Below, one piece after another: positions 1 to 43,984 of a DNA stretch of 43,984 nucleotides; the stretch's first letter is position 1; each line of letters starts with the position of its first letter. The notes beneath the pieces were generated by a model, which searched no databases, had not been told where the DNA came from, and saw only the letters and a list, made by a program, of their open reading frames with translations. Source of the stretch: Escherichia phage UAB_Phi78. A program made the position numbers and the translations under genes. The stretch lies in the sequence record GU595417. One strand, given 5' to 3'.

Positions 1-280
1 TAGGCGTGTGTCAGGTCTCTCGGCCTCGGCCTCGCCGGGATGTCCCCATAGGGTGCCTGTGGGCGCTAGGGCGGCCTGAGAAGGCCTGAGAGAGTCGCTT
101 AGTGTGGGCCAAAGGGAGACCGGAGGCCGACCGAGAGCGAGCGAGAGGGACACGCGGAGGACGCTTGACAGCGTGTGCGGGCGTGGGCTATCTGTTCCTT
201 TGCTCCTCACTTCGTTTGCTCCGCTTACGCTACGCTTCACTCACGGCCTTGTGTACCTTAGGGACTTCCTTATCGTGTAC
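1..280. repeat. GC-rich left genome terminus, candidate terminal-repeat region
   Basis: Sharp GC-rich block with internal short direct repeats (cggcctcggcctcgcc; ggcctgaga twice; gagcgagcgagag) and no RBS-supported ORF, unlike the AT-richer remainder. The right end of the window does not repeat this sequence, so the extent of any terminal repeat cannot be set from this window alone. Confidence 0.4.
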
Positions 281-288
281 CTTGGGAC

Positions 289-380
289 AGTCTTAGTAAA
301 TACCTTAGTCACTTCCTTAGTAGCTTCCTTAGTGAGTAGCTTAGTGGCTATCTATTGCTGTCTTAGTGTTACCTTAGTGA
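289..380. repeat. short periodic repeat array (CCTTAGT core, about 12-bp spacing)
   Basis: CTTAGT/CCTTAGT recurs at about 291, 303, 315, 327, 340, 362 and 373, mostly 12 bp apart, with further copies at about 551 and 564. T7-type genomes are known to carry short repeat arrays next to the terminal repeat. Confidence 0.6.
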
Positions 381-520
381 TTGCATAGCTACGCTATAAG
401 ATGCGAATAGGTCGCGGTCGGTAGACCGCTAAAGAAAGAGAAGAATAATAAGATGCAGTCGGAGGAACACCAGAACACAGGCCAACCTATCCTAGCCTTG
501 TATCTATTGCTTTTTCCTTG

Positions 521-536
521 GTCCAACACGTTAGAC
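521..536 (-). repeat. dispersed 16-bp near-palindromic element (GTCTAACGTGTTGGAC family), inverted copy
   Basis: gtccaacacgttagac is the exact reverse complement of the core found at 6253, 6424 and elsewhere. Confidence 0.7.
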
Positions 537-569
537 AACCTATCTTATTCTTAGTGAGGTAACTTAGTG

Positions 570-598
570 TTGACAAGGTAGGTTTAGTGTAATACTAT
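570..598 (+). promoter_or_regulatory. candidate host sigma70 early promoter
   Basis: TTGACA (570-575), 17-bp spacer, TACTAT (593-598), upstream of the first early ORF. Confidence 0.45.
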
Positions 599-726
599 GC
601 ATCACGTAGGCGGTGCTGAGGCACCTAGTAGCCAGCTAGTAAGGCATATGAAGTGACTAGTGTCTACATTGCTCTTTAATAATCTGGTTGTGTCTCGATA
701 GGTCAACTAACAAAAGGTGAACTGTC

Positions 727-1014
727 ATGGCTTTAATTAGTATGAAGAAGTTAAACACGGGAGAGGCTCTTAACCTATTTAACTCCGAGGAGTGGGATCT
801 ATCTAAAGGTGTATATACTTGCCCTTGCTTCAAACGAAATAAGGAAACAGGTGAAGTTTTGCGTTTGCCTGATAAGGTAAAAGTAGATTACTTTATACAT
901 ATGAAAGGTAATGCTTCTCTTAACAGATTGCACATACAAAAGAGCGCAGCTAAATCTATAGCATCTTTGTTGTGTAAACAATTAAAGGATATAAAAGAGA
1001 TACCAAACTATTAA
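727..1014 (+). CDS. hypothetical early protein (95 aa)
   Basis: ORF with RBS-like aaaggtga upstream; first gene after the candidate early promoter. Confidence 0.55.
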   Translation: MALISMKKLNTGEALNLFNSEEWDLSKGVYTCPCFKRNKETGEVLRLPDKVKVDYFIHMKGNASLNRLHIQKSAAKSIASLLCKQLKDIKEIPNY

Positions 1015-1126
1015 AGATATGGTCGGCGCAAGCTGGCCTATCAAGACACAACCTAGCTCTTTAACAATTTGCTTAGTGTAACCTATGTAAGCCGTGGTTA
1101 ATTACTTATTGAATGAGGAATTAACT

Positions 1127-1306
1127 ATGACAAGACTGTACAAAGATGATTCAAGCGGCGCTTATTACACACTTTGCGGGAGGACTTTAATACTTCTCAA
1201 TGGTGCAACAGGTAGACGTCTTATCTCTTATCTTGCTACACATAGAGCATGTATACATAGTGGTTTGCAGCTAGTTGGTAATAACTTTAAGAGGAAGCAA
1301 CTATGA
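1127..1306 (+). CDS. hypothetical early protein (59 aa)
   Basis: In-frame ATG at 1127 preceded by GAGGA RBS; the track ORF 1094..1306 probably starts here. Confidence 0.4.
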   Translation: MTRLYKDDSSGAYYTLCGRTLILLNGATGRRLISYLATHRACIHSGLQLVGNNFKRKQL

Positions 1307-1482
1307 TGACCTTGAACCGTAGAGAAGCTAGCGCAGTCTTTACTATGTTGTGTTGGATGATACGTAACAACGAAATGATGACTGATGATGAGCTAGCGCT
1401 TTACCATCGCTTTCGTAATGAAGGTTGGGATGATACTGTAAACAAGGAACGCAACATACTGAAGGAGCTAATCAATGTTTAA
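1303..1482 (+). CDS. hypothetical early protein (59 aa)
   Basis: ATG overlaps the upstream stop (ATGATG / TGA), with AAGAGGAAG RBS; just under the 60-aa cutoff so absent from the ORF track. Confidence 0.4.
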   Translation: MMTLNRREASAVFTMLCWMIRNNEMMTDDELALYHRFRNEGWDDTVNKERNILKELINV

Positions 1483-1684
1483 ACACACGATATACACGCA
1501 ATGCAGCATCTCCGCAGGTCTTATGAATTGGTGGGGCAAATCTGGGATTAAGTGCTACAATCTGAATGACTCTAGCACTATGTATGAGGTTACTCTCATG
1601 AGAAGATACAACCATGATACGCTGTTATGGGTACTATCTGAATGGGGTATAGACTATGAAGATGTGATTACAGAAGAAATCTAA
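1475..1684 (+). CDS. hypothetical early protein (69 aa)
   Basis: ORF with GAAGGAG RBS, start overlapping the preceding stop. Confidence 0.5.
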   Translation: MFKHTIYTQCSISAGLMNWWGKSGIKCYNLNDSSTMYEVTLMRRYNHDTLLWVLSEWGIDYEDVITEEI

Positions 1685-1692
1685 ATTAGTTG

Positions 1693-1721
1693 TTGACAAC
1701 CACGGCTTACAAGGTTACATT
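1693..1721 (+). promoter_or_regulatory. candidate host sigma70 early promoter
   Basis: TTGACA (1693-1698), 17-bp spacer, TACATT (1716-1721). Confidence 0.4.
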
Positions 1722-1837
1722 AAGCATCAAGAAGTAAAGTTCTTTAACAAATCAGGTGAACTAAGTCGGATAGGTTAACGCATAGGAGGCTTGCGAGTAT
1801 CCTAGAGGGTAACCTAACTAACTAAGAGGATTTAATT

Positions 1838-2194
1838 ATGTCTTACTCTAACATGACTTACGCTAACGTTTATAACCACGCTTACTCCTTGCTGGATGAG
1901 TACATTCGATATGAAGATGTACGCGATTATGACGAAGCAACTGATAAGATTCATGAGGCTGCGGATAATGCGGTTCCCGTCTATTACAAAGATATTTTCT
2001 CAGTAATGGCTAGCGGTGGAATCGATCATGAATTCGAAGATTCAGGCTTAATACCGGACACTAAGGATGTGACACGCATTCTACAAGCTCGCATTTATGA
2101 GCAACTGACTATCGATCTGTATGAAGTGGTAGCAGACTTGCTTAATGAATATCTTGAAGAAGTAGAAGCTGAAGAAGACGAGGAGGAGGAATAA
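1838..2194 (+). CDS. ocr: Ocr-like DNA-mimic anti-restriction protein (T7 gp0.3 homologue)
   Basis: 118-aa strongly acidic protein. The pattern SNMTY...IRY.D.RD...[48 protein letters not shown]...[10 protein letters not shown] plus an acidic tail matches T7 Ocr as I recall it. Good RBS; early-region position. Confidence 0.75.
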
Positions 2195-2314
2195 ATGTTT
2201 GCTGGTAAGCTTTATAACTTCATGTTCTCCGATGGTATCATGCTGAAATGCTCTCTTGCTTTCGCTAAAATGCGAGAGGAGACACTTGGAACTACATATA
2301 CACTAATTATGTGA
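2195..2314 (+). CDS. hypothetical small protein (39 aa)
   Basis: ATG directly after the ocr stop, with GAGGAGGAGGAA upstream; below the track cutoff. Confidence 0.3.
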   Translation: MFAGKLYNFMFSDGIMLKCSLAFAKMREETLGTTYTLIM

Positions 2315-2325
2315 CACTATAAGAG
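2305..2325 (+). promoter_or_regulatory. degenerate SP6-type promoter-like sequence
   Basis: aattatgtgacactataagag shares the GTGACACTATA core with the SP6 consensus but diverges at flanking positions. Confidence 0.3.
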
Positions 2326-2383
2326 GCTTAACAGGTCATCCTTGCGAGGGTGACCGATTAAACCAACTTAAAGAGGTGTAAAC

Positions 2384-2539
2384 ATGAAAACTTTGATTAA
2401 TGTGCTGGCTTGCTTCCTACTTGGTTCTATCATCTTGCTTGCTAGTGCTGGCGTTAAGATTGAATCTCATCATTATGACTTTGGAACTTGCAAACATTTG
2501 ATGGTAGGCGGCGCAATGTGGCATACATGGTATGAGTGA
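2384..2539 (+). CDS. small hydrophobic (membrane or secreted) protein (51 aa)
   Basis: AGAGGTG RBS; N-terminal hydrophobic stretch LACFLLGSIILLASAG. Confidence 0.4.
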   Translation: MKTLINVLACFLLGSIILLASAGVKIESHHYDFGTCKHLMVGGAMWHTWYE

Positions 2540-2601
2540 TTAGCCTATAGCTCATTTAGTGGGCTATGTGATATTCACTTAACTAACTAAGGTAAGCAAT
2601 T

Positions 2602-3477
2602 ATGACTACTGAAAACACTGTTGTATCCGTCCGTGAAGCTGCAACTGCTGAAATCAAGGTACACTTAGATACAATTGGCACCGCCTATCTGAAAGTTGGT
2701 TCCCTCTTGAATGAACTACGCGGTGACTTTGAGAATCAACGTGACTTTCTGTCTTATGTAGAAGCTGAATTCAGCATTAAGAAGGCACAATGCTATAACC
2801 TGATGAACGTAGCGCGTTGCTTTGACGGTGACGAGCGTTTCAAAGGCGTTGCCATGCGTGTCATGCTCGCCCTTATCCCGTTCGCTGATGATGGCGCAAT
2901 CATGGATAAGGCCGCCGGACTTGCCGCTAACGGCGAACTAGACACCAAGGCCGTGAATGCACTTGTATCGCCGTCTAAGCCTGTGAAGGCTGAAGCCAGC
3001 CAATCACAAGCCGAAGACACAAAAGCCGCTGAGAAGGCCGCTCCTGTAGAATCTGAGGCATTACAAAGCGTGCCGCATGAGGTAGCACCGGAAGGCGACG
3101 AATCCGCACCGTGGGAGGATGCGCCAGCGACTACCGAGGCCGCAGCGCCTAAGCTAGATAATGCTGAGAACACCGAGAACGCGGCTATGGCTAGCCTGCT
3201 GGCGCAAATCAAGACGCTGACCGAGCAACTGACCGCAGCAAACGACCGCATCGCAGAACTGACCAGCACACGCGAGACCAAGAAGGCAGCCGCGCCTATG
3301 TTGCCTCAATTCAAATCTAAGTGCTTCTATGCTCGCTTAGGTCTGAGCGCGGAGGAGGCGGAGAAGAAAACAGCAGTTAATAAGGCTAAACGTGAACTTG
3401 TTAAGCTTGGATACGGAGAAGGTCATGAAGCTTGGGATCTGATTCAAGAGGCTGTTACCACACTTACTGAGAAATAA
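2602..3477 (+). CDS. hypothetical early protein (291 aa) with low-complexity Ala/Glu/Lys-rich centre
   Basis: Long ORF with AGGTAAG RBS-like sequence. The antisense ORF 2793..3281 is explained by its biased composition. Confidence 0.65.
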   Translation: MTTENTVVSVREAATAEIKVHLDTIGTAYLKVGSLLNELRGDFENQRDFLSYVEAEFSIKKAQCYNLMNVARCFDGDERFKGVAMRVMLALIPFADDGAIMDKAAGLAANGELDTKAVNALVSPSKPVKAEASQSQAEDTKAAEKAAPVESEALQSVPHEVAPEGDESAPWEDAPATTEAAAPKLDNAENTENAAMASLLAQIKTLTEQLTAANDRIAELTSTRETKKAAAPMLPQFKSKCFYARLGLSAEEAEKKTAVNKAKRELVKLGYGEGHEAWDLIQEAVTTLTEK

Positions 3478-3480
3478 TAG

Positions 3481-3509
3481 TTGACTTATAGAGCGTCATT
3501 AAGTAAGAT
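3481..3509 (+). promoter_or_regulatory. candidate host sigma70 promoter upstream of the RNA polymerase gene
   Basis: TTGACT (3481-3486), 17-bp spacer, TAAGAT (3504-3509), about 40 bp before the RNAP start. Confidence 0.45.
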
Positions 3510-3551
3510 GGCGCTCAATTAAGTTATCTAGCACTTAACGGAGTAAACAAG

Positions 3552-6176
3552 ATGCAAGACTTACACGCTATCCAGCTTCAATTAGAAGAAGAGATGTTTA
3601 ATGGTGGCATTCGTCGGTTCGAAGCAGACCAACAACGCCAGATTGCAGCAGGTAGCGAGAGTGACACGGCATGGAACCGCCGCCTGTTGTCCGAACTTAT
3701 TGCACCTATGGCTGAAGGTATTCAGGCTTATAAAGAGGAGTACGAAGGCAAGAAAGGTCGTGCTCCTCGCGCATTGGCATTCTTACAGTGTGTAGAAAAT
3801 GAAGTTGCAGCATACATCACTATGAAGGTAGTTATGGATATGCTGAATACTGATGTTACTCTTCAGGCTATTGCAATGAGCGTAGCGGAGCGCATCGAAG
3901 ACCAAGTGCGTTTTAGCAAGTTAGAAGGTCACGCCGCTAAATACTTTGAGAAGGTTAAGAAATCACTCAAGGCTAGCCGTACTAAGTCCTATCGTCACGC
4001 GCACAACGTAGCTGTAGTGGCTGAAAAGTCAGTAGCAGAAAAAGACGCTGACTTTGACCGTTGGGAGGCATGGCCCAAAGAGGCTCAATTGCAAATTGGT
4101 ACTACCTTGCTTGAAATCTTAGAGGGCAGCGTATTCTATAACGGTGAACCTGTATTTATGCGTGCTATGCGCACTTATGGCGGCAAGACTATTTACTACT
4201 TACAGACTTCTGAAAGTGTAGGTCAGTGGATTAGCGCGTTCAAAGAGCACGTAGCGCAATTAAGCCCAGCTTATGCTCCTTGCGTAGTCCCTCCTCGTCC
4301 TTGGAAAACCCCATTCAACGGTGGATTCCATACTGAGAAGGTAGCTAGTCGTATTCGCCTTGTAAAAGGCAACCGCGAACATGTGCGCAAGTTAACTCAA
4401 AAGCAGATGCCAAAGGTTTATAAGGCTATCAATGCCCTACAGAATACGCAATGGCAAATCAACAAGGACGTATTAGCAGTTATTGAGGAAGTGATTCGCT
4501 TAGACCTCGGTTATGGTGTGCCGTCCTTCAAGCCCCTGATTGACAAGGAGAACAAGCCAGCTAACCCTGTGCCTGTTGAATTCCAGCACCTGCGCGGTCG
4601 TGAACTGAAAGAAATGCTCTCCCCTGAGCAGTGGCAACAATTTATCAACTGGAAAGGTGAGTGTGCCCGCCTGTATACCGCAGAAACTAAGCGCGGTTCA
4701 AAGTCCGCCGCCGTTGTTCGCATGGTAGGGCAGGCCCGTAAATATAGCACCTTTGAATCCATTTACTTCGTGTACGCAATGGACAGCCGTTCCCGTGTAT
4801 ACGCGCAGTCTAGCACGCTCTCTCCGCAGTCTAACGACTTAGGCAAGGCATTACTCCGCTTTACCGAAGGACGCCCTGTAGACAGCGTAGAGGCGCTTAA
4901 ATGGTTCTGCGTGAATGGCGCTAACCTTTGGGGGTGGGACAAGAAAATTTTTGATGTACGCGTGTCTAACGTGTTGGACGAAGAGTTCCAGGATATGTGC
5001 CGCGACATCGCCGCAGACCCTCTCACGTTCACTCAATGGGCCAAAGCGGACGCGCCTTATGAATTCCTCGCATGGTGCTTTGAGTACGCTCAATACCTTG
5101 ACTTAGTAGAGGAAGGAAGGGCCGACGAGTTCCGCACACACCTGCCAGTACATCAGGACGGTTCCTGCTCCGGTATTCAGCACTATAGCGCTATGCTTCG
5201 CGATGAAGTAGGGGCCAAGGCTGTTAACCTGAAACCGTCCGATACGCCGCAGGATATTTACGGGGCGGTAGCGCAGGTTGTTATCAAGAAGAATGCGCTA
5301 TACATGGATGCAGACGATGCAACTACGTTTACTTCTGGTAGCGTAACACTGTCCGGTGCAGAACTGCGAGCAATGGCTAGCGCATGGGATAGCATTGGTA
5401 TTACCCGCAGCTTAACCAAAAAGCCAGTGATGACCTTGCCTTATGGTTCTACTCGCTTAACTTGCCGTGAATCTGTGATTGACTACATCGTAGACTTAGA
5501 GGAGAAAGAGGCGCAGAAGGCAGTAGCAGAAGGGCGGACGGCAAACAAGGTTCATCCGTTTGAAGACGACCGTCAAGACTACCTGACTCCGGGCGCAGCA
5601 TATAACTACATGACGGCATTAATCTGGCCTTCTATTTCTGAGGTAGTTAAGGCACCAATTGTAGCGATGAAGATGATACGCCAGCTTGCACGCTTTGCAG
5701 CGAAACGCAATGAAGGGCTGATGTACACCCTGCCTACTGGCTTCATCTTAGAACAGAAGATTATGGCAACCGAGATGTTACGTGTGCGTACCTGCCTGAT
5801 GGGTGATATCAAGATGTCGCTTCAGGTTGAAACGGATATAGTAGATGAAGCTGCTATGATGGGCGCAGCAGCACCTAACTTCGTACACGGTCATGATGCA
5901 AGTCACCTTATCCTTACCGTATGTGAATTGGTAGACAAAGGGGTAACTAGTATCGCGGTAATCCACGACTCTTTCGGCACTCATGCCGACAACACTCTCA
6001 CTCTTAGAGTGGCACTTAAAGGGCAGATGGTTGCAATGTATAGTGAAGGCCATGCACTTCAGAAATTACTGGACGAGCACGAAGATCGTTGGATGGTTGA
6101 TACTGGCATCGAAGTGCCTGAGCAAGGGGAGTTTGACCTTAACGAAATCATGGAATCTGAATACGTGTTTGCCTAA
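3552..6176 (+). CDS. single-subunit DNA-directed RNA polymerase (T7/SP6 type)
   Basis: 874 aa; T7-RNAP-like motifs [19 protein letters not shown] and HDSFGTH and a C-terminal ...YVFA end; 874 aa matches the known length of SP6 RNAP. Confidence 0.97.
4964..4979 (+). repeat. 16-bp near-palindromic element embedded in the RNAP coding sequence
   Basis: gtctaacgtgttggac, translated in frame as SNVLD. Confidence 0.7.
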
Positions 6177-6194
6177 TAGATTAATAAACATACA

Positions 6195-6223
6195 GGTCAG
6201 CCTTCGGGCTGGCCTTTTCTTTC
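6195..6223 (+). terminator. intrinsic terminator after the RNAP gene
   Basis: 8-bp GC-rich stem (ggtcagcc / ggctggcc) with a UUCG tetraloop, followed by ttttctttc. Confidence 0.7.
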
Positions 6224-6252
6224 ACCTACTACTTGTAACATTTCATTAACAA

Positions 6253-6268
6253 GTCTAACGTGTTGGAC
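6253..6268 (+). repeat. 16-bp near-palindromic element
   Basis: gtctaacgtgttggac, 10 bp upstream of a promoter-like sequence. Confidence 0.7.
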
Positions 6269-6277
6269 ACGATGCGG

Positions 6278-6298
6278 ATTTAAGGGACACTCTAGGAC
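6278..6298 (+). promoter_or_regulatory. degenerate SP6-type promoter-like sequence
   Basis: atttaagggacactctaggac against the consensus atttaggtgacactatagaag. Confidence 0.35.
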
Positions 6299-6423
6299 TA
6301 ACCGTCGGAGACGGAAAGTAATAGGTAGTAATAGGAAGTAGTAGGTAAGTAAGGTAACTATAGGTTACTTAGGTTACTTCTTCCTATTACCTCCTTCTTA
6401 ATAGGGAGGGCAGACACTAGGTT

Positions 6424-6439
6424 GTCTAACGTGTTGGAC
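6424..6439 (+). repeat. 16-bp near-palindromic element
   Basis: gtctaacgtgttggac, 8 bp upstream of the promoter at 6447. Confidence 0.7.
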
Positions 6440-6446
6440 AGAACCT

Positions 6447-6467
6447 ATTTACGTGACACTATTGAAC
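6447..6467 (+). promoter_or_regulatory. SP6-type phage promoter (variant)
   Basis: atttacgtgacactattgaac; close to consensus, upstream of the HNH and primase genes. Confidence 0.55.
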
Positions 6468-6492
6468 AAGATTAAACTTTCAAGGAGGTAAC

Positions 6493-6903
6493 ATGCGTAA
6501 ATCATTAGCTCAAATGGTAGAGCAAGCAGGTTATACTATACATGCAGACGGTACTATCACAGGTAAGCGCGGAAATATCTTGAAGCCTTGGCTTCAGACT
6601 TCCGGCTATCAGGTTGTGAACATTGTGTTCAAGAAGGGAACAAGAACCACAACACTTGTGCATCGTATTATCGCAAGTAAATACTGCCCATGCTCAGATC
6701 AACTAGCTAATGATGTAAACCACAAGGACGGAGACAAGACCAATAACGTCTCCTCTAATCTGGAATGGATTACACGCAGACAGAACCGCAACCACTACCT
6801 TGGGTTTGAAGATTACATGACACTTACGGCAAACGATGCCCGTAGAAAGAACAATGAGCGTACTATCGCTCGTCGTAAATTACTTAAACAACTTAATAAG
6901 TGA
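6493..6903 (+). CDS. HNH homing endonuclease
   Basis: AAGGAGGT RBS; HNH-family motif VNHKDGDKTNN...NLEWIT; free-standing between the RNAP and primase genes. Confidence 0.8.
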   Translation: MRKSLAQMVEQAGYTIHADGTITGKRGNILKPWLQTSGYQVVNIVFKKGTRTTTLVHRIIASKYCPCSDQLANDVNHKDGDKTNNVSSNLEWITRRQNRNHYLGFEDYMTLTANDARRKNNERTIARRKLLKQLNK

Positions 6904-6913
6904 GGAATAAATC

Positions 6914-7039
6914 ATGCGTACCAACTTCGAGAAAATCCGTAAAGCTAACCGTGACTTTGACATGGAAGTTAAGGGGAAGAAGTTGAACAAAGTCAAGCGC
7001 GACCGTTCTGCTAAACGTGCGTGGATGGAGGCTGCATAA
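6914..7039 (+). CDS. hypothetical small basic protein (41 aa)
   Basis: ATG with GAGGAATAA RBS; Lys/Arg-rich; below the track cutoff. Confidence 0.35.
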   Translation: MRTNFEKIRKANRDFDMEVKGKKLNKVKRDRSAKRAWMEAA

Positions 7040-7040
7040 C

Positions 7041-9020
7041 ATGGCGATTGTGAACAACATTCCTTGCCCTGAGTGCCAACGCAACGGACATGATAAATCG
7101 GGCAATCACCTCATGATATTTGAGGATGGCGCTGGTTACTGTAACCGTGGTCACTTCCATAATAGTGGTCGGCCCTACTACCACAAACCCGAAGGTGGCA
7201 TAGAAATCACTGAGCTTCCTATTACTGGCAACATTAAGTATACACCTTCACAGTTCCGTGAACTTGAAAAGGAAGGGAAGATAAGCGACCCTAAGCTGCG
7301 CGCCATTGCACTTGGCGGTATGCGTATGAAAGATCGTTGGGAGGTGATGAATGACGAAGAAAGGGCGGAGCAAGAAGCAGAATGGCAGCTTGACGTTGAG
7401 TGGTTCCTTGAACTTAAAAGGAAGAACCTTGTATCACGACACATTCGCGGAGACATTTGCGCCCTCTATGATGTCCGAGTCGGTCATGATGGAGAAGGCA
7501 AGGTTAACAGGCATTACTACCCTCGCTTCGAAGGTGGCAAACTTGTAGGCGCTAAGTGCCGGACGCTACCTAAAGACTTTAAGTTTGGACACCTAGGTAA
7601 ATTGTTCGGCAACCAAGACATGTTCGGCATGAACACAATGTCTAACGTGTTGGACAAGGGACGCCGTAAAGATACCCTGCTCATAGTAGGTGGTGAACTG
7701 GATGCCTTGGCCGCACAACAGATGCTTCTGGATTCTGCCAAAGGCACGAAGTGGGAAGGGCAACCCTATCATGTGTGGTCTATCAACAAGGGCGAGGCTT
7801 GCCTTGAAGAGATCGTGCAGAACCGTGAGCACATCTCACAATTCAAGAAGATTATGTGGGGCTTCGACGGCGATGAGGTAGGGCAGAAGCTGAACCAACA
7901 AGCGGCCCGCCTATTCCACGGTAAGTCTTATATCCTTGAGTACCCTGCTGGCTGCAAGGACGCTAACAAGGCGCTTATGGCTGGCAAATCTAAGGAGTTC
8001 GTCGATGCATGGTTCAATGCCAAGTCGTCAGATGAGGTCTTCGGTAGCCAGATTAAATCCATCGCATCTCAAAGGGATAAGCTGAAGGCTGCACGACCGG
8101 AACCGGGATTGTCTTGGCCTTGGCCTAAGCTGAACAAGATAACCCTTGGCATCCGTAAGCATCAGCTAATCATCGTCGGCGCTGGTTCTGGTGTAGGTAA
8201 GACGGAGTTCCTCCGCGAAGTAGTGAAGCATCTCATTGAAGAACACGGTGAATCTGTCGGTATTATCTCTACGGAAGACCCGATGGTTAAGGTCTCCCGC
8301 GCATTCATTGGTAAGTGGATAGATAAGCGTATTGAACTACCTCCAACCAATGACCCAAGGGAAGATGGCTACCGTGAGGTATTCGACTACACGGAGGAAG
8401 AGGCCAACGCTGCTATCGACTACGTTGCTGACACTGGTAAGCTGTTCGTGGCTGACCTTGAAGGTGACTATTCAATGGAGAAGGTAGAGCAGACTTGCCT
8501 TGAGTTCGAGGCAATGGGTATTTCCAACATCATCATTGATAACTTAACAGGAATTAAATTAGATGAACGAAATTTTGGTGGTAAAGTTGGTGCGCTTGAT
8601 GAGTGCGTCAAAAGAATCGGCACTATCAAAGACCGACATCCGGTTACTATCTTCCTTGTCTCGCACCTTACACGTCCTTCGGGGCAACGTACCTCACACG
8701 AAGAAGGTGGCGAGGTTATCCTTTCTGACTTCCGAGGCTCAGGAGCTATCGGATTCTGGGCTTCTTACGCCTTGGGGATTGAGCGTAATACAAGGGCTGA
8801 AACGCTTGATGAAAGGACTACCACGTACATCTCATGTGTCAAAGACCGAGACCAAGGCATCTACACTGGCACTAAGGTGATGCTTAAAGGCGATGTTAGT
8901 ACAGGTAGATTGATGGAACCACAAGCACGTACTAGGTCATTTGATACAGGCGCTCCAAAAGAGCAAGCTGTACCTGATGAATTAGGTGACACTATAGAAG
9001 ATAACACACAGGAGTTTTAA
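7041..9020 (+). CDS. DNA primase/helicase (T7 gp4-like)
   Basis: N-terminal zinc ribbon CPECQ...CNRGHFH, Walker A GAGSGVGKT, and an acidic C-terminal tail ending ...DNTQEF. The track ORF begins at an upstream GTG (7017); ATG 7041 with GGAGG upstream is preferred. Confidence 0.93.
   Translation: MAIVNNIPCPECQRNGHDKSGNHLMIFEDGAGYCNRGHFHNSGRPYYHKPEGGIEITELPITGNIKYTPSQFRELEKEGKISDPKLRAIALGGMRMKDRWEVMNDEERAEQEAEWQLDVEWFLELKRKNLVSRHIRGDICALYDVRVGHDGEGKVNRHYYPRFEGGKLVGAKCRTLPKDFKFGHLGKLFGNQDMFGMNTMSNVLDKGRRKDTLLIVGGELDALAAQQMLLDSAKGTKWEGQPYHVWSINKGEACLEEIVQNREHISQFKKIMWGFDGDEVGQKLNQQAARLFHGKSYILEYPAGCKDANKALMAGKSKEFVDAWFNAKSSDEVFGSQIKSIASQRDKLKAARPEPGLSWPWPKLNKITLGIRKHQLIIVGAGSGVGKTEFLREVVKHLIEEHGESVGIISTEDPMVKVSRAFIGKWIDKRIELPPTNDPREDGYREVFDYTEEEANAAIDYVADTGKLFVADLEGDYSMEKVEQTCLEFEAMGISNIIIDNLTGIKLDERNFGGKVGALDECVKRIGTIKDRHPVTIFLVSHLTRPSGQRTSHEEGGEVILSDFRGSGAIGFWASYALGIERNTRAETLDERTTTYISCVKDRDQGIYTGTKVMLKGDVSTGRLMEPQARTRSFDTGAPKEQAVPDELGDTIEDNTQEF
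7640..7655 (+). repeat. 16-bp near-palindromic element embedded in the primase coding sequence
   Basis: gtctaacgtgttggac, again translated as SNVLD. Confidence 0.7.
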
Positions 9021-9121
9021 ATGGATGAACTAGGCTTTTGGTTGTTCATGGTTGTATGTATCGTTATGATTAACCTAGACAAACTTGCCATGCTAATTAA
9101 GTAGTGTCCTTATCAGGGCTT

Positions 9122-9137
9122 GTCCAACATGTTGGAC
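9122..9137. repeat. 16-bp element, perfect-palindrome variant
   Basis: gtccaacatgttggac is its own reverse complement. Confidence 0.7.
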
Positions 9138-9176
9138 AGGCTCTTATTAAGCACATTAACTAACTGGAGATTAACT

Positions 9177-9869
9177 ATGAAGCTTAACTTAAAAGTAGGT
9201 GAACGTGTACGTAATATTCGTGTTGGATCTGCACGCGCAGGGTGGCAAGGTGCCGTCATCGTTGTAACAGAGGAGGAGTACGAAGTTCGATGGGATTGCG
9301 GAGAGAAGCAGGCTTATCTTCGTCGCTTCTCACACAAGAACCTTGAGCGCACACATGTAGCAAGCAAATGCACCTGTGTACACGATGAACTGTGTGACCG
9401 CTGTGCTCGTCAAGTCAGTAAGGCACTGACATTCATGGAGCGGTATGGTGCAGGTCACAAGACACTTGCGGAAGCAGCGTGGAATGTGCTCACGATCGAA
9501 CGCTCTAATGGTCGCAAGGTACTGAAGCGTGAGCGTCGTAATGTGATCACAGGCCAGACACAAGCAGAAATGCAAGCACAGTACGGGCCAGCAAAGGGCG
9601 GTATCATATTCAACACCCGTACATTAGGGCGCAGTACAGGTCAAGCCTTTCGCATCTTAGGCGAGGCCATGTGTAATCCTGGTATTGCTATACGTTATGA
9701 AGATGTAGACCATGCAATATCTGAAGGTACGAGTAATAGAGTTGTATTGAACAGACACTTTGAACAGGTGTTACGTGACACTATAGGTGAGCGCAAGGGC
9801 TTTACCTTTGAGCGCGGCCATGTTACATTTAACCCTATCGTTACGGAGGAAACCTATGTCACGCAATGA
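9177..9869 (+). CDS. hypothetical protein (230 aa)
   Basis: ATG 9177 with GGAG RBS; the track ORF starts upstream at 9120 inside the palindromic element, which is unlikely to be the true start. Confidence 0.6.
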   Translation: MKLNLKVGERVRNIRVGSARAGWQGAVIVVTEEEYEVRWDCGEKQAYLRRFSHKNLERTHVASKCTCVHDELCDRCARQVSKALTFMERYGAGHKTLAEAAWNVLTIERSNGRKVLKRERRNVITGQTQAEMQAQYGPAKGGIIFNTRTLGRSTGQAFRILGEAMCNPGIAIRYEDVDHAISEGTSNRVVLNRHFEQVLRDTIGERKGFTFERGHVTFNPIVTEETYVTQ

Positions 9870-10062
9870 CAGCAAGCACAGCCTGAAGTTCCTTGAGCAG
9901 CATGAAGACCTTGCAGCAAAGGTAACTAACCAAGCATTCCTGTTTGCACAACTCACACTGGCTGAAGCTAAGAAGAACAGCCTTACTCGTGAACAGATTA
10001 TTAAGGAAGGTTGCCGTGGTGCAACTCGTCGTATTAAGAACCACAGAAGTGGTGCTCGCTAG
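9856..10062 (+). CDS. hypothetical protein (68 aa)
   Basis: ATG 9856 with GGAGGAA RBS; start overlaps the end of the upstream gene. Confidence 0.5.
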   Translation: MSRNDSKHSLKFLEQHEDLAAKVTNQAFLFAQLTLAEAKKNSLTREQIIKEGCRGATRRIKNHRSGAR

Positions 10063-10079
10063 TTAATAAGTCGTGGCTT

Positions 10080-10095
10080 GTCTAACATGTTGGAC
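10080..10095 (+). repeat. 16-bp near-palindromic element
   Basis: gtctaacatgttggac. Confidence 0.7.
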
Positions 10096-10220
10096 AGGTC
10101 ACTATCATATTAATTGGAGGAATTACTGTATGATTAATTACGATTCTGATTGGGATTACGAAGATTCATTACAGCCTGAACCGGAGACACCAGACTACAA
10201 GTTTGAAACGGAGGCAATGT

Positions 10221-10439
10221 ATGAAGACTATTAAACTAAGTAAAGTTTGCTCTTGCGGTAAAGGTTATCGCAGTCGTATAGATGGTAAGTGTGGGCATTG
10301 CAGATCTAAGAAAGAGGCTGCTTTGTTTGATAAGTACCACCATGAATTAGCCTATAACTATCCTCATCTCACACCTAATTCTTTATTAGGAATTGGCTAT
10401 AGGGTTAAATACTTTGGAGCAGTCTATGAAATCAATTGA
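10221..10439 (+). CDS. small zinc-ribbon-like protein (72 aa)
   Basis: ATG 10221 with GGAGG RBS; cysteine pairs CSCGKG...CGHC. Confidence 0.5.
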   Translation: MKTIKLSKVCSCGKGYRSRIDGKCGHCRSKKEAALFDKYHHELAYNYPHLTPNSLLGIGYRVKYFGAVYEIN

Positions 10440-12972
10440 TTGGAAGAGGGAGGCGGAAGGTCGTATCCTAGTGATGGATGCGGAAGCTAAAGGTCTGCTT
10501 GATGCTATCCGCTACGGGCATCGTGAAGATGTGCATATCATTTGCTGCATGGACTTGCTTACTACCGAGGAGTTCCTCTTCTTTGACCCATATGAGATGC
10601 GTGACCCTGAAGCAAGAGAACGCCTGAAAGAGTGGGAAGGCCATCAAGATGGTGACTTGGTTGATGGTGTTAACTTCCTGAAGTACTGTGAAGCTATCGT
10701 GTCACAGAACTTCTTAGGATATGACGGCCTGCTCTTTGAGAAAGCATTCCCTAATATCTGGAAAGGCTTTAACTACACAGAGAAGCGCGGCAAGGGCAGG
10801 CTCCGTGCCGACCTGTGTCCTGTGCGGGTCATGGACACACTGGTGATGAGCCGCCTGTTAAACCCCGATAGACGCCTCCCTCCGCAAGCATACGCCAAAG
10901 GTATGGGTAACGTCGCCCCTCACTCTATTGAGGCGCATGGTATCCGTATCGGTCGCTATAAGCCTGAGAACGAGGACTGGTCTAAGCTGACAGACCACAT
11001 GGTTCATCGTGTACGTGAGGACGTGGCGATCGGTCGTGACCTGTTCCTGTGGCTATATAATGGCGAGTGGATGGAGCACAAGCGGCGTGGTGTCAATCCA
11101 CGGACTGGCCTTGGCATTGAGACGGCCTTTCACATGGAGTCTATTGTAGCACTGGAGATGTCCCGTCAAGCGGAGCGTGGCTTCCGGTTGGATATAGACA
11201 AGGCACTGGCACGATGCCAGGAACTTGACCAGAAGATCGACGAGACGGTTGCAGCATTCCGACCTCACATGCCAATGCGTATCAAGTCTAAACCCTTCAA
11301 ACCTCAAGAGAAGCAGGAGCAGGTAGATGCAGCAAACTCATTTAGTTTACAGAATCAGATTGGTGTTACGCTTGGAGCCGATGCTTTCATTCATGCCGAG
11401 CGGCGCTCCGATAGGAAGACTGTATGGTCAGTCACTACTAAGTCAGGTGATTGGTCGGCTACTGTCAAGAAAGACTTCCCTCACATCCGAGGAAACATCA
11501 ATGATACTCCGAGCATTAAACACATCGGGCCATATACACCTGTCACCTTCGAAGATATCCCGCTTGGCAACCGAGATACCGTTAAGCAGGTTCTGTATGA
11601 CTTTGGGTGGCGGGGTGTTGAGTTCAACGACACTGAACAATCTTATCTGGACGAGCATGGAGTGTTGCCTAAACCTTGGAGTGGAAAGATAAATGAGAAG
11701 TCCCTTACTTTATGGCAGGAAAGGGCTGCACGTGAAGGTAAGTCAGTCCCTGATTGGTGCTTGGGTATCGCTGCATGGTACATACTCGTTTCCCGTCGTG
11801 GTCAGATCCTCAACCGTGGTGATGTTGAAACCTTCGATGCAACGGGGCGTTGGCCCTCGCAAGCTGGTGTACGAAAGTGTCGCGGCCTTATACCTGTAGC
11901 CTTTAATAAGGAGCTAGGTATCAATGCACAGACGTACTACGAAACGTATGGCTACTGGCCTACGTCCGATAAGGATGACGGAGAGTGGCGTGTTCCCGCT
12001 GTTGCTATTTCTATTGGCACTTCTACGTTCCGTATGCGTCACAGGAATGTGGTTAACATCCCCGCTCGTGGCCTTTACCCTCTTCGTGATTTATTCATAG
12101 CTGGTAAAGGTAAGATGATTCTTGGTTGTGACGGTGCAGGTCTGGAGTTGCGTGTACTCTCGCACTTCATGAACGACCCTGAGTACCAAGAGATCGTCCT
12201 GCATGGTGACATTCATACACATAACCAGCTCAAGGCTGGCCTGCCTAAGCGTGATATGGCGAAGACCTTTATCTACGCATTCCTGTATGGCTCAGGTATT
12301 GCCAACCTCGCTGCGGTATGTGGCGTAACTGAAGATGAGATGAAGGAAGTTGTTGCACGCTTTGAGATAGAGCTACCTTCATTGGCAAGACTTCGTGAGA
12401 ATGTTATTGCGGCAGGTAATCGATATGGATACCTCCAGGCACCTGACGGTCATTGGGGCCGCATCCGTATGAGCGGTGGTGTACTTAAAGAGCACACCAT
12501 GCTTAACGTATTACTCCAGATGACAGGCTCATTGTGCATGAAGTATGCATTGGTTAAGGCCTTTGCAGTCATGCGCCGTGAAGGTGTGGCACTAGATGAC
12601 ATGGGAAATCCGTGTGGCGTGGCTAACGTACACGATGAAATCCAGATGGAAGTACCAGAAGAGGAGGTGTTGTACCTTGACTATGAATTGCCTTTCACGC
12701 TGGAAGGTTTCGAAAATGAGAAGCAAGCCATCAAAGCTGTGTTCGACCCTGAAGAGAAACGTGTGCATGTGGACTCAGAGGGTCGTATGTGGTCTGCTGC
12801 TAACTTGGTTGAAGTTGATGCTGCTGCTGGTGTGCTGCGTTGTCAGCGTCGCTACCACAGGGCTGGTCATATTATCGCTGACGCCATGACTTGGGCTGGC
12901 AAGTATCTTAACATGCGCTGCCCTATGGCTGGCGAATATAAAATAGGTGCAAGTTGGAAGGAGACACACTAA
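10426..12972 (+). CDS. DNA polymerase (family A, T7 gp5-like)
   Basis: Pol I motif B KTFIYAFLYG, motif C VHDE, and an N-terminal exonuclease-like region. ATG 10426 with GGAG RBS is preferred over the track start at 10393. Confidence 0.93.
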   Translation: MKSIDWKREAEGRILVMDAEAKGLLDAIRYGHREDVHIICCMDLLTTEEFLFFDPYEMRDPEARERLKEWEGHQDGDLVDGVNFLKYCEAIVSQNFLGYDGLLFEKAFPNIWKGFNYTEKRGKGRLRADLCPVRVMDTLVMSRLLNPDRRLPPQAYAKGMGNVAPHSIEAHGIRIGRYKPENEDWSKLTDHMVHRVREDVAIGRDLFLWLYNGEWMEHKRRGVNPRTGLGIETAFHMESIVALEMSRQAERGFRLDIDKALARCQELDQKIDETVAAFRPHMPMRIKSKPFKPQEKQEQVDAANSFSLQNQIGVTLGADAFIHAERRSDRKTVWSVTTKSGDWSATVKKDFPHIRGNINDTPSIKHIGPYTPVTFEDIPLGNRDTVKQVLYDFGWRGVEFNDTEQSYLDEHGVLPKPWSGKINEKSLTLWQERAAREGKSVPDWCLGIAAWYILVSRRGQILNRGDVETFDATGRWPSQAGVRKCRGLIPVAFNKELGINAQTYYETYGYWPTSDKDDGEWRVPAVAISIGTSTFRMRHRNVVNIPARGLYPLRDLFIAGKGKMILGCDGAGLELRVLSHFMNDPEYQEIVLHGDIHTHNQLKAGLPKRDMAKTFIYAFLYGSGIANLAAVCGVTEDEMKEVVARFEIELPSLARLRENVIAAGNRYGYLQAPDGHWGRIRMSGGVLKEHTMLNVLLQMTGSLCMKYALVKAFAVMRREGVALDDMGNPCGVANVHDEIQMEVPEEEVLYLDYELPFTLEGFENEKQAIKAVFDPEEKRVHVDSEGRMWSAANLVEVDAAAGVLRCQRRYHRAGHIIADAMTWAGKYLNMRCPMAGEYKIGASWKETH

Positions 12973-13070
12973 TGCAAACAGTTATTATCATAGGAGTTGT
13001 ATTATTATTCGCGGTAGTATTTTGGGCCTTCTCAGGTACTGACCCAGATTGTGATGGTAATTACGATTAA
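12972..13070 (+). CDS. small hydrophobic peptide (32 aa)
   Basis: ATG overlaps the polymerase stop (TAATG); AAGGAGA 9 nt upstream; single predicted transmembrane segment; below the track cutoff. Confidence 0.3.
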   Translation: MQTVIIIGVVLLFAVVFWAFSGTDPDCDGNYD

Positions 13071-13099
13071 GTTAGATTCACCTAAATTCTTCTTACTTG

Positions 13100-13120
13100 A
13101 TTTAGGTGACACTATAGAAG
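13100..13120 (+). promoter_or_regulatory. SP6-type phage promoter (consensus)
   Basis: Exact atttaggtgacactatagaag. Confidence 0.9.
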
Positions 13121-13184
13121 GACAGCCAAGGTAATCTAGGTTATTAAGGCAGTATAGGTAATTAGGTAATATAGGAGAATAAAT

Positions 13185-13562
13185 ATGTCTATGGTAACTA
13201 TCCTTGTAGCAATGTCTCAGTACCTGCGTAGCCTGTCTGTTCGTATGAAGAACAAGGCTATCAAGGCAATTAAAGATCGCATCGCTGTAGTTGAGGCGGA
13301 GCAGGTAGAGTTAGAAGAGAGCCGAAGCAATCGCATGGTTGATTGCCACAAGCGATACTATGCATCTTATGAAGACCTTCGTGCTCGATACGTCAAAGAG
13401 GTGGCTGAGTTACTGGAGCGTCATGAGACGGAGCAGCGTAATCTGAAGGCAGACTTTGAAGAGAACAAGCGCACTATTGCACTTACCTCTCAGGCTGCAT
13501 CTAATGAACTGAAGCGTGAACTTGTAATGCTTAGTTCTGAACTGGATAACCTAACCAAGTAA
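13185..13562 (+). CDS. hypothetical protein (125 aa), coiled-coil-like
   Basis: TAGGAGAATAA RBS; charged heptad-like sequence. Confidence 0.6.
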   Translation: MSMVTILVAMSQYLRSLSVRMKNKAIKAIKDRIAVVEAEQVELEESRSNRMVDCHKRYYASYEDLRARYVKEVAELLERHETEQRNLKADFEENKRTIALTSQAASNELKRELVMLSSELDNLTK

Positions 13563-13581
13563 TTAGGTGACACTGTAGAAC
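13560..13581 (+). promoter_or_regulatory. SP6-type phage promoter (variant)
   Basis: taattaggtgacactgtagaac. Confidence 0.7.
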
Positions 13582-13641
13582 AATAGGTCGATTAAGTTCG
13601 GCCTATGATTGTATCGTGTAACCAAAAGGAGGAATTAATTA

Positions 13642-14451
13642 ATGGCTCGTAATGAATTTAACTTTGGTGCTGAAATTGCCACTTCAACTGGTGGGGTATT
13701 CAAGAACCCAGATGTTGGCGACCATGAAGCTGTTATCTCAGGCATCATTCATGTTGGTTCCTTTCAAGATATATTCAAGAAAGGTAACACTACTGAAGTG
13801 AAGAAGCCAGCTAACTTTGTACTGGTCAAGGTTGTGCTGATGGGCGATGAAGACAAGAACGATGATGACTCTCGCATGGAGCAGTGGATGGCTGTGCCGC
13901 TGAAGTCAGGCGACAAGGCTACGCTTACCAAGTTCCTGAATGCAGTTGACCCGCGTGAGCAGCTTGGAGGTTTCGATGACTTCATTGGAGAATGCATGAC
14001 CGTAAGCATGGTTGGCGATGACAAAGGTGGTAAGAATGAAGATGGCACCTTCAAGTATGTTAACTGGAAGGGATTCGGCGGTATGCCGGATAAGCTGAAG
14101 AAGCTGGTACTGGCTCAGGTTGAAGAGGAAGGTCTGACCATGACAGGTCACATCACCTTCGACAAGCTGACCAAAGACATCATCGACTCTATCCCTGCAC
14201 ACCTTGTCCGTCAGTACCTGCTAAATGAGACACCTCGTGGCAAGAACCTGTCAGTAGCTGGCTCTCACGTAGAGACTATCATTGCTGAAGCTCGTGCCGC
14301 TGACCCTGAGTGGAAGAAGGCCAAGAAGAAAGACAATGACGCTACACCGGAAGACCGTAAGCCGCTAGACACCGGCGCTGCTGTTCCGCAGGAAGTGCCG
14401 GAAGCGCAGAATGCCCCGGCACCTGCTATGGATGAAGATGCTGAGTATTAA
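13642..14451 (+). CDS. hypothetical protein with acidic C-terminal tail (candidate ssDNA-binding protein)
   Basis: AAGGAGG RBS; 269 aa; C-terminus ...PAMDEDAEY is acidic with an aromatic last residue, as in T7 gp2.5. The functional assignment is inference only. Confidence 0.55.
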   Translation: MARNEFNFGAEIATSTGGVFKNPDVGDHEAVISGIIHVGSFQDIFKKGNTTEVKKPANFVLVKVVLMGDEDKNDDDSRMEQWMAVPLKSGDKATLTKFLNAVDPREQLGGFDDFIGECMTVSMVGDDKGGKNEDGTFKYVNWKGFGGMPDKLKKLVLAQVEEEGLTMTGHITFDKLTKDIIDSIPAHLVRQYLLNETPRGKNLSVAGSHVETIIAEARAADPEWKKAKKKDNDATPEDRKPLDTGAAVPQEVPEAQNAPAPAMDEDAEY

Positions 14452-14468
14452 TTAATCAAGGAGGTTTA

Positions 14469-14687
14469 ATGAAAGTAGAAGCAGTAACCCTACACTTCAA
14501 GCCCGGCGTAACGTCGCTGGGCGGCACGCAGTTCATTTCTTTTAGCGAGGGCAAGGCATACCAAGACTTGCACTACATTACCCGTGAAGGGCAGCACGTC
14601 GTGAATTATAGCGACCCGGTGACTGGCAAACGTCACGGCATCGGATTCCCTATGACGGACATCCGTCAGACCAATACGATTCTGTAA
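14469..14687 (+). CDS. hypothetical protein (72 aa)
   Basis: AAGGAGGT RBS. Confidence 0.55.
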   Translation: MKVEAVTLHFKPGVTSLGGTQFISFSEGKAYQDLHYITREGQHVVNYSDPVTGKRHGIGFPMTDIRQTNTIL

Positions 14688-14703
14688 GTCTAACGCGTTG
14701 GAC
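14688..14703 (+). repeat. 16-bp near-palindromic element
   Basis: gtctaacgcgttggac, 16 bp upstream of the promoter at 14720. Confidence 0.7.
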
Positions 14704-14719
14704 AAAATGGTATCCTCTT

Positions 14720-14740
14720 ATTTAGGGGACACTATAGAAG
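14720..14740 (+). promoter_or_regulatory. SP6-type phage promoter (one mismatch)
   Basis: atttaggggacactatagaag. Confidence 0.85.
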
Positions 14741-14792
14741 AGAGAATTTTAATCGGCGATAATGCCACCATTAACAGAAGGAGAATTTAAAT

Positions 14793-15161
14793 ATGTTCAC
14801 TATCGAAACTATCGTAAACCGTGTTGTTAAAGGCGCTACCCTGGTATCCGTTGAGTCTTTCATTATCGTCGATGAAGCTGGCTCGCTGGTAGCTGGTACT
14901 AAGGCTTATGATACCCGTGAAGAAGCTCAGGCTAAGATTGACAGCATGGGTAACTTTGCTGCTGGTCTGGAGTTCGCACGTGCTTGCTTCCCGGAGCAGG
15001 CTGACAAAGCTCAGATTGGTAAGGCTAACATCGTAGCTGAATATCTGGACTGGATTGAAGCAGGTAAGCCTGTGAAAGAAGCTAAGTCTGCTGAAGTTGT
15101 TGAAGCTGCTGCCGAAGAAGCTCCGGTTGCTGCTCAGGTGAGCGAAGAAGAAGAGTTCTAA
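14793..15161 (+). CDS. hypothetical protein with acidic C-terminal tail (122 aa)
   Basis: GAAGGAGAA RBS; ends ...SEEEEF; followed directly by a strong terminator. Confidence 0.65.
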   Translation: MFTIETIVNRVVKGATLVSVESFIIVDEAGSLVAGTKAYDTREEAQAKIDSMGNFAAGLEFARACFPEQADKAQIGKANIVAEYLDWIEAGKPVKEAKSAEVVEAAAEEAPVAAQVSEEEEF

Positions 15162-15168
15162 TTAACAT

Positions 15169-15202
15169 GCCCTGTCTGCCTTAGTGTAGGCAGGGCTTTT
15201 GC
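15169..15202 (+). terminator. intrinsic terminator
   Basis: About 11-bp stem (gccctgtctgc / gtaggcagggc, with G-U pairs) followed by ttttg. Confidence 0.65.
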
Positions 15203-15226
15203 GTAATAGATATTGGAGAATAAATT

Positions 15227-15538
15227 ATGCCGTCTATTGAATCTCGTTTAAAAGCAGACTATGAAAGCTATTATGACCATCTAACCATGACATCTTATTT
15301 AAATGTGTATATTAAACTGGACGGGAGCTTGTTCCATCTCAAGAAATATACTCAGAAAGAGTTGTTTGAGTTAGGTTATTGGATTTGGTCTTATGAAGAG
15401 ATAGCTGAAAAGGTTCTGCTTGAAGTTCTCAAGGAGTGGCCTACATGTCAAGACCAAACTTCGAGTTCGGAGCTACAGTGTCGGAAGACAGTAGTATCAT
15501 CCTGTGGCCGACTGAAGGTAAGAGAATCGCTCTCATAG
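15227..15538 (+). CDS. hypothetical protein (103 aa)
   Basis: GGAGAATAA RBS; overlaps the exonuclease start by about 94 nt, so the true extent is uncertain. Confidence 0.4.
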   Translation: MPSIESRLKADYESYYDHLTMTSYLNVYIKLDGSLFHLKKYTQKELFELGYWIWSYEEIAEKVLLEVLKEWPTCQDQTSSSELQCRKTVVSSCGRLKVRESLS

Positions 15539-16476
15539 ATGGGGACATGATTCCCTACATCATTGGTTACACTATCAATGAGATGACACTTGTCCGAGCT
15601 ATGACTCGTGTTAAGTCAGGACAAGTAGAGCGCATTGAAGATACACCTGAGTGTAAGCAAGCTTGCGATCGCGTAAACTCCATGCTTAACTCTTGGGTGT
15701 ATGGCGCAGAATGTGATGCTGCACGCATCTTCCTCACAAAGTCAGATGCTAACTTCCGCTTACGCTTGGCCTTCACCAAGCCCTACAAGGGTACACGAAA
15801 GGCAGACAAACCTCCATTCTTCTATGAGATGCGACAACATTTGATAAGTGTGCATGGTGCAGAACTGGCAGATGGAGAGGAAGCAGATGACCTTATGAGC
15901 ATCGCACAATGGGACAGTCATCGCCGCTTCTTGCAAGAGGTAGGTAACGAGTTCTCAATAGGAAGCCCTGAGCATAAGGTGTTCTCCGATACTGTTATTG
16001 TATCTGCGGATAAAGACCTAATGATAGTACCGGGATGGCACTTGCAACCGGGAAGCGAGATGAAATGGGTTGAACCTATGGGCTGGCTTGACCTTCGCCG
16101 TAAGGCTAACGGGCAGGTCAAAGACCTTAAAGGTGCAGGCCTCAAGTTCTTCTATGCACAGATGATTATAGGTGACGACATAGATAACTATGCAGGCATC
16201 CCCGGACGTGGGGCCAAGTATGCTTATAACCTCCTTGATAGTTGCAAGACTGAGAAGGAACTCTATATGGCTGTGCTTGGTGCCTACAAGTCTAAGTTCG
16301 GAGAAAGTCAAGTCAAGCTAAAGAACCATAGAGGAACATACCGCATCGGCAAGGCTTTTGATCTTATGCTAGAATGTGGTCGCTTGGCCCATATGGCAAG
16401 GTTCAAAGGCGACATCTGGCGTGCGGATAAGAATCCAATTGTGTGGGGAGATGATGATTCATGGCAATCAGATTGA
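15445..16476 (+). CDS. 5'-3' exonuclease (FEN family, T7 gp6-like)
   Basis: AAGGAG RBS; N-terminal LIDGD and H3TH-type motif GDDIDNYAGIPGRG. Confidence 0.85.
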   Translation: MSRPNFEFGATVSEDSSIILWPTEGKRIALIDGDMIPYIIGYTINEMTLVRAMTRVKSGQVERIEDTPECKQACDRVNSMLNSWVYGAECDAARIFLTKSDANFRLRLAFTKPYKGTRKADKPPFFYEMRQHLISVHGAELADGEEADDLMSIAQWDSHRRFLQEVGNEFSIGSPEHKVFSDTVIVSADKDLMIVPGWHLQPGSEMKWVEPMGWLDLRRKANGQVKDLKGAGLKFFYAQMIIGDDIDNYAGIPGRGAKYAYNLLDSCKTEKELYMAVLGAYKSKFGESQVKLKNHRGTYRIGKAFDLMLECGRLAHMARFKGDIWRADKNPIVWGDDDSWQSD

Positions 16477-16871
16477 AGGCTTCGGAGGTAGCTGACTACA
16501 AGAAGGAGTTACTTGAGAAGCAGAAATGGAAATGCCCTTTATGCGGTGGTAGCCTCAAGGCTGTCACTGCAATTAACCGTGTACTTGATCATGACCATGA
16601 GACAGGCTTCTGCCGTGCAGTAGTTTGTCGAGGTTGCAATGGTGCGGAGGGTAAGATCTTAGGTGTTATTTCTGGTTATGGTAAGGCAGGTAACAATCGC
16701 TACTTCCAACTGAAGTGGCTGGAGAACTTGTATAATTACTGGAAGTTACATCAAACACCTCAGACTGATAAGCTGTATCATAAGCATAAGACTGAGGCGG
16801 AGAAGCGCGAGGCTCGCAATCGCAAGGCTCGCTTGGCATACGCAAGAAAGAAGGAGGGTAAAGTTGGGTAA
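16461..16871 (+). CDS. endonuclease VII-like Holliday-junction resolvase
   Basis: CPLCGG...DHDHETGFCRAVVCRGCNGAEG zinc-binding pattern of the T4 endonuclease VII family. Confidence 0.8.
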   Translation: MAIRLKASEVADYKKELLEKQKWKCPLCGGSLKAVTAINRVLDHDHETGFCRAVVCRGCNGAEGKILGVISGYGKAGNNRYFQLKWLENLYNYWKLHQTPQTDKLYHKHKTEAEKREARNRKARLAYARKKEGKVG

Positions 16872-17871
16872 GCTACGCTCACTGTATAAAGACTCCGAGG
16901 TACTTGATGCAATAGAGCAGGCTACCGACGAGAAAGGTAATGTTAATTATAACGAGATGGCTAAGGTATTGTCTGCTCATCCGGTCGGTAAGAAGATTAC
17001 ACGACAGCTTGCTCGTTACTGGCATGGTCAATTCATGCATACCAAGAAGAATGGTGACTACTACCAGACTCTTTCTCAGGAGGATAAGCGACTCAAAGAA
17101 GCACGTAAGCTCAGGACTCCTGACCGCTATGAGGATCTGGCTATTGTACCATTGCCTGACTCGCCTCATAGAAGTGTACTGGTAATCCCTGACACTCATG
17201 CACCTTATGAACACCCAGACACCTTGGAGTTCTTGGCAGCAGTGGCGGCACGCTTCCGTCCTGATACGGTGGTGCACTTAGGTGATGAGGCAGACAAACA
17301 TGCCCTGTCATTCCACGATAGTGACCCTAACCTTGACTCCGCTGGTATGGAGTTAGAGAAGGCCCGTGTCTTCATGCACAAGCTGCACCGGATGTTTCCG
17401 GTCATGCGCCTGTGCCACTCCAACCACGGCTCTATGCACTTCCGCAAGGCAAGCGCCAAGGGTATTCCTGTCCAATACCTGCGCACCTACCGTGAAGTCT
17501 TCTTCCCGCATGGAGGCGGAGATCAGTGGGATTGGCAGCATACCCATGTTCTGGAGTTACCTAATGGAGAGCAGGTTGCATTCAAGCACCAGCCAGCAGG
17601 TTCTGTGTTAGCAGATGCGGCACATGAGCGAATGAATCTGGTGTGTGGTCACTTGCATGGCAAGATGTCAGTAGAGTATGCGCGCAACACCCATGAGCAG
17701 TATTGGGCTGTGCAAGGTGGCTGTCTTATTGATGAGTCATCTCGCGCATTTGCTTATGGACGTGAGTCCAAGTACAAGCCAGCACTAGGTTGCGTGGTGA
17801 TTGTAGAAGGTGTACCTCAGATTGTCCCAATGCAGACCAATGCAGAAGGCCGTTGGGTTGGAAAGATTTAA
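16864..17871 (+). CDS. calcineurin-like metallophosphoesterase
   Basis: Motifs DTHAP, GDEAD and SNHG. Apparent TTG start 6 nt after AGGAGG; an internal ATG start cannot be excluded. Confidence 0.65.
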   Translation: MGKLRSLYKDSEVLDAIEQATDEKGNVNYNEMAKVLSAHPVGKKITRQLARYWHGQFMHTKKNGDYYQTLSQEDKRLKEARKLRTPDRYEDLAIVPLPDSPHRSVLVIPDTHAPYEHPDTLEFLAAVAARFRPDTVVHLGDEADKHALSFHDSDPNLDSAGMELEKARVFMHKLHRMFPVMRLCHSNHGSMHFRKASAKGIPVQYLRTYREVFFPHGGGDQWDWQHTHVLELPNGEQVAFKHQPAGSVLADAAHERMNLVCGHLHGKMSVEYARNTHEQYWAVQGGCLIDESSRAFAYGRESKYKPALGCVVIVEGVPQIVPMQTNAEGRWVGKI

Positions 17872-17886
17872 GTGACACTATAGAAC
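17866..17886 (+). promoter_or_regulatory. SP6-type phage promoter (one mismatch)
   Basis: atttaagtgacactatagaac, overlapping the stop of the upstream gene. Confidence 0.85.
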
Positions 17887-17971
17887 AAAGGGCTAGGTAA
17901 GACTTTACTTGCTGGCGTATCCAAACGGTATTTCACTAGACCTTGATTGTATAGTGAATGGAGGAATTAAT

Positions 17972-18421
17972 ATGGCTAAATTTAAAGTAGGTGATGAAGT
18001 TAAGCGTAAAGAAGATGACTATAGTGAAGCATGGCTTGATGGATGTAGAGAGGGTAGATTCAGTCCAAACGATGTCATGGTTGTGGAAAAGGTATCAGTA
18101 TCTGGTTCTTTGATTACACTCCGAGGTGTGACTGGGGCTTGGGTTGCTGAGAGTTTTGAACTGTTTCATAAGAAGGAAGACTCTTGTGACATGGTAATGA
18201 ACCCTAAACACTATGAATTCTTCGAAGGAGTAGAGGCAATCACAATCATTGCCCGTAGCATGACCGAGAAGCAATTCGCTGGTTACTGTATGGGTAACGC
18301 TTTGAAGTATCGTCTACGTGCAGGTAAGAAGCTCAATACTGAGGAAGATCTGAAGAAAGCAGACTACTACAAAGACCTGTTCCAGAAGCATCGCCATGAA
18401 TGTATCGATGAGGATCTCTAA
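17972..18421 (+). CDS. hypothetical protein (149 aa)
   Basis: ATG 17972 with GGAGGAA RBS; the track ORF starts further upstream at 17909. Confidence 0.55.
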   Translation: MAKFKVGDEVKRKEDDYSEAWLDGCREGRFSPNDVMVVEKVSVSGSLITLRGVTGAWVAESFELFHKKEDSCDMVMNPKHYEFFEGVEAITIIARSMTEKQFAGYCMGNALKYRLRAGKKLNTEEDLKKADYYKDLFQKHRHECIDEDL

Positions 18422-19368
18422 TGAACATATTCGAATTCCTAGGACTACCTGAAGATCATCGCCCCAAACCTGTTATGCTGGTTAAGCATAGGGATGAAGT
18501 GCCAGAAAGCAAACTTACACTCCCGGTTTACGCACAGGTGAAACGGGATGGAATCTTTAGTGCTACAGTTGTGCGTTCTGATGGGACTGTAGGTGTCTTT
18601 GGTCGTACTGGTAAAAAGCTGGCTAACGTCGAACAACTGGAAGCATCTTTTACAGGTTGGCCTGCTGGTGTCTACCTAGGCGAGTTGCAGTCTATGGCTG
18701 TTGATATCTACCTTGAGGCGCTTTCAGGTGTGGTGAATCCAAACAGGACTGAGCCTCTTGACTTCATAGGCCAGCAGATTAAAGATAACTTATACATTGA
18801 CTTCTTTGACATGCTGACTATTAAGGCATTCATTGAAGGGCAGACGGATGTTACATTCTTAAAGCGATACGAAGCTCTATGTCGTAGGTTGAAGAATTGC
18901 CTTCCACCTAAGAATGCAATCCTAACTATCACACCTTGTCACACCGAGCAAGAGGTGGAGGCGTTTGCACAGAAGCACATCGATGCAGGAAGAGAAGGTG
19001 CAGTCTTCAAGTTAGACTGTGACTATGAATCTGGTCACAAAGGATTCCGACAAACCAAGATTGTACGCATGGTGTCCTATGACTTAACATGCATTGGTTG
19101 GGAAGAAGGGAAAGGTAAATACAAAGGTAAGGTAGCTAATCTTATCTTTAAATGGAAGGGTGGCAAGACAATCAAGGCTATGCTTGGTCGTGGTTGGACA
19201 CATGAAGATGCTACCCGTATGTATCACGATATTAAACACGGTGGTGAACTGAACGTCATCGGTAAGATATTCGCTGTCAAGGCACTCCAAGAATCTAGCA
19301 AGGGAGTCCTGCGACTTCCCAAGGCTGGAGAGTTACGCCATGATAAGGAGGAGCCTGATGTCTTTTGA
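18421..19368 (+). CDS. ATP-dependent DNA ligase
   Basis: Adenylation motif KRDG (VYAQVKRDGIFS); start overlaps the upstream stop. Confidence 0.85.
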   Translation: MNIFEFLGLPEDHRPKPVMLVKHRDEVPESKLTLPVYAQVKRDGIFSATVVRSDGTVGVFGRTGKKLANVEQLEASFTGWPAGVYLGELQSMAVDIYLEALSGVVNPNRTEPLDFIGQQIKDNLYIDFFDMLTIKAFIEGQTDVTFLKRYEALCRRLKNCLPPKNAILTITPCHTEQEVEAFAQKHIDAGREGAVFKLDCDYESGHKGFRQTKIVRMVSYDLTCIGWEEGKGKYKGKVANLIFKWKGGKTIKAMLGRGWTHEDATRMYHDIKHGGELNVIGKIFAVKALQESSKGVLRLPKAGELRHDKEEPDVF

Positions 19369-19555
19369 TTCAATGAAAGCGACGAAGGCAGTTGAGGTAG
19401 CAGAAGCTATCTTTGATATGCTGTCTTGTGGGATTGAAGTCCCTTATACACTTCTGTCTGATGCAGAAGATTTAGGTCTGTCTGTGGAAGCTATCCGCGA
19501 GAAAGTGGAGGAACTGTATGGCGACGACCAAGAAGAAGCCGACTATCAATATTGA
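19358..19555 (+). CDS. hypothetical acidic protein (65 aa)
   Basis: In-frame ATG 19358 with AGGAGG RBS 7 nt upstream; the track ORF starts at 19340. Confidence 0.45.
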   Translation: MSFDSMKATKAVEVAEAIFDMLSCGIEVPYTLLSDAEDLGLSVEAIREKVEELYGDDQEEADYQY

Positions 19556-19694
19556 AGGTTGGGATATGCTGGAGAATATTATCCTAGCTCCATCAAGACC
19601 TAGACCAGATAAGTCACACGAAGAGTTAGTATGGGATGAAGCCAAGCGCTATATCCTGTCTTGTATCAAGCAGCAGTTTGTGGTGCAGCCATGA
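19518..19694 (+). CDS. hypothetical protein (58 aa)
   Basis: ATG with GGAGG RBS; overlaps the neighbouring ORFs in another frame and ends in an ATGA junction with the next gene; below the track cutoff. Confidence 0.3.
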   Translation: MATTKKKPTINIEGWDMLENIILAPSRPRPDKSHEELVWDEAKRYILSCIKQQFVVQP

Positions 19695-20152
19695 TAAGAC
19701 AGGCTTGCTTCCTAGATATCCCTGAGATAATTAACTTAGGGAACAGATATGTAGAAGAGGAAGTCAAGGTAGTTAAGCACCATTCAGCTACATGGGATGC
19801 AGATCAAAGCGCACATCACCTTTGTGCATCCCTTACCAGTAAGGATTTATTCTTATGGGTGGCTGTAGAAGATGGTGTTATCATAGGGTTCCTGTGGGCG
19901 GCTGCACACATCATGGCACCTTGGTCTCCGGCACTTGTGGCTTCTGACCTACTCTTCTACATCATACCAGAAAAGCGAGGGTCTCTTGCTGGTGTGCGCT
20001 TGCTCAAAGCTTACAAGTCTTGGGCTAAGGAACGCGGCTGCATAGAGGCAAGACTGTCTATCGCATCTGGTATTAATGAGGAACGTGTTGGGCGGATGTA
20101 TAATCGATTAGGGTTTACTCCGTTCGGTACAGTGTATAACTTGAAGTTTTAA
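19691..20152 (+). CDS. GNAT-family N-acetyltransferase
   Basis: Acetyl-CoA-site-like EKRGSLAGVRLL and C-terminal MYNRLGF motif; ATG 19691 overlaps the upstream stop (the track starts at TTG 19661). Confidence 0.55.
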   Translation: MIRQACFLDIPEIINLGNRYVEEEVKVVKHHSATWDADQSAHHLCASLTSKDLFLWVAVEDGVIIGFLWAAAHIMAPWSPALVASDLLFYIIPEKRGSLAGVRLLKAYKSWAKERGCIEARLSIASGINEERVGRMYNRLGFTPFGTVYNLKF

Positions 20153-20161
20153 GGAGATAAC

Positions 20162-20371
20162 ATGGGTGTAGTTAAGAAGGCATTTCAAGCGGTAGGTCTG
20201 GCACAAAAGGCGCCTCGCATTGAGGCAGCTAAGGTTCCAGCACAGCAACTTGAGCGGCAGACTGAGGTTAAATCTGAAGACATCCAGATTGGACAAGATG
20301 ATGATGCTGCGGCATCTGCTAAAGGTAAGCGTGGACTCGTTCGTCCTGTAGCCTCTAGCTTAGGAGTTTAA
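20162..20371 (+). CDS. hypothetical protein (69 aa)
   Basis: AAGGAGATAA RBS; sits immediately upstream of the portal gene. Confidence 0.55.
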   Translation: MGVVKKAFQAVGLAQKAPRIEAAKVPAQQLERQTEVKSEDIQIGQDDDAAASAKGKRGLVRPVASSLGV

Positions 20372-20372
20372 T

Positions 20373-21920
20373 ATGCAAGACACTATACTTGAGTATGGTG
20401 GTCAGCGATCGAAGATACCTAAACTGTGGGAGAAGTTTTCTAAGAAACGCAGCCCTTACCTTGATAGGGCAAAGCATTTCGCTAAGTTAACACTCCCATA
20501 CCTGATGAACAACAAAGGAGACAATGAGACTTCGCAGAATGGCTGGCAGGGTGTAGGTGCACAAGCCACCAATCATCTAGCTAATAAGCTAGCACAAGTG
20601 TTATTCCCTGCGCAACGATCATTCTTCCGTGTTGATTTAACAGCAAAAGGTGAGAAGGTATTAGATGACCGAGGACTGAAGAAGACTCAGTTAGCAACCA
20701 TCTTCGCTCGCGTAGAAACCACTGCAATGAAGGCACTGGAGCAAAGACAGTTCCGCCCAGCCATAGTTGAAGTGTTCAAGCACTTAATCGTAGCAGGTAA
20801 TTGCCTGTTGTACAAACCAAGCAAAGGTGCGATGAGTGCAGTACCCATGCACCATTATGTAGTTAACCGTGACACTAACGGTGACTTAATGGATGTAATC
20901 CTTCTGCAAGAGAAAGCGCTACGTACATTCGACCCAGCAACACGCATGGCGATAGAAGTTGGCATGAAGGGTAAGAAATGTAAAGAGGATGATAACGTCA
21001 AGCTATACACCCATGCTCAATACGCAGGTGAAGGTTTCTGGAAGATTAACCAATCTGCTGACGACATCCCTGTAGGCAAGGAGAACCGCATCAAGGCCGA
21101 GAAGCTACCGTTCATTCCACTGACATGGAAGCGCAGTTATGGTGAGGATTGGGGCCGACCTTTAGTTGAGGATTATTCTGGTGACTTGTTTGTTATCCAG
21201 TTCTTATCCGAGGCAGTGGCCCGTGGGGCTGCGCTGATGGCTGACATCAAATACCTGATTCGCCCCGGCTCCCAAACTGATGTTGATCACTTTGTTAACT
21301 CAGGGACAGGCGAGGTAATCACAGGTGTAGAGGAAGACATTCATATTGTTCAGTTAGGCAAGTATGCAGACCTGACACCTATCAGTGCTGTGCTGGAGGT
21401 ATACACTCGACGCATCGGTGTTATCTTCATGATGGAGACCATGACACGCCGCGATGCTGAACGTGTTACTGCCGTAGAGATCCAACGCGACGCGCTTGAG
21501 ATTGAGCAGAACATGGGTGGCGTATACTCCCTGTTTGCCATGACCATGCAGACACCTATTGCTATGTGGGGCTTGCAAGAGGCTGGTGATTCCTTCACTA
21601 GTGAACTGGTAGATCCTGTGATTGTAACAGGTATTGAAGCATTAGGTCGCATGGCAGAATTGGATAAGCTGGCTAACTTTGCACAGTATATGTCCTTGCC
21701 TCAAACATGGCCTGAACCTGCACAACGTGCAATCCGGTGGGGCGACTACATGGATTGGGTACGTGGTCAGATATCTGCTGAACTCCCATTCCTCAAATCT
21801 GAGGAGGAGATGCAACAAGAGATGGCGCAGCAAGCACAGGCCCAGCAAGAGGCTATGCTTAACGAAGGTGTGGCTAAGGCTGTACCGGGTGTTATTCAAC
21901 AAGAAATGAAGGAGGGTTAA
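20373..21920 (+). CDS. head-to-tail connector (portal) protein
   Basis: 515 aa; position and size match T7 gp8; TAGGAG RBS. Confidence 0.9.
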   Translation: MQDTILEYGGQRSKIPKLWEKFSKKRSPYLDRAKHFAKLTLPYLMNNKGDNETSQNGWQGVGAQATNHLANKLAQVLFPAQRSFFRVDLTAKGEKVLDDRGLKKTQLATIFARVETTAMKALEQRQFRPAIVEVFKHLIVAGNCLLYKPSKGAMSAVPMHHYVVNRDTNGDLMDVILLQEKALRTFDPATRMAIEVGMKGKKCKEDDNVKLYTHAQYAGEGFWKINQSADDIPVGKENRIKAEKLPFIPLTWKRSYGEDWGRPLVEDYSGDLFVIQFLSEAVARGAALMADIKYLIRPGSQTDVDHFVNSGTGEVITGVEEDIHIVQLGKYADLTPISAVLEVYTRRIGVIFMMETMTRRDAERVTAVEIQRDALEIEQNMGGVYSLFAMTMQTPIAMWGLQEAGDSFTSELVDPVIVTGIEALGRMAELDKLANFAQYMSLPQTWPEPAQRAIRWGDYMDWVRGQISAELPFLKSEEEMQQEMAQQAQAQQEAMLNEGVAKAVPGVIQQEMKEG

Positions 21921-21923
21921 TTA

Positions 21924-22826
21924 GTGGCCTTTGAATTTGTAGAACCGACCAATGAAACTACAGCTGCTCCGGCTGCTGAAGAGAACAAGGAGGTGACGAA
22001 TGATGTTGCTGGTGCTGACGCTGGTACTACTGGCACTGACGTACAGAATGGTGCAGACGATAAAGGCAATGAGGACACCGGAGGAGAAGCTGTTGGACAG
22101 CCTTCAGGAGAAGGAGATGGTGAACAGAATGGTGAATCTAAGCCAGATGGTGCCACGGATGAGGAAGCGCGATACTTCTTCGGTGAACACGAAGTAACCA
22201 TTGAAGTACCTGATGATGTGACCGAAGCCCTCAAAGAGAAGGGCATCGATGCTATGCAGGTTGCTCGTGAGTTGTATGGTGAAGGCGGTAAGTTTGAACT
22301 GTCAGAAGAAACCAAGCAGAAACTGTATGATGCATTTGGTAAGTTCGCAGTAGATGCATACCTGTCAGGACTAAAGGCACAGAACGAAACCTTCTTCCTC
22401 CGTGAAGAGGCTGCCGCCAAGGAAGCTGAAGCGGCAAACGCACAGCGCTACACGGATATTGCCAAGGAAGTTGGTGGTGACGAAGGTTGGAGCCGTCTGG
22501 AGGAGTGGGCGCTTGATACTCTTTCTGATGAAGAACTGGAAGCATTTAATGCAGTGATGCAGTCAGGCAACCAGTACCTCCAGCAGTACGCTGTGCGAGA
22601 GTTAGAAGGTCGCCGTAAGGCTGCACAGGGTGACGACAAGCCCAACCTGATTGAACCAACGGCTACCGCTGCTGCATCGGAAGACAATGCTCCCCTAAGC
22701 CGGGAGCAGTACATCCGAGAGATTGCACAGTTAGGCCAGAAGTATGGACGTGACCGCAAAGGGATGGCTGAAGCACAGGCACGTCTGGATGCACGTCGCC
22801 GCGCAGGTATGGCTCGCGGTCTTTAA
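21924..22826 (+). CDS. capsid assembly scaffolding protein
   Basis: 300 aa, highly acidic; GTG start after GAAGGAGGG; lies between portal and capsid as in T7 gp9. Confidence 0.8.
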   Translation: MAFEFVEPTNETTAAPAAEENKEVTNDVAGADAGTTGTDVQNGADDKGNEDTGGEAVGQPSGEGDGEQNGESKPDGATDEEARYFFGEHEVTIEVPDDVTEALKEKGIDAMQVARELYGEGGKFELSEETKQKLYDAFGKFAVDAYLSGLKAQNETFFLREEAAAKEAEAANAQRYTDIAKEVGGDEGWSRLEEWALDTLSDEELEAFNAVMQSGNQYLQQYAVRELEGRRKAAQGDDKPNLIEPTATAAASEDNAPLSREQYIREIAQLGQKYGRDRKGMAEAQARLDARRRAGMARGL

Positions 22827-22832
22827 TTGCCT

Positions 22833-22853
22833 ATTTAGGTGACACTATAGAAG
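22833..22853 (+). promoter_or_regulatory. SP6-type phage promoter (consensus)
   Basis: Exact atttaggtgacactatagaag. Confidence 0.9.
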
Positions 22854-22901
22854 GGAGGTACGCCTCCCTAACATATCAACTTGATTTATAAGGAGATTCT
22901 G

Positions 22902-23198
22902 TTGGAACTGTGGCTTCCAGTTAAAGGGTATGAAGGCCGCTATTCTGTGAGTAACAGAGGTGTTGTCGTCAGCCATTTGACAGGCAAGCCACTGACACAG
23001 AGTTGTAATACCTTCGGATATAAACAAGTCAGCCTACACAAAGATGGTAAGCAAGTGAGCAAGACTGTTCATAGACTTGTAGCCGAGGTTTTCATTCCTA
23101 ACCATAATAGCTTGCCTTTCGTCAATCACAAAGATGAAGACAAGACAAACAACGACGTTAGCAACCTAGAATGGTGTACTTGTCAGTACAATACCTAG
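22902..23198 (+). CDS. HNH homing endonuclease (second copy)
   Basis: WLPVKGYEGRYSVSNRG N-terminal motif and VNHKDEDKTNNDVSNLEW HNH motif. Probable TTG start 7 nt after AAGGAG; the track starts at 22881. Confidence 0.7.
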   Translation: MELWLPVKGYEGRYSVSNRGVVVSHLTGKPLTQSCNTFGYKQVSLHKDGKQVSKTVHRLVAEVFIPNHNSLPFVNHKDEDKTNNDVSNLEWCTCQYNT

Positions 23199-23375
23199 TA
23201 TAGTTGCGCCAAAGAGTTCACATTCATATCGCCAGAAGGTAAGGTGGTTGATGTGTTTAATTTGTCTTCCTTCTGTAAAGCAAACAAACTAGATAAAGCT
23301 GCAATGCAGAAGGTGAGCGCTGGCCTACGTAAATCACACAAAGGCTGGAAGTCTACTACATAAGGAGGTTTATAC

Positions 23376-24578
23376 ATGAGTACCCCAAATAACCTGACCA
23401 ACGTTGCAGTTTCCGCTTCCGGGGAAGTAGATAGTCTTCTCATTGAGAAGTTCAACGGTAAGGTCAACGAGCAGTACCTGAAGGGCGAAAACATCATGTC
23501 CTACTTCGACGTACAGACCGTCACTGGCACCAACACTGTGAGCAACAAATACTTGGGTGAAACCGAGTTGCAGGTACTGGCACCGGGTCAGTCTCCGGCT
23601 GCTACCTCTACTCAGGCCGATAAAAACCAGTTGGTAATTGATGCCACTGTTATTGCCCGTAATACCGTTGCTCACCTGCACGATGTACAGGGTGACATTG
23701 ACAGCCTGAAGCCGAAGCTGGCAACCAACCAAGCCAAGCAACTGAAGCGTATGGAAGATGAGATGCTGATTCAGCAGATGATGTTGGGTGGTATTGCCAA
23801 CACTCAAGCTAAACGTACCAACCCGCGTGTTAAGGGTCATGGCTTCTCTATCAACGTAGAGGTTGCAGAAGGTGAAGCACTGGTGAACCCGCAGTACGTA
23901 ATGGCTGCTGTTGAGTTCGCGCTGGAACAGCAGTTAGAGCAGGAAGTGGATATCTCCGATGTGGCTATCCTGATGCCGTGGCGCTACTTCAACGTACTGC
24001 GTGATGCAGACCGTATCGTTGACAAGACCTACACCATCAGCCAGTCGGGTGCAACCATTCAGGGCTTCACCTTGTCCAGCTACAACTGCCCGGTGATTCC
24101 GTCCAACCGTTTCCCGAAATACTCTCAGGGCCAGTCTCACCACCTGCTGTCCAATGAGGATAACGGCTATCGTTATGACCCGCTCCCGGCAATGAATGGT
24201 GCTATCGCTGTATTGTTTACGGCTGATGCGCTGCTGGTTGGTCGCTCTATTGATGTGACTGGTGACATCTTCTATGAGAAGAAAGAGAAGACCTACTACA
24301 TTGACACTTTCATGGCGGAGGGTGCAATCCCGGATCGTTGGGAGGCTGTGTCTGTTGTTACAACTAAGCGCAATACGACCACGGGTGCAGTAGAAGGCAA
24401 CGATGGTGCGCAGCATACTATCGTCAAGAACCGAGCACAGCGCAAGGCTGTATATGTCAAGAGCGCTAACCCGGCAGGTGCTGCTGCTGCTAACCTGTCT
24501 GCTGAAGATCTGGTTGCTGCTGTTCGTGCTGTGATGGCTAACGACATCAAGCCGACTGCAATGAATCCGACCAAGTAA
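23376..24578 (+). CDS. major capsid protein
   Basis: 400 aa; very strong RBS TAAGGAGGT; follows the scaffold gene and is followed by the strongest terminator in the window. Confidence 0.9.
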   Translation: MSTPNNLTNVAVSASGEVDSLLIEKFNGKVNEQYLKGENIMSYFDVQTVTGTNTVSNKYLGETELQVLAPGQSPAATSTQADKNQLVIDATVIARNTVAHLHDVQGDIDSLKPKLATNQAKQLKRMEDEMLIQQMMLGGIANTQAKRTNPRVKGHGFSINVEVAEGEALVNPQYVMAAVEFALEQQLEQEVDISDVAILMPWRYFNVLRDADRIVDKTYTISQSGATIQGFTLSSYNCPVIPSNRFPKYSQGQSHHLLSNEDNGYRYDPLPAMNGAIAVLFTADALLVGRSIDVTGDIFYEKKEKTYYIDTFMAEGAIPDRWEAVSVVTTKRNTTTGAVEGNDGAQHTIVKNRAQRKAVYVKSANPAGAAAANLSAEDLVAAVRAVMANDIKPTAMNPTK

Positions 24579-24587
24579 TAACCTATG

Positions 24588-24623
24588 CCCTATCTACCTT
24601 GCGTAGGTAGGGTTCTTTTGTTT
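24588..24623 (+). terminator. intrinsic terminator after the major capsid gene
   Basis: 10-bp stem (ccctatctac / gtaggtaggg), 5-nt loop, then ttcttttgttt. Confidence 0.8.
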
Positions 24624-24633
24624 AGGAGGATTC

Positions 24634-25374
24634 ATGCCTGTAATTCAACAATCAAGTGATGTAGGTTACATCATGTCCGATGCAAGCTTTAGCATCATTG
24701 ATAGCAAGCTAGAGGCCGTCAACCTTTGTATGCGGGCCATTGGTCGTGAGGGTGTGGATTCCCTTGACTCAGGCGACCTTGATGCTGAAGATGCGAGTAA
24801 GATGTTAGACATTGTATCCCAGCGCTTCCAGTACAATAAAGGCGGTGGTTGGTGGTTTAACCGTGAACCCAACTGGCGCATCGTGCCGGACACTAATGGT
24901 GAAGTTAATCTACCTAATAACTGCCTAGCTGTGTTGCAGTGTTATGCATTAGGTGAGCGTAAGGTTCCTATGACAATGCGTGCAGGTAAGCTGTATTCCA
25001 CATGGAACCACACGTTTGATATGAGAAGTCATGTCAACAAAGACGGTGCCATCCGTCTGACACTCCTGACTTACCTTCCTTTCGAACATCTGCCTACTAG
25101 CGTAATGCAAGCAATTGCATATCAGGCTGCGGTAGAGTTCATTGTGTCCAAGGATGCAGATAAGACCAAGTTAGCTACTCATCAGCAGATTGCAGCACAG
25201 TTATTCATTGATGTTCAATCGGAACAGATGTCTCAGAAGAGACTTAATATGTTAGTGCACAATCCGACACAGCGCCAGTTTGGTATTATGGCAGGCGGTT
25301 CGCAGAACGTACCAGCATACTCACATTCGCCTTACGATGGTTATCCACTTAAACTTTGGGAGAGTTATCGCTAA
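24634..25374 (+). CDS. tail tubular protein A
   Basis: 246 aa; TAGGAGGA RBS; position equivalent to T7 gp11. Confidence 0.8.
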   Translation: MPVIQQSSDVGYIMSDASFSIIDSKLEAVNLCMRAIGREGVDSLDSGDLDAEDASKMLDIVSQRFQYNKGGGWWFNREPNWRIVPDTNGEVNLPNNCLAVLQCYALGERKVPMTMRAGKLYSTWNHTFDMRSHVNKDGAIRLTLLTYLPFEHLPTSVMQAIAYQAAVEFIVSKDADKTKLATHQQIAAQLFIDVQSEQMSQKRLNMLVHNPTQRQFGIMAGGSQNVPAYSHSPYDGYPLKLWESYR

Positions 25375-27785
25375 TGGAAGTTCAAGGTTCTTTAGGTCGC
25401 CAGATTCAAGGCATAAGCCAGCAACCTCCAGCAGTGAGGCTAGATGGACAGTGTTCAGAAATGGTTAACATGGTGCCTGATGTAGTGGAGGGAACTAAGT
25501 CCCGCATGGGTACAACTCATATTGCCAAGCTCTTAGAGTATGGCGAAGATGACATGGCAGTGCATCATTACCGTAGAGGTGGTGAAGGTGAAGAGGAATA
25601 CTTCTTCATAATGAAGAAGGGGCAAGTACCTGAAATCTTTGACAAACAAGGCCGTAAGTGCATGGTTCAATCCCAAGACGCACCCATGATCTACCTTAGT
25701 GAGGTGACTAACCCTAGAGAGGACGTGCAGTTTATGACAATTGCAGATGTCACTTTTATGCTTAATCGCAAGAAGGTGGTTAAAGCAAGACCAGAACGTT
25801 CCCCTAAAGTAGGAAATACTGCCATTGTCTTCATGGCCTATGGTCAATATGGTACTCATTACAAAATCATTATTGACGGTGTGGTGGCCGCAGGCTACAA
25901 GACCGCTGATGGTGCCGAAGCTCACCATATTGAGACTATTAGGACGGAGAGTATAGCGTACAACCTACATCAGTCACTTCAAAGCTGGGATAAAATTGGG
26001 GATTATGAGACGCAATTGGATGGTACATCAATCTACATTACAAGGAAAGACGGCTCTACTGACTTCGATATTACCACGGAAGATGGTGCCAAAGGTAAAG
26101 ATTTGGTAGCAATCAAATATAAGGTGGCATCAACCGACCTGCTGCCTTCACGTGCGCCAGAAGGGTACAAGGTACAAGTCTGGCCTACTGGCAGTAAACC
26201 GGAATCTAGGTATTGGTTGCAAGCGGAAAAGCAGAATGGGAACATTGTCTCTTGGAAGGAGACACTAGCCGCCGATGTGTTGATAGGGTTTGATAAATCA
26301 ACTATGCCTTACATCATAGAGCGTACAGGGTTTGTCAACGGAGTCGCACAGTTTAAGATACGGCAAGGAGACTGGGAAGACCGTAAGGTAGGTGATGACC
26401 TGACTAACCCTATGCCTTCCTTCATTGATGAGGAAGTACCTCAGACATTAGGTGGTATGTTCATGGTGCAGAATCGTCTATGTGTTACTGCTGGCGAGGC
26501 TGTAATTGCAACTCGCACATCCTACTTCTTTGACTTCTTCCGGTACACTGCTGTATCTGCTGTAGCAACTGACCCTTTTGATGTATTCTCAGATGCTAGT
26601 GAGGTTTATCAGCTCAAACATGCAGTTACCTTGGATGGGTCTACTGTCTTGTTTGCAGATAAATCTCAGTTCATCCTTCCTGGTGATAAGCCTCTTGAGA
26701 AGTCAAACGTATTGCTCAAACCTGTAACCACATTTGAAGTTAACAATAATGTCAAACCTGTAGCCACAGGTGAGTCTGTAATGTTTGCTACAAGTGAAGG
26801 TGCTTATTCAGGCATAAGGGAGTTCTACACAGACTCTTATAGTGATACCAAAAAGGCGCAAGCAATAACTAGTCATGCCAATAAGCTGCTGGAAGGTAAT
26901 GTTATCATGATGTCAGCCAGTACTAATGTGAACAGATTGCTTGTCTTGACCGACAAGTACCGAAACATTATCTACTGCTATGACTGGTTGTGGCAAGGAA
27001 CCGAACGGGTACAAGCTGCATGGCATAAATGGGAGTGGCCATTAGGTACATTCATTCGTGGTATGTTCTATTCAGGGGAACACTTGTATCTGCTCATCGA
27101 ACGTGGTAGTACAGGTGTGTACCTTGAACGTATGGATATGGGTGATGCGCTTGTATATAACCTGAATGACCGCATACGTATGGACAGGCAGGCTGAACTT
27201 ATCTTTAGACATGTCAAAGCGGAAGATGTCTGGGTATCTGAGCCGTTGCCTTGGCAACCAACCGATGTGGCCTTGCTTGATTGCGTGCTGATAGACGGCT
27301 GGGATTCTTACATAGGCGGGTCTTTCTTGTTTAGCTATAATTCAAGAGATAACACCTTAACTACAACCTTTGATATGCACGATGATAACCACGTGAAAGC
27401 TAAGGTAGTAGTAGGTCAGTTATATCCTCAAGAGTTTGAACCCACACAGGTAGTCATACGTGATAACCAAGAGAGGGTGTCTTACATAGATGTACCAACA
27501 GTTGGCTTGGTTCACCTTAATCTAGACAAGTACCCTGACTTCAAGGTTGAGGTCAAGAATTTGAAGAGTGGCAAAGTGCGAAATGTATTGGCCTCTAATA
27601 GAATAGGTGGTGCCAGAAATAATATTGTTGGTTATGTAGAGCCGAGAGAAGGTGTATTCAAATTCCCACTAAGGTCTCTTAGCACCGACACAGTTTATCG
27701 TGTGATGGTAGAATCACCTCACACCTTCCAGCTTAGAGATATCGAGTGGGAAGGTTCGTACAACCCTACTAAGAGGAGAGTGTAA
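25374..27785 (+). CDS. tail tubular protein B
   Basis: About 803 aa; ATG overlaps the upstream stop (TAATG); size and position equivalent to T7 gp12. Confidence 0.85.
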   Translation: MEVQGSLGRQIQGISQQPPAVRLDGQCSEMVNMVPDVVEGTKSRMGTTHIAKLLEYGEDDMAVHHYRRGGEGEEEYFFIMKKGQVPEIFDKQGRKCMVQSQDAPMIYLSEVTNPREDVQFMTIADVTFMLNRKKVVKARPERSPKVGNTAIVFMAYGQYGTHYKIIIDGVVAAGYKTADGAEAHHIETIRTESIAYNLHQSLQSWDKIGDYETQLDGTSIYITRKDGSTDFDITTEDGAKGKDLVAIKYKVASTDLLPSRAPEGYKVQVWPTGSKPESRYWLQAEKQNGNIVSWKETLAADVLIGFDKSTMPYIIERTGFVNGVAQFKIRQGDWEDRKVGDDLTNPMPSFIDEEVPQTLGGMFMVQNRLCVTAGEAVIATRTSYFFDFFRYTAVSAVATDPFDVFSDASEVYQLKHAVTLDGSTVLFADKSQFILPGDKPLEKSNVLLKPVTTFEVNNNVKPVATGESVMFATSEGAYSGIREFYTDSYSDTKKAQAITSHANKLLEGNVIMMSASTNVNRLLVLTDKYRNIIYCYDWLWQGTERVQAAWHKWEWPLGTFIRGMFYSGEHLYLLIERGSTGVYLERMDMGDALVYNLNDRIRMDRQAELIFRHVKAEDVWVSEPLPWQPTDVALLDCVLIDGWDSYIGGSFLFSYNSRDNTLTTTFDMHDDNHVKAKVVVGQLYPQEFEPTQVVIRDNQERVSYIDVPTVGLVHLNLDKYPDFKVEVKNLKSGKVRNVLASNRIGGARNNIVGYVEPREGVFKFPLRSLSTDTVYRVMVESPHTFQLRDIEWEGSYNPTKRRV

Positions 27786-28505
27786 ATGGCAATAGGTACT
27801 GCCCTTACAGCAGGCTTGTCCAGTGTAGCAGGTAGTGCTGCATCGGGTGGCTTCCTGTCTTCGTTGGGTGGTGCTATTGGTGCAGAAGGGATAATGGGTT
27901 CTGCCATGAGTTTCTTAGGTGGAACCACTGGAGGGTTCTCTAATGCTGGTCTCCTGTCGGCAGGTATGCAAATGCTTAACCCGATAGGGGACTACTTCAC
28001 GCAGAAAGAAACAGCGAAGGCGATGAAGAAGGCACAAGAGGAGCAATGGCGTCAGCAGTTGATAGCCACAAGAGAGGCTTATGCTTCCGTGGCTAATGCT
28101 GAAAGGTCGGCCTCTAAACAATATCATTCTGAACTAATAGACAATCAGGTATCCTTATTACAGCAAAGAGCACAAGTTGCCTTACTTGCAGGTGCGAGCG
28201 GCACAGGTGGTAACTCTATCACTTCTATGCTGAATGACCTGACAGGTGAAGCTGGTAGGAACCAAGCCACCATTATTGACAACTATGAAACACAGCAGAT
28301 TAACTTTGCTAACCAACTCAAGTCTATCCAGAAGGGTGGTCAGATGATGATGCGTTCATTTGAGAAGCCGTCTGCATTCAGCGCACTAGCCAAAGGCATG
28401 TCTGGTGTAGGCGAGGCTTACCTGTCTGGTCATCAGAAAGGTACAGCACTTAGCAAGGCTTGGTCTGATTCTAGGACATATTCATCAGGAACAAGAGGAG
28501 TTTAA
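27786..28505 (+). CDS. internal virion protein
   Basis: 239 aa, Gly/Ala/Ser-rich N-terminus; AAGAGGAGAG RBS. Confidence 0.7.
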   Translation: MAIGTALTAGLSSVAGSAASGGFLSSLGGAIGAEGIMGSAMSFLGGTTGGFSNAGLLSAGMQMLNPIGDYFTQKETAKAMKKAQEEQWRQQLIATREAYASVANAERSASKQYHSELIDNQVSLLQQRAQVALLAGASGTGGNSITSMLNDLTGEAGRNQATIIDNYETQQINFANQLKSIQKGGQMMMRSFEKPSAFSALAKGMSGVGEAYLSGHQKGTALSKAWSDSRTYSSGTRGV

Positions 28506-31442
28506 ATGGCAATTGAACGTCAAGCTGTACAGGGCTTACGCCGAGTGCAGTCTACTGGTGGGCCAAGTGCTGCTAGTTTTGCGACTCGTCAGGTTGGGGT
28601 GCAAGAGACTAGTGCATCTGGTAGCCGCTTTCTTGAAGACCTTGTAAATGCTGCTGGCAGTTTGGCGACTGTCACTACTTCTATCCTGAACCAAAGGGTG
28701 GAAGATGATAAGGTACGACAATACAACCGGGCGTTAACTGGCCTGATGCCAACTGAAGATGCAACGGTTGGTGGCGCTCGCGCACACATGCTTGTCAGCT
28801 TACAAAATGACATCATCGCGCAAACCATGCAACTGTCCGATGATGCACAGCGTTTTGATGGTGATGACAGCCAATGGGAAGATCACGTTATCAACGCACG
28901 CATGGCTGTTCAAGACCGCCTGTGGGATACCTACCCTGAACTGCGTGGAGATAAGGAGTCCATGCGGGTAGTAACTAACGCCTTCATGGAGCAGCAACCT
29001 AAGATCTTTGCAGCAAGAGAGACTGCCAAGTTGAAGCAGGAAGCTGAATCTCGTATCAAGTCTATGGAATCTCGCATTCTGTTGGCTACACGTGATGTTC
29101 CTGGAGAAGCTATGGGTGATGCCTTGAATCAGTTGCAGAAAGAAGCTATGGCTATGCAAATCACCAAGCAGGAGTTTGATGCGCTGGTTTCTCAGTTGGC
29201 ATCTAATCGTGCAGCTATTGGTGATGATTCTATGATTCAAGGAACCAAGGCTCTCAAGGATGAGAATGGAGTGTCACTTTATGACCGAGTAGGTCAGTTG
29301 CAGACAGGTGAGATTCAGGCCAACCGAACATGGGCGGCGCAGAACCAAGTGGCGCTCTTTGAGAAGAAGGATGCTGCAATCAAAGCCTTTGAGGCTGGAC
29401 AGCTTAACCGTGAGCAGCTACTTCAGGTTATGCAGAACCATAATGAAATCTCAGGGGGCACTGCTTGGTCTGATAGCGAGATCAAATCTTTATTTGATAG
29501 GCAAGCTAAGGTTCGTGCTGAGTCTGCCAAACTAGAAGACTTGGTGGCCCGTGGTGAACATGGCTCTCCTTTAGGCTTGCAAGACATCAGCAAGGAAGAC
29601 CGCAAGGCGTATGCTGGTGCATTGGTTGATGCCTACACCAAGTTGGCCAATGACGAGATAACTCGTACCGGAGCTACTGGTGAAGAAGCTGAGGCCATCC
29701 GTGGACGCTATGAGCAGATGCGATACGCCAAGCTGGGGCAGCAGTTGATTGAAGACCCCATCATCAAAGAACGATATGGCTCGCTAATGCAACTATCTTC
29801 TGCCAACCTGAAAGATATGAAGGTTGAACCTGAAGCATTACAGACTATTATGCGAGCACGTGATTCTATCCCGGAAGATGCACGCCGGGCGGTGATGGGT
29901 GACAAGGAGTATGCCTTTGCGGAGAACTATGACTTGGCTACACGCATGGGTTATACGCCGGGGCAGGCCATAGAGTTTGCACAGAATGCATCGCGTGGCG
30001 ATAAGCTTCCCGGTTCTGTTATGAAAGAATTGAATGATGAAGTCGATGGTGTAGTTAGCGATGTGGCTAGTGGTAGCTGGCTTACGCGTGGCGACAACAT
30101 GAGCGACATGGGACGTGATCTTATGTTAGAAGAGGCAAACCAGATTGCCCGCTCTATGAAGGTTGCAGGTCATAACAATGACACCATTAAGCGACATCTT
30201 AAATCTTTCCTACAGAATCAGTACACTCAACTATCTGAAGGTTTCTTCACTCAAGGTGTTCTGGTCAAAGGTGATGTGAGAACGCTAGGTGACACTATAG
30301 GCACCAACCAAGGAGACGTACCTACGGTATTACGTCAGTACCTTGACAACCATAAGCAAGCCTTGCTGGATGCATCTGGCGGTATGGAAGAAGGAGACTT
30401 GTACTTTGATGTAGACTCTAAGCGCGGTATGTTTACAATACGTGCTGGTTCTGGTCGTGTACCAGTTACTCCAGCTATGCCTTTGTCTGAAATCAAAGGA
30501 CAGGACTTACTGAAGGAGCACTACGAGAAGGCAGTGAAAGAGCGCGATGAGGCTAAGAAGAACTTTGAAGCTAATCAGATGCGTATGTGGGGTGCTGGCG
30601 GGTATCAAGCTCCTGCACCAGAAAAGACTACAGCTAAGACTGTAGGTTCCCGTGGTATCGCTGACTTCCTCATGTCACCAGCCTTTGCATCAGGTGAGAA
30701 TCTACCTTCCAACTTTGAATTCAACTACAAGAGGAATAACATGGACTTCTACAATTATGTAGCTAAGACCGAGAACGGGGCCAACGTAGGGTTCGACCGA
30801 GTAGCTGGTGTATACACTCCGTACAAAGATGCACACGGTCAATCTGTGGGCTACGGTCACTTCCTCACGGAGGAGGAGAAGAAGAATGGATACATCACTA
30901 TTGGCGAAGATAAAGTACCATTTGCACCGGGACAATCTCAGTTAACACCTGAGCGTGCAATGCGCCTGCTTGAGCAGGACATGAAGAGTCACGTACCTAG
31001 CACAAAGGATTGGGCTGTACCTTTTGATGCAATGCATCCGGGAGTGCAACGTGGCCTCATGGACTTGTCTTATAACTTAGGCAAGGCTGGCATCAAGAAT
31101 GCGCCAAAGGCTTATGCAGCATTCAAGGCTGGCAAGTTCACTGATGGGTTTATCGAGATGCTGTCTACTGCATCTACTGAAGGTAAGCGCAGTTCAGGTC
31201 TGCTAGTTCGCAGGGCAGAAGCCTATAACCTTGCACAAAGCGGAGGTGCTGTTCCTAAGATTAGCGAAGTGGAGACGAGGGAAGATGGCTCCATGTACGT
31301 TAGGTTCTCAGGTAACATGTCAGAAGCATTTGTGAGCAAGTCTATCCTTGGCAAGATAGGCAAAGATGGGTGGATGGAAGTCTACCAGCCTAAAGCAGGA
31401 GCACTTGCAAGCGGCACCAAAGTGGGTCGCATTAAACTGTAG
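28506..31442 (+). CDS. internal virion protein with C-terminal lysozyme-like domain
   Basis: 978 aa; YKDAHGQSVGYGHFLT matches the T4-lysozyme-family pattern YKD..G....G.GH.LT. Confidence 0.8.
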   Translation: MAIERQAVQGLRRVQSTGGPSAASFATRQVGVQETSASGSRFLEDLVNAAGSLATVTTSILNQRVEDDKVRQYNRALTGLMPTEDATVGGARAHMLVSLQNDIIAQTMQLSDDAQRFDGDDSQWEDHVINARMAVQDRLWDTYPELRGDKESMRVVTNAFMEQQPKIFAARETAKLKQEAESRIKSMESRILLATRDVPGEAMGDALNQLQKEAMAMQITKQEFDALVSQLASNRAAIGDDSMIQGTKALKDENGVSLYDRVGQLQTGEIQANRTWAAQNQVALFEKKDAAIKAFEAGQLNREQLLQVMQNHNEISGGTAWSDSEIKSLFDRQAKVRAESAKLEDLVARGEHGSPLGLQDISKEDRKAYAGALVDAYTKLANDEITRTGATGEEAEAIRGRYEQMRYAKLGQQLIEDPIIKERYGSLMQLSSANLKDMKVEPEALQTIMRARDSIPEDARRAVMGDKEYAFAENYDLATRMGYTPGQAIEFAQNASRGDKLPGSVMKELNDEVDGVVSDVASGSWLTRGDNMSDMGRDLMLEEANQIARSMKVAGHNNDTIKRHLKSFLQNQYTQLSEGFFTQGVLVKGDVRTLGDTIGTNQGDVPTVLRQYLDNHKQALLDASGGMEEGDLYFDVDSKRGMFTIRAGSGRVPVTPAMPLSEIKGQDLLKEHYEKAVKERDEAKKNFEANQMRMWGAGGYQAPAPEKTTAKTVGSRGIADFLMSPAFASGENLPSNFEFNYKRNNMDFYNYVAKTENGANVGFDRVAGVYTPYKDAHGQSVGYGHFLTEEEKKNGYITIGEDKVPFAPGQSQLTPERAMRLLEQDMKSHVPSTKDWAVPFDAMHPGVQRGLMDLSYNLGKAGIKNAPKAYAAFKAGKFTDGFIEMLSTASTEGKRSSGLLVRRAEAYNLAQSGGAVPKISEVETREDGSMYVRFSGNMSEAFVSKSILGKIGKDGWMEVYQPKAGALASGTKVGRIKL
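30282..30303 (+). promoter_or_regulatory. internal SP6-type promoter-like sequence inside the internal virion protein gene
   Basis: acgctaggtgacactataggc matches the consensus core TAGGTGACACTATAG exactly, with a divergent upstream end. Confidence 0.5.
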
Positions 31443-31458
31443 TGTCATACTCAAGGTT

Positions 31459-31474
31459 GTCTAACACGTTGGAC
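31459..31474 (+). repeat. 16-bp near-palindromic element
   Basis: gtctaacacgttggac in the 66-bp gap between the two large internal virion protein genes. Confidence 0.7.
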
Positions 31475-31508
31475 AGCCTTTATGAATGACATTAACTAAG
31501 GAGGTAAC

Positions 31509-34500
31509 ATGGCTGACGATATTAGCCAAAGCTGGGTGACGGTATCTCAACGCAGGTTGCCGCCTACCTTTGCACAAGTGGCAGAAGCCGAGCGTAAGCT
31601 TGAAGAACAAAGAGCTAACGATAAGGTCATGCAGACTGCACTGGAAAGCGAATGGGCGCTATACGGTGGTCAGCGTGCTATTGAACGGCATACAACGGAG
31701 TTTGCCGAACAAGAAGGCTACACAGTTCCTGAGTCAACAAAAGATGAACTGTCAAAGATTCATGGTTTTGAAATTGCACAGGATATTGTGAAGGATGTTA
31801 AGTCACCAGAAGAATTGCAGTTCCGTATGTCCAATGCGATGGCAGACAAGGAGCGGTCGGAGATACTTGCACGTAATGGATTTACAGGGTTTAGCGCACA
31901 GTTAGCTGCTGGTATTCTTGACCCAGTTGGTTGGGCTGCTTCTATGGTTGCCGCCCCTGTAGCTGGTGCAGTCAAGGTCGCCCGTGTCGGTCGTATCATA
32001 AAGACGGCAGCAGTGGCTGGTGCCGAGAACGCAGCATTGGAAGCCATCCTAGCCAGTGGTGATTACCAGAAGGGCGCAGATGATGTGCTGGCTGCTGCTG
32101 GCTTTGGTATGATAATGGGTGGCACTATCGGGGCAGCCACACGTGAACGCATCGCCAGAAAGCCGGGAGTACAAGGCGTGAATGATGGTGCTGAAGCAGT
32201 GGTAGATGACTTGGATACTGTCGTGAAAGGTGCTGATGAGTTTGATGCATCTGCGGCCAAGGCTGTGCGTGAGGCTATGGAGTATGACGCTTACATGGCT
32301 GTGCGTTCCTATGAACCGCTGAAGGCTAAGGAAGTGGATATGGATGTCGCAATCCTCTCCCACTTAGATGACCTGAAGGCGAACTCTAGCGTGCGTATGA
32401 GTGCCTCCGAGAAGGGTAAACTGAAGGAGCAGATACGTCAGCTTGAAGCAGAAGCCGCCACTATGAAAGGTAAGAAGGTAGATGCCGTGGCAGAAGCTGC
32501 TGCTGCTAAGGGTGCGCCTAAGTCTGCTGCTGACAGGCTGGACTTGGATGTTAAGAAGAAGGCACTGGCACGTCGCTTTGATGAGCCGCTTGCCGACATC
32601 CAAACAAGACTCGACGAGCTTAATGCTAAACTGGCCCGCGTGGAGAACGTAGGTAAGTCCAAGGAGGAGCTGAAGAGATTCTCTAGCTTAACTAGAGAGC
32701 AGCAAATCAAGGAGCTAGGGTTAGATGCTCCGGCTCGTAAAGTGGAGATGACAAGTGCGGTACGGGAAGCTCTTGCGGCTATACGTGCTGAGAAGAAGAA
32801 GACACCAACGCAGGCCCATGCCGAAGCTAAAGCACAGGCTGAAGAGGAAGTACGGCAGAAGCGAGATGATTCTATCGGCGCTAAACGTGTAGAGGATTCG
32901 GAAATTGCAGGCGAGCAGTTTGACCTGTCTGATAGCATGGAAGACCTTATGGACGACCTTGCACGCGAAGCCTATCAGTCTGAAGTTAGACCTGTGAATC
33001 TCAAGGGTCTTGGTTCTGTGTCTTCCGTGATTCTGAACTCAAAGAACCCTGTGTTTCGTGGCCTTGGCTTGCGACTGCTGGAAAACGCACAAGGTGGTGC
33101 CTACCAAGGCAAGACTGCCTCTATCTTATCTAACGTATATGGTAACTTGATTCGCTTTGCGGAGAAGAACCGATACAATGATGGCTTCTCTCAGTTCATC
33201 AAGGATAACAACCTACGTGCTGTTGATTACCTGAACCCTGCTGTTACGAGAGACTTTAATAACCAGATTTACACTGCTATTGTCAAAGGTATACCTGATG
33301 ATACACCACGTGGTGTTAAGCTTGCTGCTGAAGGTATCGCAGATAAACTGGCTAAGTCCCTTGAAATTAGAAAGGCTGCTGGTGAGAAAGGCTTCGAAGA
33401 TGTCAAGTCAGCACGTGACTACATCCCTGTAATCTATGATGGTATCAAGGTAACTGAAGCAGTCAATAGGCTGGGTAGCAGCGAGGCGGTTATTGCCCTG
33501 TTGTCCAAAGGTTATCAGACTGGTAAGTATAAGATGGGCAAGAAGGCAGCAGATGCACTAGCTAAGGTTCAGTATATCCGCGCCTCCGACTCAACCTTAT
33601 CAAGTCGTGTGGCCTTTGACAGGGTAGTATCGCAGCAACAACAAGCACAGCTTATTGAAGACCTGAAGAAGGCAGGTGTGCCTGATAACATCATCGATAA
33701 CTTCATTGAAGGCACTGAGTTGCAAGAGATGGCGGAGTCCGTATCTAACCGAGCTAAGGCAAGCATGGGTATCAATACTCAGGCTGAATATGGCGGGATG
33801 AAGGTTCAGGACTTGCTCAACACTAACGTAGGTGAGTTGGCGGAGAACTACGGCAAAGAGGCAGCAGGCGGTGCAGCTTTGGCGGCGATGGGCTTCCCTA
33901 CCCGTCAGTCTGTATTGAATGCGATTGACGCAGCAGAACGCGCAGGACGTAATATGGCGGGTGCTGACGCCAAGGCAATCAAACAGCTTAGGGCGGAATC
34001 AGAAATGCTCAGGGACTCCGTGAAGCTCATATACGGCAACACTATCGACGCAGACCCAAATGCTGGTATTGTCCGAGGGACTCGCCGTGTACGTGAAATC
34101 ACTGGCCTGTTGCGTTTGGGTCAGATGGGCTTTGCACAGGTGCCGGAGTTGGCCCGCGCCATTACCAAGATGGGAGTGGGTACAGTGCTGAAGTCGATAC
34201 CTGCCACGAAGTTCTTACGCTCCCGCGCTGGACGTAAGGGTGGAACAGCACAAGGTGAATTACTTGAGCCTGAACTGAGGGAGATGGAAGAACTCATAGG
34301 CTACATCGGAGAAGACAACTGGCTATCAGGTTGGAACGTAAGGCACGATGAGTTCGGCGAGACCGCTGACAACATGGGGCGTCTGTCCGCCATCATCGAT
34401 AATGGGCTAGCTATGGGTAGCCGTATTAACACATGGCTGTCTGGTTTCAAGGCAATACAGGGTGGTTCTGAGAAGATTGTAGCACGCTCTATCAATAAGC

Positions 34501-35321
34501 GACTCAAGCAACATTTGATGGGTGAGCGGGAGCTACCTAAGCGTGACCTTGAAGAAGTCGGTTTGGATGAGGCTACCATGAAGCGACTCAAGCGCCACTT
34601 TGATGAGAACCCGATGTATGCCGACTATAATGGTGAGAAGATTCGAATGATGAATTTTGACGCTATGGAGCCAGACTTACGAGAAACCGTAGGTGTGGCA
34701 GTACGCCGTATGTCAGGTCGTCTTATTCAGCGTAACTTCATTGGCGATGAAGGTATCTGGATGAATAAGTGGTGGGGTAAGGCTCTTACTCAGTTTAAAT
34801 CATTCTCTATTGTGTCTATTGAGAAACAGCTTATTCACGACTTGCGTGGTGATAAGATTCAGGCAGCACAGATTATGGCATGGTCTTCCTTGCTGGGCTT
34901 TGCATCATACGCTACACAGATGCAGATGCAGGCAATTGGACGAGAAGACCGAGACAAGTTCTTACGGGAGAAGTTTGATACACAGAACATCGCTATGGGT
35001 GTATTCAATAAACTTCCACAAGTAGCTGGCTTTGGCCTAGCTGGAGATGCCTTGGCAACATTCGGCCTTATGCCTGACTCCATGATGCAGGCACCGGGTC
35101 GTATGGGCTTCCGCCAGCAAGGATTTGGCGACTTGGTGGCTGGTGCTGGTGTCATAAGTGATGCTGTGAACTTGTCACAGGCTTTAGTGAAGTACGCCAA
35201 TGGGGACGACGATGTTTCCACTAGGCAGTTAGTAGATAAGGTACGACGTCTTGTGCCTTTGGCAAATACGATTGGTGTAGGTCAGATGACCAAGGCCAGC
35301 GTAGACTTATTGGAGGACTGA
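31509..35321 (+). CDS. internal virion protein (large, T7 gp16-class)
   Basis: 1270 aa; TAAGGAGGT RBS; position equivalent to T7 gp16. Confidence 0.8.
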   Translation: MADDISQSWVTVSQRRLPPTFAQVAEAERKLEEQRANDKVMQTALESEWALYGGQRAIERHTTEFAEQEGYTVPESTKDELSKIHGFEIAQDIVKDVKSPEELQFRMSNAMADKERSEILARNGFTGFSAQLAAGILDPVGWAASMVAAPVAGAVKVARVGRIIKTAAVAGAENAALEAILASGDYQKGADDVLAAAGFGMIMGGTIGAATRERIARKPGVQGVNDGAEAVVDDLDTVVKGADEFDASAAKAVREAMEYDAYMAVRSYEPLKAKEVDMDVAILSHLDDLKANSSVRMSASEKGKLKEQIRQLEAEAATMKGKKVDAVAEAAAAKGAPKSAADRLDLDVKKKALARRFDEPLADIQTRLDELNAKLARVENVGKSKEELKRFSSLTREQQIKELGLDAPARKVEMTSAVREALAAIRAEKKKTPTQAHAEAKAQAEEEVRQKRDDSIGAKRVEDSEIAGEQFDLSDSMEDLMDDLAREAYQSEVRPVNLKGLGSVSSVILNSKNPVFRGLGLRLLENAQGGAYQGKTASILSNVYGNLIRFAEKNRYNDGFSQFIKDNNLRAVDYLNPAVTRDFNNQIYTAIVKGIPDDTPRGVKLAAEGIADKLAKSLEIRKAAGEKGFEDVKSARDYIPVIYDGIKVTEAVNRLGSSEAVIALLSKGYQTGKYKMGKKAADALAKVQYIRASDSTLSSRVAFDRVVSQQQQAQLIEDLKKAGVPDNIIDNFIEGTELQEMAESVSNRAKASMGINTQAEYGGMKVQDLLNTNVGELAENYGKEAAGGAALAAMGFPTRQSVLNAIDAAERAGRNMAGADAKAIKQLRAESEMLRDSVKLIYGNTIDADPNAGIVRGTRRVREITGLLRLGQMGFAQVPELARAITKMGVGTVLKSIPATKFLRSRAGRKGGTAQGELLEPELREMEELIGYIGEDNWLSGWNVRHDEFGETADNMGRLSAIIDNGLAMGSRINTWLSGFKAIQGGSEKIVARSINKRLKQHLMGERELPKRDLEEVGLDEATMKRLKRHFDENPMYADYNGEKIRMMNFDAMEPDLRETVGVAVRRMSGRLIQRNFIGDEGIWMNKWWGKALTQFKSFSIVSIEKQLIHDLRGDKIQAAQIMAWSSLLGFASYATQMQMQAIGREDRDKFLREKFDTQNIAMGVFNKLPQVAGFGLAGDALATFGLMPDSMMQAPGRMGFRQQGFGDLVAGAGVISDAVNLSQALVKYANGDDDVSTRQLVDKVRRLVPLANTIGVGQMTKASVDLLED

Positions 35322-36280
35322 TGAGTTATACTTTCACAGAACACACAGCGGTAGGTTCTCAGACGACTTATCCGTTTAGCTTTGCTGGTCGCGACAAGGG
35401 TTACATTCGCGCATCAGATATTATTGTGGAAGTGTTTCATGAAGGAGAGTGGAGTATTACACATGGTTGGGTGCTATCTGGCACCCACCAGATTACCTTC
35501 AATGTAGCACTACCAGAAGGGACTAAGTTCCGCATACGTCGAGATGTAGCCAAAGAGTACCCTTACGCGGAGTTTGATAGAGGTGTGGCTCTTGATATGA
35601 AATCATTGAACAACTCCTTCATTCATATCTTGCAGATCACACAGGAGATTCTTGATGGCTTCTATCCAGAAGGTTACTTCGTCAAACAGAATGTATCTTG
35701 GGGCGGGTACAAGATTACCGACCTAGCTGATGGCACAGACCCTCACGATGCAGTGAACAAAGGTCAGCTTGACGCAATAGACAGGAAGCACACTGAGTGG
35801 AATGAACAGCAAGATATTGCAATTGCTGGACTCAAGGCAGGTATGACATCAGGCATCTCTCACCGAACAGTGCCTTGGGTTACGGTAGCGGCTGGTGGAG
35901 AGCAAGTCATTAGACCACCTTACATCTTTGAATCGGCCTTGGTTTTCCTTGATGGAGTGTTGCAGCATGAACTGTCAGGTGCAGTTACTATAGCTAACAG
36001 CACTCTCACTTTCTCCGAGCCACTACGTCGTGGCACAGAAGTGTATGTATTGATAGGTAGTCGTATTGCAACATCTTCACCGGGTCTGCATATGGAGTTC
36101 AACAAGGACTTAGATGCAGGAACTACGGAGGTTAGGATTGGTATGGCGTTCTCCCATATTGATATCTACCTTGATGGCCTGTTCCAACCTAAGTCAACTT
36201 ATCAAATAAACGGCGATCTTGTTACATTCTCCGAGGGTGTACCAGCTTGCCATATGTCAGCGGATGTAGTCACTTTATAG
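35321..36280 (+). CDS. tail fibre/tailspike adaptor protein (T7 gp17 N-terminal-domain-like)
   Basis: 319 aa; start overlaps the upstream stop; sits where the tail-fibre gene lies in T7, but is too short to be a fibre itself. Confidence 0.7.
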   Translation: MSYTFTEHTAVGSQTTYPFSFAGRDKGYIRASDIIVEVFHEGEWSITHGWVLSGTHQITFNVALPEGTKFRIRRDVAKEYPYAEFDRGVALDMKSLNNSFIHILQITQEILDGFYPEGYFVKQNVSWGGYKITDLADGTDPHDAVNKGQLDAIDRKHTEWNEQQDIAIAGLKAGMTSGISHRTVPWVTVAAGGEQVIRPPYIFESALVFLDGVLQHELSGAVTIANSTLTFSEPLRRGTEVYVLIGSRIATSSPGLHMEFNKDLDAGTTEVRIGMAFSHIDIYLDGLFQPKSTYQINGDLVTFSEGVPACHMSADVVTL

Positions 36281-36288
36281 GAGGTAAG

Positions 36289-36483
36289 ATGGTTGATTCC
36301 GAACTGGTTAGCGGCGGGATGAAGTTAGCGCCATCTGCCTTAGTCTCAGGTGGGTACTTCCTCGGCATCAGTTGGGACAATTGGGTACTGATTGCGACAT
36401 TCATTTATACTGTGTTGCAAATCGGCGATTGGTTCTACAGCAAATACTCGTTATGTAAGGAGAAGAAACGTGGCAAGTCATAA
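36289..36483 (+). CDS. putative holin (single transmembrane segment, 64 aa)
   Basis: ATG 36289 with TAGGAGGTAAG RBS; one transmembrane segment ISWDNWVLIATFIYTVLQIGDWFY and a basic C-terminus; same position as T7 gp17.5. Confidence 0.55.
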   Translation: MVDSELVSGGMKLAPSALVSGGYFLGISWDNWVLIATFIYTVLQIGDWFYSKYSLCKEKKRGKS

Positions 36484-36769
36484 CAAACACGCCGCTACGG
36501 AAGATGAGGTAGGTAAGCTACATAGTGCTATCACCAATCTTTTCAACAAGAAAGCTGCTGCAATCCTCGCTGCGGTAGAGGAAGACCCTGATGCAGCAAT
36601 TGCGCTGGTGTCAGGTAAGGACATGGGTGCCATGTGTAAGTGGGTGCTAGATAATGGCATTACGGCTACACCTGCTGCACAGCAGGAAGAGTCTGCACTG
36701 TCTAAGCGCCTTGCTAAGATCAAAGCAGCATCTCAAGGTAAAGTAATCCAATTTGCTAAGGAGGCTTAA
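36470..36769 (+). CDS. terminase small subunit (candidate)
   Basis: GTG 36470, 7 nt after AAGGAG; about 100 aa; lies immediately upstream of and coupled to the large terminase, as for T7 gp18. The track ORF begins upstream at 36392. Confidence 0.5.
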   Translation: MASHNKHAATEDEVGKLHSAITNLFNKKAAAILAAVEEDPDAAIALVSGKDMGAMCKWVLDNGITATPAAQQEESALSKRLAKIKAASQGKVIQFAKEA

Positions 36770-38667
36770 TGGCTAGAGCAAGGGAGTCACAAGCTGAAGC
36801 CCTTGCCCGTTGGGAAGCCCTGCATGAGTTACAGCAAACTTTTCCGTACACTGTAGCAGGGTTACTCTCATTTGCTCAGGTTGTAATTAATACTTTAATC
36901 ACTGGCAACCCAGACCTGAACCGGGTACAAGCGGATATTCTGAAATTCCTCTTTGGAGGGAACAAATACCGGATGGTAGAGGCACAGCGTGGTCAGGCTA
37001 AGACAACCATTGCAGCTATCTACGCTGCGTTCCGTATCATCCACGAGCCACATAAACGTATCATGATTGTGTCTCAGACAGCGAAGCGAGCAGAAGAAAT
37101 CGCCGGGTGGGTTATCAAAATATTCCGTGGTCTGGACTTCTTGGAGTTCATGTTGCCTGATATCTACGCAGGTGACAAGGCTAGTATAAAAGGCTTTGAA
37201 ATCCACTACACATTGCGTGGTAGCGACAAGTCTCCATCCGTTGCTTGCTACTCTATTGAAGCAGGTATGCAGGGTGCGCGTGCAGATATCATCTTGGCGG
37301 ATGACGTAGAGTCGTTGCAGAACTCTCGTACTGCCGCAGGTCGTGCTCTCTTAGAAGACCTTACCAAGGAATTTGAATCAATCAACCAGTTCGGTGATAT
37401 CATCTACTTGGGGACACCTCAAAGCGTAAACTCCATATACAACAACCTCCCGGCACGTGGTTATCAGATTCGCATCTGGCCCGGTCGCTATCCTACACTA
37501 GAGCAGGAGGCTTGCTATGGAGACTTCCTAGCGCCGATGATTCGTCAGGATATGATTGATGACCCAAGCCTACGCTCCGGCTACGGCATCGACGGTACAC
37601 AAGGCGCACCGACCTGTCCTGAAATGTACGATGACGAGAAGCTCATTGAGAAGGAAATCTCTCAGGGTACAGCTAAGTTCCAGTTGCAGTTCATGCTGAA
37701 CACACGTTTGATGGATGCCGACCGCTATCCTCTTCGTCTTAATCAGCTTATCTTGATGAGCTTTGGTACTGACGTAGTGCCGGAGATGCCGACTTGGAGT
37801 AACGACTCGGTAAACCTTATCAGCGACGCGCCGCGCTTCGGGAACAAGCCCACAGACTACCTGTATCGGCCTGTGCCGCGTCCGTATGAGTGGCGGCCTA
37901 TTCAGCGTCGGCTGATGTATATCGACCCGGCAGGTGGCGGTAAGAACGGCGACGAGACGGGCGTAGCCATTGTGTTCCTGCTGGGAACCTTTATCTACGT
38001 CTACAAAGTCTTCGGCGTACCGGGCGGATACTCCGAATCGGCCCTCAGTCGCATTGTGAGAGAGGCAAAGCAGGCGGAGGTAAAAGAGGTCTTCATAGAG
38101 AAGAACTTCGGTCATGGTGCGTTTGAGGCGGTAATTAAGCCATACTTCGAACGTGAGTGGCCTGCCGAGTTGAAAGAAGATTACGCCACTGGTCAGAAAG
38201 AGGCCCGCATCATTGAGACGCTGGAGCCGCTTATGTCCGCACACCGCATCATCTTCAATGCCGAGATGATCAAGCAGGATGTCGATAGCGTCCAGCACTA
38301 CCCTCTTGAGATTCGCATGAGCTACAGCCTGTTTGCTCAGATGTCGAACATAACCCTTGAGAAAGGATGCCTGCGGCACGATGACCGCTTAGACGCGCTG
38401 TATGGCGCTATACGGCAATTAACCTCTCAGATAGACTATGACGAGGCTAACCGGATAAATCGTCTCAGGGCGAAGGAGATGCGCGAATATCTGGAGATGA
38501 TGACCGACCCTCTACGTCGCCGGGAGTTCTTCACAGGACAAGACCACGGTTATCGAAAACAAGTGAACACGTCAGTGGCAATGCAGCGCCGAGTCTACGG
38601 AAATGCGCCGACGATGAGAATCAAGTCTCGAAATACTCTTTCTTCAAGAATATCAAGGACTTGGTAA
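36769..38667 (+). CDS. terminase large subunit
   Basis: 632 aa; AAGGAGG RBS; size and position equivalent to T7 gp19. The 269-aa antisense ORF inside it is discounted. Confidence 0.9.
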   Translation: MARARESQAEALARWEALHELQQTFPYTVAGLLSFAQVVINTLITGNPDLNRVQADILKFLFGGNKYRMVEAQRGQAKTTIAAIYAAFRIIHEPHKRIMIVSQTAKRAEEIAGWVIKIFRGLDFLEFMLPDIYAGDKASIKGFEIHYTLRGSDKSPSVACYSIEAGMQGARADIILADDVESLQNSRTAAGRALLEDLTKEFESINQFGDIIYLGTPQSVNSIYNNLPARGYQIRIWPGRYPTLEQEACYGDFLAPMIRQDMIDDPSLRSGYGIDGTQGAPTCPEMYDDEKLIEKEISQGTAKFQLQFMLNTRLMDADRYPLRLNQLILMSFGTDVVPEMPTWSNDSVNLISDAPRFGNKPTDYLYRPVPRPYEWRPIQRRLMYIDPAGGGKNGDETGVAIVFLLGTFIYVYKVFGVPGGYSESALSRIVREAKQAEVKEVFIEKNFGHGAFEAVIKPYFEREWPAELKEDYATGQKEARIIETLEPLMSAHRIIFNAEMIKQDVDSVQHYPLEIRMSYSLFAQMSNITLEKGCLRHDDRLDALYGAIRQLTSQIDYDEANRINRLRAKEMREYLEMMTDPLRRREFFTGQDHGYRKQVNTSVAMQRRVYGNAPTMRIKSRNTLSSRISRTW

Positions 38668-38686
38668 TTAGGGGACACTATAGGAG
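38666..38686 (+). promoter_or_regulatory. SP6-type phage promoter (variant)
   Basis: aattaggggacactataggag, directly after the terminase stop. Confidence 0.75.
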
Positions 38687-38757
38687 GAGGCCCAGAGAAT
38701 AAGAGAAATAACAAGGATAATATAGGTTAACCTAGGTTATATAGGTTACTATAGTAT

Positions 38758-38777
38758 GGGTGTACTCCTGTACACCC
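38758..38777 (+). other. perfect leader hairpin
   Basis: gggtgtac-tcct-gtacaccc: 8-bp perfect stem in the 5' leader downstream of the promoter at 38666. Confidence 0.6.
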
Positions 38778-38819
38778 TATTCCTTACTTCCTTACTATAC
38801 TTACATAATAGGAGAGAGA

Positions 38820-39095
38820 ATGTCTAATAGCTATAGTACACAACCTCTTACAGGTAAGTCTGCTCGTAAGCAGGTACAACCTGTGAGTGAAGCACTAATG
38901 CTTCCTGTAATCTCAAAAGAGGAGGCTAGTAAGAAAAGCAATGTTATTAATGATGCCACCAAATCAGGCAAACAGAAAGGAGCCATGGTGTGTCTTGACT
39001 CATCTGGTGCATTAAGTATTGCTATTGCAGTTGATGACAAAGAAGATTCTAATTGGCTGTCCGTTACAGCGGGCACTTCTATTACCCCAGCTTAA
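38820..39095 (+). CDS. hypothetical small protein, paralogue A (about 92 aa)
   Basis: ATG 38820 with AGGAGAGAGAA RBS; shares SGKQKGAM......G....IAIA with the next gene. Confidence 0.6.
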   Translation: MSNSYSTQPLTGKSARKQVQPVSEALMLPVISKEEASKKSNVINDATKSGKQKGAMVCLDSSGALSIAIAVDDKEDSNWLSVTAGTSITPA

Positions 39096-39110
39096 GAAGA
39101 GGAGGATTAC

Positions 39111-39398
39111 ATGGCTAAATATGGTGAAGGTTCTGTTACTGGTCAGGCTTTTCGAGTAAAGGCAGTACAAACTATTGCAACGGCAATCCCCATGCCTGTT
39201 GTTGCTGAAGCAGACCTTAAGAAGAAAGATCACCCTATCAACATTAAACACCTATCTGGTAAGCAGAAGGGTGCGATGATTGCTGTTGAGAAAGAAGGCC
39301 CAACCCTGTATATTGCTATTGCACGTGGTAGTGAACCTACTGACCCTTGGGATACAACCACTATGGAGGGAGACCCTGTCACTCCAACAGGGGACTAA
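39111..39398 (+). CDS. hypothetical small protein, paralogue B (95 aa)
   Basis: AGAGGAGGA RBS; paralogous to the upstream gene. Confidence 0.65.
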   Translation: MAKYGEGSVTGQAFRVKAVQTIATAIPMPVVAEADLKKKDHPINIKHLSGKQKGAMIAVEKEGPTLYIAIARGSEPTDPWDTTTMEGDPVTPTGD

Positions 39399-39400
39399 TA

Positions 39401-39745
39401 ATGCTTAACAAGTACTTCAAGCGTAAAGAGTTCGCTTGCCGTTGTGGATGCGGCACATCCACTGTTGATGCTGAATTACTACAGGTAGTCACAGATGTGC
39501 GTGAGCACTTTGGTGCTCCTGTGGTTATCACTTCTGGGCATCGCTGTGCTAAGCACAACTTAAATGTTGGTGGCGCTCGTGGCTCCAAGCATCTGCTTGG
39601 CATTGCTGCTGACATTAACGTGAAGGGTGTATCTCCTATACGGGTGCGAGAGTACCTATGCAATAAGTATCCTGACAAGTACGGCATTGGTGCTTACACG
39701 AACTTCACACACATCGATGTGCGCTCTAACAAGGCTAGGTGGTAA
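39401..39745 (+). CDS. endolysin, zinc peptidase M15 family
   Basis: SGHRCAKHN...GSKH...AADI...THIDVR zinc-binding His/Asp pattern of M15 peptidases; ATG 39401 (the track starts at 39347). Confidence 0.8.
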   Translation: MLNKYFKRKEFACRCGCGTSTVDAELLQVVTDVREHFGAPVVITSGHRCAKHNLNVGGARGSKHLLGIAADINVKGVSPIRVREYLCNKYPDKYGIGAYTNFTHIDVRSNKARW

Positions 39746-39882
39746 TGAAGGGTTGCATTGCATACTGTGAGCGTAAGGTAAAGGAGGCCAGTGAAGCTGG
39801 AAACTACACTGACTTCCAGAACTATACGCACCTTCTGAACGAATGGAAAGTGAGGGCTGGTTGTGAAACTGTTAAAGAGTAA
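39745..39882 (+). CDS. hypothetical small protein (45 aa)
   Basis: ATG overlaps the endolysin stop (TAATG); below the track cutoff. Confidence 0.3.
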   Translation: MKGCIAYCERKVKEASEAGNYTDFQNYTHLLNEWKVRAGCETVKE

Positions 39883-40009
39883 GAAGGTAGTAGCAGCACT
39901 GGTAGGTTTGGTGGTAGCGTTGGTTTCTGTCGGCATGGGTGTTGAGTTTGGCGCTCAGACTGCCGATGCAGTTACCAGTGTTGTCTGCCAAGCCGTAGGC
40001 TGTGAATAA
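39863..40009 (+). CDS. small membrane peptide (48 aa)
   Basis: GTG start 6 nt after GAGGG; a basic N-terminus followed by a hydrophobic segment (VVAALVGLVVALVSVGMGV). Confidence 0.3.
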   Translation: MKLLKSKKVVAALVGLVVALVSVGMGVEFGAQTADAVTSVVCQAVGCE

Positions 40010-40211
40010 ACTTCTTAAGGTGCTGGCAGGTCTACTTGGCCTGCTGGTTGCCTACAAGCGAGAACAAGAGCAGAAGGAGGCTCAACGTGAAGCGAATCAT
40101 GCTAGCGACAATCCTGCTGATTGGTTCGCTGATCACTTCCGGGTGCGGGACGGCGTTACCAGAACGCCCAACCAAGCCGACGCTGACGGCAGTGTACGAG
40201 GTGGACGATAA
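40002..40211 (+). CDS. putative i-spanin (Rz-like)
   Basis: N-terminal transmembrane segment LLKVLAGLLGLLVAY followed by a charged region; GTG start overlaps the upstream stop. Confidence 0.5.
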   Translation: MNKLLKVLAGLLGLLVAYKREQEQKEAQREANHASDNPADWFADHFRVRDGVTRTPNQADADGSVRGGR

Positions 40212-40284
40212 GGTCTGCTTCAGCAAGCCTGATGCTACACAACTTGGACTGTACATTTTATCGCTAGAACGCGGCTACAATTAA
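40086..40284 (+). CDS. putative o-spanin (Rz1-like lipoprotein) overlapping the i-spanin in the +1 frame
   Basis: GTG 40086, 7 nt after AAGGAGG; KRIMLATILLIGSLITSGC signal peptide with lipobox-like SGC, then a Pro-rich mature part. Confidence 0.5.
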
Positions 40285-40313
40285 TACATAGTCTTATGTA
40301 TCATACACCTACG

Positions 40314-40334
40314 ATTTAGGTGACACTATAGAAG
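40314..40334 (+). promoter_or_regulatory. SP6-type phage promoter (consensus)
   Basis: Exact atttaggtgacactatagaag upstream of the tailspike genes. Confidence 0.9.
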
Positions 40335-40414
40335 AGAAGTATAGTGCCGTTCTTTTGAGCGGCCTATTACTCACCAGTCTTCATGGGGATGGCTGGATAT
40401 TAATAGGAGGTTTA

Positions 40415-42067
40415 ATGTCATTAACTAAACCACGTTGCTTCAGGAAGGCAAGCTATCTAAGTCAGTTAGGCACTTTGCAGAATCTAGCTAACACTGGAGA
40501 TGACGTACTTGTTATCGATGTTGACTACGAGTTCACTAACGGAGAGACTGTAGACTTCAAAGGTCAACTGGTTCGTATAGAGTGCGAAGCTAAGTTCATT
40601 GGTGATGGTGCTTTGATCTTCACTAATATGGCTAGTGGTTCTGTGGTAGAAAAGCCTTTCATGGAAAGCAAGTCCACACCTTGGGTTATTTACCCTTGGA
40701 CAGAAGATGGAAAGTGGATTACAGATGCACAAGCTGTTGCTGCTACATTGAAACAATCTAAGACCGAAGGATATCAACCGGGAGTCAACGATTGGGTTAA
40801 GTTTCCCGGACTTGAAGCATTGATGCCTCAAGAGGTGAAAGATCAGTATGTAGTATCCACACTGGACATCCGTGACTGCGTAGGTGTTGAGGTAAGACGC
40901 GCTGGCGGCCTTATGGCAGCTTATTTGTTTCGCAACTGTCATCACTGTAAGGTGATTGATTCTGACACCATCATTGGTGGTAAAGACGGAATCATAACCT
41001 TTGAAAACTTAGGTGGTGAATGGGGAATCGGTAACTATGCCATAGGTGGTCGTGTACATTATGGCTCAGGAAGTGGTGTGCAGTTCCTTCGAAATAATGG
41101 AGGTGCATCTCACAACGGTGGAGTTATTGGTGTAACCTCATGGCGTGCAGGTGAGTCTGGGTTCAAGACATGGCAAGGTTCTGTAGGTGCAGGTACATCT
41201 CGTAACTATAACCTTCAGTTCCGTGACTCAGTTGCACTGTCTCCCGTGTGGGATGGCTTTGACTTAGGCTCAGATCCAGGAATGGCACCAGAAGAGGACA
41301 GACCGGGAGACTTGCCTGTGTCTCAATACCCTATGCATCAGCTACCTAACAACCACATGGTTGATAACATCCTTGTTATGAATTCATTAGGTGTGGGTTT
41401 AGGTATGGATGGTCGCGGTGGATATGTATCTAATGTTACCGTACAAGATTGTGCAGGTGCAGGTATCCTTGCTTATGCATTCAACCGTACCTTCTCTAAC
41501 ATTACGGTGATTGACTGCAACTACATGAACTTCGATTCAGACCAGATAATCATCATTGGTGACTGCATCGTGAATGGCATCCGCGCCGCTGGTATTAAAC
41601 CTCAGCCATCTAAGGGTATGGTCATCAGTGCACCTAACTCGACCCTTAGTGGGATTGTAGGTAACGTGCCACCAGACCGTATCCTTGCAGGTAACATCCT
41701 TGACCCTGTGTTGGGTCATACAAGGATTAATGGGTTTAATAGTGACTCGGCAGAACTGAGCTTCAGAATCCACAAGCTTACCAAGACCTTGGATAGTGGT
41801 GCTATTCGCTCTACGCTGAATGGTGGGCCGGGTACAGGTTCTGCATGGACGGAGATGACTGCAATTTCAGGGTCAGCTCCAAATGCTGTCTCGTTGAAGA
41901 TTAACCGTGGAGACTTCAAGGCAACTGAGATCCCCGTGGCACCTACTGTGCTTCCAGATGAAGCGGTAAGAGACCACAACTCTATTGCGCTCTATTTCGA
42001 TCAGGAGGCTCTTTGGGCTTTAGTTAAGAAACCAAACGGAAGTCTTACACGAATGAAGCTTGCTTAA
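40415..42067 (+). CDS. tailspike, P22-like endorhamnosidase lacking the head-binding domain
   Basis: 550 aa from ATG 40415 (TAGGAGGT RBS). The C-terminal half matches the P22 tailspike as I recall it (DPGMAPE.DRPGDLPVSQYPMH...RIHKL.KTLDSGA...ALVKKPNG). Confidence 0.9.
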   Translation: MSLTKPRCFRKASYLSQLGTLQNLANTGDDVLVIDVDYEFTNGETVDFKGQLVRIECEAKFIGDGALIFTNMASGSVVEKPFMESKSTPWVIYPWTEDGKWITDAQAVAATLKQSKTEGYQPGVNDWVKFPGLEALMPQEVKDQYVVSTLDIRDCVGVEVRRAGGLMAAYLFRNCHHCKVIDSDTIIGGKDGIITFENLGGEWGIGNYAIGGRVHYGSGSGVQFLRNNGGASHNGGVIGVTSWRAGESGFKTWQGSVGAGTSRNYNLQFRDSVALSPVWDGFDLGSDPGMAPEEDRPGDLPVSQYPMHQLPNNHMVDNILVMNSLGVGLGMDGRGGYVSNVTVQDCAGAGILAYAFNRTFSNITVIDCNYMNFDSDQIIIIGDCIVNGIRAAGIKPQPSKGMVISAPNSTLSGIVGNVPPDRILAGNILDPVLGHTRINGFNSDSAELSFRIHKLTKTLDSGAIRSTLNGGPGTGSAWTEMTAISGSAPNAVSLKINRGDFKATEIPVAPTVLPDEAVRDHNSIALYFDQEALWALVKKPNGSLTRMKLA

Positions 42068-42072
42068 TATAG

Positions 42073-42095
42073 GCAGCGCGTTAGCGCTGCTTTCA
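42073..42095 (+). terminator. hairpin, possible weak terminator between the two tailspike genes
   Basis: Perfect 7-bp stem gcagcgc-gtta-gcgctgc, followed by tttcacgcg, a poor T-tract. Confidence 0.4.
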
Positions 42096-42150
42096 CGCGA
42101 ACTTTTCTTAAAGGTTATCATAGTGGTAGCCTTTCAGAAAAGGAGGTGAC

Positions 42151-43665
42151 ATGATACAAAGATTAGGTTCTTCCTTAGTGAAGATGCCAAATGGTCTTAC
42201 ATTGACACAGTGGTTGCAGCCTGCAAACATCATCAAGGTAGATGATGCACCGTACAATGGAGACCTTATTGCTGCATATAATGCTGTTCCAGTTACAGGT
42301 AATTATGCTTTGGTTCTTACCAACCACACTTACAATGCAGTTGGCTTGTTCGATGCAGGTCGTAACACGAAGCCTAACATCACCATCATTGGTGCTGGTA
42401 TGCCTCAACTTGCAGGAGACAGATCGTCATTTGTTGCAGGTTCGGGTACTATCATTAAGGGTGCAGTAAAGAACTCCGCCAAGGGTTTCCAGATTGCTAA
42501 CCTAGGTATTGATTGTGGTAACACAGTTAGTCGTACAGATTACCAACCTGCACGCTTCGAAGACCCACTACAGATATATGGGTGTGGCGCTAATGCTAAC
42601 ATCTTCATCGATAACGTGAAATGCCTTAGTGCAGTTTCTGTAGATGAACGACCGGGAACACACAGCATTCTGCTTGAGCAGACTGAAGGTGTCACCATCG
42701 GCTATGTAGAGTGCATTGGTGGCTTTCACGGCCTAACCATCAAGTGCCGTAACCTACGTGGTGGGATTGCACATTGCTATGGTCAGTATGGTGATGGCTT
42801 CATCATCAAGTCCGATGCTGGTGGTGCAGCGAGTCACATCTACATGGAGCGAATTCAGGTAGGACACCCAGATCAGTCTATGTGGCCTGATGTGCACTTG
42901 GGTGGTATCTACGATGCGCACGATGGTGTAACCATTGATAGTGTTAGCATTGGTGAGTTGCATGTTGTACGAGGAACTTGGGGTCTGATACCTGCTGATA
43001 ACGCCACTGGCAATATCACCAACTTCCATATTGGACATTATGAGTGCCACCTTACTTACGGCAACCACTACTCCCTTGTTATCAACAACAAGGTTGTAGG
43101 TTGGACTATGGGTACTCACAACATCACGACCTGCTCAGGTGGTATCAAGGTAGACCCTGCATCAGTGTATGTGAACATAGGTACTGGTCGCTCTACAAAC
43201 AACACTGAAAGTGGGTACTCTCTTGGTGGCAACACCTTGATTCATGGTGAACTGATTGCAGATGCGAATGGTAAGTATGGTGTAGAGTATTCTGGTGGTC
43301 TAGGTCTTGATGTAAGTAAGATTCATGGATTCCAGAATCCACTTGGTACTTACTCAGGGTACTCTTCTGCTATCCAATCCCTACTGTGGCCTGACGCTGG
43401 GTTTGAAGCTATGGTAACAGGTAGAACTGTGACTTTACGTGGTTCACTCACTAAAGGCTCTACTGCATGGTGCGGTCAGGTGCTTGATGCTGTTAAGCCT
43501 ACACGAGACATTCGTATCTACGCATGGGCTGTTGGCATTGGTGGTTCAATGGTTCCTGTGGAAGCATGGGTTCGTTCTGCTACTGGTGCTATAGATGTCG
43601 TAGGCAAGGATTCGGTTGGCGAAGGGCAGATTGTTAGCTTCACTGGCAGCTACATCTTCAAGTGA
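42151..43665 (+). CDS. second tailspike / receptor-binding protein
   Basis: 504 aa; AAAGGAGGTGA RBS; Gly/Asn/Thr-rich repeats suggesting a beta-helix; terminal position. Confidence 0.7.
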   Translation: MIQRLGSSLVKMPNGLTLTQWLQPANIIKVDDAPYNGDLIAAYNAVPVTGNYALVLTNHTYNAVGLFDAGRNTKPNITIIGAGMPQLAGDRSSFVAGSGTIIKGAVKNSAKGFQIANLGIDCGNTVSRTDYQPARFEDPLQIYGCGANANIFIDNVKCLSAVSVDERPGTHSILLEQTEGVTIGYVECIGGFHGLTIKCRNLRGGIAHCYGQYGDGFIIKSDAGGAASHIYMERIQVGHPDQSMWPDVHLGGIYDAHDGVTIDSVSIGELHVVRGTWGLIPADNATGNITNFHIGHYECHLTYGNHYSLVINNKVVGWTMGTHNITTCSGGIKVDPASVYVNIGTGRSTNNTESGYSLGGNTLIHGELIADANGKYGVEYSGGLGLDVSKIHGFQNPLGTYSGYSSAIQSLLWPDAGFEAMVTGRTVTLRGSLTKGSTAWCGQVLDAVKPTRDIRIYAWAVGIGGSMVPVEAWVRSATGAIDVVGKDSVGEGQIVSFTGSYIFK

Positions 43666-43672
43666 GGTATGT

Positions 43673-43816
43673 ATGCCCTTAGTGAAGTCTATCAAGGAGA
43701 AGGCTGTACTCCAGAACACAGAAGAGCTAATCAAGTCCGGTCGTGACCCTAAGCAGGCTTATGCCATTGCTAAGGATGTACAGCGACGTGCCTTGAAGAA
43801 GCCTTCTGCATCTTAG
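43673..43816 (+). CDS. hypothetical small basic protein (47 aa)
   Basis: In-frame ATG 43673 after GAGG; the track ORF starts upstream inside the tailspike gene. Confidence 0.4.
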   Translation: MPLVKSIKEKAVLQNTEELIKSGRDPKQAYAIAKDVQRRALKKPSAS

Positions 43817-43869
43817 TGTAACCAAAGGGCTGGCCTAGGTTGGCCCTTAGTGTAATCAAAGGAGATAAC

Positions 43870-43947
43870 ATGTATATTCCAATGGAAGCAGTAGTAGGTA
43901 TCGCTTGTTTGCTAGTAGGGTTTGTCATAGGTTTGATAGCACAATAA
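43870..43947 (+). CDS. small hydrophobic peptide (25 aa)
   Basis: AAAGGAGATAACATG; MYIPMEAVVGIACLLVGFVIGLIAQ; below the track cutoff. Confidence 0.3.
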   Translation: MYIPMEAVVGIACLLVGFVIGLIAQ

Positions 43948-43984
43948 TGGTGGTCACAAAGTAGCCAAAGTCAAAATTTTGATA

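Follow-up and report, generated by a model that had tools for sequence, protein, structure and literature searches.

Two small paralogous genes between terminase and endolysin of an SP6/K1-5-like podophage: candidates for a trimeric capsid-surface anchor

Here we asked what is encoded by two small tandem genes, called orfA and orfB below, that lie between the terminase and the endolysin of Escherichia phage UAB_Phi78. The window, that is, the whole stretch of 43,984 nucleotides that was analysed (record GU595417), has the gene content of a complete SP6/K1-5-like podophage and encodes an RNA polymerase, a DNA polymerase, portal, major capsid protein and tail tube, as well as internal virion proteins, adaptor, terminase, a lysis cassette and two tailspikes. 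The region 38600-39800 showed 99.2% identity to Salmonella phage vB_SenAt-pSL2 and 82-87% identity to K1-5-like Vectreviruses. An earlier note, made from the letters of this DNA, had described two open reading frames of about 92 and 95 aa, each with a strong ribosome-binding site. The size of orfB was reproduced while orfA was found to encode 91 aa, and an AGGAG-type motif indeed stands 5 nt before each ATG. The features of the locus are as follows.

36769-38667: large terminase (TerL), the upstream flank of the gene pair
38667-38687, plus strand: SP6-type phage RNA polymerase promoter ATTAGGGGACACTATAGGAGG, starting at the final base of the TerL ORF
38688-38819, plus strand: 5' leader of ~130 nt with TAGGTTA repeats, two hairpins and a pyrimidine-rich tract
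38758-38777, plus strand: leader hairpin with a perfect 8-bp stem, GGGTGTAC-TCCT-GTACACCC, then TATTCCTTAC
38810-38814, plus strand: Shine-Dalgarno motif AGGAG of orfA, 5 nt ahead of the ATG, read from the sequence
38820-39095, plus strand: orfA, 91 aa, gene-1 lineage (K1-5 gp41, Kp7 gp45, SP6 gp42)
39100-39105, plus strand: Shine-Dalgarno motif AGGAGG of orfB, 5 nt ahead of the ATG, read from the sequence
39111-39398, plus strand: orfB, 95 aa, gene-2 lineage (K1-5 gp42, Kp7 gp46, SP6 gp43)
39401-39745, plus strand: M15 peptidase endolysin (Pfam PF08291, E 9e-33), directly 3' of orfB

First, we considered the family and its name. Both proteins matched the PHROG 2725 profile (orfA, E 6.4e-38 over residues 1-91; orfB, E 1.4e-44 over residues 1-94) and scored 125.6 and 154.2 bits, respectively, with our own profile built from alignment A1; judged by sequence comparison, they are orthologues of K1-5/K1E gp41/gp42. 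PHROG 2725, RefSeq and many GenBank records call such proteins acetyl-CoA acetyltransferase, and what speaks for a thiolase at this locus is this propagated database name. Thiolases are proteins of about 390 aa with N- and C-terminal domains. The products of orfA and orfB, at 91 and 95 aa, reach one quarter of that size, Pfam gave no thiolase family for either even at E <= 1, and there was no sequence match in PDB and no thiolase fold match. The enzyme reading is hardly credible, and the name of the PHROG 2725 pair is refuted by domain content and size. Pfam searches with orfA and orfB returned sub-threshold noise only (DUF6342, E 0.01; SRP54, E 0.03). In addition, PDB was searched by single sequence and by profile, the queries being orfA, orfB, the Kp7-type short paralogue and alignment A1; nothing meaningful came back, the best matches being an S-layer protein (E 0.24) and Atg18 (E 0.03). 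The gene pair itself is ordinary for SP6/K1-5-like phages, and its family is known but poorly characterised, misnamed and absent from Pfam and PDB.

The relationship between the two genes was clear. BLASTP aligned orfA and orfB with 33/89 identities (37%, E 4e-15), and their Smith-Waterman score was 129, whereas 2000 shuffles averaged 25.7 (sd 4.6) and reached 50 at most. In this alignment-versus-shuffle comparison, which the earlier note had proposed, the similarity lay far beyond chance (z = 22), and on this measure orfA and orfB qualify as true paralogues. The shared block that had been read by eye held for the most part: SGKQKGAM and IAIA occur unchanged in the two proteins, while the leading P.PV..E is only partly shared, orfA having L-PV there and K in place of the E of orfB. 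The ratio dN/dS against K1-5 was 0.47 for orfA and 0.33 for orfB, so that both genes are under purifying selection. In identity, orfA reached 74% to K1-5 gp41 and 44% to Kp7 gp45, and orfB 82% to K1-5 gp42 and 47% to Kp7 gp46, these being the best Kp7 match in each case. The same partners were recovered in a neighbour-joining tree of isolated domains, where orfA grouped with K1-5 gp41, mutPK1A2 p52, Kp7 gp45 and SP6 gp42, and orfB with K1-5 gp42, mutPK1A2 p53, SP6 gp43 and Kp7 gp46. Because the orfA-type and orfB-type lineages are each common to SP6, K1-5, mutPK1A2 and Kp7, the duplication predates those genera; it is old, and a recent local duplication, as had been suggested, has to be given up. 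One metagenomic homologue (P0110) is a chimera with an orfA-type N-terminal half (MSNSYSTQPLTGKSARKQ...) and an orfB-type C-terminal half (...LYIAIARGSEPTDKWDATTMEVTPVTPAGD), which points to recombination between paralogues or to gene fusion by deletion.

The family is widespread. Metagenomes and genomes held 110 close homologues of orfB, and tblastn found the family in 188 phage records, among them phages of Escherichia, Klebsiella, Salmonella, Proteus, Vibrio, Erwinia, Pseudomonas, Pectobacterium and Aeromonas. The paralogue pair is present in nearly all SP6/K1-5-like phages. In each record that was inspected, family genes stand directly after TerL and ahead of the lysis genes; this holds for the window, K1-5, Tola, a Kp7-like Klebsiella phage, Kp7, SP6, phi-A318, Era103, Njord and mutPK1A2, and their arrays differ in number and length.

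This window and K1-5: two short genes
mutPK1A2: two short genes and a 225-aa third gene with a 145-aa extension
SP6: gp42 and gp43, and a truncated 81-aa gp44
Kp7 and relatives: two short genes and a 178-aa third gene with an Ig domain
Era103: one short gene and a 232-aa gene
Njord: one short gene and a 210-aa gene
Tola: a 147-aa gene and one short gene
phi-A318: one short gene

The third, longer paralogue of the relatives lies between the orfB-type gene and the endolysin and is absent from the window; this gene was lost in the phage studied here, as in K1-5 and K1E. In SP6, the product of gp44 (L005 3298-3543; 81 aa, annotated as hypothetical) is a truncated third paralogue of the family, which matched PHROG 2725 with E 1.7e-9 over profile positions 8-62 only.

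Next to the genes, the control signals of the pair were found to be conserved. The earlier note had given the pair its own promoter at 38666, and an SP6-type match at 38667-38687 bears this out; the SP6-type consensus matched six times in the window, this site included, with 0 expected from 100 shuffles, and the site is aligned and conserved in K1-5, SP6, mutPK1A2 and Kp7. The perfect hairpin that had been noticed in the leader was likewise recovered, as an 8-bp stem at 38758-38777. Its equivalents in SP6 (GGGAGGTA/TACCTCCC) and in Kp7 (GGGTACTCT/AGAGTACCC) are perfect as well, and across K1-5, SP6 and Kp7 the hairpin is kept, with three stem pairs changed on both sides and the pairing intact. 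Owing to this covariation, it is the local hairpin alone that is supported within the leader, the folding energy of the whole leader being ordinary against shuffles (z = -0.65). A simple terminator scan scored 38758-38777 as terminator-like (stem, loop and TATTCCTTAC tail), and terminator-like sites in the region were at chance level (2 found against 1.5 expected). From its sequence, the hairpin looks like a terminator-like or RNA-stabilising element, and it may serve read-through attenuation, polymerase pausing or RNA stabilisation. Vibrio phage phi-A318 has only one family gene, and the interval that separates it from TerL contains a hairpin (L011 2405-2450) with the annotation 'terminator Tphi-2'; from this equivalent position it follows that the leader-hairpin element is conserved beyond Molineuxvirinae. 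The dedicated promoter and the strong ribosome-binding sites together fit a structural product of high copy number.

Further observations on the same stretch were made. In the leader, at about 38724-38750, three TAGGTTA repeats flank a AGGTTAACCT palindrome and form a small hairpin (near 38728-38748), which is partially conserved in K1-5, SP6 and Kp7. Another terminator-like hairpin, TGTCCGTTACAGCGGGCA plus CTTCTATTAC, lies at 39058-39075 within the 3' end of orfA. The best Rfam hit of the leader was preQ1-II with E 0.11, well under the gathering score, and it was rejected.

The position of the pair beside the lysis genes had led the earlier note to offer a part in lysis timing, so that orfA and orfB would act as antiholin-like proteins or as regulators of the endolysin. 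Adjacency to the M15 endolysin and the spanin genes is the one observation on its side. Neither protein has a transmembrane or signal segment, the maximum Kyte-Doolittle values over 19 residues being 1.39 for orfA and 1.12 for orfB and the GRAVY values -0.27 and -0.35, respectively, and the lack of a transmembrane segment argues against a holin or antiholin role. In addition, the family follows TerL even where the lysis genes differ (a transglycosylase in Tola, lysozymes in Njord and Era103), its fusions carry Ig, collagen and knob display domains and nothing related to lysis, and the Kp7 homologues are virion proteins. We regard lysis timing as very improbable. As to the spanin-like pair itself (window 40002-40284), it consists of a 69-aa ORF with an N-terminal hydrophobic segment (40002-40211) and an overlapping out-of-frame ORF (listed at 40036-40284), whose lipobox-like LITSGC suggests an embedded o-spanin.

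The other role offered by the earlier note, association with the virion, found its support in relatives. Phage Kp7 (ON148527.1) carries gp45, gp46 and gp47 between TerL and endolysin, just where orfA and orfB lie in the window, and its record annotates them as 'minor capsid protein' (twice) and 'minor capsid protein with Ig-domain'. Mass spectrometry of bands from purified virions detected all three proteins, which the authors set apart from the tail proteins (preprint, bioRxiv 10.1101/2024.05.19.594906). In literature searches on the capsid structure or proteome of SP6, K1E and K1-5, the Kp7 preprint was the only source that came up to name these proteins. Through the orthologues at the equivalent locus, some virion-structural role seems likely for orfA and orfB also.

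The detection in Kp7 virions could also reflect carry-over, in which case the proteins would be non-structural late products, such as assembly or packaging helpers or anti-defence proteins. Such a reading would agree with the position of the genes after the terminase and outside the main head gene block, with their fairly fast evolution (dN/dS 0.3-0.5) and with the fact that no structure places the orfA/orfB family on a particle. It has to contend with the recovery of three separate paralogues from bands of purified Kp7 virions, with fusions of an N-terminal domain to display modules, which are typical of surface-anchored virion proteins, and with the small separate decoration genes that exist in other Autographiviridae too. 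We consider it improbable.

The fusions give the family a characteristic architecture. A profile search of 1.8 billion representative proteins yielded 215 family members, and the 150 best of these, together with phage-encoded proteins, were scanned for domains by HMM. Within this set, 102 were short single-domain proteins, and 25 were longer than 125 aa with one detected domain, mostly N-terminal and followed by an extension. Three tandem domains were detected in at least 23 proteins of the same set, with chains of 260-300 aa, and two domains in 19, many of them of triple-fusion length. Several kinds of C-terminal partner were recognised. In the Kp7-type third paralogue it is an Ig-like domain that matched the Ig domain of pb10, the capsid decoration protein of T5 (5lxk, 8zvi), with E 1e-16 to 1e-17, the query having been taken from a Klebsiella phage whose locus shares 99.4% DNA identity with Kp7; the pb10 match covers the Ig part only, and the N-domain of this Ig-bearing paralogue had no PDB hit. 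A protein encoded on contig L007 continues into Gly-X-Y collagen repeats, and the Sf6 tail-needle-knob domain PF16532 was found with E 2e-30 and 5e-43. The tails of Era103 gp48 and Tola gp63 are coiled-coil-like by eye, and the Tola protein is named 'head fiber protein' in one record. A protein of 794 aa with 8 repeats (P0179), which also came up in the representative search, was set aside as an apparently unrelated Ig-like repeat protein, as judged by eye.

These partners and the fusions bear on the oligomeric state. Collagen helices and the Sf6 knob are obligate trimers. Moreover, single-chain fusions of three family domains occur directly downstream of a T7-type TerL in four metagenomic contigs (L007, L008, L015 and L017); the Logan contigs measured 0.9-5.7 kb, long enough to place the triple fusions beside TerL. 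AlphaFold2 gave a modest model for orfB alone (pLDDT 68 overall, about 83 in the core and less than 50 in the N-terminal arm), and a pLDDT of 90 with a pTM of 0.86 for the natural triple fusion P0116, which was modelled with an alignment of 37 sequences. The N-terminal arms were confidently modelled in P0116: pLDDT was 61 in the first 10-residue block and had reached 92 by the third. The predicted model points to three equivalent beta-rich domains in a defined arrangement, in other words a single-chain pseudo-trimer, and the fold of the module is apparently novel, with no match among solved structures. IMG/VR scans with P0116 and with alignment A4 found no relatives. At the level of the family, association with trimers was accordingly seen in the collagen repeats, the Sf6 knob, the triple fusions and the pseudo-trimer model; for orfA and orfB themselves, we infer the trimeric state from their sequence relationship to these proteins.

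The three positions of the trimer may differ from each other. In the neighbour-joining tree the fusion domains grouped by position (d1, d2 and d3), which means that the three positions are not interchangeable, and the position-specific clades, of genes 1, 2 and 3 as well as of d1, d2 and d3, indicate non-redundant subunits. No one-to-one orthology of d1-d3 with genes 1-3 was recovered by the neighbour-joining tree or tblastn.

The neighbourhoods of the fusions were varied. On L017 (540-2627), the triple fusion after TerL precedes another triple fusion, which is extended by 130 aa; the next gene is a single-domain one with a Gly-rich linker on L015 (4542-5718), and one with a single domain and collagen repeats on L007 (1050-2680). 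On a further metagenomic contig (L009 143-583), an HNH_3 homing-endonuclease gene stands directly 5' of a triple-fusion gene of the family.

Where on the particle would such trimers sit? The main rival to a capsid location is a virion-associated trimeric anchor on the tail, the neck or the portal vertex, such as an anchor of whiskers or side fibres, with the short forms as plugs or adaptors. Ig, collagen and knob domains are found on tail fibres as well, and some records name the Ig-bearing paralogue 'tail protein'; both points were counted against placement on the capsid shell. In the window, the ORF of the major capsid protein (23376-24578, 400 aa) matched PDB 7y3t ('phage major capsid protein', a 363-aa chain, 7 chains) with E 5e-179, so that a capsid structure of a near relative exists. 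By sequence search 7y3t holds major-capsid chains only, which was counted against capsid decoration, and in sequence searches no chain of the orfA/orfB family was found anywhere in PDB. The tail, neck or portal reading is the foremost alternative and still unlikely in our estimate.

With all this evidence taken together, we put at roughly 60% the probability that orfA and orfB form a trimeric cement or anchor on the capsid surface, made of two non-equivalent paralogues and without the display-bearing third subunit. In this proposal, the module of about 90 residues would be the whole protein or the N-terminal anchor of a minor capsid (decoration) protein family belonging to SP6-like podophages (Molineuxvirinae and Colwellvirinae). 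The pair would be transcribed late, from its own phage-RNA-polymerase promoter and through the conserved structured leader, and would be translated from the strong ribosome-binding sites. The products would then assemble into trimers, either homotrimers of each paralogue or mixed ones, and bind to the exterior of the T=7 HK97-fold capsid. Assembly or attachment would probably involve the extended N-terminal arm, which bears a conserved TG[QKD] motif. Once bound, the trimers would serve as cement or decoration; the location on the capsid surface and the stabilising role of orfA and orfB are deduced from relatives and models. In many relatives, this anchor would serve the third paralogue as a mount for a display part, be it an Ig-like domain, a coiled-coil-like fibre, an Sf6-type knob or a triple helix of collagen, and this phage, like K1-5 and K1E, would have only two bare anchor subunits left.

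A bolder extension is more tentative, and we would sooner doubt it than expect it to hold. According to it, the module would be a structurally new class of decoration protein, a trimer of non-equivalent subunits that has evolved in several genetic forms: a single gene, two or three diverged genes, or a triple fusion in one chain. On the T=7 lattice there are 60 penton-adjacent and 60 hexon-only sites besides 20 strict 3-fold ones, and these different classes of 3-fold and quasi-3-fold sites would be divided among the paralogues, or else between bare trimers and display-bearing ones. If true, the family would be a natural modular scaffold that shows Ig, collagen or knob domains on podophage heads.

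About 190 sequenced SP6-like phages carry genes of the family, and many of these phages are candidates for therapeutic use against E. coli K1, Salmonella, Klebsiella and Proteus. Its metabolic-enzyme name is misleading and could wrongly flag such phages in safety screens. If confirmed, the proposal would describe a new class of decoration proteins in which a compact trimeric capsid anchor is naturally fused to several display domains, and with the anchor, capsid engineering or phage display in vectors of the SP6/K1-5 type would gain a small handle. In addition, the family would exemplify evolution from homo-oligomer to hetero-oligomer to single-chain pseudo-oligomer.

Among known systems, the closest are the relatives themselves. 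Kp7 gp45-47, K1-5/K1E gp41/gp42 and SP6 gp42-44 are homologous to the genes of the window and share with them the locus between TerL and endolysin, the promoter, the leader hairpin and the lineages. They differ in gene number, the window and K1-5 having two genes and Kp7 and mutPK1A2 three, whereas the third of SP6 is truncated; no solved structure or tested function was found for any member among the Kp7, K1-5, K1E and SP6 relatives.

Other phages offer likenesses of design. T5 pb10 and T4 Hoc, like the third paralogue, combine an N-terminal anchor or capsid-binding domain with a C-terminal Ig-like display domain. However, the anchor domain of the orfA/orfB family is unrelated to them in sequence. 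Both pb10 and Hoc are monomers at hexamer centres, whereas the orfA/orfB family is apparently trimeric, and orfA and orfB lack the Ig domain. Decoration proteins of other Autographiviridae are known from PhiM1 (alpha-claw/alpha-paw, gp44/gp43), Ar-KM (gp55/gp54) and HRP29. As in the family studied here, PhiM1 and Ar-KM, which are podophages of the T7 supergroup, have two small, separately expressed decoration proteins, one bare and one with an arm or spike domain; however, their pairs are helical dimers and hence a different solution, the orfA/orfB family being predicted as beta-rich with short helices and trimeric. The trimerization domain of collagen XV/XVIII (multiplexin) was also counted among the closest known systems. 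The matches listed for the module of about 90 aa included no known decoration fold (gpD, Soc, Hoc/pb10 Ig, Dec, jelly-roll cement and alpha-claw). In size and proposed mode of action, the nearest parallel is with the small cement proteins gpD of lambda and Soc of T4, which sit as trimers at 3-fold and quasi-3-fold sites. Like these, orfA and orfB would be trimeric proteins of about 9-11 kDa present in high copy, with an N-terminal arm that is disordered in the protein alone, and the cementing role proposed here would be shared with them.

Follow-up and report, generated by a model that had tools for sequence, protein, structure and literature searches.

Two questions are raised by the right end of the genome of Escherichia phage UAB_Phi78 (GU595417; its full 43,984 nucleotides are referred to here as the window), where two tailspike genes lie side by side behind a phage RNA polymerase promoter with a conserved spacer between them: how are two spikes carried on one tail, and does a hairpin in the spacer set the ratio between them? 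Across this module the DNA is 92.6–97.6% identical to that of SP6, BP12B and pSL2 (92.6% for SP6), and the products are 98.4% (tailspike 1), 96.2% (tailspike 2) and 97.8% (adaptor) identical to their SP6 counterparts. As judged by these similarities, the window is the genome of a Zindervirus, i.e. an SP6-like Salmonella phage, and UAB_Phi78 has indeed been described as an SP6 relative. The SP6 gp46/gp47/gp37 complex has its genes in the same order, with the same promoter and spacer and with the same docking peptides at the N-termini; the window deviates from it only by strain-level sequence differences, and nothing speaks against the gene identities given in Table 1.

The region from 40314 to 43665 is very probably the receptor-binding cassette of an SP6-like Salmonella phage, and we hold this level of confidence for the explanation as a whole, including the reading of the hairpins presented below. 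A dual-spike host-recognition cassette had been proposed for the locus in a first-pass annotation; this is correct but already known biology of the SP6 type, and its confirmation adds little beyond a correct annotation. What is added to the known picture is that the intergenic gap carries two conserved RNA hairpins, not one.

Table 1. Features of the receptor-binding cassette and its adaptor gene in the window
Feature	Position	Strand	Basis or detail
Adaptor (SP6 gp37; gene 38 in Dobbins numbering), 319 aa	35321..36280	+	PF03906, PDB 7y22_e
SP6-type phage RNA polymerase promoter, ATTTAGGTGACACTATAGAAGAG	40314..40336	+	Exact 18/18 match
Rest of the 5' UTR of the spike transcript	40337..40414	+	Shine-Dalgarno AGGAGG at 40405-40410
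Tailspike 1 (ORF1; SP6 gp46, gene 49), P22-type endorhamnosidase body, 550 aa, ATG start	40415..42067	+	PF09251, structures
HP1, GC-rich 9-bp stem-loop, loop GUUA, then UUU	42071..42092	+	Fold, covariation
HP2, 7 + 11 bp, 1x1 internal mismatch, 3-nt loop	42102..42142	+	Fold, covariation
Shine-Dalgarno GGAGGT of ORF2	42142..42147	+	3 nt ahead of ATG
Tailspike 2 (ORF2; SP6 gp47, gene 50), 504 aa	42151..43665	+	MIQRLGSSLVK N-terminus, beta-helix model
Small conserved ORF, 47 aa (gene 51 in AY288927)	43673..43816	+	phrog_2423, E = 1.5e-22

Two spike bodies without anchor domains

ORF1 matched the PF09251 profile from end to end (profile positions 1–552 of 552, 1160 bits), and its matches to the PDB chains of the P22 and Det7 tailspikes ranged from E = 1e-218 to E = 2e-298, the latter obtained with the Det7 tailspike 2v5i. 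The P22-like body begins at ORF1 residue 6 and aligns with residues 119–665 of the P22 tailspike, such that E247, D280 and D283 of ORF1, in the motifs RAGESG and VWDGFD, fall opposite E359, D392 and D395 of P22 (the P22 residue numbering was checked via the V331G mutation of chain 1qa1). Glu359, Asp392 and Asp395 are the established catalytic residues of the P22 tailspike. The domain search gave no match to the head-binding domain PF09008 in ORF1, and since the alignment moreover starts only at P22 residue 119, ORF1 represents a P22-type body and not a complete P22-type tailspike. It thus shares the whole receptor-binding and catalytic body with the P22 and Det7 tailspikes (PF09251; PDB 1tsp, 2v5i), whereas the N-terminal head-binding domain of the P22 protein has its place taken by some five residues with an adaptor-docking motif. 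The N-terminus, MSLTKP, is the same as that of SP6 gp46 and has MAKLTKP as its K1-5 counterpart, which identifies it as the predicted docking peptide of tailspike 1. The earlier description of a 550-aa P22-like endorhamnosidase devoid of a head-binding domain is therefore borne out by the profile score, the missing PF09008 and the retained catalytic residues. Spike 1 is a P22-type endorhamnosidase body, the SP6 version of which is directed against the O-antigen of S. Typhimurium and Enteritidis.

ORF2 gave no sequence match in Pfam or PDB, either by itself, as a profile or, for PDB, with its N-terminal 50 residues, and consequently no residues are available from which a catalytic site could be transferred. 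The second, 504-aa spike had been called beta-helix-like, and structure prediction agrees: in the model, the N-terminal undecapeptide leads through a flexible linker into a right-handed beta-helix body, behind which lie beta domains at the C-terminus. Residues 1–11 (MIQRLGSSLVK) are the adaptor-docking peptide of ORF2, identical to the undecapeptide published for K1-5, and 10 relatives likewise carry the motif M[ILV]QRL..L[VI]. It should be underlined that the ATG at 42151 keeps this undecapeptide, whereas the start 27 nt further downstream that is given in one SP6 record does not.

Outside the SP6-like phage group, the nearest relatives of ORF2 are tailspikes encoded by prophages of Salmonella O:8 (C2-C3) serovars, to whose residues 118–618 residues 10–504 of ORF2 are 53% identical; the serovars named for them include Newport, Kentucky, Hadar and Muenchen. 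These prophage proteins are P22-like tailspikes of 618 aa composed of PF09008 and a body homologous to ORF2; their head-binding domain (residues 1–113) is replaced in ORF2 by the undecapeptide and linker. The serovars named agree with the specificity reported for SP6 gp47 (PMC6966330). Spike 2 is a beta-helix tailspike, the SP6 counterpart of which enables binding to S. Newport and Kentucky. Bodies of the ORF2 type were also found behind PF03906 and PF18668 N-termini.

A common adaptor for both spikes

The adaptor is a short protein (about 300 aa) without a receptor-binding domain, which carries a T7 gp17-like N-terminal domain (PF03906, E = 5e-7, residues 3–152) and matches the 'tail adaptor protein' of PDB entry 7y22_e over residues 1–316 (E = 1.7e-87). 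Anchored on the tail through its T7 gp17-like domain, the adaptor would provide docking sites for both spikes, neither of which has an anchor domain of its own; the spikes would dock via their short N-terminal peptides (MSLTKP... and MIQRLGSSLVK), and this would give six V-shaped two-spike branches with two host specificities. The adaptor model and docking peptides of SP6 and K1-5 are summarised in PMC6966330 and PMC6872550, which report both spikes on the virion with two host specificities and credit the branched apparatus to Leiman 2007, Gebhart 2017 and Tu 2017; the tailspike-adaptor work on SP6 (Scholl 2002, 2004; Gebhart 2017; Tu 2017) is summarised in PMC6966330. Virion location, specificities and rotation were taken from these two reviews, and for the window's own spikes, virion presence and host specificity are presumed by transfer from SP6 at 96–98% identity. 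With the adaptor and docking peptides confirmed, the branched apparatus with two specificities that had been deduced from the adaptor gene probably applies here as it does in the published SP6 and K1-5 systems.

In K1-5 and K1E, gp46 (a K5 lyase) and gp47 (an endosialidase) are carried on the adaptor gp37 (Leiman 2007, via PMC6872550). The architecture is the same as in the window, with a T7 gp17-like adaptor N-terminus and docking through a hepta- and an undecapeptide, the latter identical, but the spike bodies are unrelated: a capsule lyase and an endosialidase in K1-5/K1E, as opposed to an O-antigen endorhamnosidase and an O:8-type spike in the window. The dual-spike adaptor system decides which Salmonella serogroups an SP6-like phage infects, and both SP6 spikes have been used for retargeting an R-type pyocin (PMC6966330).

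A probable common promoter for the two spike genes

The consensus promoter assigned to the cassette proved to be exact: positions 40314–40331 read ATTTAGGTGACACTATAG, identical at 18/18 positions, and this is one of 13 sites with three mismatches or fewer in the window, all on the + strand, against a chance expectation of 0.04. Transcription is predicted to start with the G at 40331, as in the known SP6 promoter. The RNA from 40331 to 40420 folds with -30.9 kcal/mol (z = -3.2), and this left junction (promoter and 5' UTR) is kept in 119 phage records. In the window scan, no phage promoter with three mismatches or fewer was found downstream of 40314, and ORF2 must therefore rely on read-through; most likely, a single late transcript from the promoter at 40314 spans both spike genes.

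It is highly improbable that ORF2 is instead driven by a weak sigma-70 host-type promoter of its own in the spacer. The one sigma-70-like match there (TTCACG-18-TATCAT at 42092–42121, 9/12) has a -10-like hexamer that sits within the conserved stem of HP2, and the seven such matches in the region are fewer than the 8.5 expected by chance; we rejected it as a chance-level match. It also counts against such a promoter that phages of the T7 supergroup use their own polymerase to transcribe the late genes.

Two covarying hairpins in the spacer

The perfect 7-bp hairpin annotated between the spike genes is real (42073–42090, loop GTTA) and extends to the 9 bp of HP1. It folds with -16.2 kcal/mol (z = -4.8) and shows compensatory changes in three of the six pairs aligned among 14 phages. 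It is, however, not the single intervening hairpin that it was taken for, as a second and larger one, HP2, had been overlooked. HP2 folds with -19.7 kcal/mol (z = -6.5), and its 3' arm reaches the Shine-Dalgarno sequence of ORF2, which 13 of the 14 phages in the alignment keep and only the myovirus alia lacks. Its upper stem is paired in 99% of the cells, with double changes in four pairs, although this covariation is carried by a few divergent sequences (phD2B, F4M1D, Pm5460) and the lower stem never covaries. Three G.U positions in HP2 are mostly kept (U.G in 14, 12 and 11 of the 14 rows), which points to an RNA of the sense strand.

The complete 83-nt spacer folds with z = -7.25. In its alignment 97% of the cells are paired, compared to 38–56% in slid controls, and seven pairs show double changes, compared to 0–2 in the controls. 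The covariation extends across at least five genera of the Molineuxvirinae, and remnants of the spacer lie beside a swapped myovirus tailspike. The spacer is 85 nt long in K1-5, for which Scholl and colleagues reportedly described, in 2001, symmetrical elements in an intergenic region of 85 bases. In K1-5 and K1E the HP1-HP2 spacer is about 88% identical to that of the window, with compensatory substitutions in HP1 (GCAGTGC/GCACTGC) and a UUUU tail; the promoter and right junctions are conserved as well. A permissive Rfam scan of 40000–43984 gave no match. In a genome-wide ranking of 50-nt windows by minimum free energy, both hairpins fell outside the 25 most stable, HP2 because it is AU-rich; this raw ranking being uninformative, we relied on shuffles and covariation.

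HP1 as a putative terminator

The annotation had further suggested that the hairpin could stabilise transcripts or attenuate them and thereby set the ratio of the two spikes. As a partial intrinsic terminator for phage or host RNA polymerase, HP1 would lower ORF2 relative to ORF1. It has the stable GC-rich stem of a class I terminator (7–9 bp, right behind the ORF1 stop codon), it is labelled 'terminator' in the GenBank record of phage LL11, the UAB_Phi78 paper gives a TransTerm prediction of a terminator behind the tailspike gene, and the UUUU that follows the stem in the K1-5, LL11 and K1E copies may allow partial termination. In the window, however, the stem is followed by UUU only (UUUCAC), short of a class I U-tract, and proper U-runs are likewise missing in phD2B (UACUUCG), CrRp3 (UUCUACG) and PP1 (UCUUUCG), although the stem itself covaries. 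HP1 was also absent from the output of the consensus terminator scan, and as ORF2 lacks its own promoter, HP1 does not close a transcription unit.

The comparison with verified terminators points the same way. Like the class I terminator t5 of SP6, which terminates about 85% of SP6 RNA polymerase (PMC11347151), and like T-phi of T7, HP1 is a GC-rich hairpin that ends a late gene; the stem of t5, however, is longer and runs into a U-rich tail of 11 nt (TTCTTTTGTTT), whereas HP1 has 7–9 bp and only UUU, and an essential gene follows it. HP1 is not t5 itself, which we mapped to 24588–24623, after the major capsid gene. Moreover, K1-5 carries six copies of each spike per baseplate (PMC6966330), so that no unequal ratio is expected in that phage; that this also holds for SP6 we infer from the similar architecture. 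Finally, Pectobacterium phage PP1 has a single spike gene at the locus, and there the element is part of the 5' UTR of this gene, beginning some 50 nt after the promoter. Considering the short U-run, the read-through and the PP1 arrangement, attenuation that sets the spike ratio is poorly supported and we regard it as unlikely, while the suggested stabilisation of transcripts is plausible. A role of HP1 and HP2 as a boundary element for mRNA stability, processing or translation is more likely than attenuation.

A proposed boundary element or a possible processing site

As such a boundary element rather than an efficient terminator, the spacer may act through both hairpins: HP1 would protect the 3' end of the upstream message, with minor termination perhaps occurring, and HP2 would give the downstream message a stable structure at its 5' end, or possibly a site for processing, with the Shine-Dalgarno sequence of ORF2 left exposed. 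The late messages of T7 are processed at comparable hairpins, the intercistronic R sites. If HP2, or HP1 together with HP2, were likewise a site for RNase III or another endonuclease, cleavage would split the gp46 and gp47 messages, leave HP1 as a 3' protective hairpin and free the ribosome-binding site of ORF2. The 18-bp stem with one 1x1 mismatch and about 19 stacked positions, located in a T7-supergroup phage with a late gene on either side, would suit this role, as would the compensatory changes and retained G.U pairs, which suggest that HP2 acts as RNA. Compared to the irregular R-site stem of about 20 bp, the 7 + 11 bp of HP2 are of the right order of size; they fall slightly short of what RNase III substrates usually offer, which is roughly two turns of helix, and the larger asymmetric internal loop of the T7 R sites is lacking. 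HP2 is also unique within the window, whereas T7 has about ten R sites, and a search of Rfam and the literature found no support for a processing site at HP2. Overall, we consider processing at HP2 doubtful, with perhaps one chance in a few.

A probable role of the spacer in cassette exchange

The small ORF behind tailspike 2 forms the right junction of the cassette, a junction that is kept in 117 phage records; together, the junctions are conserved in 103–119 phage records around differing spike bodies. The promoter with its 5' UTR, the spacer and the small-ORF junction are probably three conserved blocks of homology that allow phages to exchange the spike bodies lying between them. It could then be argued that the hairpins have no RNA function and that the spacer is kept merely as DNA homology for exchange, or as a DNA palindrome, given that it is about 88% conserved among phages whose flanking spike bodies are unrelated, that it is found again behind a swapped tailspike body in alia, an unrelated myovirus of 147 kb, and that all three junctions are conserved in like manner. 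Pure homology blocks, however, would not give rise to compensatory double substitutions that preserve pairing (seven pairs, 18 cells, matched by 0 of 500 shuffles), and a retained G.U pair is an A.C mismatch on the other strand, so that the structure is strand-specific and RNA-like. We find the pure DNA explanation quite improbable; an RNA function and a role in DNA homology are not mutually exclusive.

Our modest new point is that the intergenic spacer is not simply a terminator but an RNA element of two hairpins, which is conserved and covaries. More tentatively, and with somewhat less than even confidence, we propose that it is an undescribed bipartite cis-acting RNA element that insulates the spike cistrons and in addition serves as a homology anchor for cassette exchange, the upstream hairpin protecting the 3' end and the downstream hairpin or processing site presenting the next ribosome-binding site. 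If so, any newly recombined spike body would be expressed correctly. Provided that the spacer is functional, phage engineers who swap spike bodies should leave it intact. A scan of viral contigs for the flanks of HP2 returned 13 loci, mostly known isolates and the window itself, and yielded one new variant of HP1.

The two-spike module and its relatives

The dual-spike module is essentially a rediscovery of the gp46/gp47/gp37 system already known from phage SP6: ORF1, ORF2 and the adaptor are 98.4%, 96.2% and 97.8% identical to SP6 gp46, gp47 and gp37, respectively, and make up an equivalent module. The sequence features listed in the first-pass annotation were all found in the window, including the proposed dedicated promoter, which is an exact SP6 promoter core. 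In total, 13 SP6 promoter sites (up to 3 mismatches) were detected, all on the + strand, against a chance expectation of 0.04.

Coordinates of the features discussed
Feature	Position	Strand	Details
Adaptor gene	35321-36280		319 aa
SP6 RNA-polymerase promoter core	40314-40331	+	ATTTAGGTGACACTATAG
ORF1 (tailspike 1)	40415-42067		550 aa; ATG start, AGGAGG upstream
HP1 (first spacer hairpin)	42071-42092		9 bp; -16.2 kcal/mol, z = -4.8
HP2 (second spacer hairpin)	42102-42142		7 + 11 bp around a 1x1 mismatch; -19.7 kcal/mol, z = -6.5
ORF2 (tailspike 2)	42151-43665		504 aa; GGAGGT upstream
SP6 terminator t5	24588-24623		CCCTATCTACCTTGCGTAGGTAGGGTTCTTTTGTTT; exact copy, 3' of major capsid gene

The 3.35-kb spike region is closest to those of the Salmonella phages vB_SenAt-pSL2 (97.6% identity), BP12B (94.5%) and SP6 (92.6%), and the same ranking holds across the first 25 kb of the window. 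The published UAB_Phi78 gene table gives the same coordinates and sizes after a 118-bp shift (319, 550 and 504 aa for the adaptor, the tailspike and the ORF after it). This ranking and the gene-table match together place the phage in Zindervirus, among the SP6-like phages of the T7 supergroup. Comparison of positions 1-600 with 43385-43984 revealed exact shared words of at most 11 nt and no direct repeat common to both ends, so the SP6-type terminal repeat is present in the record once at most.

ORF1 is the P22-like spike lacking a head-binding domain that had been predicted: PF09251 (P22 tail-spike) covers it end to end (1160 bits), whereas the Pfam search gave no match to a head-binding domain. 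P22 tailspike residues 119-665 align with ORF1, the Det7 tailspike is a better match still (E = 2e-298), and the P22 catalytic residues Glu359/Asp392/Asp395 are conserved as E247/D280/D283. In the pSL2 record (MZ573924.3; 702-2353 in L002, our handle for it), the 550-aa tailspike is annotated as two CDS, probably owing to a frameshift or sequencing error.

The assignment of the 319-aa protein as adaptor is borne out by a T7 gp17 N-terminal domain (Pfam) and by a match to chain e of PDB 7y22, which was deposited under the name 'tail adaptor protein' (E = 1.7e-87). According to two reviews (PMC6966330, PMC6872550, summarising Leiman 2007, Gebhart 2017 and Tu 2017), the small trimeric gp37 of K1-5, K1E and SP6 uses its T7-like N-terminus to attach to the tail and presents two spike sites, and the V-shaped gp37-gp46-gp47 complex rotates to bring the appropriate spike towards the cell. 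Docking is attributed there to a heptapeptide on the first spike (MAKLTKP in K1-5) and the undecapeptide MIQRLGSSLVK on the second (PMC6872550); gp46 is linked to infection of Typhimurium and Enteritidis, and gp47 to binding of Newport and Kentucky (PMC6966330). ORF2 begins with exactly this undecapeptide, as in K1-5, and ORF1 begins MSLTKP. The pattern M[ILV]QRL..L[VI] also starts the downstream spike in K1-5, K1E, LL11, ACG-C91, CrRp3, Pm5460, phD2B, PP1 and PST_H2. Given these docking peptides and the reviews' model for SP6 and K1-5, the proposed branched apparatus with two specificities appears to be right.

Origin of the second spike body

ORF2 was assigned to phrog_8875, with no Pfam match and no PDB match by sequence. 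Its best homologues outside the SP6 group are 618-aa Salmonella prophage proteins that carry the P22 head-binding domain PF09008 at residues 1-113, followed by an ORF2-like body (53% identity to ORF2 residues 10-504). Both spikes are thus tailspike bodies of P22-like prophages in which a very short docking peptide has taken the place of the head-binding domain. By source name, the prophage homologues come from serovars Newport, Kentucky, Hadar, Muenchen, Corvallis, Albany, Bovismorbificans, Blockley and Emek, all of which belong to O:8, serogroups C2-C3, in the Kauffmann-White scheme. SP6 gp47 is reported to have exactly this specificity (Gebhart 2017, cited in PMC6966330).

The ORF2-type body also follows T7 gp17-type PF03906 and TSP1/Gp66-type PF18668 N-termini. 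Among homologues P0002, P0003, P0012 and P0121, the O:8-type body carries four different attachment modules: the undecapeptide, PF09008, PF03906 with or without PF18668, and PF18668 alone. This is a clear case of domain shuffling in receptor-binding proteins. In the structure model of ORF2 the N-terminal 21 residues are of low confidence, which would fit a peptide ordered only once docked. In SP6 (AY288927.2; 7338-7365 in L001, our handle for it), gene 50 is annotated to start 27 nt 3' of the ATG, a choice that removes most of the undecapeptide.

Two conserved hairpins between the spike genes

The perfect 7-bp inverted repeat noted at 42073-42090 exists and can be extended to the 9 bp of HP1. 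HP2, which the first-pass annotation overlooked, is larger, is unique within the window, and its 3' arm reaches the ORF2 Shine-Dalgarno sequence. The entire 83-nt spacer folds with z = -7.25. A 151-nt query around it matched 103 phage records; between the start of HP1 and ORF2 codon 11, identity is about 88% in K1-5, K1E, K5, LL11 and other Vectrevirus and about 80% in Proteus Acadevirus. The element can also be made out in phages of Lelliottia, Pectobacterium, Citrobacter and Klebsiella, although the spike bodies that flank it are unrelated.

RNAalifold recovered both hairpins from an alignment of 14 distinct spacer copies. The HP1 stem occurs as GCAGCGC/GCGCUGC, GCAGUGC/GCACUGC, GCACGGC/GCCGUGC, GCGCGGC/GCCGCGC and CGAUGC/GCAUCG. 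In this alignment 97% of cells pair and 7 pairs show double substitutions; in controls with the partners shifted by 1-3 columns, these values are 38-56% and 0-2. The observed percentage paired, the double-change pairs and cells, and the covariation score were not reached in any of 500 shuffles. Three G.U positions of HP2 are mostly kept (U.G in 14/14, 12/14 and 11/14 rows); these would become A.C mismatches on the opposite strand, and therefore the structure appears to be selected in the sense RNA. No Rfam family matches the spacer. The small addition made by the present analysis is the second hairpin, together with the covariation evidence that the spacer is a conserved RNA element of the sense strand which Rfam lacks.

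In the MFE fold, UCAC after HP1 (42092-42098) pairs with GUGA between the ORF2 Shine-Dalgarno sequence and ATG (42147-42150). This pairing is probably fortuitous, since it is absent from K1-5-type copies, which have UUAC.

Termination or message boundary

The hairpin had been proposed to set the ratio of the two spikes; the hairpin is real, whereas that role seems doubtful and the account was incomplete. HP1 as a partial attenuator would agree with the GenBank record of LL11, where it is labelled a terminator, and with a TransTerm terminator reported 3' of the tailspike gene of UAB_Phi78. However, the HP1 stem is followed only by UUU in the window and a consensus terminator scan made no call, whereas the characterised t5, which lies elsewhere and terminates SP6 RNA polymerase at about 85% (PMC11347151), has a longer stem and the tail TTCTTTTGTTT. 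The U-run varies (UACUUCG in phD2B, UUCUACG in CrRp3, UCUUUCG in PP1) while the HP1 stem covaries. Furthermore, ORF2 must be transcribed through HP1, because a window scan (up to 3 mismatches) gave no phage promoter downstream of 40314. In K1-5 each spike is present in six copies on the baseplate (PMC6966330), and by its similarly described architecture SP6 would be alike. Finally, the Pectobacterium phage PP1 locus (270-450 in L015, our handle for it) lacks a gp46-type gene; there HP1-HP2, about 50 nt downstream of an SP6-like promoter AATTAGGGCGGACTATAGAAGGG, make up the 5' UTR of the single spike gene at this locus, which begins MVQRLGSSLI. These lines argue against efficient termination at HP1, and we therefore favour an mRNA boundary role for the spacer; a partial attenuator and an RNase III site are the rival explanations. 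As a boundary element, HP1 would protect the 3' end of the upstream message, and HP2 would act as a stable 5' hairpin or a processing site presenting the Shine-Dalgarno sequence.

Exchange of the spike cassette

A modular spike-cassette arrangement has long been proposed for this phage group, reportedly by Scholl in 2001. Conservation of the promoter, 5' UTR and initial codons (40285-40450) extends to 119 phage records, and that of the stretch from the ORF2 stop through a 47-aa ORF (43640-43984) to 117. With the spacer, they form three conserved junctions around two freely exchangeable spike bodies, which is the modular arrangement proposed.

HP1 and the 5' half of HP2 also occur in Escherichia phage alia, a 147-kb Justusliebigvirus myovirus (MN850632.1, 22702-22786; 3001-3085 in our handle L012), directly 3' of alia_23. 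Only the N-terminal 45-110 residues of alia_23 are common to related myoviruses; the remaining body matches few other phage records, with at least 80% of it covered in 5. This suggests that alia imported a spike body along with the podovirus spacer. A tentative reading, which we consider somewhat improbable, is that the spacer serves both as a mobile, bipartite RNA insulator and as a junction of the cassette.

A 10-bp hairpin without a U-tract (AAGGGCTGGC-CTAG-GTTGGCCCTT, 43825-43848) lies 3' of the 47-aa ORF, followed by a Shine-Dalgarno sequence and a 25-aa hydrophobic ORF close to the right end. Among the strongest 50-nt + strand folds of the window are 27946-27995 (-27.6 kcal/mol), 28-77 (-25.6), 9106-9155 (-22.6), 15148-15197 (-20.4) and 31444-31493 (-19.9), several of which resemble hairpins with GC-rich stems.
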